From contig JBBIML010000009.1 of NCBI GenBank assembly GCA_037444405.1, positions 32,001-96,000 of the forward strand: a DNA stretch of 64,000 bases, read 5' to 3'. A program made the position numbers and the translations under genes. The DNA comes from Armatimonadota bacterium (GTDB lineage: Bacteria > Armatimonadota > Fimbriimonadia > Fimbriimonadales > GBS-DC). This document shows, piece by piece, positions 1 to 64,000 of the stretch (positions are counted from its first letter, which is position 1; every line of letters begins with the position of its first letter). Under the pieces are notes generated by a model. The model was not told where the DNA came from. It saw only the letters and a list, made by a program, of their open reading frames with translations, and made no database searches.

Positions 1-2683
1 TCAGCGCCTCATCCGATGCGCTCCCCCGCCGATACAGCGGACTGACGCGCGGCGTGCCATCCCCCTGACGCCACCGAATGACCGCTGCGTTCAGCTGGTA
101 CATCGGGGTTGCGCCCAGCAGCCGTACCACCAGCCCGTAGGCGAGCAGCTGCTCCAGAATTTTCTCAATCACCTGTCGGTAGGCGCCAGCGCGGAGACCC
201 AGCTGCTGGCACAGATAGCGTCCAATCGCGCTCCGCTCGGTCAGCACCGCCCCCACAGACTTGGGCAGGCGTCCCCCGTTGCGCTCCAGCAGCACGCCCC
301 GCGATTCCTGCAGGTCGTCTATGGCGGGATCCAGCCCCCAGTATTCGTTCAGCTCCTGTTCGCAGCGCTTGCGCAGCTCCTTCTGCTTCTCAGGTTCCAG
401 CACCTCTGCGTTAATTGCGAACTTATAGCGAAACTGGTCGAGCAGGACTCGCAGAATTGCCTCGCGCTCTTCGGGTGTGCGCTGCGCCAGCGCGGCGCAG
501 TCTTCCCATCTCGAATTGTCCGCGCACAGCTCGCTCAGCCCGTGATACTCAATCTGCAACAAGCCCAGCGTCTCCAGATTCGGCTGTGTGTTGCGCCACT
601 CGCGCCGCAGGTCTTCATAGAGGCGATACTCAATCAACTTGCAGAAGGTCTCACGCACCTGCTTGCCGTAGGGCGACGCGGGGTCCAAATTGGGCTGGCG
701 GGCGTAGTCGTTGAGCTGGAGACCGCTGCTATCGACCACTGCTGAAGCGACCTCAGCGTAGCCCAGTTCAGGTTTTTGCTGTAAGGCGGCGACCAGCGCG
801 GTGCGGAGCAGGGCAATCCGCACGAAGTCGTTGAAGTGCCCCGCCTGCAGCGAGGCGTCCTGACGGTTATCGGTGAACGAGAGCAGTTTGGGGCGCGCGC
901 CGCCTGTCGCCTCCGCATGGCGCAGCAGTGCCAGCGCCAGCACTGTCGTGGCGCTGCTACGCCCCTCGGACGAAAGCCCCACCAGCTTCGCCCCCTCGCT
1001 CACGCGCCTGTCGTAGTAAGCCCCGCAGTTGAGGCAGAGCGTGAACGGCGCAGGCTGCCACCATACCTTCATGCCGTCTTCGAACTCTGCGGCGCTCCAG
1101 CTCCCGTCGGGGCGCACCCAGAGCGGCTGGGGAACCCGCTCGCGCCACGAACTGCGCAGTCGCCCCCGCTTGTCGTACCATTCGTCGGGCAGCTGGTCGT
1201 TGCTCCACTCAGTGATGCAGAGGTAGCCGACCTGCACCTCGTCGCTTTCGGGGCTTTCGTCGAGGCGCACGCCCCACAGGATGTGTCCAGTCTCGTCCCG
1301 CGCCACACGGTAATAGTCCCGCCCGCACTGGCGACAGAAGTAGAGCGGGAACAGCGGCTTGCCCGGCGCTTTCTCGATCTGCGCCCGTATCTCGAACGCG
1401 CGCTGGTCGATTGGCTCCAGCGTCGCATAGATCGGGCTGGACTGGCTGATGAACTGATGTAGTTTGACGGCGAACAGGGGCGGCTCGCCTGACCGACGCA
1501 ACCGCTCCTGATGCTCCAGCAGCGCCTGCACCTGCGCCACACACTCCTCGACGGGTACGCCGAGCTGCTCCGCCAGCGACTGGCACGCTTCCGCCAGTGG
1601 GCGCGGCGCGCGTCGACGCAGGTTGCCCTCCGAATCGCGCTCCAGCCCGAACGCCGACTCCACCCAGCGCGCCAGCGGATGACGCCGCAACTTGTCCAGC
1701 GACTCCGGAAACGGCTGCCCCCACGCCGCCTGCAACTCCGCCACGCTCGGCTCGCCCCCCTCTGTCGCGGGCGCGAGCTGCTCGTCGACGATATCGTCCG
1801 CTTTGAACGGATGCCCGAAGAAGGTGGTCGCAAACCGGGCGATTGCCTGGCGCTGTTCGAACGCCGACGCGCCTTCGGAGACCATCGTAGCGGAGGCGGC
1901 GATGTGGCGCATATCGGGCGCGCCATAGCGCTCTTTCAAGCGGCGCGCCAGCATCGCCACATCCGCTCCCTGACGCCCCCGATAGGTGTGCAACTCATCA
2001 AACACCAGAAACTTCAGCATGTGGTCGCCGAACAGCGCCTGGTCTTCACGGCGCGTCATCAGCAACTCGCCCATCATGTAGTTGGTGAGCAGAATCTGCG
2101 GGGGGCGCTGGCGCAACTCTGGACGCGCGTCCTGCGGCGTCTCGCCCGTGTATTTCGCAAAGCGCACAGGGAACGGTCGCTGATAGCGCTGCTCGTACTG
2201 CTCGCGCAGGCTCTCCAGCGCACGCAACTGCGAGTTGACCAGCGCGTTCATCGGGTACATAATCATCGCGACCACCCGCTCGTGCGCTTCGGGATGGCGC
2301 AGCAGGTAGTCGATGATGGGAATCAGGTAGGTGAAGCTTTTGCCAGAGCCTGTGCCGCTGACGACCACATAGCTGCGTCCCGCGTACGCGAGGCGCAGGG
2401 CGCGCTCCTGATGGGCGAACAGGCGATAGGGCGTCCCGTCGGGGCGGCAGAAAATGTGCGGGATTTCGGGGTGTAGCACGTCTTCACACACCAGCTGCTC
2501 TATCGGCGCGCCGGGCTGATAGGCGGGGCTGAGTTGCAACATCGGCGCCGGCCAGAGGTAGCTCTCCTCTCTGATGACCTGCTCGGCGAACGCGCGCGCC
2601 CGCGCTCCGGCAATCTGCACAAATGAATGCACGAACTGCTCGTATTCGTCGATCATGCGCCGATGCAGTGCAAACATGCTCAT
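1..2683 (-). CDS. Large DEAD/DEAH-box SF2 helicase, YprA/DUF1998-associated type (partial, runs off the window start)
   Basis: Absent from the ORF track because no stop lies in the window. Translated by hand from ATG 2683 (GGAGGG upstream): MSMFALHRRMIDEYEQFVHSF, Walker A SGTGSGKS, YPMNALVNSQ, LTNYMMGELLMTR, FDELHTYRGRQGADVAML, SAT motif, CxxC pairs (FCRQCG, LCLNCG), FTDNRQDAS. Confidence 0.9.
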   Translation of the reverse strand, partial: MSMFALHRRMIDEYEQFVHSFVQIAGARARAFAEQVIREESYLWPAPMLQLSPAYQPGAPIEQLVCEDVLHPEIPHIFCRPDGTPYRLFAHQERALRLAYAGRSYVVVSGTGSGKSFTYLIPIIDYLLRHPEAHERVVAMIMYPMNALVNSQLRALESLREQYEQRYQRPFPVRFAKYTGETPQDARPELRQRPPQILLTNYMMGELLMTRREDQALFGDHMLKFLVFDELHTYRGRQGADVAMLARRLKERYGAPDMRHIAASATMVSEGASAFEQRQAIARFATTFFGHPFKADDIVDEQLAPATEGGEPSVAELQAAWGQPFPESLDKLRRHPLARWVESAFGLERDSEGNLRRRAPRPLAEACQSLAEQLGVPVEECVAQVQALLEHQERLRRSGEPPLFAVKLHQFISQSSPIYATLEPIDQRAFEIRAQIEKAPGKPLFPLYFCRQCGRDYYRVARDETGHILWGVRLDESPESDEVQVGYLCITEWSNDQLPDEWYDKRGRLRSSWRERVPQPLWVRPDGSWSAAEFEDGMKVWWQPAPFTLCLNCGAYYDRRVSEGAKLVGLSSEGRSSATTVLALALLRHAEATGGARPKLLSFTDNRQDASLQAGHFNDFVRIALLRTALVAALQQKPELGYAEVASAVVDSSGLQLNDYARQPNLDPASPYGKQVRETFCKLIEYRLYEDLRREWRNTQPNLETLGLLQIEYHGLSELCADNSRWEDCAALAQRTPEEREAILRVLLDQFRYKFAINAEVLEPEKQKELRKRCEQELNEYWGLDPAIDDLQESRGVLLERNGGRLPKSVGAVLTERSAIGRYLCQQLGLRAGAYRQVIEKILEQLLAYGLVVRLLGATPMYQLNAAVIRWRQGDGTPRVSPLYRRGSASDEAL

Positions 2684-2735
2684 CGCGTCCCTCCCGTAAA
2701 CTGTGGTGGGATTATACCTCATGCACCTGCGTCCT

Positions 2736-2964
2736 CGACGGGTAAACCCGTTTCTACGACATGAAGCCAGCCTGCGCTGGCTGTTCGCCTGTGTCCCCGA
2801 CAGGTAAACCCGTTCCCAATACACGAAGCCAGCCTGCGCTGGCTATCTTAGCCGACGCAGGTCGGCTTGGTGGGATAGGAACGGCTTCAGCCGTCTGTGC
2901 GAACGCTACACGGCTTTGAGCCGACGCAGGTCGGCTTGGTGGGATAGGAACGGCTTCAGCCGTC
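2736..2964. repeat. Four-copy REP-like double-hairpin repeat array (two forward, two inverted)
   Basis: Unit A (cgacgggtaaacccgt...aagccagcctgcgctggct) at about 2736-2782 and 2798-2844. Unit B (agccgacgcaggtcggcttggtgggataggaacggcttcagccgtc) at 2850-2895 and 2919-2964. The reverse complement of B aligns with A. Confidence 0.85.
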
Positions 2965-2982
2965 GGGCACGGATGACTCCCT

Positions 2983-5900
2983 CTACCCCAACGCGAGCCG
3001 TTCCCACGCCTCCAATATCAGGCGGCGGGTGCGATACTCGCCGTGTTCGCGCAGCTCCTTGTCCTTCAGCACGCGGAAGGTCTCGCTGGGGAAGTCGGAC
3101 GCCTGCACGCGCGCGGCGTAGCCCTGCGGCTCCAGCGGGTCGGCGACCGCCTCGTGCGGGTCTAAAATGTCCTTCAGTTCAGCGGGGGTCAGGTCGGCGG
3201 GGTCTAAGATGTAGCGCAGCTGCTTGCGCGTCAGTCCGTACAGGCGGGCGTAGTAAGCGTCCAGCTCGGCGCGGATGCGGGCACGGCGCGCCGCATCCCA
3301 CCGAAACGGCGGCAGCGGGATGCCCTTTTGCGGGTCGGTCTCAATCTCAGGGTAGGCGCGAACCCAGTCGGGCGGTTGCCACGAGTGCCCGCCCGTCTCA
3401 GCGGCGTTCGCCTCCCACTGGGCTCGAATCGCATGGCGCAAATCGGCGTCCGCATCCCGCCACACATCGTCCGCAAACGGCTTCATGTCCCACGCCGTGT
3501 AGACCAGCTCCAGCACGCGCGGCACAATAAAGCGCAGGTTCGCATGAGTGTAGGCAGTGGGCGGGAGGACGGGGAGCTGGTTCACAAAGAAAAAGCTCAT
3601 GTTCACCCCTGCTACTTTCTGACGCACAACCCAGTCAAACACGAGGGCTGTCAGGTTAGCACACAGGCATCCGCACATCATAGCCCCAGAATTAGCCAGT
3701 ACCATGAGAGAAAGGCTGTTACCAATCCCACATCGTGGCAGCAGACTGAAGACGCCCGTGCGTTCACTGGTAGGATTCGTGATATTCCGAAATCCCAGCA
3801 CCCAGGGATGTTTCCAGTCGCTCAGACGCTCGTGTACCTGCTCGGCGGGAACCCAGTACCATGGCTGAACCAGGAAGGCGGGGTCGGCGTGCTGGGCGTC
3901 GGTGGGCGTGGGCAGCTGGGTGCTGGAGCGGCTCTCCACGCCCTCGTAAGTGCCGTAGCGGTGGTCGCACAGCCAGATCATCTTCGCCTCGTAGAGGGGC
4001 AGCCACACCTCTGCGCCCTTCACAAAACGGTTGCCCACCCGCTCAAAGCCCTGCGCCTCCAGCTCCGCCGCCGTGCGAAAGAGATGGGAGTCGTTGGACA
4101 TGTGGAACATGCTGTTGAACCGCACCTGCCACGGGTTTTGCCCTGTGCGTTCGTTCACCAGCACGGGCACGCGCGCGTAGATGGCTTTGGTCAGTTCGGC
4201 GTCCTGCTGGGTGCGGAAGATGGGCAGGGTGCGCGTGTTGGGGTTCAGCAGGGCAATCTCGTTGGGGGTGAGGGTGAGGATTTCGCGCGGGTCGCGCAGC
4301 TCGTGAGGGCGATGGCAGAAGAAGGCGAATCGGGCGCGGCGGTTGTGGGGCGCGCCACCGCCCGCACGCTCCAGCGTCAGCAGGCAAAACTTCATCAGGT
4401 TGATGACGGCAGGAAACAGCCTCGCGCGGTTGTCAAAATCGTACAGGCTGACCAGTTCATCGTGTTCCACAATCTCGGCGAAAAAGTGCTTGTTGGTATC
4501 GTCGGCGGCGATCCCGGTGGGAATCACCATGCCCATGCGCCCGCCCGGTTTCAGCAGGCTGCGCGCCCGCTCGGCGAACACCGAGTAGGTGTTGATGTCG
4601 CCGCGCCCCGTGAGAGGGTACTGACGGGAGGCTCTCAAGAATCGGCTGACGCTTTCGGCGGCGTGCAGGGCGCGCTGATACTCGTCCCACAAATCGGGGT
4701 TCGTTTCGCGCAGTTTCTGGATGAGCCGTTTGCGGGCGGCGGCGTTGGGCGCGTTCGCAATCGTGGCGTCCCGACTGGCGAAAAACTCCTGCTCCTGCAG
4801 CTTGATGCGCTCCCACGGCGGGTTGCCCAGCACGACATCGAAACCGCCCGCGAGAAAGACTTCGGGGAACTCCAGAAACCAGTGGAAGAAGCGGTGCTGG
4901 TGGGCAAGCGCTTCGGCGCGGGCGCGCATGCGGGGGTGCAGCGCGCAGGGGTTCTGAATCGCCTGATAGACATCCCCTGTGGTGGGCGTGGCGTCGTCGA
5001 TGCGCTCCCAGAAGAAGGCGCTCACCCACAGGTCGCACGCGAGACGCAGGTTCTCCAGTTGCTCTTGAATTTGCTGATACCGCTGCTGTTTCTGGCAAAC
5101 CTGTTCGGGGGTGTCGTCAGGCTCGCGGCTGAGGGTTTCCATCAGAATCGCGCTGTTGAGCAGCTCCTCATCGGTGAGGTTGCTGAGGATGCGCTGTCCG
5201 GCGCGTTCGCTGTCGTTGCGTTTTTTGAGTTCGCGCAGGCTGGGGTGGCGTTCGGGGCGGTCGTAGGCGTCGCTGGGGATGCCCTGGAGCAGGGTTTCCA
5301 GATTGCGCACGCCCACCAGCGAGTCGCCGCAGCGGATGTGGTGGTCTAAAAACGAGAGGGGCTTGCCGCGGTTGTGCCCTTCGATCCAGAGGGCGAGTTT
5401 GCACAGTTCGACGGCGAGCGGGTTTTTGTCCACGCCGTAGAGGCAGTGGGCAATTACTTCGCGCAGGGCGTGGCGCAGGTGTTCGGGCGAGGGGTTCTCG
5501 TGGCGGATTCGGGCGAGTTCACGGGCGAGCTGGCGCGCGGCTGCCAGCAGGAAGTGCCCGCTGCCGCACGCGGGGTCCAGCACGCGAATGTCGAGGATGG
5601 CGCGCTCTTTCTCTTCGGGCGTGGTTTTGTCGGCGAGCCGCTGCTGAATGACAGGCAACAGCGCCTGTTCCACCAGTTCAGCGACCAGTTCGGGCGGGGT
5701 ATAGTAGGAGCCTGTGGTTTTGCGCTCGCTGCCCTGCAGGAACTCGAAGCGGGGTTTGTGGGGGTCGCTGGCGTCAATCACGGGATGCAGTTCCAGCAGG
5801 CTTTCGTACACGGAGCCGAGCTCTTCCACATCGAGCGCGGCGTAGTTCACGGCGCGGGTGGCGCGGGTGTCGGGGTCCTCGTAGTAAAAGAGCGCCTTGA

Positions 5901-7038
5901 GCGCGTCCAGCAGGTCGCGGTTGGACAGCCGCCAGTCTTCCAGTTGCAGATGGGTGAACAGCTCGCCGTTGAGCGGGTCTAAATCCAGGTATTGCCCCAG
6001 GTCGGGGTTGCGCAGGCACTCCCACAGCACGCGCAGGCTGTACCAGAGGTCTTCGTGGGTGTCGTCATGGTAGTAGCGCTGGGTGAGGGGGCGCAGGCGG
6101 CTGATGCTGTAGTGGTTGCGATAGCGTTCGGAGGGGCTGATGAGTCCGCGCTCTTCGCCCACCAGCAGGAACAGGATTCGGTAAACCAGCCGCAGCAGAT
6201 GCTGGTAGAGCGTGTGGGCGTCGGGGATTTCGCCTCGAGCGCAGGGTGGGTTTGCGGGGTGCTGTAGCAGGGCGTTCGCGAGGCGGACAATCGCGTTTTC
6301 GACGCTTTCGCGCAGGCGTTCGCGGATGCGTCCGCCCTGCTCCTCGCTCTGGCGGTAATATTGCTCCAGCAGGCAGGTGTGGGCGTCGGCGTAGCCGCTG
6401 GGCAGGCGACTGCGATGGAGCAGGCGATAGAGCAGCACGAACGCCTCGAACTGTTGCCCGCCGAGGATGGCGTCCAGGTCGAACTCGATATAGGAGAGTT
6501 TGCGCAGGTAGGTGCTGTCGCGTAGCAGTCGGAGCGTGGCGCCGTTGGTGACGATGCCCCACAGGTGTTCGGTGCGGTTCAGGAACTCCTGTAGCAGGGC
6601 GTGTGGGGCGCGTCGGGGCGTGGCGTGGGGGTCTACCCGATCCAGCGACTGCCGCTTGCCCACGATATGCACGGGCGGCGCTTCGGGTGATTTATCGGCG
6701 CGGTGCGAGATGCGATAGCGGGTCTGCTCCACCAGATACGATTCGGGATTGAACTCAACCGCATACTCCAGCAGGTTCAGCAGGGGGATGACCCATCGCT
6801 GGCGGGTGAGGGTGGTGTCGCTTTCGGTTTCGGGCAAGCGTTCGTGTTCGTACAGGAACCGCTGGTAGAGGGCGCGCGCCTCTTCGTAGAGGGCGGCAAT
6901 CAGGTTGAGCAGTTCGTTTTCGTTCTTGCAGTCGAAGTCGCTTGGCTTTTGACCGGGCAGGTCGCCCTGCTGGAGCCGTTCGAGGATGTCTGCGCTGAAC
7001 AGTCCGCCTTCGATTCGGATGGCATGGGTCGTTTTCAT
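2983..7038 (-). CDS. Eco57I/type IIG-like N6-adenine DNA methyltransferase (DrmMI-like), 1351 aa
   Basis: Motif I VLDPACGSGHFL, GSYYTP, catalytic FDVVLGNPPW, N-terminal WGIVTNGATLRLLRD and YIEFDL region, C-terminal target-recognition-like region. Confidence 0.9.
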   Translation of the reverse strand: MKTTHAIRIEGGLFSADILERLQQGDLPGQKPSDFDCKNENELLNLIAALYEEARALYQRFLYEHERLPETESDTTLTRQRWVIPLLNLLEYAVEFNPESYLVEQTRYRISHRADKSPEAPPVHIVGKRQSLDRVDPHATPRRAPHALLQEFLNRTEHLWGIVTNGATLRLLRDSTYLRKLSYIEFDLDAILGGQQFEAFVLLYRLLHRSRLPSGYADAHTCLLEQYYRQSEEQGGRIRERLRESVENAIVRLANALLQHPANPPCARGEIPDAHTLYQHLLRLVYRILFLLVGEERGLISPSERYRNHYSISRLRPLTQRYYHDDTHEDLWYSLRVLWECLRNPDLGQYLDLDPLNGELFTHLQLEDWRLSNRDLLDALKALFYYEDPDTRATRAVNYAALDVEELGSVYESLLELHPVIDASDPHKPRFEFLQGSERKTTGSYYTPPELVAELVEQALLPVIQQRLADKTTPEEKERAILDIRVLDPACGSGHFLLAAARQLARELARIRHENPSPEHLRHALREVIAHCLYGVDKNPLAVELCKLALWIEGHNRGKPLSFLDHHIRCGDSLVGVRNLETLLQGIPSDAYDRPERHPSLRELKKRNDSERAGQRILSNLTDEELLNSAILMETLSREPDDTPEQVCQKQQRYQQIQEQLENLRLACDLWVSAFFWERIDDATPTTGDVYQAIQNPCALHPRMRARAEALAHQHRFFHWFLEFPEVFLAGGFDVVLGNPPWERIKLQEQEFFASRDATIANAPNAAARKRLIQKLRETNPDLWDEYQRALHAAESVSRFLRASRQYPLTGRGDINTYSVFAERARSLLKPGGRMGMVIPTGIAADDTNKHFFAEIVEHDELVSLYDFDNRARLFPAVINLMKFCLLTLERAGGGAPHNRRARFAFFCHRPHELRDPREILTLTPNEIALLNPNTRTLPIFRTQQDAELTKAIYARVPVLVNERTGQNPWQVRFNSMFHMSNDSHLFRTAAELEAQGFERVGNRFVKGAEVWLPLYEAKMIWLCDHRYGTYEGVESRSSTQLPTPTDAQHADPAFLVQPWYWVPAEQVHERLSDWKHPWVLGFRNITNPTSERTGVFSLLPRCGIGNSLSLMVLANSGAMMCGCLCANLTALVFDWVVRQKVAGVNMSFFFVNQLPVLPPTAYTHANLRFIVPRVLELVYTAWDMKPFADDVWRDADADLRHAIRAQWEANAAETGGHSWQPPDWVRAYPEIETDPQKGIPLPPFRWDAARRARIRAELDAYYARLYGLTRKQLRYILDPADLTPAELKDILDPHEAVADPLEPQGYAARVQASDFPSETFRVLKDKELREHGEYRTRRLILEAWERLALG

Positions 7039-9923
7039 GGGCGCGCCTCCGTGTGCGGGATGAGCGTCAGAATCCCGATCAGGTCGGGTGGGTTCTGGGA
7101 TTCCAGCTGGAGTTGCTGGTGGCTTTGCAGGAGCGTCTGGCGCAGGCGGCGATGGCTTTCCGTGAGGGTGTGCAGGCGTTGCTGGATGTGGGTCTGGTAG
7201 TGGGCGCGCGCCGTCCCGTTGCGCCAGAGTTCGAGGGCGTGCTGGAGCCAGCGGATTTTGGCGTCGCGCTCGAGGTTCGTGCTGGGCGTCGCCTTCTCGA
7301 ACAGCGCAAGCGCCTGCTCGTGTCCCATCGCATGAGAGGGGTCATCGAGGTCGACGGCGAGCAGGCGGCACTCTTCGGCGAGCTGGGGCGCACGGTTCGG
7401 CTGGTGGAGCAGATAGCGCTGGCGGAGCAGATAGAGCGCCGTCGGGCGCGCGACCGCATCGGTGGCAATCGCGCCGCAACGACTGACGAGAGCGTTTGAA
7501 GCCGCGCCGAAGCTCAGTTCGAACAGGTAGTGCGCGAGCGTCTGCACAAACGGGTGGTTGCGCCCCAGATAGATGGCGCCTTCGGGCGTGGGCGAGACGA
7601 AGCTGAAGTACCAGCGTTTCTGTCCGCGCGGCAGCGTGGGCAGTGCATTCCGGATGACGGCGGGCAGATTCGGCGTGGCGTCTATTAGGCTCGCCTCCAG
7701 AATCCAGCGGTCGGGCACGCGCGGGTCGGGCTTGAGCGGGATAACCAGCCGCTTGAGCGTTTCGGTCACGAAGTGTTGCACGAGGTTCGGGTCGCCCAGC
7801 ACCTGATCCACGGCGTCCAGCTCGTCCTTAATCTGGTCGGGCTTGAGGGCGCGCTGGGCGAAGCGGGTACGGTTCGTGCGTTCGCGCTCGGCGTCGCGTT
7901 GCATCTGCAGGGTGAGGCGCTGCACAGCAGGCGCGTCGAGTTCGAGGGTCAGCTGTGGGCTGGGGCGCCGTGAGAGGAACATGGCGTTCACCAGCGCCTC
8001 AATCAGCGTCTCGCTCTCTTCGGGCACGGGCACAGAGGTGCCCAGCGTTTTGCGGATTTCGTGCGCCTTTTCCAGCAGCACGCGAATCACCACGCCGTCG
8101 ACGGGGTTATCGGGGCTATAGTAGCGGTAGGTGCGCACGGTGGGCGACTGCTGACCGAACCGATCGACGCGCCCTTCGCGCTGTTCCAGTTTGTTTGGGT
8201 TCCAGGGCAGGTCGTAGTGGATAACGGCGTTGAATTTGGACTGGAGGTTGATTCCTTCTGCGAGGCAGTCGGTGGCGACCAGCACGCGGGGGGCGTCGGC
8301 GCTGAGGGCATCCACCTGCATGCGGCGTTCTTCATCGCTCTGGCGTCCGGTAAGGCACACGATTTGGAGTTCGGGGAATTCGGGGGTCAGCGCCTCACGC
8401 AGGCAGCAGGCGACATATTCGGCAGTCGTGATGAACCGACACCAGACGATGGGCATAAAGTTCTTTCGCAGCAGGTCTTGCACAAGCTGGATACAGCCTT
8501 CCACTTTGGTGTCGGCGCGCTGTTCCAGTATCTGGCGTGCGATTCGGGCGATGTCGCGCAGGCGGTTCTGTTCGCTCTGGGAGAGTTCCGCCATCTCCAG
8601 GGCGATGGAGGGCGCCTCGTCTTCGGACAGGCGCAGGCTGGGGTCTTCCACATAATCGCGTGTGAGTTCGTCGGTTTCTTCTGTGCCCAGCAGGTTCTGG
8701 AGTTCCTGGAGGGCGTTGCGTCGGTTCTGGATGGCTTGCAGGGCGGCTTCGGGGCTGGACATCACACTGCGTAGCAGGGCGAGCGCCGCCCAGTAGCGCG
8801 CCCGCTGAGAACGCTCAGAGGGCAGCTGCCCACTCGCGGGCAACATCTGCAAGCAGTAGTCATAGGTCTCGACGAACAGTTTGCGGGCGAGCGGCGAGAG
8901 GCGGTAGGTCGCGTCGATCACTTCGCGTTTGGGAAAGCATGCCTGAGCGCCCCAATCTTTTTCGATGTCGCCGCGCGTGCGCAACACGAAGTGGCGGGCG
9001 AGCTGGTCGCGTTGCGCTTCCGTAAGCGCGCTGAAGGTCCAGTTCGCGAACTGTGGGTTGAGCAGCGTTAGGAGTTTCTGAAACGCATCGGGGATACCGC
9101 TATGCGGGGTGGCGGTCAGCAGAATCAGGTGGCGCTGGGGGTTCTGTGCCAGTTTGCTCACCAGTTCATAGCGCTGCTGCGCGGGCGTGCTGGCAGGAAC
9201 CGCGTTATGCACCTCGTCCACAATCACCAGCTCGGGACACATCTGCAGGAACAGGTGGCGGTGGCGTTCGGATTTGACCCAGTCGATGCTGATGACCAGC
9301 ATACGGTAGTATTCGTAGAGGTGGATGCTATCGGGCTTGGCGCGTTCGAGCTGGGCGAGCGTGCTGGAGTTGACGACCACGGCGGGCAGGTTGAACTTTT
9401 CGGACAGTTCGCGCTGCCACTGGTCGCACAGGTAGGGCGGGCACAGCACGGCGAGGCGTTCAATCTCGCCGCGATCCCACAACTCGCGGGCGATCAGCCC
9501 TGCCTCGATGGTCTTGCCGACGCCCACATCGTCGGCGATGAGCAGGCGGATGGGGTTCTGGCGGAGCGCCATCAGCAGCGGCACGAGCTAGTACAGATGG
9601 GGGCGGATGGAGATGCGTCCCATCGAGCGCAGGGGCGCTGCGCCCTCGCGCAACAGCAGACGCGCCGCATGCCACAGCAGTTGCACGCTCGTAGCGTCGC
9701 TCACGCGTTGGACATCGGGGTCTGGAAACATCGACGGCTCCACCCGCTCAAACGGCAGCGTGTAGCCAATCCGCTGGCTTAGACGCTTATCGACCTCGAC
9801 GGGTTCTTCGCCCATGCCCGTGAGCGGGCGCAGCCGATAGGTTTCTGAATCGTTGCTGGGCAGCAGCACCCATTCCCTGTTGCGAAAGCGCACAATCCCG
9901 CCAACCTGCAGATCTGCCTGCAT
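7035..9923 (-). pseudogene. SNF2-family helicase (DrmD-like) interrupted by an in-frame TAG at 9588-9590
   Basis: ATG 9923 with GGAGGG. Reads [31 protein letters not shown], then IVDEVH, LLTATPH, ATDCLAEGINLQ and WNPNKLEQREGRVDRFGQ. ORFs 9588..9953 and 7035..9584 are in the same frame. Confidence 0.85.
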
Positions 9924-10146
9924 CGCGCTTGCCCTCCTGCAATCGCTCATCACCGATAGGGTGTATTGCCCTCCGCGCCTTTTGCTAATCGGGTAAAGGC
10001 ATCGACCCTGTTCACAGCGCCGAGCAAGATACCCCTTTCATTATCGGCTTCGGACGCTAAAGTCAAGTCCCTATTGCGCACCCTATTATACCCCTTAGAT
10101 TCGCCGTGCGATCGTTTGCTCCTGTGTGCTACACTTTATGTTCGCG

Positions 10147-11250
10147 ATGGCGGTGGAGGTTTATCGGGAAGGGGCAGTGGAGTTTCGGTTGCCGCGCGAG
10201 AAGCGGCTGTTTTACAACCCGCGGGCGCGGCTGGGTCGCGATCTGGGCGTGCTGGCGATGCGGGCGGAGGCGGAACGGCTGGAGCGCCCGCTGGAGGTGC
10301 TGGAGCTGATGGCGGGCGCGGGACTGCGCACGCGCCGCTACCTTGCCGAGGCGCCCGTCGCCCACATCGTCGCCAACGACGCCAACTACGACGCCTTCGC
10401 CGTCCTCCAGCAAGCCCTGCAGGGCGAGCCGCGCGCTGAACTGCATAACGAGTTAGCCCAGCGACTGCTCGCCCGATTCTATCTGGAAGACCGCCGATTC
10501 GACTGGATCGACCTTGACCCGTTCGGCTCGCCCGCGCCGTTTGTGGCGTGGACAACGGGCGTCATTCGCTGGGAGGGGCTGCTCTATGTGACGGCGACCG
10601 ACGCACCCGTGCTGTGCGGCGCCCAGCGCGGCGAGGCGATGAAGTCATACGACGCCGTGTCCGCTCTGGGGCGCGAGTGCCACGAGTTCGGGCTGCGAAT
10701 CCTGGTGGGCTTCCTGCAGCGGCGGCTGGTGCAGGCGAATATGCATGGCGTTCCCCTGTTCAGCCTGTTCGATGGCTACTGCTGGCGCGTGCTGATGCGC
10801 GTCTTCAAGGGCACCCGCGCGTTCAACGCCGAACATCTGGGCTTTATCGCGCAGATGCCCGACGGCGAGTATCGGGTGGCGCACGCAGGCGTGCCCGCAC
10901 CCGTGATTCACGAGTATGACCCATCGCAGACGGTGCGCTGGATCGGTCCCCTCTGGCTGAGCTCCCTGCACGACCACGCTTTTCTGGGCGCGATGTTCCG
11001 CCAGGCGCATAAGGAGCATTTCGCGGACGCCCGCCGCATGCTGACCAAACTCAATCGGGAGCTGGACGAGTTGCCGATTGTGTATAGCCTGCCCGCGCTG
11101 GCGGATAAGTTAGACCGTTCGGTGCCGCCGACGCGCGAGGCGGTTCGATTTTTGCGCGAGCAGGGCTACCGCGCCTCGCCCGTGCATCACTCCGGCAACT
11201 CCATCCGCACCGACGCGCCTCTATCGGTGGTGCTGCGCCTGTGGGAGTAA
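10147..11250 (+). CDS. trm1: tRNA (guanine-N2)-(di)methyltransferase, Trm1-like
   Basis: FYNPRARLGRDL, LELMAGAGLRTRRY, VANDAN, FDWIDLDPFGSPAPF, LYVTATD, HEFGLRIL, IGPLW and C-terminal IRTDAP match the Trm1 family. Start could instead be 10138. Confidence 0.8.
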   Translation: MAVEVYREGAVEFRLPREKRLFYNPRARLGRDLGVLAMRAEAERLERPLEVLELMAGAGLRTRRYLAEAPVAHIVANDANYDAFAVLQQALQGEPRAELHNELAQRLLARFYLEDRRFDWIDLDPFGSPAPFVAWTTGVIRWEGLLYVTATDAPVLCGAQRGEAMKSYDAVSALGRECHEFGLRILVGFLQRRLVQANMHGVPLFSLFDGYCWRVLMRVFKGTRAFNAEHLGFIAQMPDGEYRVAHAGVPAPVIHEYDPSQTVRWIGPLWLSSLHDHAFLGAMFRQAHKEHFADARRMLTKLNRELDELPIVYSLPALADKLDRSVPPTREAVRFLREQGYRASPVHHSGNSIRTDAPLSVVLRLWE

Positions 11251-11297
11251 GGTGAGCAATCTTCTGGGGCGGGGACGCCCCAGCCACGCGAAGCCCA

Positions 11298-12539
11298 TCA
11301 CTCACTCAGATGAGCGGGTTCCTGAACGGTTTCCAGCGGTGGCAGGGTGAGGCGGTCGCGCAGGTTGTCCACCGCATGCTGCCACGGGCGCACTTCGTCG
11401 TCCGTCGCGCCGTACAGAATGATGCGGTCGATGAAGGCGTTCTCCTGCAACAGGAAGTCGCTGATGGCATCGATGACGGTCTGGGCGAAGGCATCGCGTG
11501 CCAGACCATCTTCCCATGAGGGCGCGGGTATCAGCAGGGTGCGCATCGCCTGCTCGTGCGCGAGTTGCATCGCGGCGGTGGTCGCCTGATGCAGGGTCTC
11601 GCGCTGCACGGGCGTCTCTTCATCGTGGATGGCAAGATGCACCACCCAGCGGATAGGCAGGTTGCCGCCGGGCGTGTAGGTGGCGCTTCCCGGCGGGATG
11701 GGCGCGACCTCCTTTATCTTTTCACACAGCGGCTTGCCCCCGAACCGGATGAGGGGCGCACCGAGCGACGAGATGGGCACGAACGCCGCGCCGCGCATCA
11801 GCAGCCCTATCGCGTTCAGTTGCGGGTCGGTGAAGTGCCACAGCCCATCGGCGGGGATGGACAGCCAGCCGGGTTTCTTACGCCACCAGCCAGTGGGGGG
11901 CGATTCCTCCACATGCAGCAGCGTATGACGCACGCGCAGCATATAGGGATACGGTTCGAAGCCTGCGTTGGCAATCCAGCCCAGTATCTGCCGATACGCC
12001 CAGGCGTTCGCTGGCTCGAAGCAGAGCAGGCGAAAACGGCGGATGCTCTCCGGGCGGTGGTGCGCTATCACTTCGGCGAGCGTCCATGCGGTCTCTTCGG
12101 CGAAGGCGCGGCGCAGGTCGGGCGTGTAGTCGGCGATGGCGACGGTACGGGCATTGAGTTCGGCGGCTTTTTCGAGCGCGGCGGTCAGCGCATTCCGCTG
12201 CAGCTCGGCGGAGGTGGTCTGCTGCTCGTCAAAGATGTTCACATGCAGGATGTTTTTGAAGCGGGTGCGTCCGCCGCTGGTGCTGGCGACCCCTTTTGGG
12301 GGCAGGGGCGCCAGGCGCACCGCTTCGTCCTCCACCAGATTGAACGCCGCCAGGTCGCACACCCACTTGCGGACGCCCTTCACCATACGGAGCGTCTGGT
12401 CAGCGGCTAAGATCAGCGCGTCGGCGGGCAGACGGTGCAGGCTGGTGTGCGCAAAGGCGTATAGTTCGACCGTCGCGCCGCCAATCTCATAGCGGGCAAT
12501 CGGCGCCATCCGTGTCAGCCATGGATGTTGCTGCTGCAT
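11298..12539 (-). CDS. Protein with two divergent Macro-like domains
   Basis: ADALILAAD...APLPPKGVASTSGGRTRFKNILH and APIPPGSATYTPGGNLPIRWVVH resemble Macro folds. GGAGG precedes ATG 12539. Confidence 0.65.
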   Translation of the reverse strand: MQQQHPWLTRMAPIARYEIGGATVELYAFAHTSLHRLPADALILAADQTLRMVKGVRKWVCDLAAFNLVEDEAVRLAPLPPKGVASTSGGRTRFKNILHVNIFDEQQTTSAELQRNALTAALEKAAELNARTVAIADYTPDLRRAFAEETAWTLAEVIAHHRPESIRRFRLLCFEPANAWAYRQILGWIANAGFEPYPYMLRVRHTLLHVEESPPTGWWRKKPGWLSIPADGLWHFTDPQLNAIGLLMRGAAFVPISSLGAPLIRFGGKPLCEKIKEVAPIPPGSATYTPGGNLPIRWVVHLAIHDEETPVQRETLHQATTAAMQLAHEQAMRTLLIPAPSWEDGLARDAFAQTVIDAISDFLLQENAFIDRIILYGATDDEVRPWQHAVDNLRDRLTLPPLETVQEPAHLSE

Positions 12540-12601
12540 CGTCCACACCTCCTCTTTTTGGAAGCGAGGCTTCCGCACTCCAGATGCTCCGCTTCCGTCG
12601 G

Positions 12602-13189
12602 TCATTCATCGGGTTGAATCTGGGCGGCGAGCAGCACGGCTTCGGCGACCTCCACGAGGCTTTTACCCGTGCTTTCGGCGGTCGCCTGCAGGCGTCGGAA
12701 CGCCTCTGGCTCCGAGAGACCGAGCTGCTGCATCAGCACGCGCTTCGCTCGCCCGATTTTACGCCGCGCCTGCATCTCCTGCTGCAGGTTCACCAGCTGC
12801 TGCTCAATTGCGCGCAGCTCGCGGAATCGGCTGATGGCAATCTGGATGGCGGGCGCAAGGTCCGCCTCGCGGAAGGGCTTGACCAGATAGGCAATCGCGC
12901 CTGCCTGATCCGCGCCCTCAATCATCGCCGGCTCGCTGTAGGCGGTCAGAATCAGCACGGGCGCTAACCGCTCTCTGGAAAGCTGTTTCGCCAGCTCGAT
13001 GCCGTCCATGCCGGGCATCATGATGTCGACGATGGCGAGATCGGGCTTGAGCGTGCGCGTCAGGTGGAGCGCGGTCTCGCCGTTATCGGCTTCGCCGACG
13101 ACCGTGTGCCCCATCGATTCGAGCATCGCCCGCAAATCCATGCGGATCACAGGTTCATCGTCCGCAATCAGAATCCGATAGCTGTTCAT
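12602..13189 (-). CDS. REC-ANTAR response regulator (PdtaR/AmiR-like)
   Basis: ILIADDE, IVDIMMPGMDG, YLVKP, then ANTAR-type RKIGRAKRVLMQQLGLSEPEAFRRLQ. ATG 13189 overlaps the upstream stop (ATGA). Confidence 0.92.
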   Translation of the reverse strand: MNSYRILIADDEPVIRMDLRAMLESMGHTVVGEADNGETALHLTRTLKPDLAIVDIMMPGMDGIELAKQLSRERLAPVLILTAYSEPAMIEGADQAGAIAYLVKPFREADLAPAIQIAISRFRELRAIEQQLVNLQQEMQARRKIGRAKRVLMQQLGLSEPEAFRRLQATAESTGKSLVEVAEAVLLAAQIQPDE

Positions 13190-14268
13190 TCGCTGAAAAT
13201 CACCTCCAGCTGCTGGGACGGCAGCAGTTCGCGCAGGCGTTCGGCAAGGACACGGGTGCCGGGCAGCTCGGTCTCGCGATGCCCCGCTTCGATCAGCACG
13301 ATGTCGTGCGCCCATGCCTCCCATGTGTGGTGGTGGCGCACCTCGCCCGTGAGCAGGGCATCGGCGTGCGCAGCGCGTGCCGCTGGCAGGTAGTCGCCAC
13401 CGGAGCCGCCGACCACCATCAGCGTGCGCACAATCGCGCCCGGCTTGCCATAGAGCCGCACATGCGGGTTGCCGAGCCGTTCGGCAGCGTAGGTGCGTAA
13501 CTCTTCCGCTCGCATCGGGCGCGGCAACCGCCCCACGCGCCCCAGCGGGTAGGGCTGCGGGGTGTGCAGAGGATAGACATCGTAGGCGACCTCCTCATAC
13601 GGATGCGCCTGTAGCATCGCCTGAATGACCGCCTGCAGCCGATGGGACGGCACCAGCACCTCCAGGCGCATCTCCTGAATATGCTCGCGTCGCCCGACCG
13701 CGCCCTGATAGGGGTTCGCGCCCGGTTGCGGCTCGTAGGTGCCCGTGCCAGGCTGATAGAAGGCGCAGCGCCGGTAGAGTCCGATTTCGCCTGCGCCCGC
13801 TGCCGCCATCCGATCCAGCACCGCATCTAAATGTTCGGGCGGTACGAAGGTGACGAGCTTGAACTGTTGCACTTCGGCGCCATCGCCGGCAGGGCGCACC
13901 TCTTCCAGACCCAGCTGCACAGCGAGCGCGTCGTTGATGCCGCCTGACGCACAGTCCCAGTTCGTATGCACGGCGATATGCGCCATCCGTGCGGCGCAGA
14001 GCTGCTGCAGCGCGCTACCGACCGGCTGATCGTAGCGCACCGCGCTCAGCGGGCGATAGATCAGTGGATGATGCGTGATGAGCAACTGGCAGTTATGATA
14101 GACGGCTTTGGTGACGGTGCGCGGGTCGGCATCCAGCGCGACCATCAGCCGCTCGACCTCCAGCTCGGGCGAACCGACCTGCAAGCCTGTCGGGTCGCCG
14201 GGCAACGCGAGCGCCGACGGCGCTATCTGCTCAATCGCGTTCAGCACATCCCGCACCCGTATCGCCAT
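13186..14268 (-). CDS. Nif3-like dinuclear metal centre protein (YqfO/YbgI family)
   Basis: D.TGLQVG, LITHHPL, HTNWD, AHPYEEVAYD, GEVRHH, GHRETE. Confidence 0.93.
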   Translation of the reverse strand: MAIRVRDVLNAIEQIAPSALALPGDPTGLQVGSPELEVERLMVALDADPRTVTKAVYHNCQLLITHHPLIYRPLSAVRYDQPVGSALQQLCAARMAHIAVHTNWDCASGGINDALAVQLGLEEVRPAGDGAEVQQFKLVTFVPPEHLDAVLDRMAAAGAGEIGLYRRCAFYQPGTGTYEPQPGANPYQGAVGRREHIQEMRLEVLVPSHRLQAVIQAMLQAHPYEEVAYDVYPLHTPQPYPLGRVGRLPRPMRAEELRTYAAERLGNPHVRLYGKPGAIVRTLMVVGGSGGDYLPAARAAHADALLTGEVRHHHTWEAWAHDIVLIEAGHRETELPGTRVLAERLRELLPSQQLEVIFSE

Positions 14269-14327
14269 CCCGCAGAGATTTTACCTGTCCGCCGCGCCAG
14301 CAGGTATACTCTGTGCGGTGATGCCCG

Positions 14328-14888
14328 ATGAGTAAAGCCGCTGCCACAAAGCCGAAACGGGGGCGCAAACTTACCGAGGAGCAGTTCCTGCGCCTGCCCG
14401 ACGATGGACGCAAGTACGAACTGGTCGACAAGGAGGCAAAGGAAGTGCCCGCAGGGCACGAACACGATGTGATTGGAGCAGGATTGATTGCACGATTGGT
14501 GCCTGTTGCGAAGGAACGCGGCTATGTGGCAGGTTCACAGGCGGGTTTCCGCATGACCAACGGCAACATTCGCAGCCCCGATGTCGCCTTCACCCTCAAG
14601 GAGCGACTGCCCGACGGCAAACCCTCTAAAGGCTTTGAAACGGGCGCGCCCGACCTCGCGATTGAGATTGTCTCACCGAATGAGGACATTGCCGATCTGT
14701 TGCGCAAGATAGGGGAGTATTTTGCGTCGGGGGCGCAGCAGGTGTGGTTGCTGTTTCCGGAGACGCGCACGGTGAAGGTGTATAGTTCGCCGTTTGATGT
14801 GCGCACGCTGGTGGGGGACGACGAGTTGACGGGTGGTGACCTGTTGCCCGATTTTCGGTGCAAAGTGCAGGAGCTGTTTGAGGTCTGA
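14328..14888 (+). CDS. Uma2 (DUF820) family endonuclease-fold protein
   Basis: KYELVD, RSPDVAF, APDLAIEIVSPNE, KIGEYFASGAQQVWL, LTGGDLLPDF. Confidence 0.9.
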   Translation: MSKAAATKPKRGRKLTEEQFLRLPDDGRKYELVDKEAKEVPAGHEHDVIGAGLIARLVPVAKERGYVAGSQAGFRMTNGNIRSPDVAFTLKERLPDGKPSKGFETGAPDLAIEIVSPNEDIADLLRKIGEYFASGAQQVWLLFPETRTVKVYSSPFDVRTLVGDDELTGGDLLPDFRCKVQELFEV

Positions 14889-14909
14889 ATCATATCCAAG
14901 TTGAAGCAA

Positions 14910-15362
14910 TCAGTTGTTAAATAGTCTTTTTATAAGGATAGGGACAGCGAAAAAGCATAATAAAAAGAAATATGAACAAATAAAGATATAGTGAAGGATA
15001 AACCACTCTCTGCTTTCAAAACCAAAATTCAAAAATTTGTAGTAAAACCATCCAGATATAAAGATGAACAAAATCAAAACAACTGTTCTTAATTTTAAAT
15101 CTATTGATTTTATTATATAAGCAATAAAAATTCCCCAGATAAGCCAGAAGAGCCAATCGAAGAGGTTGCGGCTGGAATAAATCGAAGCCCATAGAAGAAC
15201 CTCAAACTCATCTTCAGGGTGTGCATAGCCTGGTCTTCTTGGCGTCAGAAGATATGCTATAGAGCCAACTATAAACGAAGGAATGAAGACTGTTAATTTT
15301 GCTAAAGCAATACCAATCACAGTTCGCAAATAGTAGTTGTTAAAACTTATTTTCATCTGCAT
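14910..15362 (-). CDS. Small AT-rich integral membrane protein (about 4 TM), unknown function
   Basis: 150-aa ORF with several hydrophobic segments, starting 3 nt after the upstream stop; last gene of the AT-rich cassette. Confidence 0.7.
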   Translation of the reverse strand: MQMKISFNNYYLRTVIGIALAKLTVFIPSFIVGSIAYLLTPRRPGYAHPEDEFEVLLWASIYSSRNLFDWLFWLIWGIFIAYIIKSIDLKLRTVVLILFIFISGWFYYKFLNFGFESREWFILHYIFICSYFFLLCFFAVPILIKRLFNN

Positions 15363-15365
15363 CCC

Positions 15366-16061
15366 TCACTCATCTTGAAATCGTCCACAACCACAATAGC
15401 CAAATCCAAGCTGTTCGGGGCATGGCGCATCCGTAACATATTGCCAATATGAGCGGTAGCCTCTTTCTCCGCATTGAGTTATGGGAACACCCTGTGGAAC
15501 ACGCTGCACAGAGCCATCCTTACGCAAACGCAGGATTAAACCGCCATCGTACCATGTTTCAGCGTCTACGGTCTCACTGAAGGTCCCCAGCTTGTCACCG
15601 TGCAGCAAGCAATAAGCAACTCCATGATTTGGATCTCGCTCTTCGAGCAGCCTCCTAAAAGCAAGGCACTGACGATACAAAGGCTGACGAGGATAGCATA
15701 CAGGATGGAGAATATAGTGAAAACTAATTGCAAATCCTGCCATTCTCGACTCATCTAGATTTCCACCTCGTGTTTTTGAGGATGACGCCCATGGATCTAA
15801 GGGGCACACAAAAACATCTTTCGACTTTGCATAGGAAGAATACCTGTGTAATCTTGGAGCCAGTTCTTGATAATCTGAAAGATAGAGATTAATAGATGAA
15901 CCAATTTGATGGAGATTGCTTATGCAAGAAGCTTCAAGCGAGCGCTTGCGTGCTGCATTCAATACAGGTAGCAGTAATCCTAATATTAAAACGATAATTA
16001 CCACTACAATCAACAACTCCAGCAGAGTAATTCCCTTACCGCGCATTTTTTTCTCCTCCAT
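15366..16061 (-). CDS. Prepilin-type N-terminal cleavage/methylation protein (DUF1559-like pseudopilin)
   Basis: KG|ITLLELLIVVVIIVLILGLLLPVLNAARKRS...CISNLHQIG, FVCPLD. Start 16061 or 16046. Confidence 0.85.
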   Translation of the reverse strand: MEEKKMRGKGITLLELLIVVVIIVLILGLLLPVLNAARKRSLEASCISNLHQIGSSINLYLSDYQELAPRLHRYSSYAKSKDVFVCPLDPWASSSKTRGGNLDESRMAGFAISFHYILHPVCYPRQPLYRQCLAFRRLLEERDPNHGVAYCLLHGDKLGTFSETVDAETWYDGGLILRLRKDGSVQRVPQGVPITQCGERGYRSYWQYVTDAPCPEQLGFGYCGCGRFQDE

Positions 16062-16092
16062 AGTAATTTAGCTGTAAATCTCGTATTATATT

Positions 16093-16752
16093 TTAATAGC
16101 AGTTTTCGGAGCATATCTCGGTTGGACACGGCACATCTGTAAACAGATTCCAGCGATCGCGTATGGCACTGGAAGTGTTATCGGCTGGATCAATACAGGG
16201 GCGCAGGTAGGTGTGCGCGCGCTGAATGGAACCATCCATACGTGTGCGTAAAGTAAGCCCCTCACAACAGGTTTCTACTGAAGGCGGGATCGAATACCGA
16301 CATCCAGAACGACAAGTACCATGTAACAAGCAAGCCAGCAATCCATGATTTGAGTCTCTCTGAGGCATGAGTTCAATTAATTTTTCATATCTGCCTACAG
16401 GATCAGCGAAATAGAAGTAGCTGAGACTGATTGAATGCTCTCGGGCATACAGATTGCCGCCTCCAAACCAGTTGACTCCACCAAATTCCCTTGCATGATC
16501 GTAAGGGCAAAGGAAGACTTCACGATTTCTGATGTATGGATAGGTATACTGGGCAAAAGGTGGAAAATCACCATGATCTTGGCGATACATTAGAAGCGCA
16601 CTGACTATCTGCCTCATATTGCTAATGCATTGTGTTTCATGTGCTTTATGACGTGAAGCAACAATCACTGGCATCAATAATGCTGCCAATAAGGCGATGA
16701 TGAGTATAACAACCAGAATCTCTATCAGGCTGATTCCATCAATTCTTCTCAT
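16093..16752 (-). CDS. Prepilin-type N-terminal cleavage/methylation protein (paralogue of 15366..16061)
   Basis: DG|ISLIEILVVILIIALLAALLMPV...CISNMRQI, FLCPYD. GGAG before ATG 16752. Confidence 0.85.
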   Translation of the reverse strand: MRRIDGISLIEILVVILIIALLAALLMPVIVASRHKAHETQCISNMRQIVSALLMYRQDHGDFPPFAQYTYPYIRNREVFLCPYDHAREFGGVNWFGGGNLYAREHSISLSYFYFADPVGRYEKLIELMPQRDSNHGLLACLLHGTCRSGCRYSIPPSVETCCEGLTLRTRMDGSIQRAHTYLRPCIDPADNTSSAIRDRWNLFTDVPCPTEICSENCY

Positions 16753-17272
16753 AATTGTCTCCCAAATAATTTCCAATATATTTTTTATAATTTTCAAATA
16801 ATTTGTATATTATGAACATTGAAAAACAAAAAGCAAAAGCATAAAAAATATTAAATAATACATTTAAGATAAGCAGATCGTGTGCTACATCGGGTTCAGA
16901 AGCAAATCGACGTGGGATTGTAGCTGTAGCAACTATTTTTCTGGAAAGAAAAATCAAGCCCGATGCTGCCATATAGAAATAGAAAACGACTTGAGAGGAA
17001 CTGGATGACTCTTGTCGGTTGTAGCCCCAGATAGCAGCTATCCCACCAAAAATCAGACACAAAATCACCTCGTAAGGGGAGACACTTATGGACAAACTCA
17101 GGTAATTCACAAAATTTATATAAAAATCGGAGATGCTATACTTGCGTAAGAAACTATAAAAGCCTGCAAGAAATGATACTATAATAAAGGTAAAAATAGA
17201 TGCTAAGATACCACCTGCTAAACCACACAGGGCATTGCTCAACCATTTACCGCGCAGTATCGTGGTTCGCAT
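16739..17272 (-). CDS. AT-rich integral membrane protein (about 4 TM), unknown function
   Basis: GAGGTG precedes ATG 17272 (MRTTILRGKW); four hydrophobic stretches; overlaps the next start. Confidence 0.7.
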   Translation of the reverse strand: MRTTILRGKWLSNALCGLAGGILASIFTFIIVSFLAGFYSFLRKYSISDFYINFVNYLSLSISVSPYEVILCLIFGGIAAIWGYNRQESSSSSQVVFYFYMAASGLIFLSRKIVATATIPRRFASEPDVAHDLLILNVLFNIFYAFAFCFSMFIIYKLFENYKKYIGNYLGDNYEKN

Positions 17273-17284
17273 AAAGCCACCTCT

Positions 17285-17321
17285 TTGTGGTTCCCCTACC
17301 GACAAGGTAGGGGAACCACAA
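17285..17321. terminator. Perfect 16-bp intercistronic stem-loop (attenuator or mRNA-stabilising hairpin)
   Basis: ttgtggttcccctacc-gacaa-ggtaggggaaccacaa immediately downstream of the Cys-rich gene stop; no U-tract on the minus strand. Confidence 0.7.
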
Positions 17322-17324
17322 GTT

Positions 17325-17873
17325 CTAAGGGAACGAAGGCACACCTTGCCAATTACAAAGAATCTGACCCGGTGCACCTCCATTACAGGGTGGTATATCT
17401 GTGCGTCGACAGCAATCTCCCGGGCGCGGCACCCATCCATCACACCAGACATACTGAGTACCATCTGAACACGTCCATATGTACTTGTTGCGCGTGTGCT
17501 TGGTGTTTGCGTACTCAGTGCCATCTGAAGCCCTACAAAACATAGGCAAGCAACCCCACTTTGTAATGGGACCTTCTCGCACGCAGGTCGCATCGGGACA
17601 GGGAGGCTGTGGGAAGATTGGAATGGGTAAGGGAGATTGACCCGGGTTACCCAGTTGCCTGTTCCTACGTAGAATTGCCCTGATCTTCACAGGGTCAGGG
17701 CGGCTTAGAGTGTCACGACATTCGCATTCAGATTGAGACATGTTTGTCGAACCAGTCAACAATTTACCCCCCCCGCTCAGTTCGGCGAGGGCGGCGAGGG
17801 TGTTGGGCAGCGCCACGAGATTGGCAATCAACAACGCACCTGCGTTCATCCACAGCATCTTTCGTCGGCTCAT
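17325..17873 (-). CDS. Secreted Cys-rich protein (182 aa, 12 Cys) with a leader ending ELSGGG
   Basis: AGGAGG precedes ATG 17873. MSRRKMLWMNAGALLIANLVALPNTLAALAELSGGG is followed by a Cys/Pro-rich body with an internal SDGT.Y repeat. Confidence 0.75.
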   Translation of the reverse strand: MSRRKMLWMNAGALLIANLVALPNTLAALAELSGGGKLLTGSTNMSQSECECRDTLSRPDPVKIRAILRRNRQLGNPGQSPLPIPIFPQPPCPDATCVREGPITKWGCLPMFCRASDGTEYANTKHTRNKYIWTCSDGTQYVWCDGWVPRPGDCCRRTDIPPCNGGAPGQILCNWQGVPSFP

Positions 17874-18450
17874 CGCTCTGTCCCTCCTGACTCGTCTGTG
17901 TGAGAGATGACACCTGGGCATCATCTCCACTATTATTAACACCGCAAACCCTCCAATCGTCGCATCCAGAACAACAGTTCCGACGAACTGTCTCCACACC
18001 ACGCTGAAAGCGCATCTTCGCCGCGCTCGCCGAAATGCCTAATTGCAAGGCAATCTCGTCCCAGCTATAACCCGCCTCCAGCAGGTCGTAAATCGCCTGC
18101 GCGGCGGCAGGCAGCTGCTGGTAGAGCCACTGCTCCTCCAGATGCGCTATCGCCTCGCCTTCAGGGTCTGAAAGGAACGCCGCCGGCTGTGCCCAGCGCG
18201 CCAGCGCCTCCTGCTCGCGTCGACGCGACCGCCATAAGTTCAGCACCTGCCGGCGCACGGTTAGATGGAGGATGTTGTCAGGCAGCCCATCGAGGAACGC
18301 CTCCAGCTCAGCTTCCGAAGCGTCAGGATGATGGCGCCGATAGGCTTTCAGCAGGCGAACCAGGCTCTCCTGCAGAATGTCTTCCGCATCGGACTGGCTC
18401 AGCTCGTAACGGCGAGTGATCCATCGTATCCACGGTTCCCACACTTTCAT
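17764..18450 (-). CDS. ECF-type RNA polymerase sigma factor
   Basis: Region 2 DAEDILQESLVRL; region 4 LPAAAQAIYDLLEAGYSWDEIALQLGISASAAKMRFQRG; GGGGAG upstream. The C-terminal tail overlaps the next gene. Confidence 0.85.
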   Translation of the reverse strand: MKVWEPWIRWITRRYELSQSDAEDILQESLVRLLKAYRRHHPDASEAELEAFLDGLPDNILHLTVRRQVLNLWRSRRREQEALARWAQPAAFLSDPEGEAIAHLEEQWLYQQLPAAAQAIYDLLEAGYSWDEIALQLGISASAAKMRFQRGVETVRRNCCSGCDDWRVCGVNNSGDDAQVSSLTQTSQEGQSDEPTKDAVDERRCVVDCQSRGAAQHPRRPRRTERGG

Positions 18451-18573
18451 CGTGACTCCCCCTTCGCTCTATTGATTCGTGCGATTGGCAGGCGATTCCT
18501 GCTTTATGTGCGCTTTTCGGGGAGGAAATGAGGTATTATAAGGCAGGTGAGTATCACCGCTGGAGGGATCACG

Positions 18574-20382
18574 ATGGCAACGGTTGGAGCGTTAGGATTG
18601 CTGGATCGGTTGCGCCCGTATCGGCGGCGCGTGCGCTGGGTGCTGATGTGGCGCTGGGGGGCAATCGGTGGCTTTGTCGGCACACTCATCGCAATTGCGC
18701 TCGACGCGCTCGACTGGCTCGCTGTATTGAGCGTTCAACCCGTTGGGCTGGTGGCGAGTATCCTCGCAGGGATTCTGCTGGGCTGCCTCTATGCGCTGCT
18801 GATCCCGCTGCCGGCGCCCGCGCTGGCACAACTGATTGACCGCCGCGGTGGGCTGAAAGACCGCCTGCAGACCGCCCTGGAGCACACCGACGGCGAGCAT
18901 CTGTTTGACCAGCCGCTGATGGAGGATGCCCTTAATGCCCTGCTGTATCGTCGCCCTGCGGAGCTGTTCCGTTTCCGATTGGGCATCTGGCACGGGCTGT
19001 TCGCGCTGGCGCTGGTCGCCCTGCTCGGTTTCCACTTCCTGCCCCAGATACTGATGGCAATCAGCTCCGAGCGGCGTGAGCAGCAGAAGCAGGTACAGCA
19101 GGCGGCGAAACAGATTGAGCAGGTCGCCAAACCCATCATGGAGCGCGCCAGAAAGCCCGATGCGACCGAGCTGGAGAAGCGCATCGCCCGCAATATTGAA
19201 CTCTACTCCCGTCGCGCCCGACAGGGACGCATGAGCAAGCAGGAGGCGCTCGTGCGCTACAACAAGCTGATGGAAGAAGCTCGCAAATTGGAGGCGCAGA
19301 GCCAGAAGCAGCTCCAGCAGGCTGCACAGGAAGCCGCCACCGCAGGCGAGAAGCTCCGCCAGATCATAGAGAAACAGAACCAGCAACTGCAGCCCCTGCT
19401 GCAGCAGTTGCAGACGGAACTGCAGGCGCTCCAGCAACAGCTGCAGACGGGCAAAGATTCGCAGGGCAACCCGCTCAGCGCGGCGCAGCGCGCCAGCCTA
19501 CAGGAGCAGATTCGCCAGCTGCAGGCGACCCTGCAAGCCCTGCGCAACCCCTCCACTGCCAGCCTGCAGAACCAGATGAGCGAGCTGCAACGCCAGATTA
19601 ACGAGCTCCAGCGCCAGCTGCAGTCTGGACGCGACTCAAAAGGCATCCCGCTCAGCAAAGAGGCGATGGAAGCCCTCAAAAAGCAACTGGAACGGCTCCA
19701 GCGGCAGCTGCGGGCGCTCCAGCTTTCCGAGCAGGCGCGCGAGTTCCTGCGCAAACTGATGAACGACCCCAACTTCATCGAGGCGATGCACCGCCTGCAG
19801 GAGCTGGCGAAAAAGTGCCAGCAGCTGAACCAGAACCAGAGCCAGCAACAGCGCCAGCTCACGCAGGCAGAGATCGAGCGCATGGCACGCGAGCTCGAGA
19901 AACGGCTCGAAGAGCTGGCGAAACGCTACAGCAGCGACGAACAGATTCGCGAGCTGGCGAAGCAGATACTGGAGCAGGTCAAACGCATGAAGGAGCTGAG
20001 CCAGTGTCAGGGCGCCTGCTCGGGGCTGGGGCTGGCAGGCATGTGCTTCGGGCTGGGGGCAATCCCGCGCCCAGGCGGCGCGTGGGACAAGCACGACTAC
20101 TTCGGTCAGCCCGAAATGTTCAATCAGGGCGCGAAGAACCCCGAGCTCAAAATCCCGATGAAGAACACGCCCGTGTCGGGTCAGCCGCCGATGTTGCCCG
20201 GTCCAGCGGACTATGAGGAGTACGAGGCGCCGCCGACGCCTGGCGACAGCAGCGTGCCGCTCACGCAGGTTCTGCCCAGCTACCAGAAGAAGGCGGAGCA
20301 GGCGCTGGATAAGCAGAACATCCCCCCTGCCGAGCGCAAACGGGTCAAACGCTACTTCGAATCGCTCAGCAGCGGGCAATGA
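18574..20382 (+). CDS. Membrane-anchored Gln-rich coiled-coil protein (DUF4175-like architecture)
   Basis: N-terminal TM helices, IDRRGGLKDRLQTALE, long Q/E/L coiled coil with a duplicated QLQ.G.DS.G.PLS unit, C-terminal IPPAERKRVKRYFESL. Confidence 0.7.
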   Translation: MATVGALGLLDRLRPYRRRVRWVLMWRWGAIGGFVGTLIAIALDALDWLAVLSVQPVGLVASILAGILLGCLYALLIPLPAPALAQLIDRRGGLKDRLQTALEHTDGEHLFDQPLMEDALNALLYRRPAELFRFRLGIWHGLFALALVALLGFHFLPQILMAISSERREQQKQVQQAAKQIEQVAKPIMERARKPDATELEKRIARNIELYSRRARQGRMSKQEALVRYNKLMEEARKLEAQSQKQLQQAAQEAATAGEKLRQIIEKQNQQLQPLLQQLQTELQALQQQLQTGKDSQGNPLSAAQRASLQEQIRQLQATLQALRNPSTASLQNQMSELQRQINELQRQLQSGRDSKGIPLSKEAMEALKKQLERLQRQLRALQLSEQAREFLRKLMNDPNFIEAMHRLQELAKKCQQLNQNQSQQQRQLTQAEIERMARELEKRLEELAKRYSSDEQIRELAKQILEQVKRMKELSQCQGACSGLGLAGMCFGLGAIPRPGGAWDKHDYFGQPEMFNQGAKNPELKIPMKNTPVSGQPPMLPGPADYEEYEAPPTPGDSSVPLTQVLPSYQKKAEQALDKQNIPPAERKRVKRYFESLSSGQ

Positions 20383-20601
20383 TGCGGCTGGACGGAACCA
20401 AATAAGGGGCGCGGTCACCACACCGTACACGCCCTTAGCCGGACACTCTCCGCTTCGTTCACGGAGGGGGCTACAGCGACAGTTTTCAGGGTGGGTTAAC
20501 AGCGCAGCCAGAATCACGCCTGCCGACTGTTTTTAAGCAGGAATCGCTGTCAGCACGGCGTATAGACAAGGCAGCGACTCTCTGAGCAGGAGGACACAGC
20601 G

Positions 20602-20700
20602 ATGGCACAGGTGACTTTGCAGATGCTGAAGGACTATCTGGAGCGGTTCGGCTGGAGCCGCTACAAGGCGGTGGATGAACCCTTTGAAAAGGAGGTGTGA
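20602..20700 (+). pseudogene. 32-codon ORF with a strong RBS; probable 5' remnant of a longer (possibly YbjN-like) gene
   Basis: AGGAGG-N7-ATG, MAQVTLQMLKDYLERFGWSRYKAVDEPFEKEV*, host-like codon usage; ends in the AAGGAGG that serves as the next RBS. Confidence 0.45.
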
Positions 20701-20710
20701 GCCTTACCTG

Positions 20711-23391
20711 ATGATTGCAGGTTATGACGCCGAAGCGCAGATGGTGTGGCGTTGCGCGAAGGCGCGCGCTATCGAAGCGGGGCGCGCCCTTAGCCTGGAG
20801 GATCTCTGGTGGGGCTTATGGGCGGTTCTCGCCCCGCTTCAGCCCGACATCACCCTGCCTGAAAGCGTTCAGCAGGAGCTGGAGCGCCTGCGGGCGCTAA
20901 ACCCAGAGGCGCGCGTCGCCGTGGACGAAACGGTCGAGCAGTTCCACAAGCGCGTCCGGCAGCGCTGCCGTCAACAGTGGCGCGACGAGGCAACGCCGCA
21001 CGATATGCTCCAGGCGATTCTGGAGATGAATCACCCCAGCGTGCAGGCGCTGGTGCAGGCGTGGGGGATTGAGCTGCCCATGACGCAGGCGCCCCAGCCC
21101 CCGATCACGCTCCCACCCGAAGCACTGCGCGCCCTCCAGCCCTATACCATCAACCTGACCCAACTGGCAGCGGAGGGCAAGCTGACCCCCGCCTATGAGC
21201 GCGACGCGGAACGCGAGGCGCTCGTGCTGGGACTGCTCAGCCGTACCAAGCCGAATGTCGCGCTGGTCGGACCCGCCGGCGTCGGCAAGACGAAGCTGGT
21301 GGAAGACCTCGCGTTGCGGATTCATCGGGGCGAAATCCCGCCGCTACGGGGCTACACGGTTCTGCAGCTCAATCTGACCGCCCTGCGCGCGGGCGTGCAG
21401 TATCACGGCACGATGGAGGAGCGATTCGAAGCCCTGCGCCAGGTGCTGGAACGCTACAGCGACCGCATCATTCTGTTCATCGACGAGCTGCATACGATTG
21501 TGGGCACGCAGGTCAGCGGACACACGATGGATCTGGCGAACGCGCTCAAGCCGCTGCTTGCATCGGGCAAGGTGCGCTGTATCGGCGCCACCACGCGCCA
21601 GGAATATGTCCAGCACATCGAAGCCGACCGCGCGCTGGCGCGCCGCTTTCAGGTCGTCACCCTGCAGGAACCCTCCACAGAAACCATGCGCCGTATCCTG
21701 CGCGAGGCGCGCGCCGCCTATGAACAGCACCACGGCGTGCGCTACCCCGATGAGACGCTGGAGACCATCCTGGAGCTGTGCGAGCGCTTCATGCCGGGGC
21801 GCCACTATCCCGACAAAGCGATTGATCTGCTGGACGCTGCGGGCGCGCTGGTCGCGCTACAGGGCGCGGGTGAACCATCCCGCACGGTGCAACCGCAGGA
21901 TGTTTATCACGCGCTCGCCAAACGCCTGCAAATCCCGCTCGATACGCTGCAGCTGGAGATCTATCCGAATCTGGCGCAACATCTGGCGCAGGTGGTGCTG
22001 GGGCAGGAAGTCGCCCTCCAGCAGATTGAGGAGGTGATCCAGCAAAGCCTGTCGGCGCGCGAGCCTGCCGCTGGCGTGCGACTGGCGATGCTCTTTGTGG
22101 GACCGCCGAATGTGGGCAAGACACTCACGGGCGCACCCTCGCCCAGCTGCTGTGTCGCAACGAGAAAGCGTTCCTTGAGCTGGACCTGCGCACGCTAGTG
22201 CGGCGCTACGCGCTCAGCGCCGACGAGCTGGACACCCTTATCGGCGTCAAACCGCCCTACATTGGCTGGGAACGCGGCGGCATGTTGACCAACCATGTGA
22301 TCGAGTTCCCGCGCTGTGTCATCTACCTGCGCGGCATCGAGCAGACCACGCCTGCCGTGCAGGATCTGTTTCGCGCCATCCTCGAGAAAGGCTTCTGTGA
22401 AGACGGGCGCGGTCAGCAGGTCACCTTCCGCGAAGCCATTCTCATCTTCGCGCACGATATGGGCGTTGAGACGGAGCGTCGCATCGGGTTCGGACGCCAG
22501 CCCACCCAGCCCGCCGCCCTCTTCGATCCATCCCGCCTGATGCGTCAGCTGGAAGAGAGCGGCTTCCCTGAAGCCATTCTGGATTGCATCAGCGCGGTTG
22601 TGCCGTTCCAGCCGCTGGATTCGGCAACCCTGTACGCGATTGCGGCGCGCGCCCTCGAACAGCTCCAACGCCGATTCTACGAACAGGAGGGTAAAGCCCT
22701 GCAATATGAGCCTGCCCTGCTCGACTGGCTGCTCCAGTCCGATACCGACATTCAGCCGGAGGACATCCAGCGCCGCATCGAGCAGGTGCTGCGACCGCTG
22801 CTCCGTCGCGCTAAAATCCAGCTAGCTGAACAGTGGAACCAGATTGAGACGGTGCAGCTGCGTCTCAACCTCCATGAGCCAGAGGCGACGCCCCCGCGCC
22901 CCCGAATCCTCGTCTACGATGATCTGCCGGACTTCCATCAGGCGCTGCAAGAGCAGTTCCCCGACTTCGAGTGGTTCCATGCGAGCGATCTGGAGACCGC
23001 CGCCACGCTTTTACGGCAGCATCGCCCCCACCTCGTGCTGATCGACACCTGTCTGCAAGCGAGTGATCCTGCGGACACGGGCGGCATCCATGTGCTGCAG
23101 ACCCTCAGGCAGCGCCATCCCGAGCCGCTCTACATCCTTGTGACGGCGCAGGCGGTCGGCTTTGAGACCACCCGCGAAGCCTTTCGCGCAGGCGCGTACG
23201 ACTATCTTTACAAGCCCCCCAATGAATCGGTCCTGCGTCAGCTGGCGCAGACCCTGGTCGAACGCGAGCAACAGCAACGGAAGCTGGCGCTCCAGCAGTC
23301 GCTGCTCCAGCACTACCAGAACCTCACCGCCCAGGTGCAGTTCCAGCAGGGCGTTGCGCTTATCAGCCTCCAGCAATCCCAACCTGTGTGA
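20711..23391 (+). pseudogene. ClpA/ClpB-like AAA+ ATPase with a C-terminal receiver domain; 1-nt frameshift at about 22130
   Basis: NBD1 GPAGVGKT, LFIDELH, IGATT, DRALARRF, PDKAIDLLD; NBD2 GPPNVGKT. The frame switches at acg-gg-cgc-acc (22127-22137). REC domain ILVYDD...VLIDT...LVTA...YLYKP. Confidence 0.85.
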
Positions 23392-23457
23392 GATGGTTTG
23401 AGCAGGGGCGCGTTTTCCCTCCTGTACGCGTTCCGCAGGGGCTTTCGGGAACTCTGT

Positions 23458-24987
23458 TTATTGAGGCGTGGTGGGTGGAGGGGATGTGGGGGTGGAACCG
23501 CTCGCTTCAGGTGAGCGCACGGTGATGGTTACCTTCGCCTGTGCGGGACGACCGTCGGCGTCATAAGCCGTAAGCGTGTAGGTGGTGGTGGCGCTGGGTG
23601 TGACGATGAACTCGCCTGTGGTGGGCGACACCTCGCCGATGCCGTTATCGATGACCACGCGCCGCGCGTTCTGGACCTCCCAGCGCAATGTTGCGCTCTC
23701 ACCCGCGTTAATCGTGGCGGGCGTCGCCTCAAAACGCTCAATCTGCGCCTGCGAGGGGTCAACCACCTCCACGCGCACCGTCTTGCTCACCATCTTACCC
23801 GCGCTGTTGCGAGCAATCAGCTGGTAGTCCGTCGTACGCGAGGGGCGATGCTCAAAGCCGGGTGTGAGCGGGTCGAGCTTTTGACCGGGCGGGAACAGAA
23901 TGAGCTCGGTTGCGTTTTTGACCTCCCAGCGCAGGATCACCGATTCGCCGCGCTTGACCGTGGGCGGGTCGGCGAAGAACTTCGCGATGGCGGGTGGGGG
24001 CGGCTCGGGCGCGTTCTGCACAATCACCACCACCTCCGCCATGCGCTCCCCGTACCGATTGCGAGCAATGAGCCGATAAGTGGTCGTGGTGGTCGGTTTG
24101 ACCTCCACCGATTGCGTCTTGCTGGGATCGAACTCGCCCACTGCCGGCATGATGATGACCTGATCGGCGTTCCGCACACGCCAGCGCAGGCTGGTGGTCT
24201 CGCCGGCGGTGATGTGCGCGGGATCGGCGATGAACAGCTCGATTTCGACGGGGCGCGGGCGTGTGTACGCCCATACCATCAGCAACAGCGCGAGCATCAG
24301 CAGGAACACAACGGTGGTGGGGCTGATCAGGGCGCGGCGCTCCAGCTGACCCTGCACATGGGCGGAGCGCATCGGGTCTTCCGCGCTGCGCGCCGCAATC
24401 GTGAAACTGTAGAGAGTGGGGTTTGCCAGCAGGGGGAGCTGGCGCGGCTGAACGGTGAGCAGCACCCTGCGCGTCTCACCTGGCACCAGACGGAGCTGTT
24501 CCCGCTCCCACTCAAACGCCAGCGCGTCTTCAGGGTCGGACGCGAACAGGTTCACCGTCTGCTCCGTGTTGCCGAGGTTGCCGACGGTGACCTCATAGTC
24601 TGCCTGCTTGCGCAGGGGTGAAGCGGCGGCGCGTTTGGGTGCGACTTCGAGGGTCAGCATGCTGTAGGGGCGGATCACGAGGCTGGCTTGCGCCACACCG
24701 CTCTCGCCGTTCTCCAGCGACCGCGCCCGAATCACGATCGGATAGACACCCGCGCGGCTCTCCACACTGCGCGGCGGGTGAAACAGGATGCGCTCCTGCA
24801 CCTCTTCGCGGGGCGCCAGCGTGAACGACGGGATGGGGATGGCGCACCACTCCGCGTCGATGCCCTCCACTTCCAGCGCCACCTGGTCGGACTGGTCGCT
24901 CTCGTTGCGCACCGTCGCTATCAGCTGTGCCGACCCGCCCGGCTCCACCTGCACCTCGTCCTGCCCCAGCTGCACGCGAATCGCCAT
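23458..24987 (-). CDS. Single-TM protein with multiple Ig-like/beta-sandwich repeats
   Basis: Two N-terminal beta-rich domains, one TM, three repeats of IE.F.A.P..I..GE...LRW.V.NA...TTTY.L.A. Confidence 0.75.
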   Translation of the reverse strand: MAIRVQLGQDEVQVEPGGSAQLIATVRNESDQSDQVALEVEGIDAEWCAIPIPSFTLAPREEVQERILFHPPRSVESRAGVYPIVIRARSLENGESGVAQASLVIRPYSMLTLEVAPKRAAASPLRKQADYEVTVGNLGNTEQTVNLFASDPEDALAFEWEREQLRLVPGETRRVLLTVQPRQLPLLANPTLYSFTIAARSAEDPMRSAHVQGQLERRALISPTTVVFLLMLALLLMVWAYTRPRPVEIELFIADPAHITAGETTSLRWRVRNADQVIIMPAVGEFDPSKTQSVEVKPTTTTTYRLIARNRYGERMAEVVVIVQNAPEPPPPAIAKFFADPPTVKRGESVILRWEVKNATELILFPPGQKLDPLTPGFEHRPSRTTDYQLIARNSAGKMVSKTVRVEVVDPSQAQIERFEATPATINAGESATLRWEVQNARRVVIDNGIGEVSPTTGEFIVTPSATTTYTLTAYDADGRPAQAKVTITVRSPEASGSTPTSPPPTTPQ

Positions 24988-25104
24988 AAAACCGTGTGCA
25001 TTATACCCGCCCGTCGGGTATCCTTTTCGAAAACGCCATGCGGTGGGCTATCTCGCGAAGGTGCGGCACGGTCAGCGCGTCCTTACTTCAGGAGGGCGAG
25101 CGCG

Positions 25105-25575
25105 ATGGAAGGCGAGCTTCTCGTGCAGGCGAAGCGGCAGGCGCTGCGCTGGATCCGCGCGCGGGACCACTCGCGCCAGGAGATGGAGCAGCGGCTGCGG
25201 GCGAAAGGCTTCCCGGAGCCGATCGTGCAGCAGACACTCGAATGGCTGCTGCAGGAGCGATGGCTCTGTGATGAGCGGGTTGCCCAGCGGTTAGCGGAGC
25301 GGCTGGAAGAGACAGAGCCATCGGGACGGCAACGGATTGAACGCGAATTTGCGCGGCGCGGGCTGGAACCGCCCGCAACGCTTGCCAGCGACGAAGAGAG
25401 CCGCGCGGTGCGGGCGCTCCAGCAACGGTTCGGCGAGCCGACCCCACCGCCCGACATGCGCACAGTCGCCCGCTGGTTCCGATTCCTCATCCAGCGCGGA
25501 TTCGAACCAGAGGTCGCCGAGCACGCCCTCCACCAGTGGAACCCTTTTCTGGACGATGTGCGTATCGATGAGTAA
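25105..25575 (+). CDS. recX: Regulatory protein RecX
   Basis: GGAGGG before ATG 25105; ALRWIRARDHSRQEMEQRLRAKGF, WLCDERVA, FLIQRGF; lies upstream of rny. Confidence 0.85.
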   Translation: MEGELLVQAKRQALRWIRARDHSRQEMEQRLRAKGFPEPIVQQTLEWLLQERWLCDERVAQRLAERLEETEPSGRQRIEREFARRGLEPPATLASDEESRAVRALQQRFGEPTPPPDMRTVARWFRFLIQRGFEPEVAEHALHQWNPFLDDVRIDE

Positions 25576-25628
25576 AGCCTATCCGATCCGTTGCACGGGT
25601 CGGACGACGCTAACAGGAGGCGAATCCG

Positions 25629-27224
25629 ATGGAAACGATTATCTGGATAACCGCTGTCATTATTGCGGCTGGTTTATCGGCAGGTATCAGCTATCGAGTC
25701 GCGGTGCGACGGTTCCAGCAGAACCTCACCGTGCAGGCAGAGGACTGGATTCAGCAAGCACGGAATCAGCTCGAAGAGGCACAACGGATCAGGGCAACGG
25801 TGGAGCAGGAGCGGGCGCAGTTCGAGCGCGAGCGCGAGACGCTCATGCGCGAGACGCTGCTCAAAGCCCGCGAGGAAGCCCAGACCATCCGCGAGCAGAC
25901 CGAGCAGGAGCTGCGCGAGAAACGCAACGAGGTGCTGCGACTCGAACAGCGACTGCTCCAGCGCGAAGAGCTGCTCGAACACCGATTCGAACTGCTGGAG
26001 CAGAAGGAGCAGGCGCTGCTGGAGCGCGAAGCGCTGCTTACCAAGAAGCAGGGCGAACTGCGCGAGCTGATGGCGCAACGGCGTTTCGAACTGGAGCGCA
26101 TCAGCGGCATGAGCGCGGACCAGGCGCGCGAACTGCTGCTGAACGAGTTTCGGGACGAGCTGGAACATGAGGCAGCTATCCTTGCCCGCCAGATCGAGGA
26201 GGAGACCCGCCGCGACGCCGAACGCCGTGCCAAACAGATTATCCTCGACGCTATCCAGCGCTGCGTGGTCGAACATGTCGGCGCGAACACCATCACGATT
26301 ATCCACCTGCCCAGCGATGAGATGAAGGGGCGCATCATCGGACGCGAGGGACGCAATGTGCGCCATTTTGAGCATGTAACGGGCGTCGATGTGATTGTCG
26401 ACGACACGCCCGAAGCGGTGGTGCTGTCATCGTTTGACCCTGTGCGCCGCGAGATCGCCCGCATGACGCTGGTGAACCTTATTCAGGATGGGCGCATCCA
26501 TCCTGCGCGAATCGAGGAGGAGTACGAGCGCGCTCGCGTCGAGATCGAGCGGCGCATCTGGCAGGCGGGCGAGGAAGCCGTGCTGCAGGTCGGGCTGACA
26601 GGCATGCACCCTGAGGTGGTACGCACGCTGGGCAAGCTGCGCTACCGCACCAGCTACGCCCAGAATGTGCTGGACCACTCCATCGAGGTCGCCCAGATCG
26701 CGGGGCTGCTCGCCGCTGAACTCAAGCTCGATACGCGCATCGCCAAACGCGCCGCCCTGCTGCACGACATCGGCAAAGCGCTCGACAACGCCACCGAGGG
26801 TCCCCACGCGATTGGGGGCATGGAGTTCCTGCAGCGCTACGGCGAATCTGAAATTGTGTGCAACGCCGTCGGCGCCCACCACTTCGATATCGAGCCTGCC
26901 AGCCTCGAAGCGCATGTGGTGATTATCGCCGACTCCATCTCGGCGGCGCGCCCCGGCGCACGGCGCGAATCGCTCCAGCAGTACCTGCGCCGCATGCAGG
27001 AGCTGGAGCGAATCGCCATGAGCTTCGACGGCGTGGAGAAGGTGTACGCGGTTCAGGCGGGACGCGAGGTGCGCGTGCTGGTCAAACCGAACGAGGTGGA
27101 TGACCTGCGCGCCCATCAGCTCGCCCGCGAAATCGCCCACAAAATCCAGTCCGAGCTGGAGTACCCCGGACAGGTGAAGGTAACGGTCATTCGCGAGGTG
27201 CGCGCCCATCATATCGCGCATTGA
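25629..27224 (+). CDS. rny: Ribonuclease Y
   Basis: N-terminal TM, coiled coil, KH motif EMKGRIIGREGRN, HD motif LLHDIGK, SAARPGAR, YAVQAGREVRV. Confidence 0.97.
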   Translation: METIIWITAVIIAAGLSAGISYRVAVRRFQQNLTVQAEDWIQQARNQLEEAQRIRATVEQERAQFERERETLMRETLLKAREEAQTIREQTEQELREKRNEVLRLEQRLLQREELLEHRFELLEQKEQALLEREALLTKKQGELRELMAQRRFELERISGMSADQARELLLNEFRDELEHEAAILARQIEEETRRDAERRAKQIILDAIQRCVVEHVGANTITIIHLPSDEMKGRIIGREGRNVRHFEHVTGVDVIVDDTPEAVVLSSFDPVRREIARMTLVNLIQDGRIHPARIEEEYERARVEIERRIWQAGEEAVLQVGLTGMHPEVVRTLGKLRYRTSYAQNVLDHSIEVAQIAGLLAAELKLDTRIAKRAALLHDIGKALDNATEGPHAIGGMEFLQRYGESEIVCNAVGAHHFDIEPASLEAHVVIIADSISAARPGARRESLQQYLRRMQELERIAMSFDGVEKVYAVQAGREVRVLVKPNEVDDLRAHQLAREIAHKIQSELEYPGQVKVTVIREVRAHHIAH

Positions 27225-27328
27225 GCCGTGCGGGGGTAGGACACCCTGCCCCCGCGCCAGAACGGGTATACTTCTGGAGCAACCTTCGGGAGCAAGCAAA
27301 CAACGCTTTTATGGGAGGTCATTCAATC

Positions 27329-28261
27329 GTGAGCGATGTGGTTATCAAAACGGTTAACCTGACCAAGCGCTACTCCAGCTGGTGGGGTAGCCAGACGGTG
27401 GACGCCGTGAAAAACCTCAATCTGGAGGTGTATCGCGGCGAGATTTTCGGCTTTCTGGGTCCCAACGGCGCGGGCAAGACGACCACCATCAAGGTGCTGC
27501 TGGGCATTCTATATCCCACTTCCGGCGAAGCCTATGTGCTGGGCAAGCCGGCGGGCGATTCGGAGACCCACTATCGCCTGAGCTATCTGCCCGAAAACCC
27601 CTACTTCTACGAATATATGACGGGCAAGGAGATTCTCACCTTCTACGCGCGCCTGTTTGGCATCCCGGAGCCGGAGCGCAGCAAGCGCGTGGATCAGCTG
27701 CTCGATCGGGTCGGGCTGTCCCGCGCGGCGAACCAGCCCCTGCGCAACTACTCCAAGGGCATGCTCCAGCGAATCGGGCTGGCGCAGTGCCTGCTGAACG
27801 ACCCCGAACTGTTGATCCTGGACGAGCCGACCGCAGGGCTGGACCCCATCGCCCACATCGACATCCGCGACCTGATACTGGAGCTGCGCGAGCAGGGCAA
27901 AACGCTCTTTATCAGCTCGCACCAGCTCTCCGATGTGGAGATTGTGTGCGACCGCGTGGCAATCCTCAATAAGGGCGAACTGGTTCAGCTGGGCAAGCTC
28001 GAAGACCTGCTCTCCGGCGGCTATGTGGAGATGATTGCCGAGAAGGTGGGCGAGAATGTGCTGGAGCCAATCCGTCAGCTGGGCGGGCGACCCAGCCTGC
28101 ACGACGGACGCCTGATCGTCGAACAGCCCGACGACGGCTCCATCGACCGTGTGATTGATCTGGTGCGGGCGAACGGCGGACACATCATCAGCGTCAAGCC
28201 CTACCGTCGCACGCTCGAAGACCTGTTCGTGGAAACCATTCAGGGAGGGCGCAAACGATGA
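27329..28261 (+). CDS. ABC transporter ATP-binding protein (ABC-2 type)
   Basis: GPNGAGKTT, YSKGMLQR, LILDEP, SSH; GGAGG before GTG 27329. Confidence 0.93.
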   Translation: MSDVVIKTVNLTKRYSSWWGSQTVDAVKNLNLEVYRGEIFGFLGPNGAGKTTTIKVLLGILYPTSGEAYVLGKPAGDSETHYRLSYLPENPYFYEYMTGKEILTFYARLFGIPEPERSKRVDQLLDRVGLSRAANQPLRNYSKGMLQRIGLAQCLLNDPELLILDEPTAGLDPIAHIDIRDLILELREQGKTLFISSHQLSDVEIVCDRVAILNKGELVQLGKLEDLLSGGYVEMIAEKVGENVLEPIRQLGGRPSLHDGRLIVEQPDDGSIDRVIDLVRANGGHIISVKPYRRTLEDLFVETIQGGRKR

Positions 28262-29037
28262 ACGCCACTTTTGCGATTGCGGGTGCAACCTTTGGCGAAG
28301 CGGTGCGCAAGCGCGTGCTGATGGTCATCTTGCTAACCGCGCTGGTGATTATTCTGATCAGCCCCGCGTTCGAGCCGTTCGCCGGACGCGGGCAACGCAC
28401 GCTGGTGCTGAGCTTCGGCTTCGGCATTATTCAGCTGGCTGGAACCTTCATCGCGATTATCCTCTGCACAGGGCTGATCCCCAACGAGATTGAGCGGCGC
28501 ACCATCTACACCATTCTATCCAAGCCGGTTCAGCGGTGGCAGTTCGTGCTGGGCAAGCTGCTCGGCGCGATTGGCACGCTCGCCTTCATCTACGCCATGA
28601 TGGGGCTGGTGTTCCTGCTGGTGACACGCCTGTCGCTGGGCGAGTTCAACATCGATGTGCTGAAAGGCATCGTGATGTTCTTCTTCCAGAGTTCGCTGCT
28701 GGCTGCCGTCACGCTCTTCTTCTCCACCTTCGTCTCGCCGCTGGTGAACTACTTCCTGTCGGCGGGCGTGTTCCTGATGGGCAACCTGATGAGTACTTTT
28801 CTGGAAACGATTCAGCGCAATCCTGAAGTGACGCCGCTCACGCGCGTGCCCGTGCAGATTCTTACCCTCATACTGCCCAACTTCGCCAACTTCAACATCC
28901 AGAACCCCATCATCAATCCCGAACAGGTGCTGACCGACGAGACGGCGTACTTCATCCAGACGATTGCCTACGCGATTGTGTATATCGCGCTGCTGCTGGT
29001 GGGCAGCATCCTGATTTTCAATCAGCGGGAGATGTGA
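28258..29037 (+). CDS. ABC-2 type permease
   Basis: About six TM segments, EIERRTIYTILSKPVQRWQFVLGK; translationally coupled to the ATPase gene. Confidence 0.88.
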   Translation: MNATFAIAGATFGEAVRKRVLMVILLTALVIILISPAFEPFAGRGQRTLVLSFGFGIIQLAGTFIAIILCTGLIPNEIERRTIYTILSKPVQRWQFVLGKLLGAIGTLAFIYAMMGLVFLLVTRLSLGEFNIDVLKGIVMFFFQSSLLAAVTLFFSTFVSPLVNYFLSAGVFLMGNLMSTFLETIQRNPEVTPLTRVPVQILTLILPNFANFNIQNPIINPEQVLTDETAYFIQTIAYAIVYIALLLVGSILIFNQREM

Positions 29038-29041
29038 GACG

Positions 29042-30253
29042 ATGAGACGGTCATCGCGTGGTCTCTGGCTAACGGCTTTGATTCTGTTGCTGGTTCAGGC
29101 GGGTCTGCAGTGGCGCATTTTACCGCTCTGGAGCAAGAACTACGCACCGAAGCAGGCGGCTCCCGTGGGGCTGTCGCCTGACCAGCTGCTGGTTGCTTTT
29201 GCGGGCTTCCGCGAGTTCCTGGCAGGCATGCTCTGGGTGCGGGCGGACGGCTTCTTCCATTCGGGCAACTACGACGCCATCCTGCCCATGCTGCGACTGG
29301 TAACATGGCTCGATCCGCACAACATCGATGTCTACACCACCGGCGCATGGCATATGGGCTATAACTTCACCGACGAAGCGCAGCGCTCCGACCGACGCTA
29401 CATCCCGCTCGCCCTCAAGTTCCTGGACGAAGGCATCGAAAACAACCCGAATGTGTGGGACCTCTACTTCGAGATGGGCTGGATGTATTTCCACAAGATT
29501 CAGGACCCTGTGAGCGCGGTGCCGTGGCTGCAGAAAGCGAACTCGTTCCCCGATATGATCCCTGCGCGACGCCACACGCTGGCACACGCGCTGTTCAAAG
29601 CGGGTCGCTTCGATGAAGCCATCGACACCTGGGGGCAGCTGCTTTTGGACGCCGAAAAAACGCGCCACAAAGATTGGGAAGGACATGTCCTGTTCGACAA
29701 TCGCCTGAAGAACTTCCTGGAGACGGTGCTGGATGTAACTCGCCGATACGGTCCGGAACCAGAGACTCAGCCGCCGCTGGATATGGAGTTCGATGCGACG
29801 GTCAAAGTGGTACGCCCGCGCGTGATTCTGGTCGAGGGACGGCTCGCCATCCCCACGATAGGTGCGCGCGTCACGGTTATCCTGCGCGACAAGGGCAGAA
29901 CCATCAACTACTCTCCCAAAGCGCTCAAGGTCTTCTCCTTCGAAATCGATAAGAACCTCACCTATATGCAGGATTCGCTGGCAGTGCGGGAGATGAAGTT
30001 CCGCCGCGAGATCGACATGAGCAAAGACCCGAAGATGTACCCCTTCAAGGCGCCCGAATATGAGGTGGAGTTCATCTTCGACCCGCGCTACGCCTCGCCC
30101 CAGATTCAGGATCGCATCGGCACCGATGGCGTCGGCATGACTGACAGGCGCTATCTGGACACCAGCGACCCGTCCGCCCGCATGTTGCGCAAGGTCGTCA
30201 CGCTCACCCGCGAGGAGATTCTGATGATTGGCAGGCGAGCGTCAGCACAGTAG
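29042..30253 (+). CDS. Membrane-anchored TPR-containing protein
   Basis: N-terminal hydrophobic segment, GFREFLAGMLWVRAD, LVTWLDPH, TPR-like helical repeats. Confidence 0.7.
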   Translation: MRRSSRGLWLTALILLLVQAGLQWRILPLWSKNYAPKQAAPVGLSPDQLLVAFAGFREFLAGMLWVRADGFFHSGNYDAILPMLRLVTWLDPHNIDVYTTGAWHMGYNFTDEAQRSDRRYIPLALKFLDEGIENNPNVWDLYFEMGWMYFHKIQDPVSAVPWLQKANSFPDMIPARRHTLAHALFKAGRFDEAIDTWGQLLLDAEKTRHKDWEGHVLFDNRLKNFLETVLDVTRRYGPEPETQPPLDMEFDATVKVVRPRVILVEGRLAIPTIGARVTVILRDKGRTINYSPKALKVFSFEIDKNLTYMQDSLAVREMKFRREIDMSKDPKMYPFKAPEYEVEFIFDPRYASPQIQDRIGTDGVGMTDRRYLDTSDPSARMLRKVVTLTREEILMIGRRASAQ

Positions 30254-30292
30254 CCCGGGCGTCTCGCCCGTATAGCTGACGGTGAACAGGCG

Positions 30293-31198
30293 ATGCGGTT
30301 CCCACTTGAAGGCAGTGAGCGATTGCACAACCCTGGCGGGCGATTACGCCTGCTCTGGCAGGAGCGCAATATCGTGGTAATGCCCGGCGTCTATAACGCG
30401 ATCCTGGCGCGACTGGTGCAGTATCACGGCTTCGAGGCGGTCTATATTTCGGGCGCGGGCGTAACCAACAGCCTGCTCGGATTGCCTGATCACGCTTTTA
30501 TTACACTCCCAGAGATGGCGCAGGTGTGCGGTTATATCACCAGCGTCATCTCCATCCCTGCGGTTGCCGATGCCGACACGGGCTATGGCGAGGCGTTGCA
30601 GGTTGCCCGCGCGGTGCAGATGCTGGAGCGGGCAGGGCTGGCAGGCATCCATATCGAGGATCAGCTGAACCCGAAGCGGTGCGGGCATTTAGAGGGCAAA
30701 GAACTGATCCCCACCGAAGCGATGGTCGCCAGGATTCGCGCGGCATTACGGGCGCGTGAGAACCCCGACTTCGTGATTATCGCTCGCACCGACGCGCGCG
30801 CGGTGGAGGGTCTGCAGGGCGCTATTGACCGTGCCCGCGCATACGCCGACGCAGGCGCCGACGCCATCTTCCCCGAAGCGTTGCAATCGCCTGACGAGTT
30901 CGAACGGTTCGCGCGCGCCGTGCCGCTGCCCCTGATGGCGAACATGACCGAGTTCGGCAAAACGCCCTATATCAGCGTCCGCGAGTTCGCCCAGCTGGGC
31001 TACAAGATGGTCATCTTCCCGATGACGCTCTTTCGCGTGATGATGAAAGCCGCCGAGCATGCGCTCGCCACGCTCAAAGCGGAGGGCAGCCAGCGCTCGC
31101 TTCTGGAGGCGATGCAGACCCGCGCCGAGCTGTATGAGCTGCTGGAGTACGAGCGATTTCTGGAGTTTGACCGTGCAATGGGTGAGGAATCGCCATGA
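30293..31198 (+). CDS. prpB: 2-methylisocitrate lyase
   Basis: YISGA, DADTGYG, HIEDQ, KRCGH, ARTDA, ANMTEFGKTP. Confidence 0.92.
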   Translation: MRFPLEGSERLHNPGGRLRLLWQERNIVVMPGVYNAILARLVQYHGFEAVYISGAGVTNSLLGLPDHAFITLPEMAQVCGYITSVISIPAVADADTGYGEALQVARAVQMLERAGLAGIHIEDQLNPKRCGHLEGKELIPTEAMVARIRAALRARENPDFVIIARTDARAVEGLQGAIDRARAYADAGADAIFPEALQSPDEFERFARAVPLPLMANMTEFGKTPYISVREFAQLGYKMVIFPMTLFRVMMKAAEHALATLKAEGSQRSLLEAMQTRAELYELLEYERFLEFDRAMGEESP

Positions 31199-32358
31199 GC
31201 GGTTATGTAGCGGACAAGTTGCAACGGGTGACGCCTGCCTATCCCGATGATAGCCTGCTGCGGGCAGCGGAGTTGCTCACCCAGGGCGGCGCGGGCGTGC
31301 TGCCGATTGTGGTGGCAGGCGAGCCAGTCGGGGTGCTGACCGAGGAGCGGCTGCGCGACGCGCTCGCCAGCGGCGCCCACTGGAGCGAACCCGTCGCCCG
31401 CTGGATGGAAAACGCCTTCATCCCTGTGCCCATCGATGCGCCCGCCGAGACCGCCATCGAACAGCTGGTCGACTCCTCACGACCTGCGCTGGGGGTTGAT
31501 CCCTGGGGGCGCTATGTGGGCGTGGTGAATGTCGCCAGCCTCATCGGTCGCCCCCATGCGAGTGTATCGGTCGGCACGATTGGCGGGATGGCGACCCCGC
31601 TCGGCGTCTATCTGACCAACGGCATGGTGCGCGCGGGCGCAAGCGACCTCGGGCTGGCGCTCACAGGCGCACTGCTGTTCCTGCTCTTTCTCGCTGCCAG
31701 CTGGATCGTGGTCGGCGGCGCCCGCTGGGTGCAGACACAGTTCAACATCCCGCTGTTGAGCTACTACGATTCGCCCTACGCCTACACCTGGCTGGCGAGC
31801 GACCTGATGGGGCTGGTGCTGCGCGCGTCGGAGTTCGTGCTGTTCCTGCTGTTGATGCGCCTGCTACCGATAGCGGGCACGCACGCGGCGGAGCATATGG
31901 TGGTGCATGCGATTGAGCGGGGCGAGCCACTGGTGCTGGAGGTGGTGCGCCGCATGCCACGCGTGCACCCGCGCTGCGGCACGAACCTGGTGGCAGGGGT
32001 GGTGCTGTTTCTGGGGCTGGCGAACTTCCTGCAGGGCATGACACCGGAGGTGGGCGGCGCCCGCGACCTCGCCCTGCTGTTTGCCCTGCTGTTCACCGTG
32101 ATGTTCTGGCGACCGTTCGGCGAGCTGCTGCAGTGGCTGGCGACCACGAAGCCGCCCACCGAGCAGCAGCTCCGGAACGCAATTCGCGCGGGCGAAGAGC
32201 TGTTGCAACGAGCACGCCCCTACAGCGGAAGCGTGCCCCCCTTCGGCACGCGCCTGCTGCGAACGGGACTGCTGCAGATTCTGGCGGGCGCATGGGGCAC
32301 GCTCGCGATTCTCAGCCTGCTGGAACGCTGGCTGGGTATCACCCTGCTGATTGGCTAA
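31195..32358 (+). CDS. CBS-pair plus DUF1385 membrane protein
   Basis: N-terminal CBS-like repeats; IGGMA, HAAEH and RVHPRCGTN DUF1385 motifs; Q.LATT.PP. Confidence 0.8.
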   Translation: MSGYVADKLQRVTPAYPDDSLLRAAELLTQGGAGVLPIVVAGEPVGVLTEERLRDALASGAHWSEPVARWMENAFIPVPIDAPAETAIEQLVDSSRPALGVDPWGRYVGVVNVASLIGRPHASVSVGTIGGMATPLGVYLTNGMVRAGASDLGLALTGALLFLLFLAASWIVVGGARWVQTQFNIPLLSYYDSPYAYTWLASDLMGLVLRASEFVLFLLLMRLLPIAGTHAAEHMVVHAIERGEPLVLEVVRRMPRVHPRCGTNLVAGVVLFLGLANFLQGMTPEVGGARDLALLFALLFTVMFWRPFGELLQWLATTKPPTEQQLRNAIRAGEELLQRARPYSGSVPPFGTRLLRTGLLQILAGAWGTLAILSLLERWLGITLLIG

Positions 32359-32430
32359 ACCCGACCACTTTCGAAGAGGAAATTTCCCCCGGCTCTTCTC
32401 GATTTGCGAAAAATGGGGTATAATAGAGTA

Positions 32431-32642
32431 TTGGCGCCACCAAAAGACCGGGATAACTGGCACGCCTCCACCGCACATAACCTGTCATCACACCGACCCA
32501 AACGACGAGCACATCTGGGGCGATTCCGGGTGCGTGGCGGTGGGGTTCTGAGTTCTATGAACAGAGTACTTCACCGGGTGCAGGCATTTCGGGGCGTACC
32601 GACAATCGGAAAGGGGCGTGGGGGTTAGACCCACGCCCCTTC
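32431..32642 (+). ncRNA. Candidate structured ncRNA of about 180-210 nt (long irregular hairpin, 6S-like)
   Basis: TATAAT at 32419-32424. Nested pairings ttgg/ccga, cgcc/ggcg, ccgg/ccgg, ctccaccgc/gcggtgggg, cacc/ggtg, ccca/tggg, followed by a GC hairpin. No credible ORF. Confidence 0.5.
32611..32641. terminator. GC-rich hairpin, probable terminator between convergent transcripts
   Basis: aaggggcgtggg-ggttaga-cccacgcccctt. Confidence 0.7.
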
Positions 32643-32646
32643 ATCG

Positions 32647-33666
32647 TTAGCATCCGCTGCCGAAGGCTAATAGCACGATTAGCACATCGGCATCGTCTAC
32701 AATCCCGTCGCCGTTCACATCCTCGGGCAGCTCCTGACCCGCGCTGCCGAAGGCGAGCAGCACTGACAGCAGGTCGTCGTCACCCACGAAGCCGTCAGCG
32801 TTCACATCCGCCCGCAACGCTACGCCGAAGTCGAGGCGATAGGCGCGACCTTCCTGCACCTCTACCTCGTAGCGTCCCGTCGCAGGCGTAACCGCGCGCC
32901 AGGCAGGCGGAATCACCACCGCCACCTCGTACCGTCCCGAGGGCAGCGTCTCCACTTCATAGTGTCCCTGCGCGTCGGTGGTCACGCTGGCAGTGTTGCC
33001 GTGCGTGTCGCGTAGCACGACCGTCCAGCCTGCCAGCCCGTTCTCGCTGGCGTCCTGCGAGCCGTTGCGATTGCGATCGCAGTAGAGCGTGCCCTGCAGG
33101 GCACCGCGCGGGCACTCACACAGCGACGCAATCGTCAGGTCATACAGGATGGGGCTATCACCGAACGCGCCGCGGCACACCTCACGACTGCACTGCTGAC
33201 CCTGTCGGCGACGCGAGAAGACCACCTGCACCTGCAGGTAGCGCCCGCGCTGGCAGAACGCCTGCGGACTCAGTTTTGCCAGTGCCGTCAGCAGCTCGCC
33301 ACGCCACACAGCCCACTCGATTGTTTCCTGGGCGTTTACATCCACCACTTCCAGCTCCTCACCCGTTTCGGGATTAGTGGGCCAGGGGGCTTCATGCTGG
33401 TACAAGTGGGTAATGTGCCCATACTCCTTTTTGAGCGCTCGCAGGGCGCATATGTAGGCATAAGTCGTTAAGGAAACGCCGTAATCGGGCTTGTAATGAC
33501 GGCTGGCGTACCAGACAGCCACGCCAGCAATCTGGAGGCATTCGTCGCGCCAGTAGTCGGGCGTGTACGCAGATGGGCAAAAGTGCTGGCACGCATAGCG
33601 CACCGCGGCGCGGGCTGCCTTCTGCAATTCTGGCGTCAGATCGCCTAACGGGTCGTAGAACGGCAC
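32647..33666 (-). CDS. Chimeric ORF: sigma-70 region 2-like N-terminus fused to an SdrD-B/Cna-like domain and a dockerin-like tail
   Basis: RDECLQIAGVAVWYASRHYKPDYGVSLTTYAY (sigma region 2), ...ALAKLSPQA, then GTLYCDRNRNGSQDASENGLAGWTVVL and duplicated DVN.DG.V.D.D.L.VLLAFG. GGGGG before GTG 33666. Confidence 0.7.
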   Translation of the reverse strand: MPFYDPLGDLTPELQKAARAAVRYACQHFCPSAYTPDYWRDECLQIAGVAVWYASRHYKPDYGVSLTTYAYICALRALKKEYGHITHLYQHEAPWPTNPETGEELEVVDVNAQETIEWAVWRGELLTALAKLSPQAFCQRGRYLQVQVVFSRRRQGQQCSREVCRGAFGDSPILYDLTIASLCECPRGALQGTLYCDRNRNGSQDASENGLAGWTVVLRDTHGNTASVTTDAQGHYEVETLPSGRYEVAVVIPPAWRAVTPATGRYEVEVQEGRAYRLDFGVALRADVNADGFVGDDDLLSVLLAFGSAGQELPEDVNGDGIVDDADVLIVLLAFGSGC

Positions 33667-33688
33667 CGCTATCCCCCTTTGCACACAC

Positions 33689-33717
33689 AGTATACCCATA
33701 AAAAACGCGCGTGTCAA
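33689..33717 (-). promoter_or_regulatory. Sigma70-type promoter for the chimeric ORF
   Basis: Minus strand TTGACA-17 nt-TATACT. Confidence 0.75.
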
Positions 33718-33754
33718 AGGGAGGGAGAGGGTGTTCGAAAATTCGCCGCCGAGC

Positions 33755-33784
33755 TTGACTCATCAGCGCATGATGGGGTATAAT
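33755..33784 (+). promoter_or_regulatory. Sigma70-type promoter for tRNA-Cys
   Basis: TTGACT-18 nt-TATAAT, ending 15 nt upstream of the tRNA. Confidence 0.75.
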
Positions 33785-33799
33785 ATGACCAGATTGAGA

Positions 33800-33875
33800 G
33801 GCGCCGTACCCAAGTGGCCAAGGGGGAGGCCTGCAAAGCCTCTATTCGTGGGTTCGATTCCCACCGGCGCCTCCA
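33800..33875 (+). tRNA. tRNA-Cys (GCA)
   Basis: Acceptor GGCGCCG/CGGCGCC, anticodon arm gaggc-ctGCAaa-gcctc, T-loop GGTTCGATTCC, encoded 3' TCCA. Confidence 0.97.
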
Positions 33876-35317
33876 TTTTTATTGGGTTCTGCAGGCGGCG
33901 ATGGTGCTTCCACTGTAATCGGCACCTGTAGCCACTGATGGTCGATATAGACGCTGATTGTGCCCTGTCCGGGGCGAAGCGCGGTGAATCGTCCCCACTG
34001 GTCGATGAAGCCCAGCCCGCTGCTGCAGCCCCAGAGAGCGTCCCAGGTGGAGACAGGCTCGCGCCCGCGCCAGATTCGGAAGCGCACCTGCTCGCCCACT
34101 TTCAGCGTGGCGGCGGGCGGCTCGACGCGATAGGTTTCACGCGGCAGTGCAGGGCGCAGGCTGTCATCGAACAGCAGCAGCATATTCGCCACAGGGCGCT
34201 CGTTGCCGTCCGATGGGCTGTTCAGTATCAGATTGTACGCCACCAGTGTCGTGGAGCCGCCTCCATCGAGATTGATGGCTTCGATGGCGCCGTAGCGCAG
34301 CATCAGTTGCGCCAGTTCTGCCAGGCTGGCGCCCTGACTGTGCGCCTGGCGTCCGTCCACCACCAGCCAGATGAGTTCGCCCTTCGCCGTGCGTCCGACC
34401 GCCGTGCGCGGATGGCGCCGCTCGATGAATCCGCTGTTGAAGCCCGCGCGTACCAATTCTTCGGCGATCACAGGCTTGCCGTTGCGCACCAGCCACGGTC
34501 CGCCCGCAACGGCTTCCGACACCTCACGCCATTCAGGTGCGCCCTCTCCCCGCAGGTCGATGCGAATCTGCACCTTCTGACCCGCCTGCAGCGATTGCAG
34601 GAACTGGCTCGCTTCGCCCGTGCCCATCAGCACGCCGCCGGTGAAGGGGATCGGCACGCTGTTCACATCGGTCAGCACGGAGCGCACGACCGCCTGCACG
34701 GTGCTGCCCACCCGCAGCGGGCGCTGCAGCAAATCCAGCACTAATGCCGTGCCCGCCGCCTCTGATTGGGCACTCACACCGAAGAAGCTGGTGAACAGCA
34801 CCAGATCGCCGTTTGCCCTCACAGGGCGGTTGATGCCTGTGAGCGCGAAGCGCTGCCCGTCGGCGCGGGTTACTTCGGCGTCCAGTTCGGGCGCGCCCAT
34901 TACCACCCTGCCGCGCATGGTCCAGCCGACGGCGGGACGGTTCGGGAACGGTTCGCTCACGATTTCGCCTCCAATAATGCACAGTCCCAGCGGGTCGCCT
35001 GTGAAGGGGAAGAAGTCGGCGTTGATGGCGGCGAGCGCGCGATGGCGCCACGCCGCGCGACTGACCGCCTCCCGCCCGCGCGTCGGGTCGCCACTCAGCA
35101 CCACATCGTTGCCCAGCGCTGCCATCAGGCGCACGGAGCGTGATGGTGTGATGCGCAAGCCTGATACCACCAGCGGCGGCTCCGTGCTGACCTCCTGAAA
35201 CAGCACCACATGGGGTGCAATGCGCTTTTCTATCTTTTCAGGCGGCTTCGACTGCGCCAGCACGCCCACCATCAGCCACAGCCCCGCCAGCCCTGCGAGC
35301 CAGTATCGCCCTCTCAT
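33842..35317 (-). CDS. Exported phosphodiester glycosidase (NAGPA-like) family protein
   Basis: Signal peptide, AAINADFF, AVAGGPWL, RHPRTAVG, VVDGRQ, AINLDGGGST. Confidence 0.9.
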   Translation of the reverse strand: MRGRYWLAGLAGLWLMVGVLAQSKPPEKIEKRIAPHVVLFQEVSTEPPLVVSGLRITPSRSVRLMAALGNDVVLSGDPTRGREAVSRAAWRHRALAAINADFFPFTGDPLGLCIIGGEIVSEPFPNRPAVGWTMRGRVVMGAPELDAEVTRADGQRFALTGINRPVRANGDLVLFTSFFGVSAQSEAAGTALVLDLLQRPLRVGSTVQAVVRSVLTDVNSVPIPFTGGVLMGTGEASQFLQSLQAGQKVQIRIDLRGEGAPEWREVSEAVAGGPWLVRNGKPVIAEELVRAGFNSGFIERRHPRTAVGRTAKGELIWLVVDGRQAHSQGASLAELAQLMLRYGAIEAINLDGGGSTTLVAYNLILNSPSDGNERPVANMLLLFDDSLRPALPRETYRVEPPAATLKVGEQVRFRIWRGREPVSTWDALWGCSSGLGFIDQWGRFTALRPGQGTISVYIDHQWLQVPITVEAPSPPAEPNKNGGAGGNRTHE

Positions 35318-35326
35318 CAGAGCGCA

Positions 35327-35384
35327 AGTATACCCATGCTTCGTAGCAGGGGCAGGATGCCCCTGCTACGGCTGTGGGTATACT
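35327..35384. promoter_or_regulatory. Palindromic divergent promoter region: 13-bp hairpin flanked by two outward-facing TATACT boxes
   Basis: agtatacccatgc-tt-cgtagcaggggca-gga-tgcccctgctacg-gctgtgggtatact. Confidence 0.6.
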
Positions 35385-35391
35385 CCATGCT

Positions 35392-37176
35392 ATGCGATAC
35401 CTTCGCTCATGGCGACTGCGCACGGCACTCAAGCGGCGGCGCCGCGCCCGCCTCGACCTCTCGAACCCGGCGCACCTGCTGGACGAGCTGGAACGCAAGG
35501 AGCGTGAGCTGCAGGCGGCGCAGGACTACATCCGCCGGCTGGAGGCTCGCCTCGCCGATCGCGAAGCGGAAATCGAAGCGCTGAATCGGATCAGCGAAGC
35601 CACCGGCACCGCCCTCGCCTCCGAAGAGATGCTCCAGTCGATCGCCGAAATCGCCATGCGCATCACCGAGACCGAAATCTGCCACATTTTTCTGTTTGAC
35701 GAGAGCCGTAAGGAGCTGGTGTTGCGCGCCGCCACCGGCGACGATCGCCAGTTCATCGGTGAGATTCGGCTCCAGCTGGGCGAGGGTATCGTCGGCTGGG
35801 TCGCCCGCGAGCGACGCCCTGTCGCCGTGCCCCGCCAGGCGTACAAAGACCACCGCTTCAAACTGTATCCCCAGCTGAACGAGGAGCAGTACGAGAGCAT
35901 GCTCGCGGTGCCGCTGATCGGCAATAACGAGGTGATTGGCGTCATCAGCGTGCGCACGCGCAAACCCAAAGAGTACAAGCAGGAACAGATTCGGCTGCTA
36001 TCGGGCATTGCCAGCCACCTCGCCGGCGCGCTCAAGCAGCTGAGCCGTATCGAACAGCTGGAGCGTCAGGCGCATCAGGTCGCCACCCTCTCCGAAATCA
36101 GTCGCACGCTCACGGGCAACCTCTATCTGGAAGAGGTGCTGCAGCTGCTGGTTCACATGACCGCCCAGACGCTCGGCTATAAGGTCGTCACGGTGATGCT
36201 GTTAGATGAGGAGCGAGGTGAGCTGGTGCTGAAGGCGACGCAAGCCGACAGCGAGGAGTATCGCCAGAAACCGCCCCTGCGCGTGGGCGAAAGCATCGCT
36301 GGACGCGCCGTCGCCGAGAACCGTATTCTGGTCATCCCCGATGTGCAAGCGCACCCCGAATACCGATTCCCCGATATTGCCAAGCGCGCGGGACTGCACT
36401 CGATGGTGTGCGTGCCCCTGCGCGTGCGCGAGCGCGTCATCGGCACGCTCAACTGCTATACCGACCGCCCCCACCTGTTCACCGATGAGGAGCTGCGCAC
36501 GCTCGAAGCGGTCGCCAACCACGCCGCGCTCGCAATTGACCACGCCAAGCTGATGGTGCGCAGCGCCATCCTTCAGGAGATGCACCATCGCGTGAAGAAC
36601 AATCTCCAGCAAATCGCCAGCCTGCTGCGCCTCCAGATGCACTACTCGCGTTATAAAACCGTCGAGGAGGTGATTCAGGACAGCTTGAGCCGCATTCTGG
36701 CGATTGCGCAGGTGCATGAACTGCTATCGCGCGAGGACCTGGACATGGTGAGCCTGCGCAAAATCGCTTCCAGCATCCTGCACAACACGAAGCAGGCGCT
36801 CGTGCCGCCGGGCAAGCAGGTGCGCAGCAGTGTGGAAGGCGATGATGTGCTGTTGCCGTTGCAACAGGCGACCGCCGTCGCGCTGATTCTGAACGAACTC
36901 ATCCAGAACGCTATCGAACACGGCTTCAAAGAGCGCGATGCGGGTCAGATCGATGTGCGCGTGCAGAACACCAGCGGCGAAGTGCTGCTGGAGGTGAGCA
37001 ACGACGGCGAGCCGCTGCCGCCCGATTTTGACCCCGCCCGGAGCCACACGCTGGGACTGCGCATCATCGATAATCTCGTGCGGGGCACCCTGCGCGGACG
37101 GTTCCAGCTCCATAACAGCAACGGGCGCATCGTCGCCACCGTGCTGTTCCCCCGACCGGCAGCAGAAACCGCTTAA
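35392..37176 (+). CDS. Cytoplasmic GAF-GAF sensor histidine kinase, HisKA_2 (PdtaS-like)
   Basis: Two GAF domains (GEGIVGWVA, GESIAGRAV), H-box QEMHHRVKNNLQ, NELIQNAIEHG, DG and LGL boxes. Confidence 0.9.
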   Translation: MRYLRSWRLRTALKRRRRARLDLSNPAHLLDELERKERELQAAQDYIRRLEARLADREAEIEALNRISEATGTALASEEMLQSIAEIAMRITETEICHIFLFDESRKELVLRAATGDDRQFIGEIRLQLGEGIVGWVARERRPVAVPRQAYKDHRFKLYPQLNEEQYESMLAVPLIGNNEVIGVISVRTRKPKEYKQEQIRLLSGIASHLAGALKQLSRIEQLERQAHQVATLSEISRTLTGNLYLEEVLQLLVHMTAQTLGYKVVTVMLLDEERGELVLKATQADSEEYRQKPPLRVGESIAGRAVAENRILVIPDVQAHPEYRFPDIAKRAGLHSMVCVPLRVRERVIGTLNCYTDRPHLFTDEELRTLEAVANHAALAIDHAKLMVRSAILQEMHHRVKNNLQQIASLLRLQMHYSRYKTVEEVIQDSLSRILAIAQVHELLSREDLDMVSLRKIASSILHNTKQALVPPGKQVRSSVEGDDVLLPLQQATAVALILNELIQNAIEHGFKERDAGQIDVRVQNTSGEVLLEVSNDGEPLPPDFDPARSHTLGLRIIDNLVRGTLRGRFQLHNSNGRIVATVLFPRPAAETA

Positions 37177-37225
37177 AGCAGGAATCGCCCTCGCCAGCGG
37201 ATAAAATAAGCAACGGGTGAAACCA

Positions 37226-38260
37226 ATGCGAAGGGCTGGCTATCTGTTCCTTATCGGTGTGACGGTTTTCGGCACTGTCGCCGCGTTGCATGGTCAGGCG
37301 GGGGTGCGCAGCTATCTGGTGCGCCGCCTCTACGAGGTGGGCATGCGCCAGAAGTTCAATGCCGTCTACAACCTCAAGGGCGATGTGCGCTCCTCCCTCT
37401 TTGACGGTAGCTTCCCGATTAATGTCGACGCCCAGCTAGAGATTACCACCCAGATTCTCTCGGTTAACGAGAATGGTCAGGCGCGCATGCGCTATTCGTT
37501 CCGCTATGTCAAGCAGGTAGTCGACTTCTTCGCCGAATCGGAGCTGCCCGAGCCGTTCAGCGCCACGATTCGCATCACGCCGTCGGGCTTCCCCGCCGAA
37601 GATGAGACCACCAGCAAGTTCCGCAAGAGCCGTCAGCAGGAAGAAGAGGAGAGCGAATCGCCCGGACTGGATATACTGCCCGATCCGATGCTGTTTTTGC
37701 AGCTGGTGGGTCTCGATGTGGTGCCCGGTCCGTTTTATCCGATGCCGCCCGGCGCGGTGCGTGAGGGTGACCAGTGGAAGATCGGCTATCCGACCCCCTT
37801 CCTCGACACGAAAGGTGGACGGCTCAACCTCAGCCAGGCGACCATCCACACCTATCCCGCCACCGTGAAGGTGATTGGCTTGAAAGAGCTCAAGGGTCGT
37901 CCTGTGCTGCATGTGCAGCAGATTACCGACACCACCATCGACATCCCGCTGGACGACACCCTGCTGGAGATTGTGCGCCTGCGCGACCGCGGTGTGCCGC
38001 GCGGACGCATCAAGGGCACCATCAAGGGCACGACCGATTTTTACTACGCGCTTGCCGACGGCGCACTGCTGCAGGCGTCGGGTCATGTGCGCCAGAAGCT
38101 GCGTGCCGAGTACGATTCGCAAACCATTCGCGAATGGCAGCCCGACGAACACTGGGCGGAATGGGAGGTGCAGGCAACCTTCCGACAGGTGCTGGCGGAG
38201 GAGAAGATAACGCCCACGCGCTCAGGCGGTAGCAAGAGTCAGCCGCCACGCCGCCGCTAA
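37226..38260 (+). CDS. Exported hypothetical protein (beta-rich)
   Basis: Signal-peptide-like N-terminus, host-like codon usage, fills the gap between neighbouring genes. Confidence 0.7.
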   Translation: MRRAGYLFLIGVTVFGTVAALHGQAGVRSYLVRRLYEVGMRQKFNAVYNLKGDVRSSLFDGSFPINVDAQLEITTQILSVNENGQARMRYSFRYVKQVVDFFAESELPEPFSATIRITPSGFPAEDETTSKFRKSRQQEEEESESPGLDILPDPMLFLQLVGLDVVPGPFYPMPPGAVREGDQWKIGYPTPFLDTKGGRLNLSQATIHTYPATVKVIGLKELKGRPVLHVQQITDTTIDIPLDDTLLEIVRLRDRGVPRGRIKGTIKGTTDFYYALADGALLQASGHVRQKLRAEYDSQTIREWQPDEHWAEWEVQATFRQVLAEEKITPTRSGGSKSQPPRRR

Positions 38261-39957
38261 GCCGCGCGGGTCAGCCACTCCGAGAGGGGCTGGCAGCGCG
38301 CGCCATATTGAGCCTGCAGCAGCGGGTCGCAACCGCCGCCTGTCAGCAGGGGGCGCACATCTGCTGTCGGCAGACGGTCGGTGATCTCGATATCGGGGCA
38401 GGTGTCGGCATCGAGTCCCATCTGCTGAAGCGCGTCCAGCACCCGCTCGTAAGCCTGCGAAACAGTCGCGCTGTTGAGCGCGCCCGCATAGAGAATCAGC
38501 GTGTTCATTCGATGGCGCTCCCCATGCCACTGAAGCGCGGGCAACCATGTCTGCGGGCGATCCCAGTCGGGCACGATCAGGAGGCGCGCGGGCATCGCCA
38601 GCGCCTGCTCGTACGCCGCGACGGTGGCTTCAGCCGCCTTCCGCCATGTGTAGTGGCTCAACACATGCTGGCGGCACGCCTCACGCCGACTGGCGTCCGT
38701 GTCCCGCCATGCGCGCCACACCGCCTCGCGGATGCTTGCCACATCGCCCGGATCGCACACATACGCCCACTGTCCCAGATACTCCTGCTCCGCGCCCCGA
38801 TTGCCGACCACCAGCGTGCAGCCCGCTAATGCCGCCTCCAGGTTCGCCAGACCGGGCGTCTCTGACCATGAGGGCAGTGCGTGAACCCGTGCCGCCGCAT
38901 ACGCGCTTGCCAGCAGCTCAGGACCCAGCTCGCCCACAAAATGCACCTGTCGCCCAGCCCAGCGGCGGCAGAGCACGGCGTACCCCGCATCACTCTCCTT
39001 ACCCGCCAGCACCAGCGGCAAATCGGTCTCGCGCAACGCCCAGAGGAGCATCAGCTGATTCTTGTTTGGCTCGATGCGCGCCGCGCACAGCACAAAATCA
39101 CGCAAGCCATATTGCTGAACGAAGGGGCTGGGGTCTGCATTCAGAAAGCGTTCGGGGCGCACCGCGTTGGGAACCACCACCACAGGCTGCTCGCCCCTGC
39201 CGAAAGTGCGCACAAGCTGCTCATATTCCCGCATGGCGTTCGGCAGCCACACGCGCGTCAGCTGCAGAACCCGCCGCATGGCTGGATCAGGCTTGAGCGC
39301 AACCCGACCGGACAGGAACTGCCCACGCCATGCCGTTAGCTGATTCTGTACCTCGCGCTCATCTGCAAGAGAGAAGATGGCTTCCAGCGCGAGGCTCGCC
39401 TGCAATAGCTCCGAGTAGTCCCAGAAGATGGTGGATACCACGAACGGTTTCTCACACCGCTCCAGCAGCTCCAGCCTGTCAGCATGGTAGAGCGAGAAAA
39501 GATGATTGAGGTCGTAGGGCGCTTCGGGCAGGCGCAGAGCGATGGAGACATCGGCAACGATGCCGAACTCGCGCAGGGCATAAAGCGTCTCCAGCAGCTG
39601 GGTTTCGCCACCGCCCATCATCTGCAGAGCGCGACGGTGGGGGATCATCCGCACCCGCCGCCGCACCTCCGGCGCCCGCACGCCCTTCCAGCCGAAAGCG
39701 AATAGCCCATCCACCTCCGGCTCAGGGTCCAGCAGATGCACCGTCGCGTCGAAAAGCGATTCGACCTGCTCCCGCCATCGCTGTGGGTGGTCAGGCACTC
39801 CCGCATGGGCTATCAGGAACGGCGTGCCGATGTCCAGCTCATCAGCAATCGATTCCTGCCCTGTGAGTATCAGCATGCCCGTGCGCGATTGGGGAGTGGG
39901 CAGGCGAGCCAGAAAACGATGCACCCATTCAGGAAGCCATTCTCGACTCATCCGCAT
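38257..39957 (-). CDS. Glycosyltransferase family 4 (GT-B)
   Basis: GGGETQ, VVPNAV, ARIEPNKNQ, ETPGLANLEAALAG. Confidence 0.88.
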   Translation of the reverse strand: MRMSREWLPEWVHRFLARLPTPQSRTGMLILTGQESIADELDIGTPFLIAHAGVPDHPQRWREQVESLFDATVHLLDPEPEVDGLFAFGWKGVRAPEVRRRVRMIPHRRALQMMGGGETQLLETLYALREFGIVADVSIALRLPEAPYDLNHLFSLYHADRLELLERCEKPFVVSTIFWDYSELLQASLALEAIFSLADEREVQNQLTAWRGQFLSGRVALKPDPAMRRVLQLTRVWLPNAMREYEQLVRTFGRGEQPVVVVPNAVRPERFLNADPSPFVQQYGLRDFVLCAARIEPNKNQLMLLWALRETDLPLVLAGKESDAGYAVLCRRWAGRQVHFVGELGPELLASAYAAARVHALPSWSETPGLANLEAALAGCTLVVGNRGAEQEYLGQWAYVCDPGDVASIREAVWRAWRDTDASRREACRQHVLSHYTWRKAAEATVAAYEQALAMPARLLIVPDWDRPQTWLPALQWHGERHRMNTLILYAGALNSATVSQAYERVLDALQQMGLDADTCPDIEITDRLPTADVRPLLTGGGCDPLLQAQYGARCQPLSEWLTRAA

Positions 39958-41722
39958 CGCCCCTCAGCATCTGCTCGAAGAACGCCCGATAGCCCGTCAG
40001 GTGCGGGCACGCCTGTACTATCAGCAGCGCCTCGTGGCACACCGACTGCAGGCGTGCTGTGTGCCCAGCCGACTGCAGAATCGGCGCGAGCTGAACCCAG
40101 TGGTCGATGTTGAGCGGCTCCTTCTCGATAGCCCGCTGAAGCCACTGGATAGCTTCCTCGTGGCGGTTGAGCCGCATCAGCATCTGCGCCAGCGGCTGTG
40201 CCAGCTGGGGGTGCAGTTCAAACGCCCGCTGATACATATGGATCGCGGAATGAAGCGCGTCGCGGCTCGCGTACAGCTCGCCCAGAATCACGCAGAGCTT
40301 CTGCGCGTAGAAGCCCCGCAGCTGTTCGGCAAAGGCTTCGGGCGTGTGTCCCATTTCAGCGAAGGCGCGCTCACTCTCGATGCGGAACCAGTCGTACCCA
40401 GGCGACCAAGGCAGCGCGTCGCGCAGAATCTCTGGGGGGCACTCTGGCAGCGCTTTGAGCGCGCGATGCGCCCAGCCCTCCAGCTCTGTCAGGCGACCCG
40501 TCGCGTAGAGCATCAGCGCGTAGTTCATTAATGCGACAGCATGCGTCGGCTCCTGTTCGATCGCCTGCAGCAGCTTCTGCTCGGCACGGCTCAAACAGTC
40601 GCGCTGAAGACCTGCATCGGGCATCTCGGCAGTTAGCAACAGCAGCAGCACACCCTCATCGTTAAGCGAAATGGCATCAGGCTCGTCCTCACAGCGGCTC
40701 AGCATCGTGAGCGCGGAGCGCACACGCCCCGCGAATGCGCTCTGCAGGTGCTGGTGCGCACAGGCGCGCGCCTGCTGACGCTTATTGAGCTGACAGAAGG
40801 TGCGCATTCTGCCAATCTGCGTCGGGGGAACCGCCTCGATCGCCTGCTCGATAAGGCGCGCGTACTGGCGGGCATAACTGTAGTCCTGCACGCACTGCCA
40901 CGCCGCCTCCACAATCCGCTCCGCCTGCTCCGGGTGAGCCAGATACTGCTCAATCACCTGCTCCAGATTGTCATCGGTGTACGGCACAAAGTGAACTCCT
41001 TCCTGATAGACATCCCGCACTTCGAGGTTGTCCGCCTCATACAGCAGCAGGCAGCCGCAGGCGGGCGCCTCGTACGCGCGCATGTTCATCTCGCCGCGAA
41101 TGCTGCGGTTAAAAACGATCCGGCACCGATTCAGGAAGCGCGTATACTCCTCGCCGTACAACCCCGTCGCAATGCAGATGTGATATTTCTCGCTCAGGCG
41201 GGCAAGCCGTTGCAGGAAGCGGGCGCGTTCGCCCTGTACCGTATGGCTCAGGTTGCCCACAAAGCCCACATCGTACACCTTCGGCTCGGCAGGCAGGCGA
41301 CGATGAAGCGCGGGGTCATAGCCGTACAGTTTCGCATGGCTCACATTCGTGGAGCCAAGCCGTTGCAATACCTGCACGCCCTGTTTATCGGTGAGGATGT
41401 GGTCAAACATGCGCAGGGTGTCCCGAATTCGCCACAGCGCGAGGTTCCAGTCGCCCAGCGCCGCCACCAGCCGATAGGGGCACTGCTCCAGCCCTGCTGG
41501 AATCGGGTGATATTCGGGACTCCAGAAAATCACCACCTCTGGCTCCCAGCCAGCGGGCAGCTGTTCAAGGATTTGTTGAAAAGTTGTATTTTGCGGGTCG
41601 TACTGGATGTCGGCGCCAGCGTCCCAGGAGAACAGGAGGGCATCGTGTTCGGCGAGCGCACGGCGGAATCTGTCCACCTCCGTGCCATGCACCGGACCCA
41701 TCAACACCCTGCGTCTTTGCAT
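39929..41722 (-). CDS. CgeB-like glycosyltransferase with C-terminal TPR repeats
   Basis: YDVGFVG, RIVFNRSIRGEMNMRAYEAPACG, TPR-like helices at the C-terminus. Confidence 0.8.
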   Translation of the reverse strand: MQRRRVLMGPVHGTEVDRFRRALAEHDALLFSWDAGADIQYDPQNTTFQQILEQLPAGWEPEVVIFWSPEYHPIPAGLEQCPYRLVAALGDWNLALWRIRDTLRMFDHILTDKQGVQVLQRLGSTNVSHAKLYGYDPALHRRLPAEPKVYDVGFVGNLSHTVQGERARFLQRLARLSEKYHICIATGLYGEEYTRFLNRCRIVFNRSIRGEMNMRAYEAPACGCLLLYEADNLEVRDVYQEGVHFVPYTDDNLEQVIEQYLAHPEQAERIVEAAWQCVQDYSYARQYARLIEQAIEAVPPTQIGRMRTFCQLNKRQQARACAHQHLQSAFAGRVRSALTMLSRCEDEPDAISLNDEGVLLLLLTAEMPDAGLQRDCLSRAEQKLLQAIEQEPTHAVALMNYALMLYATGRLTELEGWAHRALKALPECPPEILRDALPWSPGYDWFRIESERAFAEMGHTPEAFAEQLRGFYAQKLCVILGELYASRDALHSAIHMYQRAFELHPQLAQPLAQMLMRLNRHEEAIQWLQRAIEKEPLNIDHWVQLAPILQSAGHTARLQSVCHEALLIVQACPHLTGYRAFFEQMLRGDADESRMAS

Positions 41723-41921
41723 CTCAATCCCTGCGAGGCATAGGTGAGGTTGTTCGAAAAATCATCTCTTGCGAGCCGCTTGAACAGGGCGCGGCGACCG
41801 TGCCCCTACTTGACGCGGGTATGGGCGTGGTTCCCGCCCTATTTTCGAACACCCTCGGCATCGGTTGCCATGCTCATTATCGGTTTACTGACAGCGATTA
41901 TGCAGGGTACAATCGGGGCGT

Positions 41922-43295
41922 ATGGAAGCGGTTAGCCGCACTCGTTCCAAAGAGGGTTTGAATCTTTTATCGGAGCGTTCGGTGGGGCGCGCGGTGTGGG
42001 CGCTGGCGTTTCCGTCGATGGTTGCCTCCGTGGTTCAGACGCTTAACAGTTTTCTGGATCGGATGTTTGTGGGTTCGCTGGGCGCGGTGGCGCTGGCGGC
42101 GGCAGGCGTGGGAGGTCAGCTGGTCTTTCTGGTGATGACGCTGGCGATGGCAATCTCGATGGGCGGCACGGCGATTGTGGCGCGGATGGTGGGCGCGAAC
42201 GATCACCACAACCTTCAGCAGGCGGCGCGTCAGTCGCTGGGCATCGCGCTGGTGCTGGGACTGTTGATGACCCTGCTGGGCTACCTGTTGCTGCCGGCGG
42301 TGCTGAGCTGGTATCGTCTGGAGCGCGAGGCGTTCGTGCAGGCGCGTCAGTTCCTGCTGCTGGCTCTGCTTGGTACGCCTGGCATGTTTCTTATGATGGG
42401 TTTGATGGGCACTTTTCGGGGTCAGGGCGACACCCGCACGCCGATGGTTGCCAGCATCGTGGCGACGCTGGTGCATATCGTGGGCGACTGGCTGCTGATT
42501 TTTGGGCGGTACGGCTTTCCGAAGCTGGGCATTCAGGGCGCGGGGATCGCGCTGGCGGCTTCGATGTGGGCGGGTGCAGGCGTGCTGTGGGCGCTCCAGC
42601 TGATGCGGGCGCGCCCGCTCGCCATCCCCCAGCTGCCCCAGATGCGGTGGGTTCGGCGCATCCTGCGAATCGGCATTCCTGCCTCGATGCGCACGCTCAT
42701 CTACTCCACCAGCTCGATGGCGTTCACGATGATTCTGGCGGCGACCGTGGCGGGCACCGCTGCCGTCGCCGCGCTGCCGATAGGGATGACCGCCGAGTCG
42801 ATAGCCTTTATGCCCGGTTTCGCGTTCGCGATAGCGGCGTCTGCGCTGGTGGGTCAGGCGCTGGGCGCCCACAACGAGCGACTGGCGGAACGGTTCGGCT
42901 GGGCAGCGGCGTGGCAGGCGTGCGCCGTGATGAGCGCGATGGCAACGGTGTTCTTCGTTTTTGCCGAGCCGTTCGCCCGCTGGTTCACGCGCGACCCGCA
43001 GGTGATTGCGCTCGCCGTCGCCTATCTGCGAATCAACGCGCTTTCGGAGCCGCTGCTGGCTTTCGGCATCGTGCTGGCGGGCGCATTACAGGGCGCAGGC
43101 GATTCGCTCAAGGCGATGCTCGGCACCCTCCTCACGCAGTGGGTGGTGCGCTTGCCGCTCGCCTATCTGCTGGCGTTCGGGCTGAGGCTGGACGCAAACG
43201 GCGCGTGGTGGGCGATGGCAATCAGCTCCTGCTTCAGCGGGCTGCTGTTCATTCTGCTGTTCAGGCATGGCGGCTGGAAACGAGTCAAGGTGTAA
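41922..43295 (+). CDS. MATE family efflux transporter
   Basis: LAFPSM, DRMFVGSLG, RGQGDTRTPM, ILRIGIPA, GALQGAGDS; about 12 TM. Confidence 0.93.
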   Translation: MEAVSRTRSKEGLNLLSERSVGRAVWALAFPSMVASVVQTLNSFLDRMFVGSLGAVALAAAGVGGQLVFLVMTLAMAISMGGTAIVARMVGANDHHNLQQAARQSLGIALVLGLLMTLLGYLLLPAVLSWYRLEREAFVQARQFLLLALLGTPGMFLMMGLMGTFRGQGDTRTPMVASIVATLVHIVGDWLLIFGRYGFPKLGIQGAGIALAASMWAGAGVLWALQLMRARPLAIPQLPQMRWVRRILRIGIPASMRTLIYSTSSMAFTMILAATVAGTAAVAALPIGMTAESIAFMPGFAFAIAASALVGQALGAHNERLAERFGWAAAWQACAVMSAMATVFFVFAEPFARWFTRDPQVIALAVAYLRINALSEPLLAFGIVLAGALQGAGDSLKAMLGTLLTQWVVRLPLAYLLAFGLRLDANGAWWAMAISSCFSGLLFILLFRHGGWKRVKV

Positions 43296-43321
43296 TCACT
43301 CCCGCGTGCGAGCGAGGGGGG

Positions 43322-44143
43322 TCATTTTTCCACCTGCAGAGTGACCCGATGCGCGTAGTCGTTGCCCGCCTCATCCTTCCGCCGATGAACCACCACCTGC
43401 ACGGGCAGTTTAATTTTGTCAATAGCCACCGCCTTGCCTTTGAGCGTGAAGACGGTTTTCTCGTCATATCGAAGCAGGCGCACATCGCCTGCCTGCGTGC
43501 GCACCTTCAGCGTCCGGGCGCTTTTGTCGATGGCTTGCAGTGTGCCCCGAACGGTTGGCAGAGTGCGCTCGCGCCCGATCGCCGCCTGCTGCTCGCTATC
43601 GCTCACCACCAGCGCCATCGTGTCCAGGTTTGAGAGCAGGCGCGGCGCCAGATAGATTTTCTCGCCCGCTTCGAATGCCTCCAGCGTCGCGGGTTGACCC
43701 TTTTTCGCAAAGCGCGTGCTGGGATTGATTTTGTACGCGAAGCGCGTGCGGTCGGCGAACTCCACGATTAGATACTCCTCTTCGACGCCTATCAGCGTGC
43801 CCTGCACGACGCCGCGTCGCACCCGCTCCAGCCACTTCCATGTGTCGGGGTCTGCCATCTCGCGGAGAATGGGGCGCGTGGCAGTGCCCACACTCAGGCG
43901 CACCATCACGGGCTTGCCCACCATCTCCCGAAACGACTCCAGCGAAGCGGGCTGCCTGTTGAGCCACAGGCGCGCTTTTTTGTGCAGGCTGACGCTCAGC
44001 TCGGCTCTGTTAGCGCGCTTGAGAACAATCGCATCCCCTTCAGGTTCAAACTTTACAAGGTGCGCCTGAAAGATTTCGGTATCGGCGTACAGGGTCAGCG
44101 TCAGCGCGCTTACCACCAATACAACCAGCCCCTTCGTCCACAT
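43322..44143 (-). CDS. Exported hypothetical protein with three small repeated beta domains
   Basis: AGGAGG before ATG 44143; signal peptide; repeated T.F..KG...L..-like units. Confidence 0.7.
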   Translation of the reverse strand: MWTKGLVVLVVSALTLTLYADTEIFQAHLVKFEPEGDAIVLKRANRAELSVSLHKKARLWLNRQPASLESFREMVGKPVMVRLSVGTATRPILREMADPDTWKWLERVRRGVVQGTLIGVEEEYLIVEFADRTRFAYKINPSTRFAKKGQPATLEAFEAGEKIYLAPRLLSNLDTMALVVSDSEQQAAIGRERTLPTVRGTLQAIDKSARTLKVRTQAGDVRLLRYDEKTVFTLKGKAVAIDKIKLPVQVVVHRRKDEAGNDYAHRVTLQVEK

Positions 44144-44253
44144 CGTAAGAACCTCCTGCACGCACCCCGATTCGGGCAGCCCAGCCCCAGTCCTGCTGGA
44201 TAGCCGCGAACTGACCGCTTGCGGGGGTATAATCGCTGGTGAGGGAGGTAGCA

Positions 44254-45648
44254 ATGGCGCAGAGAATCGAAAAGGACGCACTGGGCGAGCGGGCGATACC
44301 CGCTGAGGTCTACTGGGGTCTGCAGACCCTGCGAGCGCAGGAGAACTTTCCCATCAGCGGCATCACCGAGCCGCCCCTGATGATCGACGCCTATGTGCTG
44401 CTCAAAAAAGCGTGCGCACAGGCGAATATGGAACTAAGGCTAATCCCCGAATCCATCGGCAAAGCCATCATGCAGGCTGCCGACGAGGTGCTATCGGGCA
44501 AGCTGCGCGACCAGTTCCCCACTGACATCTTCCATCAGGGCGCTGGCACCTCGTTCCATATGAATGTGAATGAGGTGCTGGCAAATCGCGCTATTGAGAT
44601 TCTGGGTGGGCAGAGGGGCGATTATACCATCGTTCACCCGAACGACCATGTGAACTTCGGGCAGTCGACGAACGACACCTTCCCGACGGCGATGCGCATC
44701 GCAGTGCGGACGGCGCTGGAGCGACTGTTCCCTGTGCTGGATCAGCTGGCAGAGGGGTTCGCGCTCAAGGGGCGCGAGTTCGACCATGTATTGAAGTCGG
44801 GTCGCACCCACCTGCAGGACGCCGTGCCCATCCGACTGGGGCAGGAGTTCGCTGCCTACGCCGCCACGGTGCGCAAGTGCCGGCGCCTGCTGGAGACTGC
44901 CGCGCACGAGGTGGAGGAGCTGGGCATCGGTGGCAGTGCGGTCGGCACCGGGCTGAACACACACCCGCGATACCGCTTCCGCGTGGTGGAGCTGTTGCGC
45001 GAGTGGACAGGGCTGCCCTTCCGACCCGCTGACGACCTGCGCGAGGCGATGCAGAGCCAGATGCCTATTGCCTGCGTCGGCGCCGCCCTGCGCATCCTCG
45101 CGCTGGAGATGACCCGAATCGCCAGCGACCTGCGCCTGCTGGCTTCCGGACCGCTGACGGGCTTCGCCGAGATCGTGCTGCCCGCCGTGCAACCGGGCAG
45201 CAGCATCATGCCCGGCAAGGTCAACCCCAGCATCCCCGAAATGGTCAATATGGTCTGCTTCCAGGTGATTGGCTGCGCCACCACCATCGATTATGCAGTG
45301 CAGGCAGGTCAGCTGGAGCTGAATGTGATGATGCCTGTGATGGCGTATAACGCGCTTTTCGCGCTGCAGATTATCACAAGCGCCCTGCGCGTGTTCGACG
45401 AACGGTGTGTGCGGGGCATCGTGGCGAACGAGGAAAAGTGCCGCTGGTACGCCGAGACCAGCCCCAGCCTTGCCACCGCGCTGAACCCCTATGTGGGCTA
45501 TGCAACGGCAGCAGAAATCGTCAAGCAGGCACTGCGCGAGAACCGCAGCATCATCGATGTGGTGCGCGAGCGCGGACTGCTCACCGAAGAGCAGATTCGA
45601 GAGCTGCTCGACCCCTACAAAATGACCGAACCCAACCTGGGGGATTAG
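44254..45648 (+). CDS. aspA: Aspartate ammonia-lyase / class II fumarate hydratase family
   Basis: RIEKD.LG, GAGTSFHMNVNEV, QSTND, GRTHLQDA, GSSIMPGKVNP. aspA versus fumC cannot be resolved by eye. Confidence 0.8.
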   Translation: MAQRIEKDALGERAIPAEVYWGLQTLRAQENFPISGITEPPLMIDAYVLLKKACAQANMELRLIPESIGKAIMQAADEVLSGKLRDQFPTDIFHQGAGTSFHMNVNEVLANRAIEILGGQRGDYTIVHPNDHVNFGQSTNDTFPTAMRIAVRTALERLFPVLDQLAEGFALKGREFDHVLKSGRTHLQDAVPIRLGQEFAAYAATVRKCRRLLETAAHEVEELGIGGSAVGTGLNTHPRYRFRVVELLREWTGLPFRPADDLREAMQSQMPIACVGAALRILALEMTRIASDLRLLASGPLTGFAEIVLPAVQPGSSIMPGKVNPSIPEMVNMVCFQVIGCATTIDYAVQAGQLELNVMMPVMAYNALFALQIITSALRVFDERCVRGIVANEEKCRWYAETSPSLATALNPYVGYATAAEIVKQALRENRSIIDVVRERGLLTEEQIRELLDPYKMTEPNLGD

Positions 45649-45679
45649 AGCGTTCAGGTGGTATCATGAGACCATAACG

Positions 45680-45952
45680 ATGCGAACAATAGCGATACAG
45701 ATACCGGATGAGATCGCGGATGTGCTGGCGGCGGACGAATCGCAGCTTCAGCAGGAGCTGCAGATGGTTGTCGCGGTCAAGTTATACGAGCTGGGGCGTC
45801 TTAGCGCAGGGGCAGCTGCCGCTCTGGTGGGGTTAAGTCGACTGGAGTTTCTTAACCGCCTCTCTGCCTACCGTGTCTCACCCATCAATCTCGATGAAGA
45901 ATCTATTGAACGCGAGATTGCCACCGCCCATGAGATAGCTGATTGCAAATGA
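45680..45952 (+). CDS. UPF0175 family putative antitoxin
   Basis: AVKLYELGRLSAGAAAALVGLSRLEF; overlaps the PIN gene. Confidence 0.85.
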   Translation: MRTIAIQIPDEIADVLAADESQLQQELQMVVAVKLYELGRLSAGAAAALVGLSRLEFLNRLSAYRVSPINLDEESIEREIATAHEIADCK

Positions 45953-46437
45953 AACGGATTGTTGATGCATCGCCAGCGATTCTGTTAGCGAAAATAGACT
46001 CGCTGGAGCTGCTGCGTATCGGTGCGGAACAGGTGCTTATACCCACCACTGTCTGGTACGAGATTGAGCAAGGAGGTGACGAGACTTCTGCACTTATCTT
46101 GGTGGCAAAAAGCGAATGGCTAATCGAATGCACTTATGATGCCGTTCAGCTGCAGATTCCTTCATCGCTGGGTCCTGGTGAGCGAGCCGTTATTGAACAG
46201 GCACTCGCCTTAGGTGTCGAGCAGGTCGTGATGGATGACCTTGCTGCACGACGATTCGCAGAACAGGTTGGGCTGAAGCCAGTAGGCACTCTGGGCATTT
46301 TGTTGGCTGCCAAACTGGCAGGATTCATCCCATCGGTGTCTGAAAAAATAAAAGCGCTGGAATCGTCGGGCATGTACCTTTCTGAAGCAGTAATACAGCG
46401 GGTGCTGATGGAAGCAGGTGAGATAGCCGAGCCATAA
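45943..46437 (+). CDS. DUF3368 PIN-domain putative toxin
   Basis: IVDASP, LGPGE..VI, MDDLAARR, GTLGILL.AK. Confidence 0.87.
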   Translation: MQMKRIVDASPAILLAKIDSLELLRIGAEQVLIPTTVWYEIEQGGDETSALILVAKSEWLIECTYDAVQLQIPSSLGPGERAVIEQALALGVEQVVMDDLAARRFAEQVGLKPVGTLGILLAAKLAGFIPSVSEKIKALESSGMYLSEAVIQRVLMEAGEIAEP

Positions 46438-46470
46438 ATGCAGGAGCAAGTTGGGACGGAGACTTAAGGG

Positions 46471-47982
46471 ATGTACTTGTTAGGTCTTGACATTGGCACG
46501 ACGGGTGTGAAGGCGGTGTTGATCGATGCGCGGGGGCGCGTGCTGACCAGCGGCGCCGATACCTACCCGCTGCACACGCCGCAACCGCTGTGGGCGGAGC
46601 AGAATCCGCTCGACTGGTGGCGAGCCACCGTCAGCGCGATTCAGCAGGTGCTATCCGAAAGTGGGATCGCGCCCAGCCAGATTCAGGGCATCGGGCTGAG
46701 CGGACAGATGCACGGCTCGGTCTTTCTGGATGAGCAGAACCGCGTCATTCGCCCGGCGCTGCTCTGGTGCGACCAGCGCACCGCCGAGGAGTGCGCCTGG
46801 ATCACCGAGCGTGTCGGGCAGGAGAAGGTGCTGGAAACAACGCTGAACCCCGTGTTGACAGGCTTTCAGGCGGGCAAGATTATCTGGCTGCGCCGCCACG
46901 AACCTGCCCACTACGCCCGCGTGCGCCATGTGCTGCTGCCCAAAGATTACATCCGCTTCATGCTCACGGGAGAATACGCGACCGATGTGTCGGATGCTTC
47001 AGGCACCGCGCTGTTTGAGGTGCCCAAACGCGACTGGGCATACGAGATGCTGGACATTCTGGAGCTGCCGCGCGAGTGGTTCCCGCGCGTCTACGAGTCG
47101 CCTGAGATTACAGGGCGGTTGCATGCGCAGGCGGCGGCAGCCACAGGTCTGGCGGAGGGCACGCCGGTGGTGGCGGGTGCGGGCGATCAGGCGGCGGGCG
47201 CGGTCGGCACCGGCATCGTGCAGCAGGGGCGAATCGCCGTGTCGGTCGGCACCAGCGGCGTGGTGTTTGCACACTTAGACCAGCCGCGCGTCGACCCGCT
47301 CTATCGCACGCACACCTTCTGCCATGCTGTGCCCGGCTGCTGGCATGTGATGGGCGTGATGCTGATGGCGGGTGGGGCGCTGCGCTGGTATCGCGACACC
47401 TTCGCGCAGGTGGATTTGTATGCCGCGCGCGCCGCTGGCGAAGACCCCTACGAGCGTCTGCTCAGTGAGGCGGAGCCGATCCCGCCCGGCTGTGAAGGGC
47501 TGCTCTTTGTGCCCTATCTGTCGGGCGAGCGCACGCCGTACCCTGACCCGAAGGCGCGGGGCGCGTTCATCGGCGCGACGCTCAAGCATCAACGGGCGCA
47601 TTTCACCCGCGCCGTGCTGGAAGGCGTCGCCTGCGGCTTGCGCGACTCGTTCGAAATCCTGCAGGCGATGGGCGTGCCCATCGAGGAGGTGCGCATGACG
47701 GGCGGCGGCGCACGCAGCCCGCTCTGGCGTCAGATTCTCGCCGATATAACGGGCTACCCCATTCACACCCTGCAAGCCGAGGAGGGACCCGCGTTCGGCG
47801 TCGCGCTGTTAGCGGGCGTGGGCACAGGACTCTGGAACAGCGTGCCTGAAGCGTGCGAGGCGACCATCCAGCTGGCGACGCGCACCACGCCGAACGCTCA
47901 GCACCGCGCCGCCTACGAGCGCACCTACGCGCTCTATCGGCAACTCTATCCCACCCTGAAACCCATCTTTGAGCAACTGTAG
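46471..47982 (+). CDS. xylB: Xylulokinase
   Basis: LGLDIGTTGVK, GLSGQMHG, LWCDQRT, LPKDY, SDASGT, PYLSGERTP, GGGARS. Confidence 0.92.
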   Translation: MYLLGLDIGTTGVKAVLIDARGRVLTSGADTYPLHTPQPLWAEQNPLDWWRATVSAIQQVLSESGIAPSQIQGIGLSGQMHGSVFLDEQNRVIRPALLWCDQRTAEECAWITERVGQEKVLETTLNPVLTGFQAGKIIWLRRHEPAHYARVRHVLLPKDYIRFMLTGEYATDVSDASGTALFEVPKRDWAYEMLDILELPREWFPRVYESPEITGRLHAQAAAATGLAEGTPVVAGAGDQAAGAVGTGIVQQGRIAVSVGTSGVVFAHLDQPRVDPLYRTHTFCHAVPGCWHVMGVMLMAGGALRWYRDTFAQVDLYAARAAGEDPYERLLSEAEPIPPGCEGLLFVPYLSGERTPYPDPKARGAFIGATLKHQRAHFTRAVLEGVACGLRDSFEILQAMGVPIEEVRMTGGGARSPLWRQILADITGYPIHTLQAEEGPAFGVALLAGVGTGLWNSVPEACEATIQLATRTTPNAQHRAAYERTYALYRQLYPTLKPIFEQL

Positions 47983-47983
47983 G

Positions 47984-49102
47984 CTACACAATCTCCCGAA
48001 TCTGTTCGGGCGGCTCGGCGTTCAGCGATTCGCAGCCCGTCTCGGTAATCACATACACATTCTCGACGCGCACGCCGAACCTGCCAGGCAGGTAGATGCC
48101 CGGCTCGATGGTGAAGCAGTGTCCGACCTCCAGCGGCGCGTCGTTGCCCTCCACGATATAGGGCGGCTCATGGACCGACAGCCCGATGCCGTGCCCTGTG
48201 CGATGCACGAAGTAGTCGCCGTAGCCCGCCTGCTGGATCACGCGCCGCGCGGCTCTATCGACTTCCTGTGCGGGCACGCCCGCCCTGGCGGTCGCCCGCG
48301 CCGCCATGTGCGCCTCATACACGACGGCGTAAATCTTTTTCGCCTCTTCGGGCACGGCGCCCACGCTGATGACGCGCGTGATGTCGTTGCAGTAGCCCTC
48401 GTAGGTGCCGCCGTAGTCGATCACGATCACATCGCCTTCCTGCAGGGGGCGATGCCCTGTGGTGTAGTGCGGTCGGGAGCTGTTCTCACCCGCTGCCACG
48501 ATGGGGATGCCGAACGCCAGATGGGAGCCGAAGTCGTACAGCGCCCGCTGGATTGCCAGCGCGACCGCCCACTCGCTGACACCGGGCATGCAGCGTTCCA
48601 GCCCTGCGGCGAGCGCCTCATCGGTCAGTCGCGCCGCCTCGCGCATGCGCTCAACTTCGGCTGCGTCTTTGCGGGCGCGTACGGTGGCGATGATTTCGCC
48701 GCCTCGCCGAAACAGCGCGGCGGGCAGCACCTCCTGCAAAATCAGCAAAAACATGGCGGGCATCTCGTCGTCGACGGCAATCACGGCGGTCTCCAGATTC
48801 TGCTCGCGGGCGCACCGCTCCAGCTGCTGGAAGGGACCTTCCGAGTCGTGCCACACATAGCGCACCTGCCAGCGTGCAGGGTTCGCCTCCGCGCTTTCGG
48901 CGCTGAGCGCGGGCATGAACCAGCACGGCTCGCCCGATTGCGGCACCAGCAGGAACATCAGTCGCTCCAGCGGCGGCTCGCTGAACCCGCTCAGATAGAG
49001 CATATTCACAGGGGTCGCCGCCAGATAGGCGTCCACACCGTGTTGAATCAACGCCGCCTGCAACTTCGCCACCCGCTGCGCATAGAGCGCCTGCTCCGCC
49101 AT
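47984..49102 (-). CDS. Xaa-Pro dipeptidase / M24 aminopeptidase P family
   Basis: Creatinase-like N-domain, IDYGG..GY..DITR, HRTGHGIGL.VHE.P, TIEPGIY, GVRVE. Confidence 0.92.
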   Translation of the reverse strand: MAEQALYAQRVAKLQAALIQHGVDAYLAATPVNMLYLSGFSEPPLERLMFLLVPQSGEPCWFMPALSAESAEANPARWQVRYVWHDSEGPFQQLERCAREQNLETAVIAVDDEMPAMFLLILQEVLPAALFRRGGEIIATVRARKDAAEVERMREAARLTDEALAAGLERCMPGVSEWAVALAIQRALYDFGSHLAFGIPIVAAGENSSRPHYTTGHRPLQEGDVIVIDYGGTYEGYCNDITRVISVGAVPEEAKKIYAVVYEAHMAARATARAGVPAQEVDRAARRVIQQAGYGDYFVHRTGHGIGLSVHEPPYIVEGNDAPLEVGHCFTIEPGIYLPGRFGVRVENVYVITETGCESLNAEPPEQIREIV

Positions 49103-49104
49103 CG

Positions 49105-49776
49105 TCAGCCACCTCCAATACTGATGCGCAACCAATCATGCAATAAGTAATAGATGCGTCCAATCAGCAGCGCGGTACGCGCCATCACCGTGTTGCCAAA
49201 CATCGCGCCCAATCCAATCATCAGGAACCAGCGCCCGAAGGTCGCCACGCGCCTGACCACACCCCGATGCTCAAAGGAGAAGGTGAAATAGGTCAACACC
49301 GACAGTAAGAAGACAATAAATATCCAGTTGTTCAGCACATCGGAGATAACCACATCATTATTAGAAGTTTGCCAGAGCGGTTTTGCCAGAGCGCTATTGA
49401 GCTGGGGTAGCTGACGCGAGGCAAACTCCTGGAAGAAGAGACCTGCTGATGCACCAATGAGCACGCCAATCACGATGCGGCTCAGCCAGCCGTAGCGCTC
49501 GCTGTAGATGAAATAGAGATAAAGACCGAACGGCACAACGAAGCTCCATGCCCAGAACCCCTGCGTCAGCGGTTCCACCCAGTAGCGATAGAGGATGTCC
49601 ACCAGCAGGGGTCCCAGCGAATAGCCTGCCGCCAGCCCGATGTACATGTGTTCAAAGAAGCGGTAGAAGGGGTTCTCCCGATAGAGAATGGAGTAGATGG
49701 CAAAGGTGCAGATGACCCCTATCCAGATATTGAGCCGTTCCCAACTCAGCGGCAGAAACTCCTGGAGCCAGTCCAT
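49105..49776 (-). CDS. Membrane protein (DUF6754 module, subunit 4)
   Basis: 223 aa, about 6 TM, YSILYRENPFYRFFEH, GRWFLMIGLGAMFGNTVMAR. Confidence 0.75.
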   Translation of the reverse strand: MDWLQEFLPLSWERLNIWIGVICTFAIYSILYRENPFYRFFEHMYIGLAAGYSLGPLLVDILYRYWVEPLTQGFWAWSFVVPFGLYLYFIYSERYGWLSRIVIGVLIGASAGLFFQEFASRQLPQLNSALAKPLWQTSNNDVVISDVLNNWIFIVFLLSVLTYFTFSFEHRGVVRRVATFGRWFLMIGLGAMFGNTVMARTALLIGRIYYLLHDWLRISIGGG

Positions 49777-49779
49777 GCT

Positions 49780-50613
49780 TTATCCCTCCCGTGCGTGTCG
49801 ACTCAGAAACATCGCGATATTCCCGAGCAGAATGGTCAGAATGATCAGCACATGGGAAAACTGAATGCAGTTAGCGAATATCGCTCCCTGTCCCTTGATT
49901 TTCAGCAGCTGCTCGTACTCCTGTGCGCCTTTGGCGCCTGTCAACATGCCCTCGACCTGCCCCGAATCGAGAAAGGTGTAAGCTTCGGCTGCCATCACGG
50001 AGGTGGGGCAGAAGAGGACAATCAACCCCTTGGGGCGATAGGAGACCCAGAGAGGCATCGTGCCCGAGGGCGTTACATCGATCACCATTTTGTAGTCCGC
50101 CAATGTGCGCACGCCCTTAAGAACCTCCAGTTGACTGACCGGTGTACCCTCCACATCCTGTTTGACCGTTGCGGGCAGGTCGGTTGTCATGCCTTTGATT
50201 GCCACGATCAGGTTGACATAAAAGCCGAGGTGAGCCCAGTCCTTGCCATACTCGTACCCATACTCTTTGGCGATACGCTGGGCGATACGGTACGACAGAT
50301 CGCGTGCCTGTGCTTCCACCGACATAATCGTGAATCGCACCTTCTTGCGCATCAGATGGTGTAAAACCGCCTCCAGCTGGGGCTTATTCTCGGCAATCGT
50401 GCTGGCGCTCCAGTTGGATGAAACCATCACTAAGTCGCCTGTCTGAAGTTTTTCGATAGCGTTATAGAACTTGCGTGCTGGCGGGCTGATGACCGCCTTC
50501 AACTGAACGGGCAGCAGCAGAAATACCACAATGTTGACAAACAGCAGCAGATAGAGAATCCGCCGATCGATTGCCAGCATCCGGTCCCACACAGCAGGTT
50601 GTCTGGTCTGCAT
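49780..50613 (-). CDS. Membrane-anchored protein (DUF6754 module, subunit 3)
   Basis: GAGGAGG before ATG 50613; IDRRILYLL TM, soluble domain, SGQVEGMLTGAKGAQEYE, C-terminal TM. Confidence 0.75.
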   Translation of the reverse strand: MQTRQPAVWDRMLAIDRRILYLLLFVNIVVFLLLPVQLKAVISPPARKFYNAIEKLQTGDLVMVSSNWSASTIAENKPQLEAVLHHLMRKKVRFTIMSVEAQARDLSYRIAQRIAKEYGYEYGKDWAHLGFYVNLIVAIKGMTTDLPATVKQDVEGTPVSQLEVLKGVRTLADYKMVIDVTPSGTMPLWVSYRPKGLIVLFCPTSVMAAEAYTFLDSGQVEGMLTGAKGAQEYEQLLKIKGQGAIFANCIQFSHVLIILTILLGNIAMFLSRHAREG

Positions 50614-50626
50614 CGTTGCTTCCTCC

Positions 50627-51484
50627 TCAGGTGATGCCGCGTTCAAGGCTCAGCCATAGTCGGATCGCCATCGCCAGTCCGCCGATGCCCACGCCAAACT
50701 CGATCGCTCGCTGGACAGGGGCGTTGAGCTTGATCAGAATCCAGTTCGCAATTTCTGGCAGGCTCAGGGCATAGAGGATAGACTCCAGCGAGAACGGATG
50801 CGCGTCTTTGGGCACCTCCGAGGGCAAGCCCATCCAGCTGCTGATTGCGGCGCCCAGCGGCATAATACCAATCATAATAATCATCGCGGTGAACATCAGA
50901 ATGCCGGCTTCGATGGAACGAACCCGGAAGGCGCGATAGGCTGCCGAATAGATATAGAAGGCAATGATGGAGAACATCGCCGCGTCCAGCTGAACCAGGG
51001 TGTAGTCGAACAGGATCTCGAAGCCGCGCACCAGCACGGAATTTTTGGGCAGGAGGTTCTTTGCTGCCAGCGTGTTCCAGATGCTGAAGAACGCCATCGT
51101 GAGGAAGGAGATCAGCAAGACGACGCTGTAGCCCCACTGGGCACGCCGTTGCACCACATTGCGCAGATGCAGGCGTATCAGCCCGTAAGTGCCCAGTCCT
51201 AACGCCAGACTGCCAATAATCTGCAGCACATTTTGGGCGGGCTGAACACCGGGCGTAAGCCAGTTCTCATTGTCTTTGGTCAGCGGCAGGAAGAACTCAG
51301 CCGCAAAAAAGGCGCCTGCGAAGAAGGTAATCAAGGCAATCAGCACACGCCGCCCACGCGGAGGCAACGCCTGCAACAGCGGGATCAGCCCCAGCATCAG
51401 CAAGAACGCCCCTAATACAATCAGCACCATCGCGATGATGCCCGCCGTCGTCGAAGTGTCCACCTGCCAGACCGATCTCCACAT
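50627..51484 (-). CDS. Polytopic membrane protein (DUF6754 module, subunit 2)
   Basis: MFSIIAFYIYSAAYRAFRVRSIEA, QRAIEFGVGIG; about 7 TM. Confidence 0.75.
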   Translation of the reverse strand: MWRSVWQVDTSTTAGIIAMVLIVLGAFLLMLGLIPLLQALPPRGRRVLIALITFFAGAFFAAEFFLPLTKDNENWLTPGVQPAQNVLQIIGSLALGLGTYGLIRLHLRNVVQRRAQWGYSVVLLISFLTMAFFSIWNTLAAKNLLPKNSVLVRGFEILFDYTLVQLDAAMFSIIAFYIYSAAYRAFRVRSIEAGILMFTAMIIMIGIMPLGAAISSWMGLPSEVPKDAHPFSLESILYALSLPEIANWILIKLNAPVQRAIEFGVGIGGLAMAIRLWLSLERGIT

Positions 51485-51487
51485 CGG

Positions 51488-52324
51488 TTATTTCCCTCCG
51501 AAAAGAGTTTTGGAAACAAATTCGACGAAAGGCTCCCAGCCGCCTGGTTGACCCAGCAGCTTGATAAACGGGTGATCCGTGCCCAGCACGGTGGCGGCAA
51601 TCGCTCCCACGCCCACGGTACAGGCAAAGAGGAACTTGGCGATGTCCTGCCCCACCATGCTGCCCAGCAGCACCGGTTCACGGCTGAGATATGCGCTCGT
51701 CGCGTAGAACTCGTCGCCGATAATCGTGTAGTCGCATGCCGCCACAAAGAAGGGCACCTGCGTGAAGCTGACGGTGCCCGCGATCTGAATCGCGCCCACG
51801 ATGTTGCCTGTCTCGGCGAAGATCAGCGACTCGGCATAGAACTCGCCGAACATGAAGTTGGCAGCTACCCGTTCACGCTGGATCAGCCCTGCCACACCCG
51901 ATGCGAAGGCAAACTGGCGGTCGGACAGGAAGCGCACGCTGTCGGGGTCATACAGGTCGGGGCGACCTGCCTCGTTATAAGCGTCCTGAATCGCTTCCTG
52001 TGCCACCGCATACACGGTTGCATCGGCGGTCAGCAGGCGCATCGGCGTCGCGAACTTGGCAATTTGTTTCGTGATATATTTGAAGATAGTCAACGCCTGC
52101 ACGGCCGCCACGCCGAAAGCGGTTAAGCCCGGGATCATCGTGACGGGGCGCCCCATCTCGGTGGAGCGACCGATAGCCTCGTCGATGGCGTCCAGCCCCG
52201 CAATGCGCCGAATGTAGAGCTGGGCGCCTGCCTTCGCCCGCGCGATGTTAATCAGCACTGCCAGCGCGATAATCGCAATGATAATCGCCGCGAACCAGTT
52301 ATCCTGCGCATGTTGATAGGGCAT
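51488..52324 (-). CDS. DUF6754-like membrane protein
   Basis: IRRIAGLDAIDEAIGRSTEMGRPV, AESLIFAE, QIAGT, FFVAACDY.IIGDE.YA.SAYL, GQD..K. Confidence 0.75.
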   Translation of the reverse strand: MPYQHAQDNWFAAIIIAIIALAVLINIARAKAGAQLYIRRIAGLDAIDEAIGRSTEMGRPVTMIPGLTAFGVAAVQALTIFKYITKQIAKFATPMRLLTADATVYAVAQEAIQDAYNEAGRPDLYDPDSVRFLSDRQFAFASGVAGLIQRERVAANFMFGEFYAESLIFAETGNIVGAIQIAGTVSFTQVPFFVAACDYTIIGDEFYATSAYLSREPVLLGSMVGQDIAKFLFACTVGVGAIAATVLGTDHPFIKLLGQPGGWEPFVEFVSKTLFGGK

Positions 52325-52669
52325 TCAGCTGGACCCTCCCGTCTCCGATGAGTGGCTGGCGGCAGGCATCTGGCGTCCTGCGCGTCGCTCCTCCTCCAGC
52401 TCCTCGATGCGTTCGATGAGCCGATCCCAGTTCTCGCGCTCGCTCATCAGCTGAGTGTATTCGTCCACACGCTGGAAGCCGAACAGGGCGACCAGAAACG
52501 GCGAGAAGGCGATGCCCGCCTGCGAGCCGATGAACGCCAGCGGGCGATGCAGCTCCAGAAATATTATTGCTGGCGCCGCCAGCCCGCGATTGACCACGAA
52601 CCGCGCCATCGCCTCGATCAGCTCCTGCTTACGCTCCTCGCTCAGTGGCTCTTTCCAGAACTCGTGCAT
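52325..52669 (-). CDS. Hypothetical protein
   Basis: 114 aa, GGAGG RBS, operonic spacing, host-like codon usage. Confidence 0.7.
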   Translation of the reverse strand: MHEFWKEPLSEERKQELIEAMARFVVNRGLAAPAIIFLELHRPLAFIGSQAGIAFSPFLVALFGFQRVDEYTQLMSERENWDRLIERIEELEEERRAGRQMPAASHSSETGGSS

Positions 52670-52681
52670 GCGCCACCACCT

Positions 52682-53149
52682 TCAGATTTTAACCGTCTGT
52701 TTCGCCTGCTTACGCCGCTTACGAACCGCTTTTTTGCTCTGGTGGGTGGCGGTGCAGAAGCGTTCCACCAGCGCCCGCACTTCATCGGCATGATCGCCGT
52801 ACCAGAGAAAGATACCCCGAAAGGCGTCCAGTCGGCTCGGCTTCTCGAAGGGGCTAAGCAGCACGCCCTGCTCGCCCCACACCACACGCCGAACGCGCTC
52901 CCAGCGCATCAGGCGCGGCGACCACCCTTTCTGACGGATGCCCGCCTCGTCCGCTTCATAGCGGATCGGCAGCAGGTAGTCGGCAGTCGCTGAGAAGACC
53001 ATCCACAGGGCAGCGATCGCGAACAGCCAGTGCCCCATCAGCCATAGCCCCAGCAGTGGTGCGCCAATCAGCACCAGCAGCACCACGGGCAGCCGCTCCG
53101 GCTGACGCCGCGCCAGATGCACCCGCCACCGCAATAATGGTTCCGCCAT
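52682..53149 (-). CDS. Two-TM hypothetical protein with a soluble C-terminal domain
   Basis: Two hydrophobic helices followed by a soluble region; operonic position. Confidence 0.65.
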   Translation of the reverse strand: MAEPLLRWRVHLARRQPERLPVVLLVLIGAPLLGLWLMGHWLFAIAALWMVFSATADYLLPIRYEADEAGIRQKGWSPRLMRWERVRRVVWGEQGVLLSPFEKPSRLDAFRGIFLWYGDHADEVRALVERFCTATHQSKKAVRKRRKQAKQTVKI

Positions 53150-53160
53150 AGCGCCATTTA

Positions 53161-54447
53161 TCAATTCGTTGTTGCTGCCGCCTCTCCTGCCGGCTTCTCC
53201 CGAAACAGCAATCCGAACACCACGCCAATCACCACTGTCGCCACCGTCGGCACCAGGAACACCAGCGTGTAGTTCGTCACGCCGTTAACGGTGAAGATGT
53301 CCTTGAGCCAGCCTGCCAGAAAGCCGCCTGCCAGCGCGCCCACGCCCAGCACTGCCACATTGATCAGCGCCTGCGCCGACGAGCGAATATCGGCAGGCGC
53401 CACCATGTCGGTATAGATGAACGCTACCACGAAGAAGAACACATAGCAGAAGCCGTGCAGCGCCAGCGAAGCCACCGCCAGCCACACCGTCCACGGCGCC
53501 GTTTCGTGCAGCGCCCACGCCAGCGCGAACACGGCGTAACGGGCTGGCCACGCAAAGATGCCCAGCAACAGCGTGCGCCGAATACCCCATATCGGCAACA
53601 CCGCAGGCAACATCAGCGCAATCGTGAAAATCTCGGCAATCTGCGCTATCGTCATCCAGGCTGGCAGGTTATCGGCGGTGATACCCACTCGCCCGCCCGC
53701 CGATTGCAGGAAGGGAAAGGTCAGAATGTAATACAGTGGCAGCTCCGTCGCCACCAGAAACGCCACGATGAAAAACAGGCGATAGTTCGGGTCGCGCAGC
53801 AACTGCAGCGCTTCGATAAACGCGAACGGGTTCGGCGCCTCCGTAGCGGGCGGTGTGTTCGGCAGGGCGAAGCTGATCAGTCCCGCAATCAGCGAGATTA
53901 CGCCCGCCATCAGAAACACATCGATAATCCCCCATTGCAGCGAACCTGCGGTGCGCATTACCGAAACCAGCCAGTTCGCCACAATCCAGCCAATCGTGCC
54001 CCAGACGCGAATCGGTCCGAACTCTATCGCAGGATCTTTCAGGTTGCGGAAAGCGACCGAGTTAGAGAGAGCAAGTGTCGGCGCATAGCAGAAGGCGTAT
54101 GCCAGCATCAGCACCGTCATCGGCAACAGCGTCTTCTGATAGGCAAGCAGTATCAGCAGTGCGCCACCCAGCAGGTGAAACAGCGCCAGCGCACGCTGGG
54201 CAGGCATCAGGCGATCCGCCAGCTGCCCCGCTGTGAACGGCACAATCAGGTTCATAATCGGCAGCGCGTTATAGATCAGCGCCAGCCCCAGCCCCGTGAA
54301 GCCCAGCTCCTTCTCCAGATAGCCCGCCAGCGCAACCGACCATGCGCCCCAGATGGCGTACTGCAGGAACATCATCACCGCCAGCATCGGTTGCTCCTGC
54401 AGCACACGGATCGCTATCGCCAGAGTGCTTTCCTGCCTTCCCTGCAT
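53161..54447 (-). CDS. MFS transporter, nucleoside:H+ symporter (NupG/YegT-like)
   Basis: MMFLQYAIWGAW, GQLADR, IRVWGTIGW, LPNTPP, LHGFCY.FF, RSSAQAL. Confidence 0.88.
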   Translation of the reverse strand: MQGRQESTLAIAIRVLQEQPMLAVMMFLQYAIWGAWSVALAGYLEKELGFTGLGLALIYNALPIMNLIVPFTAGQLADRLMPAQRALALFHLLGGALLILLAYQKTLLPMTVLMLAYAFCYAPTLALSNSVAFRNLKDPAIEFGPIRVWGTIGWIVANWLVSVMRTAGSLQWGIIDVFLMAGVISLIAGLISFALPNTPPATEAPNPFAFIEALQLLRDPNYRLFFIVAFLVATELPLYYILTFPFLQSAGGRVGITADNLPAWMTIAQIAEIFTIALMLPAVLPIWGIRRTLLLGIFAWPARYAVFALAWALHETAPWTVWLAVASLALHGFCYVFFFVVAFIYTDMVAPADIRSSAQALINVAVLGVGALAGGFLAGWLKDIFTVNGVTNYTLVFLVPTVATVVIGVVFGLLFREKPAGEAAATTN

Positions 54448-54468
54448 CGTTTGTTTGCCTCCTTGCGC

Positions 54469-55476
54469 TCAATTGAGGGGCTGATTCGCCGTCAGCGTCG
54501 TCTTCTCCTGCCGATTTTCTTCTGGCGAGCGCACAAAAAGAATATAGCTGAGCAGAACGGCGAGCGCAATCGTGCCCCAGAGGAACTTTGTCCAGCTCGG
54601 AAAGGCGTAGAAGGAGAAGAAGGCTTCGGTGAAGGCGGCGATGAAGATCAGCGGGATGGAGCCGCCCAGCAGCCAGATGGCTTCGCGTCCCGCCTCGCGC
54701 AGGGCGTCGATGCGGGTCAAATCGCCCGGCATCAGCAGGGCGCGCCCCAGCAGCAGCCCGCCTGCGCCGCACAGAAAGATGGCGCCTATCTCTGGTACAC
54801 CATGCGGATAGATGGAGACCAGAAAGAAGCCCAGCTTGCCCGCCCGCGCCATCTCCGCCGCGAAGATGCCCAGCAGAAAGCCGTTCGTCCACAGCAGATA
54901 GACCGTCGGAATGCCTAAAAAGAAGCCCAATCCGAACGAGAGCATCGCCACGCGCGTGTTGTTCACAAAATAGAAGCTGGACATCACCGCCGCCAGCCCT
55001 GTCTGACCCAGCTGATATTGTCGTCCGCTCTTCCAGTGTTCCAGCACTTCGGCGAACTGCGGGTCTAACAGGCGGGCGGTCCAAGCGGGATCGCGGCTCA
55101 CCAGCGCGAAGGCGATCAGCGCGCCGGCGAGCGTGAGGGCGATGCTCAACGCCACCGCCCGCCACTGCCGCCGCACCACTGCCGGGAAGGTGTAGAACAG
55201 GCGTTTGATACCCTCGCGCAGGCTGGCTCTTGGGGGGCGATAGAACACGCCGTGCGCCTGACCCAGCAGGCTGTTGAGATAGTCGATCACGGGCGGATCG
55301 GCTCCCTGCAGGCGGGCGTAGGCTAAATCGGTTGCCACCTGCCGATAGAGGCGTCCCAGCTCGTTCAGTTCCTGACGGGTGAGCGCGTGGGCGCCGCCCC
55401 AGCGCACCGCCCGCACCATCTGCTCAAACCGCTCCCAGCGTGCCTTCCGCCGCTCCACAAACGCCCGAACATTCAC
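54469..55476 (-). CDS. SpoIIM/DUF95 family membrane protein
   Basis: LYRQVATDLA, NNTRVA, NGFLLG, PHGVPE, IAAFTEAF. Confidence 0.85.
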   Translation of the reverse strand: MNVRAFVERRKARWERFEQMVRAVRWGGAHALTRQELNELGRLYRQVATDLAYARLQGADPPVIDYLNSLLGQAHGVFYRPPRASLREGIKRLFYTFPAVVRRQWRAVALSIALTLAGALIAFALVSRDPAWTARLLDPQFAEVLEHWKSGRQYQLGQTGLAAVMSSFYFVNNTRVAMLSFGLGFFLGIPTVYLLWTNGFLLGIFAAEMARAGKLGFFLVSIYPHGVPEIGAIFLCGAGGLLLGRALLMPGDLTRIDALREAGREAIWLLGGSIPLIFIAAFTEAFFSFYAFPSWTKFLWGTIALAVLLSYILFVRSPEENRQEKTTLTANQPLN

Positions 55477-55488
55477 GCCCCGTTCGAT

Positions 55489-55854
55489 TCACCGCGCCTC
55501 GCACCCATCCTGCATGCTTTCGGTCGTCTGCTGCTCGCTATCCCACTGGCGGGCGAACTCGCGGATGGTTTTGAGCAGCTCGATCAGTCGCTCCCCGCGC
55601 GGGGTGAAGGCGTACTCCACATGGGGAGGCACTTCGGGATACACTTGCCGCCGAATCAGCCCGAACCGCTCCAGCTTGCGCACGCGCTCCTGCAGCACCT
55701 TTGGGGTCAAGCCGGGCAGCGCACGCTCCAGCTTGCCCGGACGGTTAATCCCCTGTGCAATCGCGTCCAGAATCGCCAGCGTCCACTTGCACTTGAGGAT
55801 GTCCGTCAGGCACTCGTAGACTTCCGCATAGGGATGCTGCCACACTTCGCCCAT
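55489..55854 (-). CDS. HxlR-family winged-helix transcriptional regulator
   Basis: KWTLAIL, LPGLTPKVL, GLIRRQVYPEVPPHVEYAFTPRG. Confidence 0.88.
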   Translation of the reverse strand: MGEVWQHPYAEVYECLTDILKCKWTLAILDAIAQGINRPGKLERALPGLTPKVLQERVRKLERFGLIRRQVYPEVPPHVEYAFTPRGERLIELLKTIREFARQWDSEQQTTESMQDGCEAR

Positions 55855-55867
55855 AACCGCATGAAGT

Positions 55868-57556
55868 TTACTCGACCGACGATGCTGACATGCCGAGCAG
55901 TTCGCGGGCGTGCTGGAGAGCGGTTTCGGTCGGTTCGCCTGTGAGCATGCGGGCGATTTCGCGCACGCGCTCTTCATCGCGAAGTGCGCTGACAATCACG
56001 CGCGTGGTATCGCCCTCCACCTGCTTCTCAATCAGCAGGTGGTGCTGGGCGCGGCTGGCGATCTGGGGCAGGTGCGTGACGCAGATAATCTGGAAGTGCT
56101 GGCTCAGGCGAGCCAGCTTCTCGCCCACGAAGTGCGCTGTTCGCCCGCCCAGTCCGGCGTCGATCTCGTCGAACACCAGCGTTGGCACCGGCGAGGCGGT
56201 TGTTAGTACCGTTTTGAGCGCGAGCATCACGCGCGACAGCTCGCCGCCCGAGGCGATTTTGTGCAGGGGTCGCGGCGGCTCGCCCGGATTCGCGCTGAAC
56301 AGGAACTCCACCGCGTCGGTGCCCGTGCTGTCCATCGGCTTCGGCGTGAGGTTCACCACAAACTGCGCGCGCTCCATCGCCAGCTCGGTCAGAATCGAGC
56401 GCACCTGCTCGGCGAAGCGGGTTGCGCCGTTGCGCCGCGCATCACTGAGCTGCTCACAGAGAGCATTTGCGCGGGCGCGCGTCGCCTCCAGCTCCTGCTC
56501 CAGCTCCTCGCGCCGCTCGGTCTGATGCTCCAGCGCGTGCAGTTTCTGCTCCGCCTCGTTCGCATAGGCTAAGATCGCGTCGATCGTGTCGCCATACTTG
56601 CGCTTCAGGCGTCGAATCTGTTCCAGTCGGGCAATCACCGTCTCCAGCCGTTCGGGGTCGTACTCGATGCTTTCGCTATACTGGCGCAGCAGTGCCGCGC
56701 ACTCCTGAAGTTGAACCGCCGCGCTCTCCAGCGTTTCCTGCCAGTCCGCGACGGAGGGGTCAATACGGGCAATTTCGTGCAGGTGGCGAGCGGCTTCGGC
56801 AGCCCGATCATACGCGCCGCCCTCGCTCATCAGGCACTCATACGCGGAGCTTGCCAGCGCGAGCAGCTTTTCCGCGTGAGTCAGCCGTCGCTCCTCCGTG
56901 AGCAGGCTTTCCTCCTCACCCGCTTGCAGGTGCGCGCTGCGTATCTCCTGAATCTGGAAGCGGTAGAGGTCGATCATCTGCTCGCGTTCGCGCTCGCGTT
57001 CAATTAGCGCCTGCAGTTCGTTCTCGATCTGGTGCAGGCGGCACACGGTCTCGCGTACTTCGGCGCGCAGGTTCAGCACCCGTTCGCCCAGCCAGCGATC
57101 CAGAAAGTCGAGATGACTGCTCGGTTTCAGCAGGGACTGATGTTCGTGCTGTCCGTGCAGATCGACCAGCAGGTCGCCGATGGCTTTGAGCGTGTTGAGC
57201 GGCACGGGCTGAGCGTTCACACGCGCGATGGAGCGCCCGCCTGCCTGCACCTCGCGCGAGAGATAGAGCAGTTGCTGACCGTTCTCGTGCGTTTCAGGTT
57301 CGATGCCCAGCTCCTGCAGGGTTGCCTGCAGGTCGGGGTCGTTGGGTAGTTGTATGATGGCGTTCACGCGCAGGCGGTCGGCGCCCGTGCGAATGAGCGA
57401 CGGGTCCGCTCGCTCACCCAGCACAAGGTTCAGCGCGCCCAGCAGGATCGACTTGCCCGCGCCCGTCTCCCCCGTCAGCACATTGAAACCCGGCGCGAAG
57501 CCGATGTCCACTCGCTCAATAATCGCCAGATTCTCGATGTGCAACTCCAGCAGCAT
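55868..57556 (-). CDS. recN: DNA repair protein RecN
   Basis: LTGETGAGKS, HGQHEHQ, ASGGELSR, FDEIDAG, VTHLPQIA, EIARML. Confidence 0.97.
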   Translation of the reverse strand: MLLELHIENLAIIERVDIGFAPGFNVLTGETGAGKSILLGALNLVLGERADPSLIRTGADRLRVNAIIQLPNDPDLQATLQELGIEPETHENGQQLLYLSREVQAGGRSIARVNAQPVPLNTLKAIGDLLVDLHGQHEHQSLLKPSSHLDFLDRWLGERVLNLRAEVRETVCRLHQIENELQALIEREREREQMIDLYRFQIQEIRSAHLQAGEEESLLTEERRLTHAEKLLALASSAYECLMSEGGAYDRAAEAARHLHEIARIDPSVADWQETLESAAVQLQECAALLRQYSESIEYDPERLETVIARLEQIRRLKRKYGDTIDAILAYANEAEQKLHALEHQTERREELEQELEATRARANALCEQLSDARRNGATRFAEQVRSILTELAMERAQFVVNLTPKPMDSTGTDAVEFLFSANPGEPPRPLHKIASGGELSRVMLALKTVLTTASPVPTLVFDEIDAGLGGRTAHFVGEKLARLSQHFQIICVTHLPQIASRAQHHLLIEKQVEGDTTRVIVSALRDEERVREIARMLTGEPTETALQHARELLGMSASSVE

Positions 57557-57629
57557 CGATAGAGAGTGTACCTGTCAGGCTTGCGACTGCTCTGGGGCGA
57601 GGCGTTGAAACGGGTACACTCTGAATGCT

Positions 57630-59138
57630 ATGGGTCGTCCGGTCGATGTGCCGCTGATTTTCGAGCGCAGTGTGCCAGGTCGGCAGGGTGTGCGTCCACC
57701 GGTGTGTGATGTGCCGGTGCGTCCACTGACGGAGTTGCTGGGCGAAGCGAATCTGCGTGCCGAGCCGCCAGCCCTGCCCGAAGTGAGCGAGCTGGACGCC
57801 CTGCGCCACTACACGCGCCTCTCTCAGCGCAACTACGGCATCGATATCGGCTTCTACCCGCTCGGCTCCTGCACCATGAAGTATAACCCGCGCATCAACG
57901 AGAAGGTCGCCGCGCTGGTGGGCTTCACGCACGCGCATCCGCTGCTGCCCGAATCGCTGGCGCAGGGCGCGTTGCAACTGCTGTACGAACTGCAGGAGGA
58001 CCTTAAAGCCATCACGGGTTTTCATGCGGTTAGCCTTCAGAATGTGGCGGGCGCGCACGGTGAGCTGCTCTGCCTGATGCTGATCAAAGCCTATCACGAG
58101 TCGCGCGGTGAGGGTGAGCAGCGCACGGTGGTGCTGGTACCCGACTCGGCGCACGGCACGAACCCCGCCTCCGCCGCGCTGTGCGGCTACACGGTGCAAT
58201 CAATCCCCACCGATTCGGAGGGCAACACCGACCTGGACGCGCTCAAAGCCGCGCTGAACGAGCGGGTCGCCGCGATGATGCTGACCAATCCCAGCACGCT
58301 GGGGCTGTTTGATCGCAACGCGCAGAAGGCGTGCGAGCTGCTGCACGAGGCGGGCGCGCTGGTGTTTTGCGATGGGGCGAACATGAACGCGCTGGTCGGC
58401 GTTGTTCAGCCCGCCGCGATGGGCTTCGACTGCATGCATCTCAATTTGCACAAAACTTTCTCCACGCCGCATGGTGGGGGCGGTCCGGGCGCGGGTGCGG
58501 TTGGCGTGTCGGAGCGGCTGGAGCCGTTCCTGCCCGTGCCGCGCATTGTGCGCACGCCCGACGGGCGCTACGCGCTCGCCAGCAACTACCCGCACTCCAT
58601 CGGGCGCGTGCATACCTTCTACGGCAACTTTCTGAACCTCGTGCGGGCGTATGCCTACATTCGGGCGTATGGGGGCGAGGGGCTGCGCACGATTGCCGAG
58701 TTCGCCGTGCTGAACGCGAACTATCTGCTAACGCGGATTCGCGACGCCTTCCCGCCCGCGATTGACCGCCTCTGCATGCACGAGTGCGTGGTCACGGCGC
58801 AGCGCTATAAGCAGCTGTATGGCGTTCGCGCGCTCGACATCGCGAAGCGCCTGCTGGACTACGGCTTCCATCCGCCCACGATGTACTTCCCGCTGATTGT
58901 GCCCGAATGCCTGATGATTGAGCCGACCGAGACCGAGAGCAAGCAGACGCTGGATATGTTCGCGAACGCGCTGTTAGAGATCGCGCGTGAGGCGGCGGAG
59001 CAGCCCGAGTTGTTGAAGAGCGCGCCGCACAACACGCCCGTGCGCCGCCTGGATGAGGCGAGCGCGGCGAAGAACCTGATCCTGCGATGGCATGGCGAGG
59101 TGGTCTATCCGCAGGAGGTGCCTGCCTGCGCCTGCTGA
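57630..59138 (+). CDS. gcvPB: Glycine dehydrogenase (decarboxylating) subunit 2
   Basis: YPLGSCTMKYNP, SAHGTNPASA, LTNPSTLG, HLNLHKTFSTPHGGGGPG, MIEPTETES. Confidence 0.96.
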   Translation: MGRPVDVPLIFERSVPGRQGVRPPVCDVPVRPLTELLGEANLRAEPPALPEVSELDALRHYTRLSQRNYGIDIGFYPLGSCTMKYNPRINEKVAALVGFTHAHPLLPESLAQGALQLLYELQEDLKAITGFHAVSLQNVAGAHGELLCLMLIKAYHESRGEGEQRTVVLVPDSAHGTNPASAALCGYTVQSIPTDSEGNTDLDALKAALNERVAAMMLTNPSTLGLFDRNAQKACELLHEAGALVFCDGANMNALVGVVQPAAMGFDCMHLNLHKTFSTPHGGGGPGAGAVGVSERLEPFLPVPRIVRTPDGRYALASNYPHSIGRVHTFYGNFLNLVRAYAYIRAYGGEGLRTIAEFAVLNANYLLTRIRDAFPPAIDRLCMHECVVTAQRYKQLYGVRALDIAKRLLDYGFHPPTMYFPLIVPECLMIEPTETESKQTLDMFANALLEIAREAAEQPELLKSAPHNTPVRRLDEASAAKNLILRWHGEVVYPQEVPACAC

Positions 59139-59779
59139 ACGAGGGCGTCGTCCCGCCGGAACAGAATATGGCGCGGGACAGCGCGCTCTTTGAGGCGTTC
59201 GAGCGGGGCGCAATCCCGCCGACCTTGCGTGTGTATCAGTGGGCGTCGCCTGCCATCACTTATGGCTGTGCCCAGCGTCTGCCCGAACGGCTGGTGCAGG
59301 CGGCGCAGGCGTTCAACATCCCGCTGTTCCGCCGCCCCACGGGAGGCAAAGCGGTGCTGCACGGGCACGATTTGACCGTGGCGCTGGTCGGAACCCCCTC
59401 ACCCGTAAGCCATCGGGTCTACCCGCGGCAGGTCTATCTGTGGCTGGCTCCTGCACTGGTGGCGGCGTTTCGGCAGATTGGCATCCCTGCCACGATGGGC
59501 ACGGCGCCAGCGCCCGACCCGCTAAGCGTCGATGACGGGGGTGATTGCTTCGCGACGCCCGCCTTCACCGATATCGTGCATGCGGAAACGGGTCTCAAGC
59601 TGATGGGTTGCGCGTTGCGTGTGTCCGAGCGCGGGTTCCTGATGCAGGCGTCGATTCCCGTGCGCCCGCCCGAAGTGCCTGTGGAAGCGATTTTCGGGCA
59701 TCCCCACCCGACGCCGCCCCCCATCGAAATCAACGCGCTGATCGACGCACTCCACCGCTGTCTATCGGCTCACTTTTAG
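59087..59779 (+). CDS. Lipoate-protein ligase A / LipM-like protein (start uncertain)
   Basis: NMARD, PTLRVYQW, RRPTGGKAVLH, CF, KLMGCA; adjacent to gcvPB. Confidence 0.85.
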   Translation: MAWRGGLSAGGACLRLLNEGVVPPEQNMARDSALFEAFERGAIPPTLRVYQWASPAITYGCAQRLPERLVQAAQAFNIPLFRRPTGGKAVLHGHDLTVALVGTPSPVSHRVYPRQVYLWLAPALVAAFRQIGIPATMGTAPAPDPLSVDDGGDCFATPAFTDIVHAETGLKLMGCALRVSERGFLMQASIPVRPPEVPVEAIFGHPHPTPPPIEINALIDALHRCLSAHF

Positions 59780-60777
59780 GAAGGTAGGGGTGATGCATGC
59801 GTCGCCCCTACCCCCGTGTTCGCAGGAAGCTCCCTTTTCTCGAAAGGGAATCCCCTCCGCTCGAAAGGGAAGTACCTTTTGCCACAAGGGATGTCCGTCT
59901 CGACACGGCTGGATGCAGTTTGAGCGCGACTGATGTTCGAGGTGGGGGATTCAGGTGCAATCGTGTCTGTGTGGGATGGTGAGCGGTTGCTGCGCGGGAT
60001 GCTGGCTTTGCCGCGCGTTCGCATCTGACCCTGCTCGCTGATGACCTGCTCCACATAGAGTCCGTCGGGGATGCCCAGGTCGCGCTCGGCGTCGATGAGC
60101 GGGTTCAGCCACTGGCGCAGGCTCTGCACGGCGGCGGGCGCCAGCTCCGCGCCTTCGATTTCGATGCGGGCTTCCGCAAGGTCCAGAAAGCGTCCCTCGC
60201 GCGGGGCAAGCTGACCCACCGCCCGGAAGCTCACCTCGCTGCCCAGAAAGAGCGCGACGCCGCTCACGCGCGTTTCAGCAGGCGTGATCTCGACGCGCAC
60301 CTCCCGAATGTAGGGCGCGTATTTGCGCCGAATGTAGGCAGCCAGGTCGTCCTGTAGCACCACGATCTCGGCGTGTCCGACGCCTGTGCCCGATAGTCGG
60401 AAGAGGCGCTTGCGGAGTACCAGCCGTCGGTCATAGCGCACATCGGGGATTTCGGCGTAGACGGTGTGCGCTCGCAGCCCGCGCAGCGACACATCGTGCA
60501 GGCGCATGATGAACCGCTCGATGCGACCCGTTTTGGGGCGATGCTCCTCCAGCGTGAAGGGCAGCCCATCCAGGGTGAAGTGGCTGGCATTCACTGTGAG
60601 CCGTTTCAGGCGTCCCTGCAGCAGACCGTCCACGCCGTCGGGTTCGATTTTGACCTGGATGGTGCCGCCACCGACGCGCTGGCGGATTTCACGAGCAGCC
60701 GTTTTCTCCACTTCGCGAATTGCGCTCTTGCCCAGCGTGAGCAGGATCGCAATCACAGCCAGCCATTCGCGCTTCAC
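59776..60777 (-). CDS. DUF2993/LmeA-like exported protein
   Basis: N-terminal anchor, GLLQGRLKRLTV, beta-rich body; the C-terminal tail runs through the REP element (VGATHASPL). Confidence 0.65.
   Translation of the reverse strand: MKREWLAVIAILLTLGKSAIREVEKTAAREIRQRVGGGTIQVKIEPDGVDGLLQGRLKRLTVNASHFTLDGLPFTLEEHRPKTGRIERFIMRLHDVSLRGLRAHTVYAEIPDVRYDRRLVLRKRLFRLSGTGVGHAEIVVLQDDLAAYIRRKYAPYIREVRVEITPAETRVSGVALFLGSEVSFRAVGQLAPREGRFLDLAEARIEIEGAELAPAAVQSLRQWLNPLIDAERDLGIPDGLYVEQVISEQGQMRTRGKASIPRSNRSPSHTDTIAPESPTSNISRAQTASSRVETDIPCGKRYFPFERRGFPFEKRELPANTGVGATHASPLPS
59784..59811. repeat. GTAG-type REP palindrome
   Basis: gtaggggtgatgcatgcgtcgcccctac at the junction of convergent genes. Confidence 0.75.
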
Positions 60778-63410
60778 GGCTCTTTCGGCTTTTCGGGATT
60801 GCCATCGGCAGGCGGTTTCTGGCTGGTGAGCGCGTTCAGGCGGCGTTTCACATCCTCGTTGTTCGGGAAGTTCTCGCTCAGCTGGCGCAGCAGCTGCACG
60901 GCGCGTTCACGGTTGCCCAGCTGCTCATAGAGCGTGACGATTTTGAGACCGGTGGAGACTTCATCGGGGAAGGCGCGGAAGAGGGCTTCGTAGGCACGCA
61001 GGGCGTCCAGCGTGGTGCCGTACTCGTCGGCGCGGATCGCCCAGCTGCGCAGGATAACCGAATCGTTTGGCGTCAGCTGTGCCAGTCGCGCATAAATTGG
61101 CAGGGTCTCTTTGTAGCGTTTGAGTTCCTCCAGCAGGCTCAATTGCAATTGGAGCAGAGGCACATCGTCGGGTCGCTGGCGCAGGCGGTCTTGCAGCCAG
61201 CGGAGCGCGTCTTCGGCGCGGTTGGAGCGTCGCAGCCACTCCACATAGGCTTTCGCCGCCTCCTGACCTTTTGTGTCGCGCCCTGCCAGCCGCTCAATGA
61301 AAGCGATATAGTCCGTTTCGCGCTTCAGCTCGGCGGCGAGTCGCTCGGTGAGCGGGTAGAGGCTGATGTCGTCCGGGTTCGTTTCCAGCGCTTTGAGCAG
61401 GGTGTTCCATGCCGACTCTTTATCCCCTATCTGCTGCTGGAGGTCGGCAATCTGGTAGAGCGTCCAGGTGCGGCTGGGGTTGAGCTGGTGCGCCTTCTGG
61501 AACGCCTGCAGCGCCTCCTGCAAGCGGTTCAACTGGCGGTAGATCAGCCCCAGCTCCTGATAGAGGGCTTCGAGCATGGCTTTCGGCTCTTTGCCATTCC
61601 CTGCGGGCGGGGGTGTGCCGCTTTGAGGTTTGTGGATCGCCTCAGCAGAGGGGCGCGGTTCCCGCGCCCCTCCTTCGCGTGCACGGCTTTCCAGCGTGCG
61701 AATCGCCTGCTGATATTCCTGAATCGCCTGCTCGGCGCGATTGTTCTGGATCAGCACGATGGCGAGCATGTTCAGGTAGCGGTAGCCGTGCTTCTGGATG
61801 CAGTCGCGCAGGAAGGCGATAGCGTCGTCGACGCGATTGGCTTGCGTATACATCTCGACGGCGCTGGAGATGGCTAACTCGCTCGGTTCGGGCTGGAGCG
61901 CCTGCTGGCGGTAGAGTTTGCCCGCTTCGTCGATCTGTCCCAGCTGGCGGTACATGGCGGCGGCGCCCAGCGCGGCGGGCGTGTTCAGCGGCTGCTGCTC
62001 CAGCACCTTGAGGTAGAGCTGGAGCGCGTCGGCATATTGCTGGCGCCGCTCCAGCAGGCGCGCCTTGCCCAGCAGTGCGCCCAGCTCGTCGGGTGTCTGC
62101 TGGAGGATCAAATCGTACTGTTTCGCGGCGTCGTCCAGCCGTCCCAGCCGGCTGAGAAACCGGGCATACTCACGGCGCAGCTCGGTGTTGTTAGGGAACT
62201 TTTCGAGCAGGCTTTTGTACTCCTGCTCGGCGAGGATGTTATTGTTGTGGCGTTCGTAGATTCGTGCAATGTGCAGGCGTGGTGTAGGGTCGTCGGGGAG
62301 GTTTTCCGCCCAGCGGCGCAGAAAGGGCAGAATCTCCTGCTCGGCTTCCTGCAGTTGCAGAATCTGGAACTGTCCCTCGTAGGCGCGTCGGTTGCGCGGG
62401 CTGTATTTCAGTACCTCGGCGAAGTGTTCACGCGCCTTGCCGTATTCTTTGAGGTTCAGCTCGCAAAGGGCGATATCGGTGAGCGTCTCCCAGTAGCGTG
62501 GGTCGTCGGGTTTGAGCAGCTGGAAAGCGCGTCCCAGATAGGGCAGCGCCTCGCGATAGCGTTTCAGTTCCATCAGCATCAGCCCCGCGCCCAGATGGGC
62601 TTCGATATTGTTCGGGTAAATCTGCGCGAGGTGCTGATAATCGGCGAGCGCGTTGGCTGGCTCCTGCGCCCGGATAAACAGTTCGGCGCGTTTGAGGCGG
62701 GTGGGCAGGTCGTCGGGGTCGCGCTTGAGGGCTTCAGTATAGGCGCGTATCGCCTCGCGCGGCTCATTCAGCGCCTCGCAGGTCATTCCCAGCGCTTTCC
62801 ATGCGGTGGTGTAGTCGGGCTTGAGCTGCACCGTCTTCTGAAGGTGCTGGCGTGCATCCGAATAGCGTTTGAGCTGATACGCCGCGATGCCGAGATTGTA
62901 ATGGATTCGGAAGTCGTTCGGGCGCGCTTTGACAGCTCTGGAAAACTCGGCGTAGGCGGTTTGCCAGTTCTCGCGCAGGGCGGCGAGCGAGCCAGCGAGC
63001 AGGGGCAACTCGGGATGGGTGCCGAATCGGTCGCGCAGCATGCGCAGGTAGCCTTCCGCCTCCTCCAGACGGTTGCGGTCGAGCGCCAGTCGGGTCAGCT
63101 CTATTAGCGGCGTGGGATTGCGCGGGTCTAACTGCACGGCGCGACGCAGATGGTGAGCGGCTTTGTCGAGCTGACCCTGCATGCGATAGACCAGCCCCAG
63201 ATTGAGATGGGCGGGCGCCAGGTTCGGTTGCTCCTTCAGTATCTGGCGCAACAACTGGGCAGCGGGTTCATACTTGCCCTGTCGTGCCAGCGCAATCGCG
63301 CGGTCAAACCGTTGCTGGAGGCTCTGCACGCTCGAACTTCGGTTTTGCTGCGCCAGACTCAGCGCCATCACCAGACACGCCCAGCCAGCAAGCCACGCCA
63401 TTCGCCTCAT
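60774..63410 (-). CDS. Exported multi-TPR protein, 878 aa
   Basis: Signal peptide and many TPR units (AHLNLGLVY, HYNLGIAAY, AWKALG). Confidence 0.9.
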   Translation of the reverse strand: MRRMAWLAGWACLVMALSLAQQNRSSSVQSLQQRFDRAIALARQGKYEPAAQLLRQILKEQPNLAPAHLNLGLVYRMQGQLDKAAHHLRRAVQLDPRNPTPLIELTRLALDRNRLEEAEGYLRMLRDRFGTHPELPLLAGSLAALRENWQTAYAEFSRAVKARPNDFRIHYNLGIAAYQLKRYSDARQHLQKTVQLKPDYTTAWKALGMTCEALNEPREAIRAYTEALKRDPDDLPTRLKRAELFIRAQEPANALADYQHLAQIYPNNIEAHLGAGLMLMELKRYREALPYLGRAFQLLKPDDPRYWETLTDIALCELNLKEYGKAREHFAEVLKYSPRNRRAYEGQFQILQLQEAEQEILPFLRRWAENLPDDPTPRLHIARIYERHNNNILAEQEYKSLLEKFPNNTELRREYARFLSRLGRLDDAAKQYDLILQQTPDELGALLGKARLLERRQQYADALQLYLKVLEQQPLNTPAALGAAAMYRQLGQIDEAGKLYRQQALQPEPSELAISSAVEMYTQANRVDDAIAFLRDCIQKHGYRYLNMLAIVLIQNNRAEQAIQEYQQAIRTLESRAREGGAREPRPSAEAIHKPQSGTPPPAGNGKEPKAMLEALYQELGLIYRQLNRLQEALQAFQKAHQLNPSRTWTLYQIADLQQQIGDKESAWNTLLKALETNPDDISLYPLTERLAAELKRETDYIAFIERLAGRDTKGQEAAKAYVEWLRRSNRAEDALRWLQDRLRQRPDDVPLLQLQLSLLEELKRYKETLPIYARLAQLTPNDSVILRSWAIRADEYGTTLDALRAYEALFRAFPDEVSTGLKIVTLYEQLGNRERAVQLLRQLSENFPNNEDVKRRLNALTSQKPPADGNPEKPKEP

Positions 63411-63509
63411 CGACCGAAGTATACCCCTTTCGAACCCCTCGAAAACCCCGAATCAGGACTAAAGTCCCTACCAAAGCCGCTATACCAGTAGTTATACTGG
63501 GGTTAACAA

Positions 63510-63862
63510 GATGCGCGGGGACAAAAGATTGCCGTGGCGCCAGCGCGAGTTGACAGGGCACCGTCCCGATGCGCCCCATGTCGATGGGATAAAGTCTCTC
63601 GCAGGCTCGCGACGGTCTGTGAGAGCAGTCCCATAAAATCGGGAACTGCTAAGAGCAGAAATTCGTAAACAGGGACTGAAGTCTCTGCACAACGGCACTG
63701 CTGACAGGATAGAAACGGAGGCAGTGCCGGGTGGGAGGGGAAGCGATTTAAACGGGTACAGGCTGCCCATGCAATGTCGTGAGGCTTTGCTCCCAAAGAC
63801 AGGGGATCGTCCCTGCCGTGCCTGCCAAGCCGGGCGGTTGTCCAGCCGCCCGGCTCTTTTTC
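63510..63862 (+). ncRNA. Candidate large (about 350 nt) multi-stem ncRNA, family unrecognised
   Basis: TATACT at 63493-63498; end pairing gcggggac/gtccctgc; several internal hairpins with G-U pairs and A-rich linkers; intrinsic terminator; no credible ORF. Confidence 0.6.
63828..63862 (+). terminator. Rho-independent terminator
   Basis: agccgggcggttg-tc-cagccgcccggct followed by cttttt. Confidence 0.85.
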
Positions 63863-63906
63863 ATTTGCAGGAATATGCGCTCGCATAGCGAATCGGTTGT
63901 TAAGTT

Positions 63907-64000
63907 ATGAAAGTGGTGGTGGCTGGTGGCACGGGTTTCATCGGGCGGGCGGTGGTTCAGGCGTGTGTAGGGCAATACGCCGTCGTGGTGCTGACCCGCG
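63907..64000 (+). CDS. NAD-dependent epimerase/dehydratase family protein (partial)
   Basis: MKVVVAGGTGFIGRAVV...VVVLTR Rossmann motif; runs off the window end. Confidence 0.85.
   Translation, partial: MKVVVAGGTGFIGRAVVQACVGQYAVVVLTR

Follow-up and report, generated by a model that had tools for sequence, protein, structure and literature searches.

On the minus strand of the window (the whole stretch of DNA that was analysed, 64,000 nt), a group of genes headed by a sigma factor probably represents a slipped-strand phase-variable contingency locus for a secreted or surface module, with a cassette that is exchanged by recombination. The best-supported mechanistic feature of this locus is a poly-G tract in the gene for a Cys-rich secreted protein. 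All of the parts listed by the initial annotation (the sigma factor, the 12-Cys protein, the hairpin, and the membrane and pilin-like genes, all on the minus strand) are present. It had overlooked, at the leader/body break, the precise junction feature, the G8 homopolymer at 17767-17774, and also that the sigma ORF overlaps the entire leader in another frame and ends right after the G run. The features around this junction are as follows.

18478..18501, minus strand: promoter-like motif GCAGGAATC-N15-CGAA preceding the sigma gene, of putative function
17764..18450, minus strand: ECF-type sigma-70 family factor, 228-aa ORF (Pfam Sigma70_r2 and Sigma70_r4_2)
17325..17873, minus strand: predicted secreted protein, 182 aa with 12 Cys (AGGAGG 9 nt before the ATG)
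17775..17873, minus strand: conserved leader, aa 1-33 of the secreted protein (MSRRK, hydrophobic core, P-N-T, A-L-A↓E)
17767..17774, minus strand: G8 homopolymer (C8 on the plus strand) coding for Gly34-36, the putative slipped-strand switch and left cassette breakpoint
17325..17766, minus strand: body of the secreted protein (CxC motif, helix at 61-73, Pro-rich linker, disulfide-rich all-beta domain at about 88-182)

The length of the tract varies among relatives. A same-genus genome (the congener) carries G11 between flanks that are approximately 95% identical, and the lengths found in 12 loci were 8, 11, 8, 11, 11, 9, 9, 15, 12 and 18, with two tracts interrupted; across 17 related junctions the run was likewise 8 to 18 G or interrupted. 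These lengths were read from contigs (Logan contigs for runs X2 and X4) of non-independent related genomes, all of them metagenome assemblies in which the consensus tract length may be off by one. In sample X2, the same strain carries G9 in a contig that matches 17516-17950 exactly except for one added C, a G8/G9 difference seen in one contig at a depth of about 6. When the longest open frame after the tract was taken as the body for ON/OFF assignment, 7 of the 17 distinct junctions were in the leader frame, 6 in frame +1 and 4 in the sigma frame, and 8 of the 10 out-of-frame junctions retained open bodies of 127-177 aa. The locus thus combines a homopolymer of at least 8 in the 5' coding region, a length that is polymorphic between strains with conserved flanks, and length changes that shift the frame while the remainder of the gene stays intact, as is characteristic of contingency loci. 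Leader-only ORFs and body-only ORFs were also found in the protein library.

Long G/C homopolymers are rare in this genome, with 11 runs of at least 8 in 2.68 Mb compared to roughly 300 expected from composition alone. Five of these 11 runs are located at sigma-headed units, and four of the five adjoin low-GC islands. Moreover, three other tracts that could be tested differ in the congener (9 to 10, 8 to 6 and 9 to 10), with flanks that are 94-96% identical.

Repeats in the region encoding the signal peptide are found in the Opa genes. Poly-G contingency loci are known in Neisseria, Haemophilus, Campylobacter and Helicobacter, and include hmbR/hpuAB (PMC3786947), pgtA (PMC2193922) and those of the Campylobacter phasome (PMC6321876). 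They share with the present locus a G/C homopolymer near the 5' coding end of a gene for a secreted or surface protein, a strain-variable length that sets the frame, and the rarity of long tracts elsewhere in the genome. They belong to host-adapted pathogens, whereas the host here is a free-living, uncultured member of the Armatimonadota, and they differ from the present tract, which lies exactly at the leader/mature junction, ends an overlapping sigma ORF and borders a replaceable multi-gene cassette.

The leader itself is conserved, with 50-94% identity in 11 other loci. Its column entropy by codon position decreases from third to first to second, which indicates that the leader frame is the selected frame; the sigma frame across the leader showed no amino-acid-level selection. 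With a hydrophobic stretch of about 19 residues and a helix at residues 6-20 in the AF2 prediction, the leader appears to resemble a Sec-type signal peptide, with a predicted cleavage site. A bacteriocin with a double-glycine leader is not indicated, as the leader is hydrophobic and no cassette ORF matched an ABC-exporter or C39-peptidase family in Pfam or NCBIfam. Two additional copies of the leader lack any body and one body at locus L025 is truncated, so that some copies are simply decaying.

Replacement of the cassette was evident from comparisons with close relatives, in which the following features could be delimited.

14286..18560, minus strand: accessory island (sigma factor, leader, cassette and Uma2 gene), missing at the same site in two same-genus genomes
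14892..17766, minus strand: replaceable cassette, 2875 bp, 42% GC, without DNA similarity to the same-genus genome between flanks about 95% identical
14328..14888, plus strand: Uma2-family gene, right border (Pfam Uma2, E = 1.4e-29)

Identity to the congener at the DNA level is 94.6% down to 17767 and 95.1% from 14891 on, a position 3 nt beyond the stop codon of the Uma2 gene. Between these two breakpoints there is no alignment, and 2875 bp here face 1574 bp in the congener. In a related population (run X4), contigs cease aligning at virtually the same two points, 14891 and 17776. The constant leader with a swappable cassette that the initial annotation had proposed is thereby borne out, and the congener, rather than carrying a uniformly conserved orthologous locus, has a breakpoint and replaced downstream genes. 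The GC drop just after the leader, also noted there, held when composition was measured: overall, GC goes down from about 62% to 33-52%, with 0.60-0.69 in the flanks and 0.31-0.53 in the cassette. GC3 reaches 0.79 in the leader and 0.68-0.80 in the flanks, as against 0.47 for the body and 0.34-0.41 for the genes downstream. The step in GC3 from 0.79 to 0.47 is located at the G8 tract and coincides with the independently found break in homology. When the three same-genus bodies were searched by blastp, the best three matches of each all came from outside the genus. These comparisons show that the cassette, which has one or two pseudopilin genes besides the Cys-rich body and a small membrane protein, is an allelic block swapped wholesale between close relatives, with types discordant with the species tree.

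The island as a whole is missing at this site in two of three congeners. In G001 and G003 approximately 84-110 nt separate the two genes that flank the island here, one for a 611-aa coiled-coil protein and the other yqfO-like, and blastn homology to G001 stops at 18561 and restarts at 14285. The Uma2 gene is 93% identical at the same-genus locus; in other genomes, no such gene was detected next to cassettes. Locus L013 contains tandem units with a repeated sigma-tail/leader module.

The pilA groups of Pseudomonas aeruginosa are allelic pilin islands, in which each allele has its own accessory gene; in pherotype loci, of which agr and comC are examples, a conserved leader is joined to a variable mature part. 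The locus described here resembles both in having discrete, ancient allele types that are replaced as blocks between conserved flanks and are common across lineages while differing within them. Unlike them, it has a sigma factor at its head, followed by a Cys-rich secreted protein, a membrane protein and pseudopilins, and adds a homopolymer switch.

The bodies of the secreted protein form a fast-evolving, homologous family: 28 sequences could be aligned over their whole length, and of their Cys 6 are invariant and 4 nearly so. This protein family is confined to the Fimbriimonadales, and the module is kept in 16 of the 29 genomes of the host's taxonomic family. AF2 models the Cys-rich domain with a pLDDT of about 96 across residues 90-170; no solved structure matched the body above noise (best VIA Z-score 3.3, best Foldseek E-value 0.2). 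We infer that the Cys-rich protein is located at the cell surface. The remaining features of the cassette are listed below.

17285..17321, minus strand: perfect hairpin with a 16-bp stem and 5-nt loop, beginning 4 nt past the stop; it lacks a T run and lies ahead of the next gene and its RBS
16739..17272, minus strand: small multi-pass membrane protein, 177 aa, cassette-specific (3 clear hydrophobic segments and one weaker in a Kyte-Doolittle scan)
16093..16752, minus strand: prepilin-like protein A, 219 aa from the ATG at 16752 (N_methyl, GspG N-terminus, AF2)
15366..16061, minus strand: prepilin-like protein B, 231 aa, paralogue of A (N_methyl, GspG N-terminus, identity to A)
14910..15362, minus strand: second small membrane protein, 150 aa (4 hydrophobic segments in a Kyte-Doolittle scan)

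The hairpin has a predicted folding energy of -32.9 kcal/mol and was not called as a terminator. Strong stems (-20.6 to -32.9 kcal/mol) are predicted at the equivalent position of 12 of the 14 loci, each with its own sequence. Neither small membrane protein belongs to a family in Pfam, NCBIfam or PADLOC. In L013 and L025 the gene after the Cys-rich one encodes a relative of the 177-aa protein, and in the cassettes inspected a small multi-pass membrane protein is found next to or near the body and co-varies with it.

The two prepilin-like proteins are approximately 33% identical and share a G↓IxLxE motif, representing class III signals (DG↓ISLIE and KG↓ITLLE). Their N_methyl scores of 19.7 and 18.2 bits are below the 21.2 cut-off, as is the GspG N-terminus match of protein A (45 bits, cut-off 88.85). 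Protein A was modelled by AF2 with a pLDDT of 88.9 as a 52-residue N-terminal helix (9-60) followed by a beta domain, and its top Foldseek rows were type IV pilins, although the best E-value was just 0.31 and coverage was mainly of the helix. Ten homologues of protein A have 57-70% identity, the next falling to 42%; the pilin of the congener is 33-36% identical. Within the genome, 37 tblastn segments match the N-terminal part of protein A, and elsewhere one Peptidase_A24 (prepilin peptidase) match and at least 9 T2SSE-type ATPase matches above cut-off were found. A link to a pilus-like apparatus, as had been suggested, gains support from these genes and from the presence of prepilin-like genes in every cassette. 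Expansion of the same two gene families has been reported in the same bacterial class for Fimbriimonas ginsengisoli, with 79 PulG-like genes and 30 rpoE-type sigma genes (PMC4072686); the portion of that account considered here describes no sigma-headed cassettes, poly-G tracts or Cys-rich family.

If the locus is a phase-variable switch, replication slippage in the G run would heritably toggle production of the secreted protein. Length changes that keep the frame would only add or remove glycines just past the predicted signal-peptidase site, and out-of-frame lengths would yield either a leader peptide of 36-42 aa or a body joined in frame to the sigma ORF. The conserved hairpin 3' of the Cys-rich gene could raise the level of its transcript above that of the downstream genes. 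The three cassette products (Cys-rich protein, membrane protein and pseudopilin) would then cooperate at the cell envelope to build a variable surface or exported structure, and the prepilin peptidase, whose gene lies elsewhere in the genome, would process the pseudopilin. Recombination would swap cassettes, with the conserved sigma-tail/leader/poly-G module providing the homology arm on the left, and frequency-dependent selection by phage, predators or neighbours may maintain the polymorphism.

CDI and Rhs polymorphic toxin loci consist of a conserved N-terminal part, a variable remainder, a co-varying small downstream gene and orphan cassettes. A toxin/immunity reading was put forward by the initial annotation, and in its fuller form the Cys-rich protein would be a polymorphic toxin or bacteriocin, the membrane protein its immunity protein and the pseudopilins an aid to export, with CDI/Rhs-like or bacteriocin-like swaps and poly-G bet-hedging. 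The constant N-terminus with a variable remainder and the adjoining, co-varying small membrane protein are shared with CDI/Rhs loci, as are tandem extra cassettes that retain part of the conserved region; one L013 unit, which resembles an orphan cassette, lacks its own sigma factor and keeps the leader module and gene. The hairpin after the structural gene also recalls precursor-peptide operons. However, the unrelated C-termini that were expected did not materialize, as the leader-linked bodies align full length with conserved Cys and form one homologous family rather than unrelated toxin folds. No toxin domain and no toxin, immunity or bacteriocin family was found in Pfam, NCBIfam or PADLOC, no structural match rose above noise, and a protein-atlas lead to a colicin-immunity cluster scored only 0.80, inside the chance range. 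The cassette has no peptidase-ABC exporter, and a leader that is hydrophobic and Sec-like, not double-glycine, and pseudopilin genes in each cassette further set this locus apart from CDI/Rhs systems. Taking this evidence together, we consider a toxin function unlikely.

The nearly even filling of the three frames (7, 6 and 4 of 17), with bodies intact, could also be explained by recoding, in which slippage of RNA polymerase or the ribosome along the G run lets all alleles yield some in-frame product, and perhaps a sigma-body fusion, regardless of the tract length in the DNA. Sigma-body fusion ORFs are found in L011 (393 aa) and, in the protein library, in P0032 and P0039, and the sigma frame is free of stops across the leader in 17 of 17 loci, where synonymous shuffles gave a chance of only 0.52-0.81 per locus. 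By comparison, the length of the tract in DNA itself differs between species and samples, which alone is sufficient for switching, and the sigma frame over the leader shows no selection at the amino-acid level. Recoding therefore appears improbable, and slipped-strand variation in DNA remains the preferred explanation.

The sigma ORF has Pfam matches to Sigma70_r2 (28.3 bits, cut-off 24) and Sigma70_r4_2 (26.1 bits, cut-off 25.7) and none to r3, leaving just the sigma-2 and sigma-4 domains, as in ECF (group 4) factors; TIGR02937 scored 39.2 bits, slightly below its 42.9 cut-off. These domains finish near aa 160, and the remaining tail overlaps the leader in the other frame, with the TAA stop immediately 3' of the G run. 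In a by-eye reading of the ORF tails of several loci, the motif FFGxDxxxxGxxVxNxSG is kept after sigma region 4; elsewhere the tail shows no conservation at the protein level. Taking into consideration that the Cys-rich gene lies directly downstream of this ORF and overlaps it, which is the usual anti-sigma position, and that its N-terminal hydrophobic helix is unusually conserved, the protein could be a membrane-anchored anti-sigma or sensor partner, with the tract toggling sigma activity. However, only 5 residues precede the helix, leaving no room for a cytoplasmic anti-sigma domain, no anti-sigma family was matched at the locus in Pfam or NCBIfam, the sigma-less L013 unit retains the gene, and the sigma factor is still 87% identical in the congener although the body has been replaced; such a regulatory partnership is very doubtful.

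Finally, an apparent switch produced by homopolymer assembly errors or decaying pseudogenes, with the low-GC DNA an incidental foreign insertion, might be suspected as every source is a metagenome-assembled genome and copies L008, L025, L051 and L055 are degraded, but is highly improbable given lengths of 8-18 G that exceed plus or minus one, conservation of the module in 16 of 29 genomes, 127-177-codon bodies left open in most out-of-frame copies, and long G/C runs that are strongly avoided genome-wide yet clustered at sigma-headed cassettes.

The host is an uncultured bacterium of the Armatimonadota (Fimbriimonadales) from a hot environment. The sigma factor has a presumed role at the locus, and no link was seen between the sigma regulon and the cassette. 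The motif upstream of the sigma gene is common in this genome, where CAGGAAT(C/T)-N13-16-CG(A/T)A matches strictly at 46 sites, most of which lie 20-40 nt ahead of an RBS and ATG, and it also precedes the sigma gene in 3 of the 12 other loci examined.

The open reading frame layout that the initial annotation proposed for positions 14890-18450 of the minus strand was borne out, with the sigma factor gene, the gene for a 182-aa protein, a hairpin, and membrane protein and prepilin-like genes all present. The unit comprises the following features:

18478-18501, minus strand: promoter-like motif CAGGAAT(C/T)-N13-16-CG(A/T)A, upstream of the sigma gene
17764-18450, minus strand: ECF-type sigma factor, Sigma70_r2 and Sigma70_r4_2 above Pfam cut-offs
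17325-17873, minus strand: 182-aa protein with 12 Cys; AGGAGG lies 9 nt 5' of its ATG
17285-17321, minus strand: perfect 16-bp hairpin
16739-17272, minus strand: small membrane protein, 177 aa
16093-16752, minus strand: prepilin-like paralogue (pilin A), G↓IxLxE motif
15366-16061, minus strand: second prepilin-like paralogue, G↓IxLxE motif
14910-15362, minus strand: second small membrane protein
14328-14888, plus strand: Uma2-family gene (putative restriction-endonuclease-like), right border of the island

The boundary between the leader of the 182-aa protein (aa 1-33) and its Cys-rich remainder, the body, consists of eight consecutive G (17767-17774), a tract overlooked in the initial annotation, which codes for Gly34-36. 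The sigma open reading frame crosses the entire leader in another frame and its TAA stop lies directly 3' of the run. The same junction in 12 loci of relatives carries 8, 11, 8, 11, 11, 9, 9, 15, 12 or 18 G, or is interrupted (G5AAG3 and G4AG6); the run is thus hypervariable in length among relatives, whose loci are not independent and were all taken from consensus assemblies and contigs. With the body defined as the longest open frame following the tract, leader and body were in frame at 7 of the 17 distinct junctions found over all stored loci, while the body was in frame +1 at six and in the sigma frame at four. A body of 127-177 codons was kept at 8 of the 10 out-of-frame junctions; of the remaining two, one runs into a contig end and the other has a truncated body of 59 codons. 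Two additional leader copies have no body at all, and no more leader copies were found in the source genome.

Four sequencing runs of one study (X1-X4) were compared at this site; since these are represented by contigs only, uncovered parts and depth differences were set aside, and the X3 contigs, which end near the tract, were not counted. The X1 contigs are identical to the stretch and X1 may be its source. A contig of X2, from the same strain and with a depth of about 6, differs from 17516-17950 only by an additional C in the run, which makes a G9 tract that is out of frame; this same-strain difference is a single case from one contig.

Across the 17 leaders, third codon positions vary most and second positions least, and the leader frame is therefore the frame under selection; the sigma frame across the leader is not selected as protein. 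The sigma frame is nevertheless free of stops through the leader in all 17 loci, whereas the third frame has 2-8 stops. Synonymous shuffles gave a per-locus chance of an open sigma frame of 0.52-0.81, and because the loci are related, the maintenance of an open sigma frame beyond chance is suggestive only. The leader itself has the appearance of a Sec signal, with RRK, a hydrophobic core and P-N-T followed by A-L-A↓E.

The tract also marks the edge of a replaceable block, here called the cassette (14892-17766, minus strand). In blastn against a same-genus locus, L016, identity is 94.6% from 20419 to 17767 and 95.1% from 14891 to 12604, with no alignment between 17767 and 14891. The cassette measures 2875 bp at 42% GC here and 1574 bp at 56% GC in L016, where it holds the same kinds of genes (a body, a small membrane protein and one pilin); identity between the pilins is no more than 33-36%, and the G11 tract at the L016 junction is out of frame. 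Contigs from X4, a related population with 90-95% identity, cease to align at 14891 and 17776. The cassette is thus replaced as a block between relatives. In blastp with the body from each of three same-genus species, the top three matches all fell outside the genus. For pilin A, ten homologues share 57-70% identity, after which identity drops to 42%; those that were located lie in loci with a sigma factor only 26-31% identical. In another relative, L013, three tandem units are present; the middle unit has no sigma gene, yet the sigma-tail/leader/poly-G module recurs in it as a repeat.

Composition changes at the same place. The source genome (2.68 Mb, 40 contigs) has 62.5% GC, and GC lies at 0.60-0.69 in the flanks but drops to 0.31-0.53 within the cassette; the GC3 values are 0.79 for the leader, 0.47 for the body, 0.34-0.41 for the downstream genes and 0.68-0.80 for the flanks. 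The flanking genes directly adjoin each other in two of three congeners, so that everything from about 14286 to 18560, the Uma2 gene included, is an accessory island. By tblastn, Uma2 has 11 matching places in the genome, counting the gene at 14328-14888.

In 12 of 14 loci a strong stem-loop is predicted to begin no more than 14 nt past the stop codon of the Cys-rich gene. Its sequence differs at every locus, and it is followed by a ribosome binding site without a T run. An Rfam search of 14000-19000 gave no match, and a scan for promoters and terminators gave a signal at the level of shuffled sequence. The promoter-like motif has 46 strict matches genome-wide against roughly 5 expected, the majority lying 20-40 nt 5' of a ribosome binding site and ATG, and probably represents a main type of promoter in this bacterium. 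The idea that the sigma gene has a private, autoregulated ECF promoter was rejected because the motif upstream of it is so frequent in the genome.

The bodies align end to end, with a CxC motif, a helix, a Pro-rich linker and a Cys-rich domain that has six invariant and four nearly invariant Cys. AlphaFold2, run with 28 sequences, predicted an all-beta domain for residues 88-182 (pLDDT about 96). Searches with this model gave nothing above noise in the PDB by Foldseek (best E 0.2), among 48,161 chains by VIA-align (best Z 3.3) or among the viral structures of BFVD (best E 0.02, TM 0.17), and a protein atlas held no usable match for the Cys domain. A profile built from six full-length proteins retrieved no more than 45 of the 1.84 billion cluster representatives in a public protein library; many of these are leader-only (44-95 aa) or body-only open reading frames, and two are fusions of sigma factor and body (350 and 385 aa). 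The proteins form a new, putatively secreted family whose predicted fold is confident and has no solved relative. A 2742-aa eukaryotic protein matched by HMM (P0020) was rejected; it was read by eye as Sushi/CCP repeats, the match appears to reflect a shared Cys/Gly/Trp pattern, and the fold search did not support a relationship. The Pro-rich linker of some bodies (L006 from genome G023, and library protein P0006) contains a second glycine run (8-10 Gly), so that another slippery tract may lie within the gene.

The two pilin-like proteins are also Cys-rich (11 Cys at 16093-16752 and 9 at 15366-16061) and have in common the motifs DPNHG..C.LHG and LR.R.DGS.Q, which resemble, with longer spacing, those of the H-X9-DG prepilin-associated family; no family of that type in NCBIfam matched either protein at E up to 0.1. 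Pilin A was predicted to form a 52-residue helix and a beta domain (pLDDT 88.9), and its best structural matches are type IV pilins, at a weak level. Elsewhere, the genome encodes a prepilin peptidase and at least nine T2SSE ATPases. Complex prediction for the pilin A domain and the Cys-rich domain scored 0.01 and, with controls not run, is informative in neither direction. For the membrane protein, the protein atlas offered sub-threshold leads only. The PADLOC search gave no defence family. A published Fimbriimonas genome account lists 79 PulG-like and 30 rpoE-type sigma genes (PMC4072686).

The frames, tract lengths and breakpoints are observed, and from here on switching rates, export, partnership and biological role are inferred. 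Most likely, slippage in the G run would turn the secreted Cys-rich protein on and off, and in-frame changes would alter a glycine linker only. The hairpin would favour the initial part of the transcript relative to the genes further downstream. The body, the membrane protein and the pseudopilin vary as a set, and they probably act jointly at the envelope. Cassettes would be exchanged by recombination anchored on the conserved sigma-tail/leader/poly-G module. It is improbable, in our estimate, that the G run is a three-state switch common to two overlapping genes and that the module is where the cassettes of a lineage-wide plug-in system dock. Under such a switch, tract length modulo 3 would decide whether the Cys-rich protein is secreted, a fusion of the sigma factor with the Cys-rich domain is made, or neither is produced; the fusion would alter or disable the regulator, and the sigma regulon and the surface module would vary together. 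Such a plug-in system would include at least four further low-GC units in the source genome, each sigma-headed and poly-G-linked.

In host-adapted pathogens, phase variation by strand slippage and the exchange of surface-gene alleles as blocks are textbook strategies. On the reading proposed here, the two meet at a single junction in a phylum that is free-living, uncultured and hardly explored genetically, and they are tied to a new secreted protein family and to the very large pseudopilin families of the group. In the library searched, no paper was found joining Armatimonadetes with phase variation or homopolymeric tracts, nor one joining ECF sigma genes with poly-G tracts or phase-variable expression. 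If the reading holds, the locus would offer a handle on what these pseudopilins do, natural ON/OFF alleles for testing their role, and a case in which a single homopolymer terminates a gene, gates a second one and forms the boundary of a mobile cassette.

Across the source genome, 11 G/C runs of at least 8 were observed, compared with roughly 300 predicted by composition alone, and five of them, the studied locus included, lie at sigma-family genes. The other ten are:

C6:176078: near the 3' end of a sigma gene
C7:91401: just upstream of a sigma-like gene
C13:58126: just upstream of a sigma-like gene
C10:118: paralogue at a contig edge
C6:39103: inside a Polysacc_synt_2 (CapD-like) gene
C7:154967: 13 nt 5' of a KdsA-like gene
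C10:21750: about 250 nt 5' of flgK
C8:19647: inside a 545-aa open reading frame with no Pfam family, a membrane protein as read from sequence
C21:45926: inside glnE
C11:47517: in a spacer

Several of the gene types at the six non-sigma runs (L083-L088) are classical phase-variation targets. The four other sigma-family units (C6:175604-179500, C7:89000-91900, C13:58000-60500 and C10:1-300; loci L026, L027 and L028) have a G8-G9 run at the 3' end or just 5' of the start. Low-GC islands adjoin four of the five sigma-linked runs, and the three islands other than the studied locus code for orphan proteins, some secreted and Cys-rich and some large, that have no Pfam family. Three more tracts could be tested, and each has a different length in the congener G002 (9 to 10; 8 to 6, in two copies; 9 to 10), between flanks of 94-96% identity. 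The unit on C7 (L027) also contains a repeat of about 125 nt, at query positions 198-322, that is present in more than 100 copies in G002.
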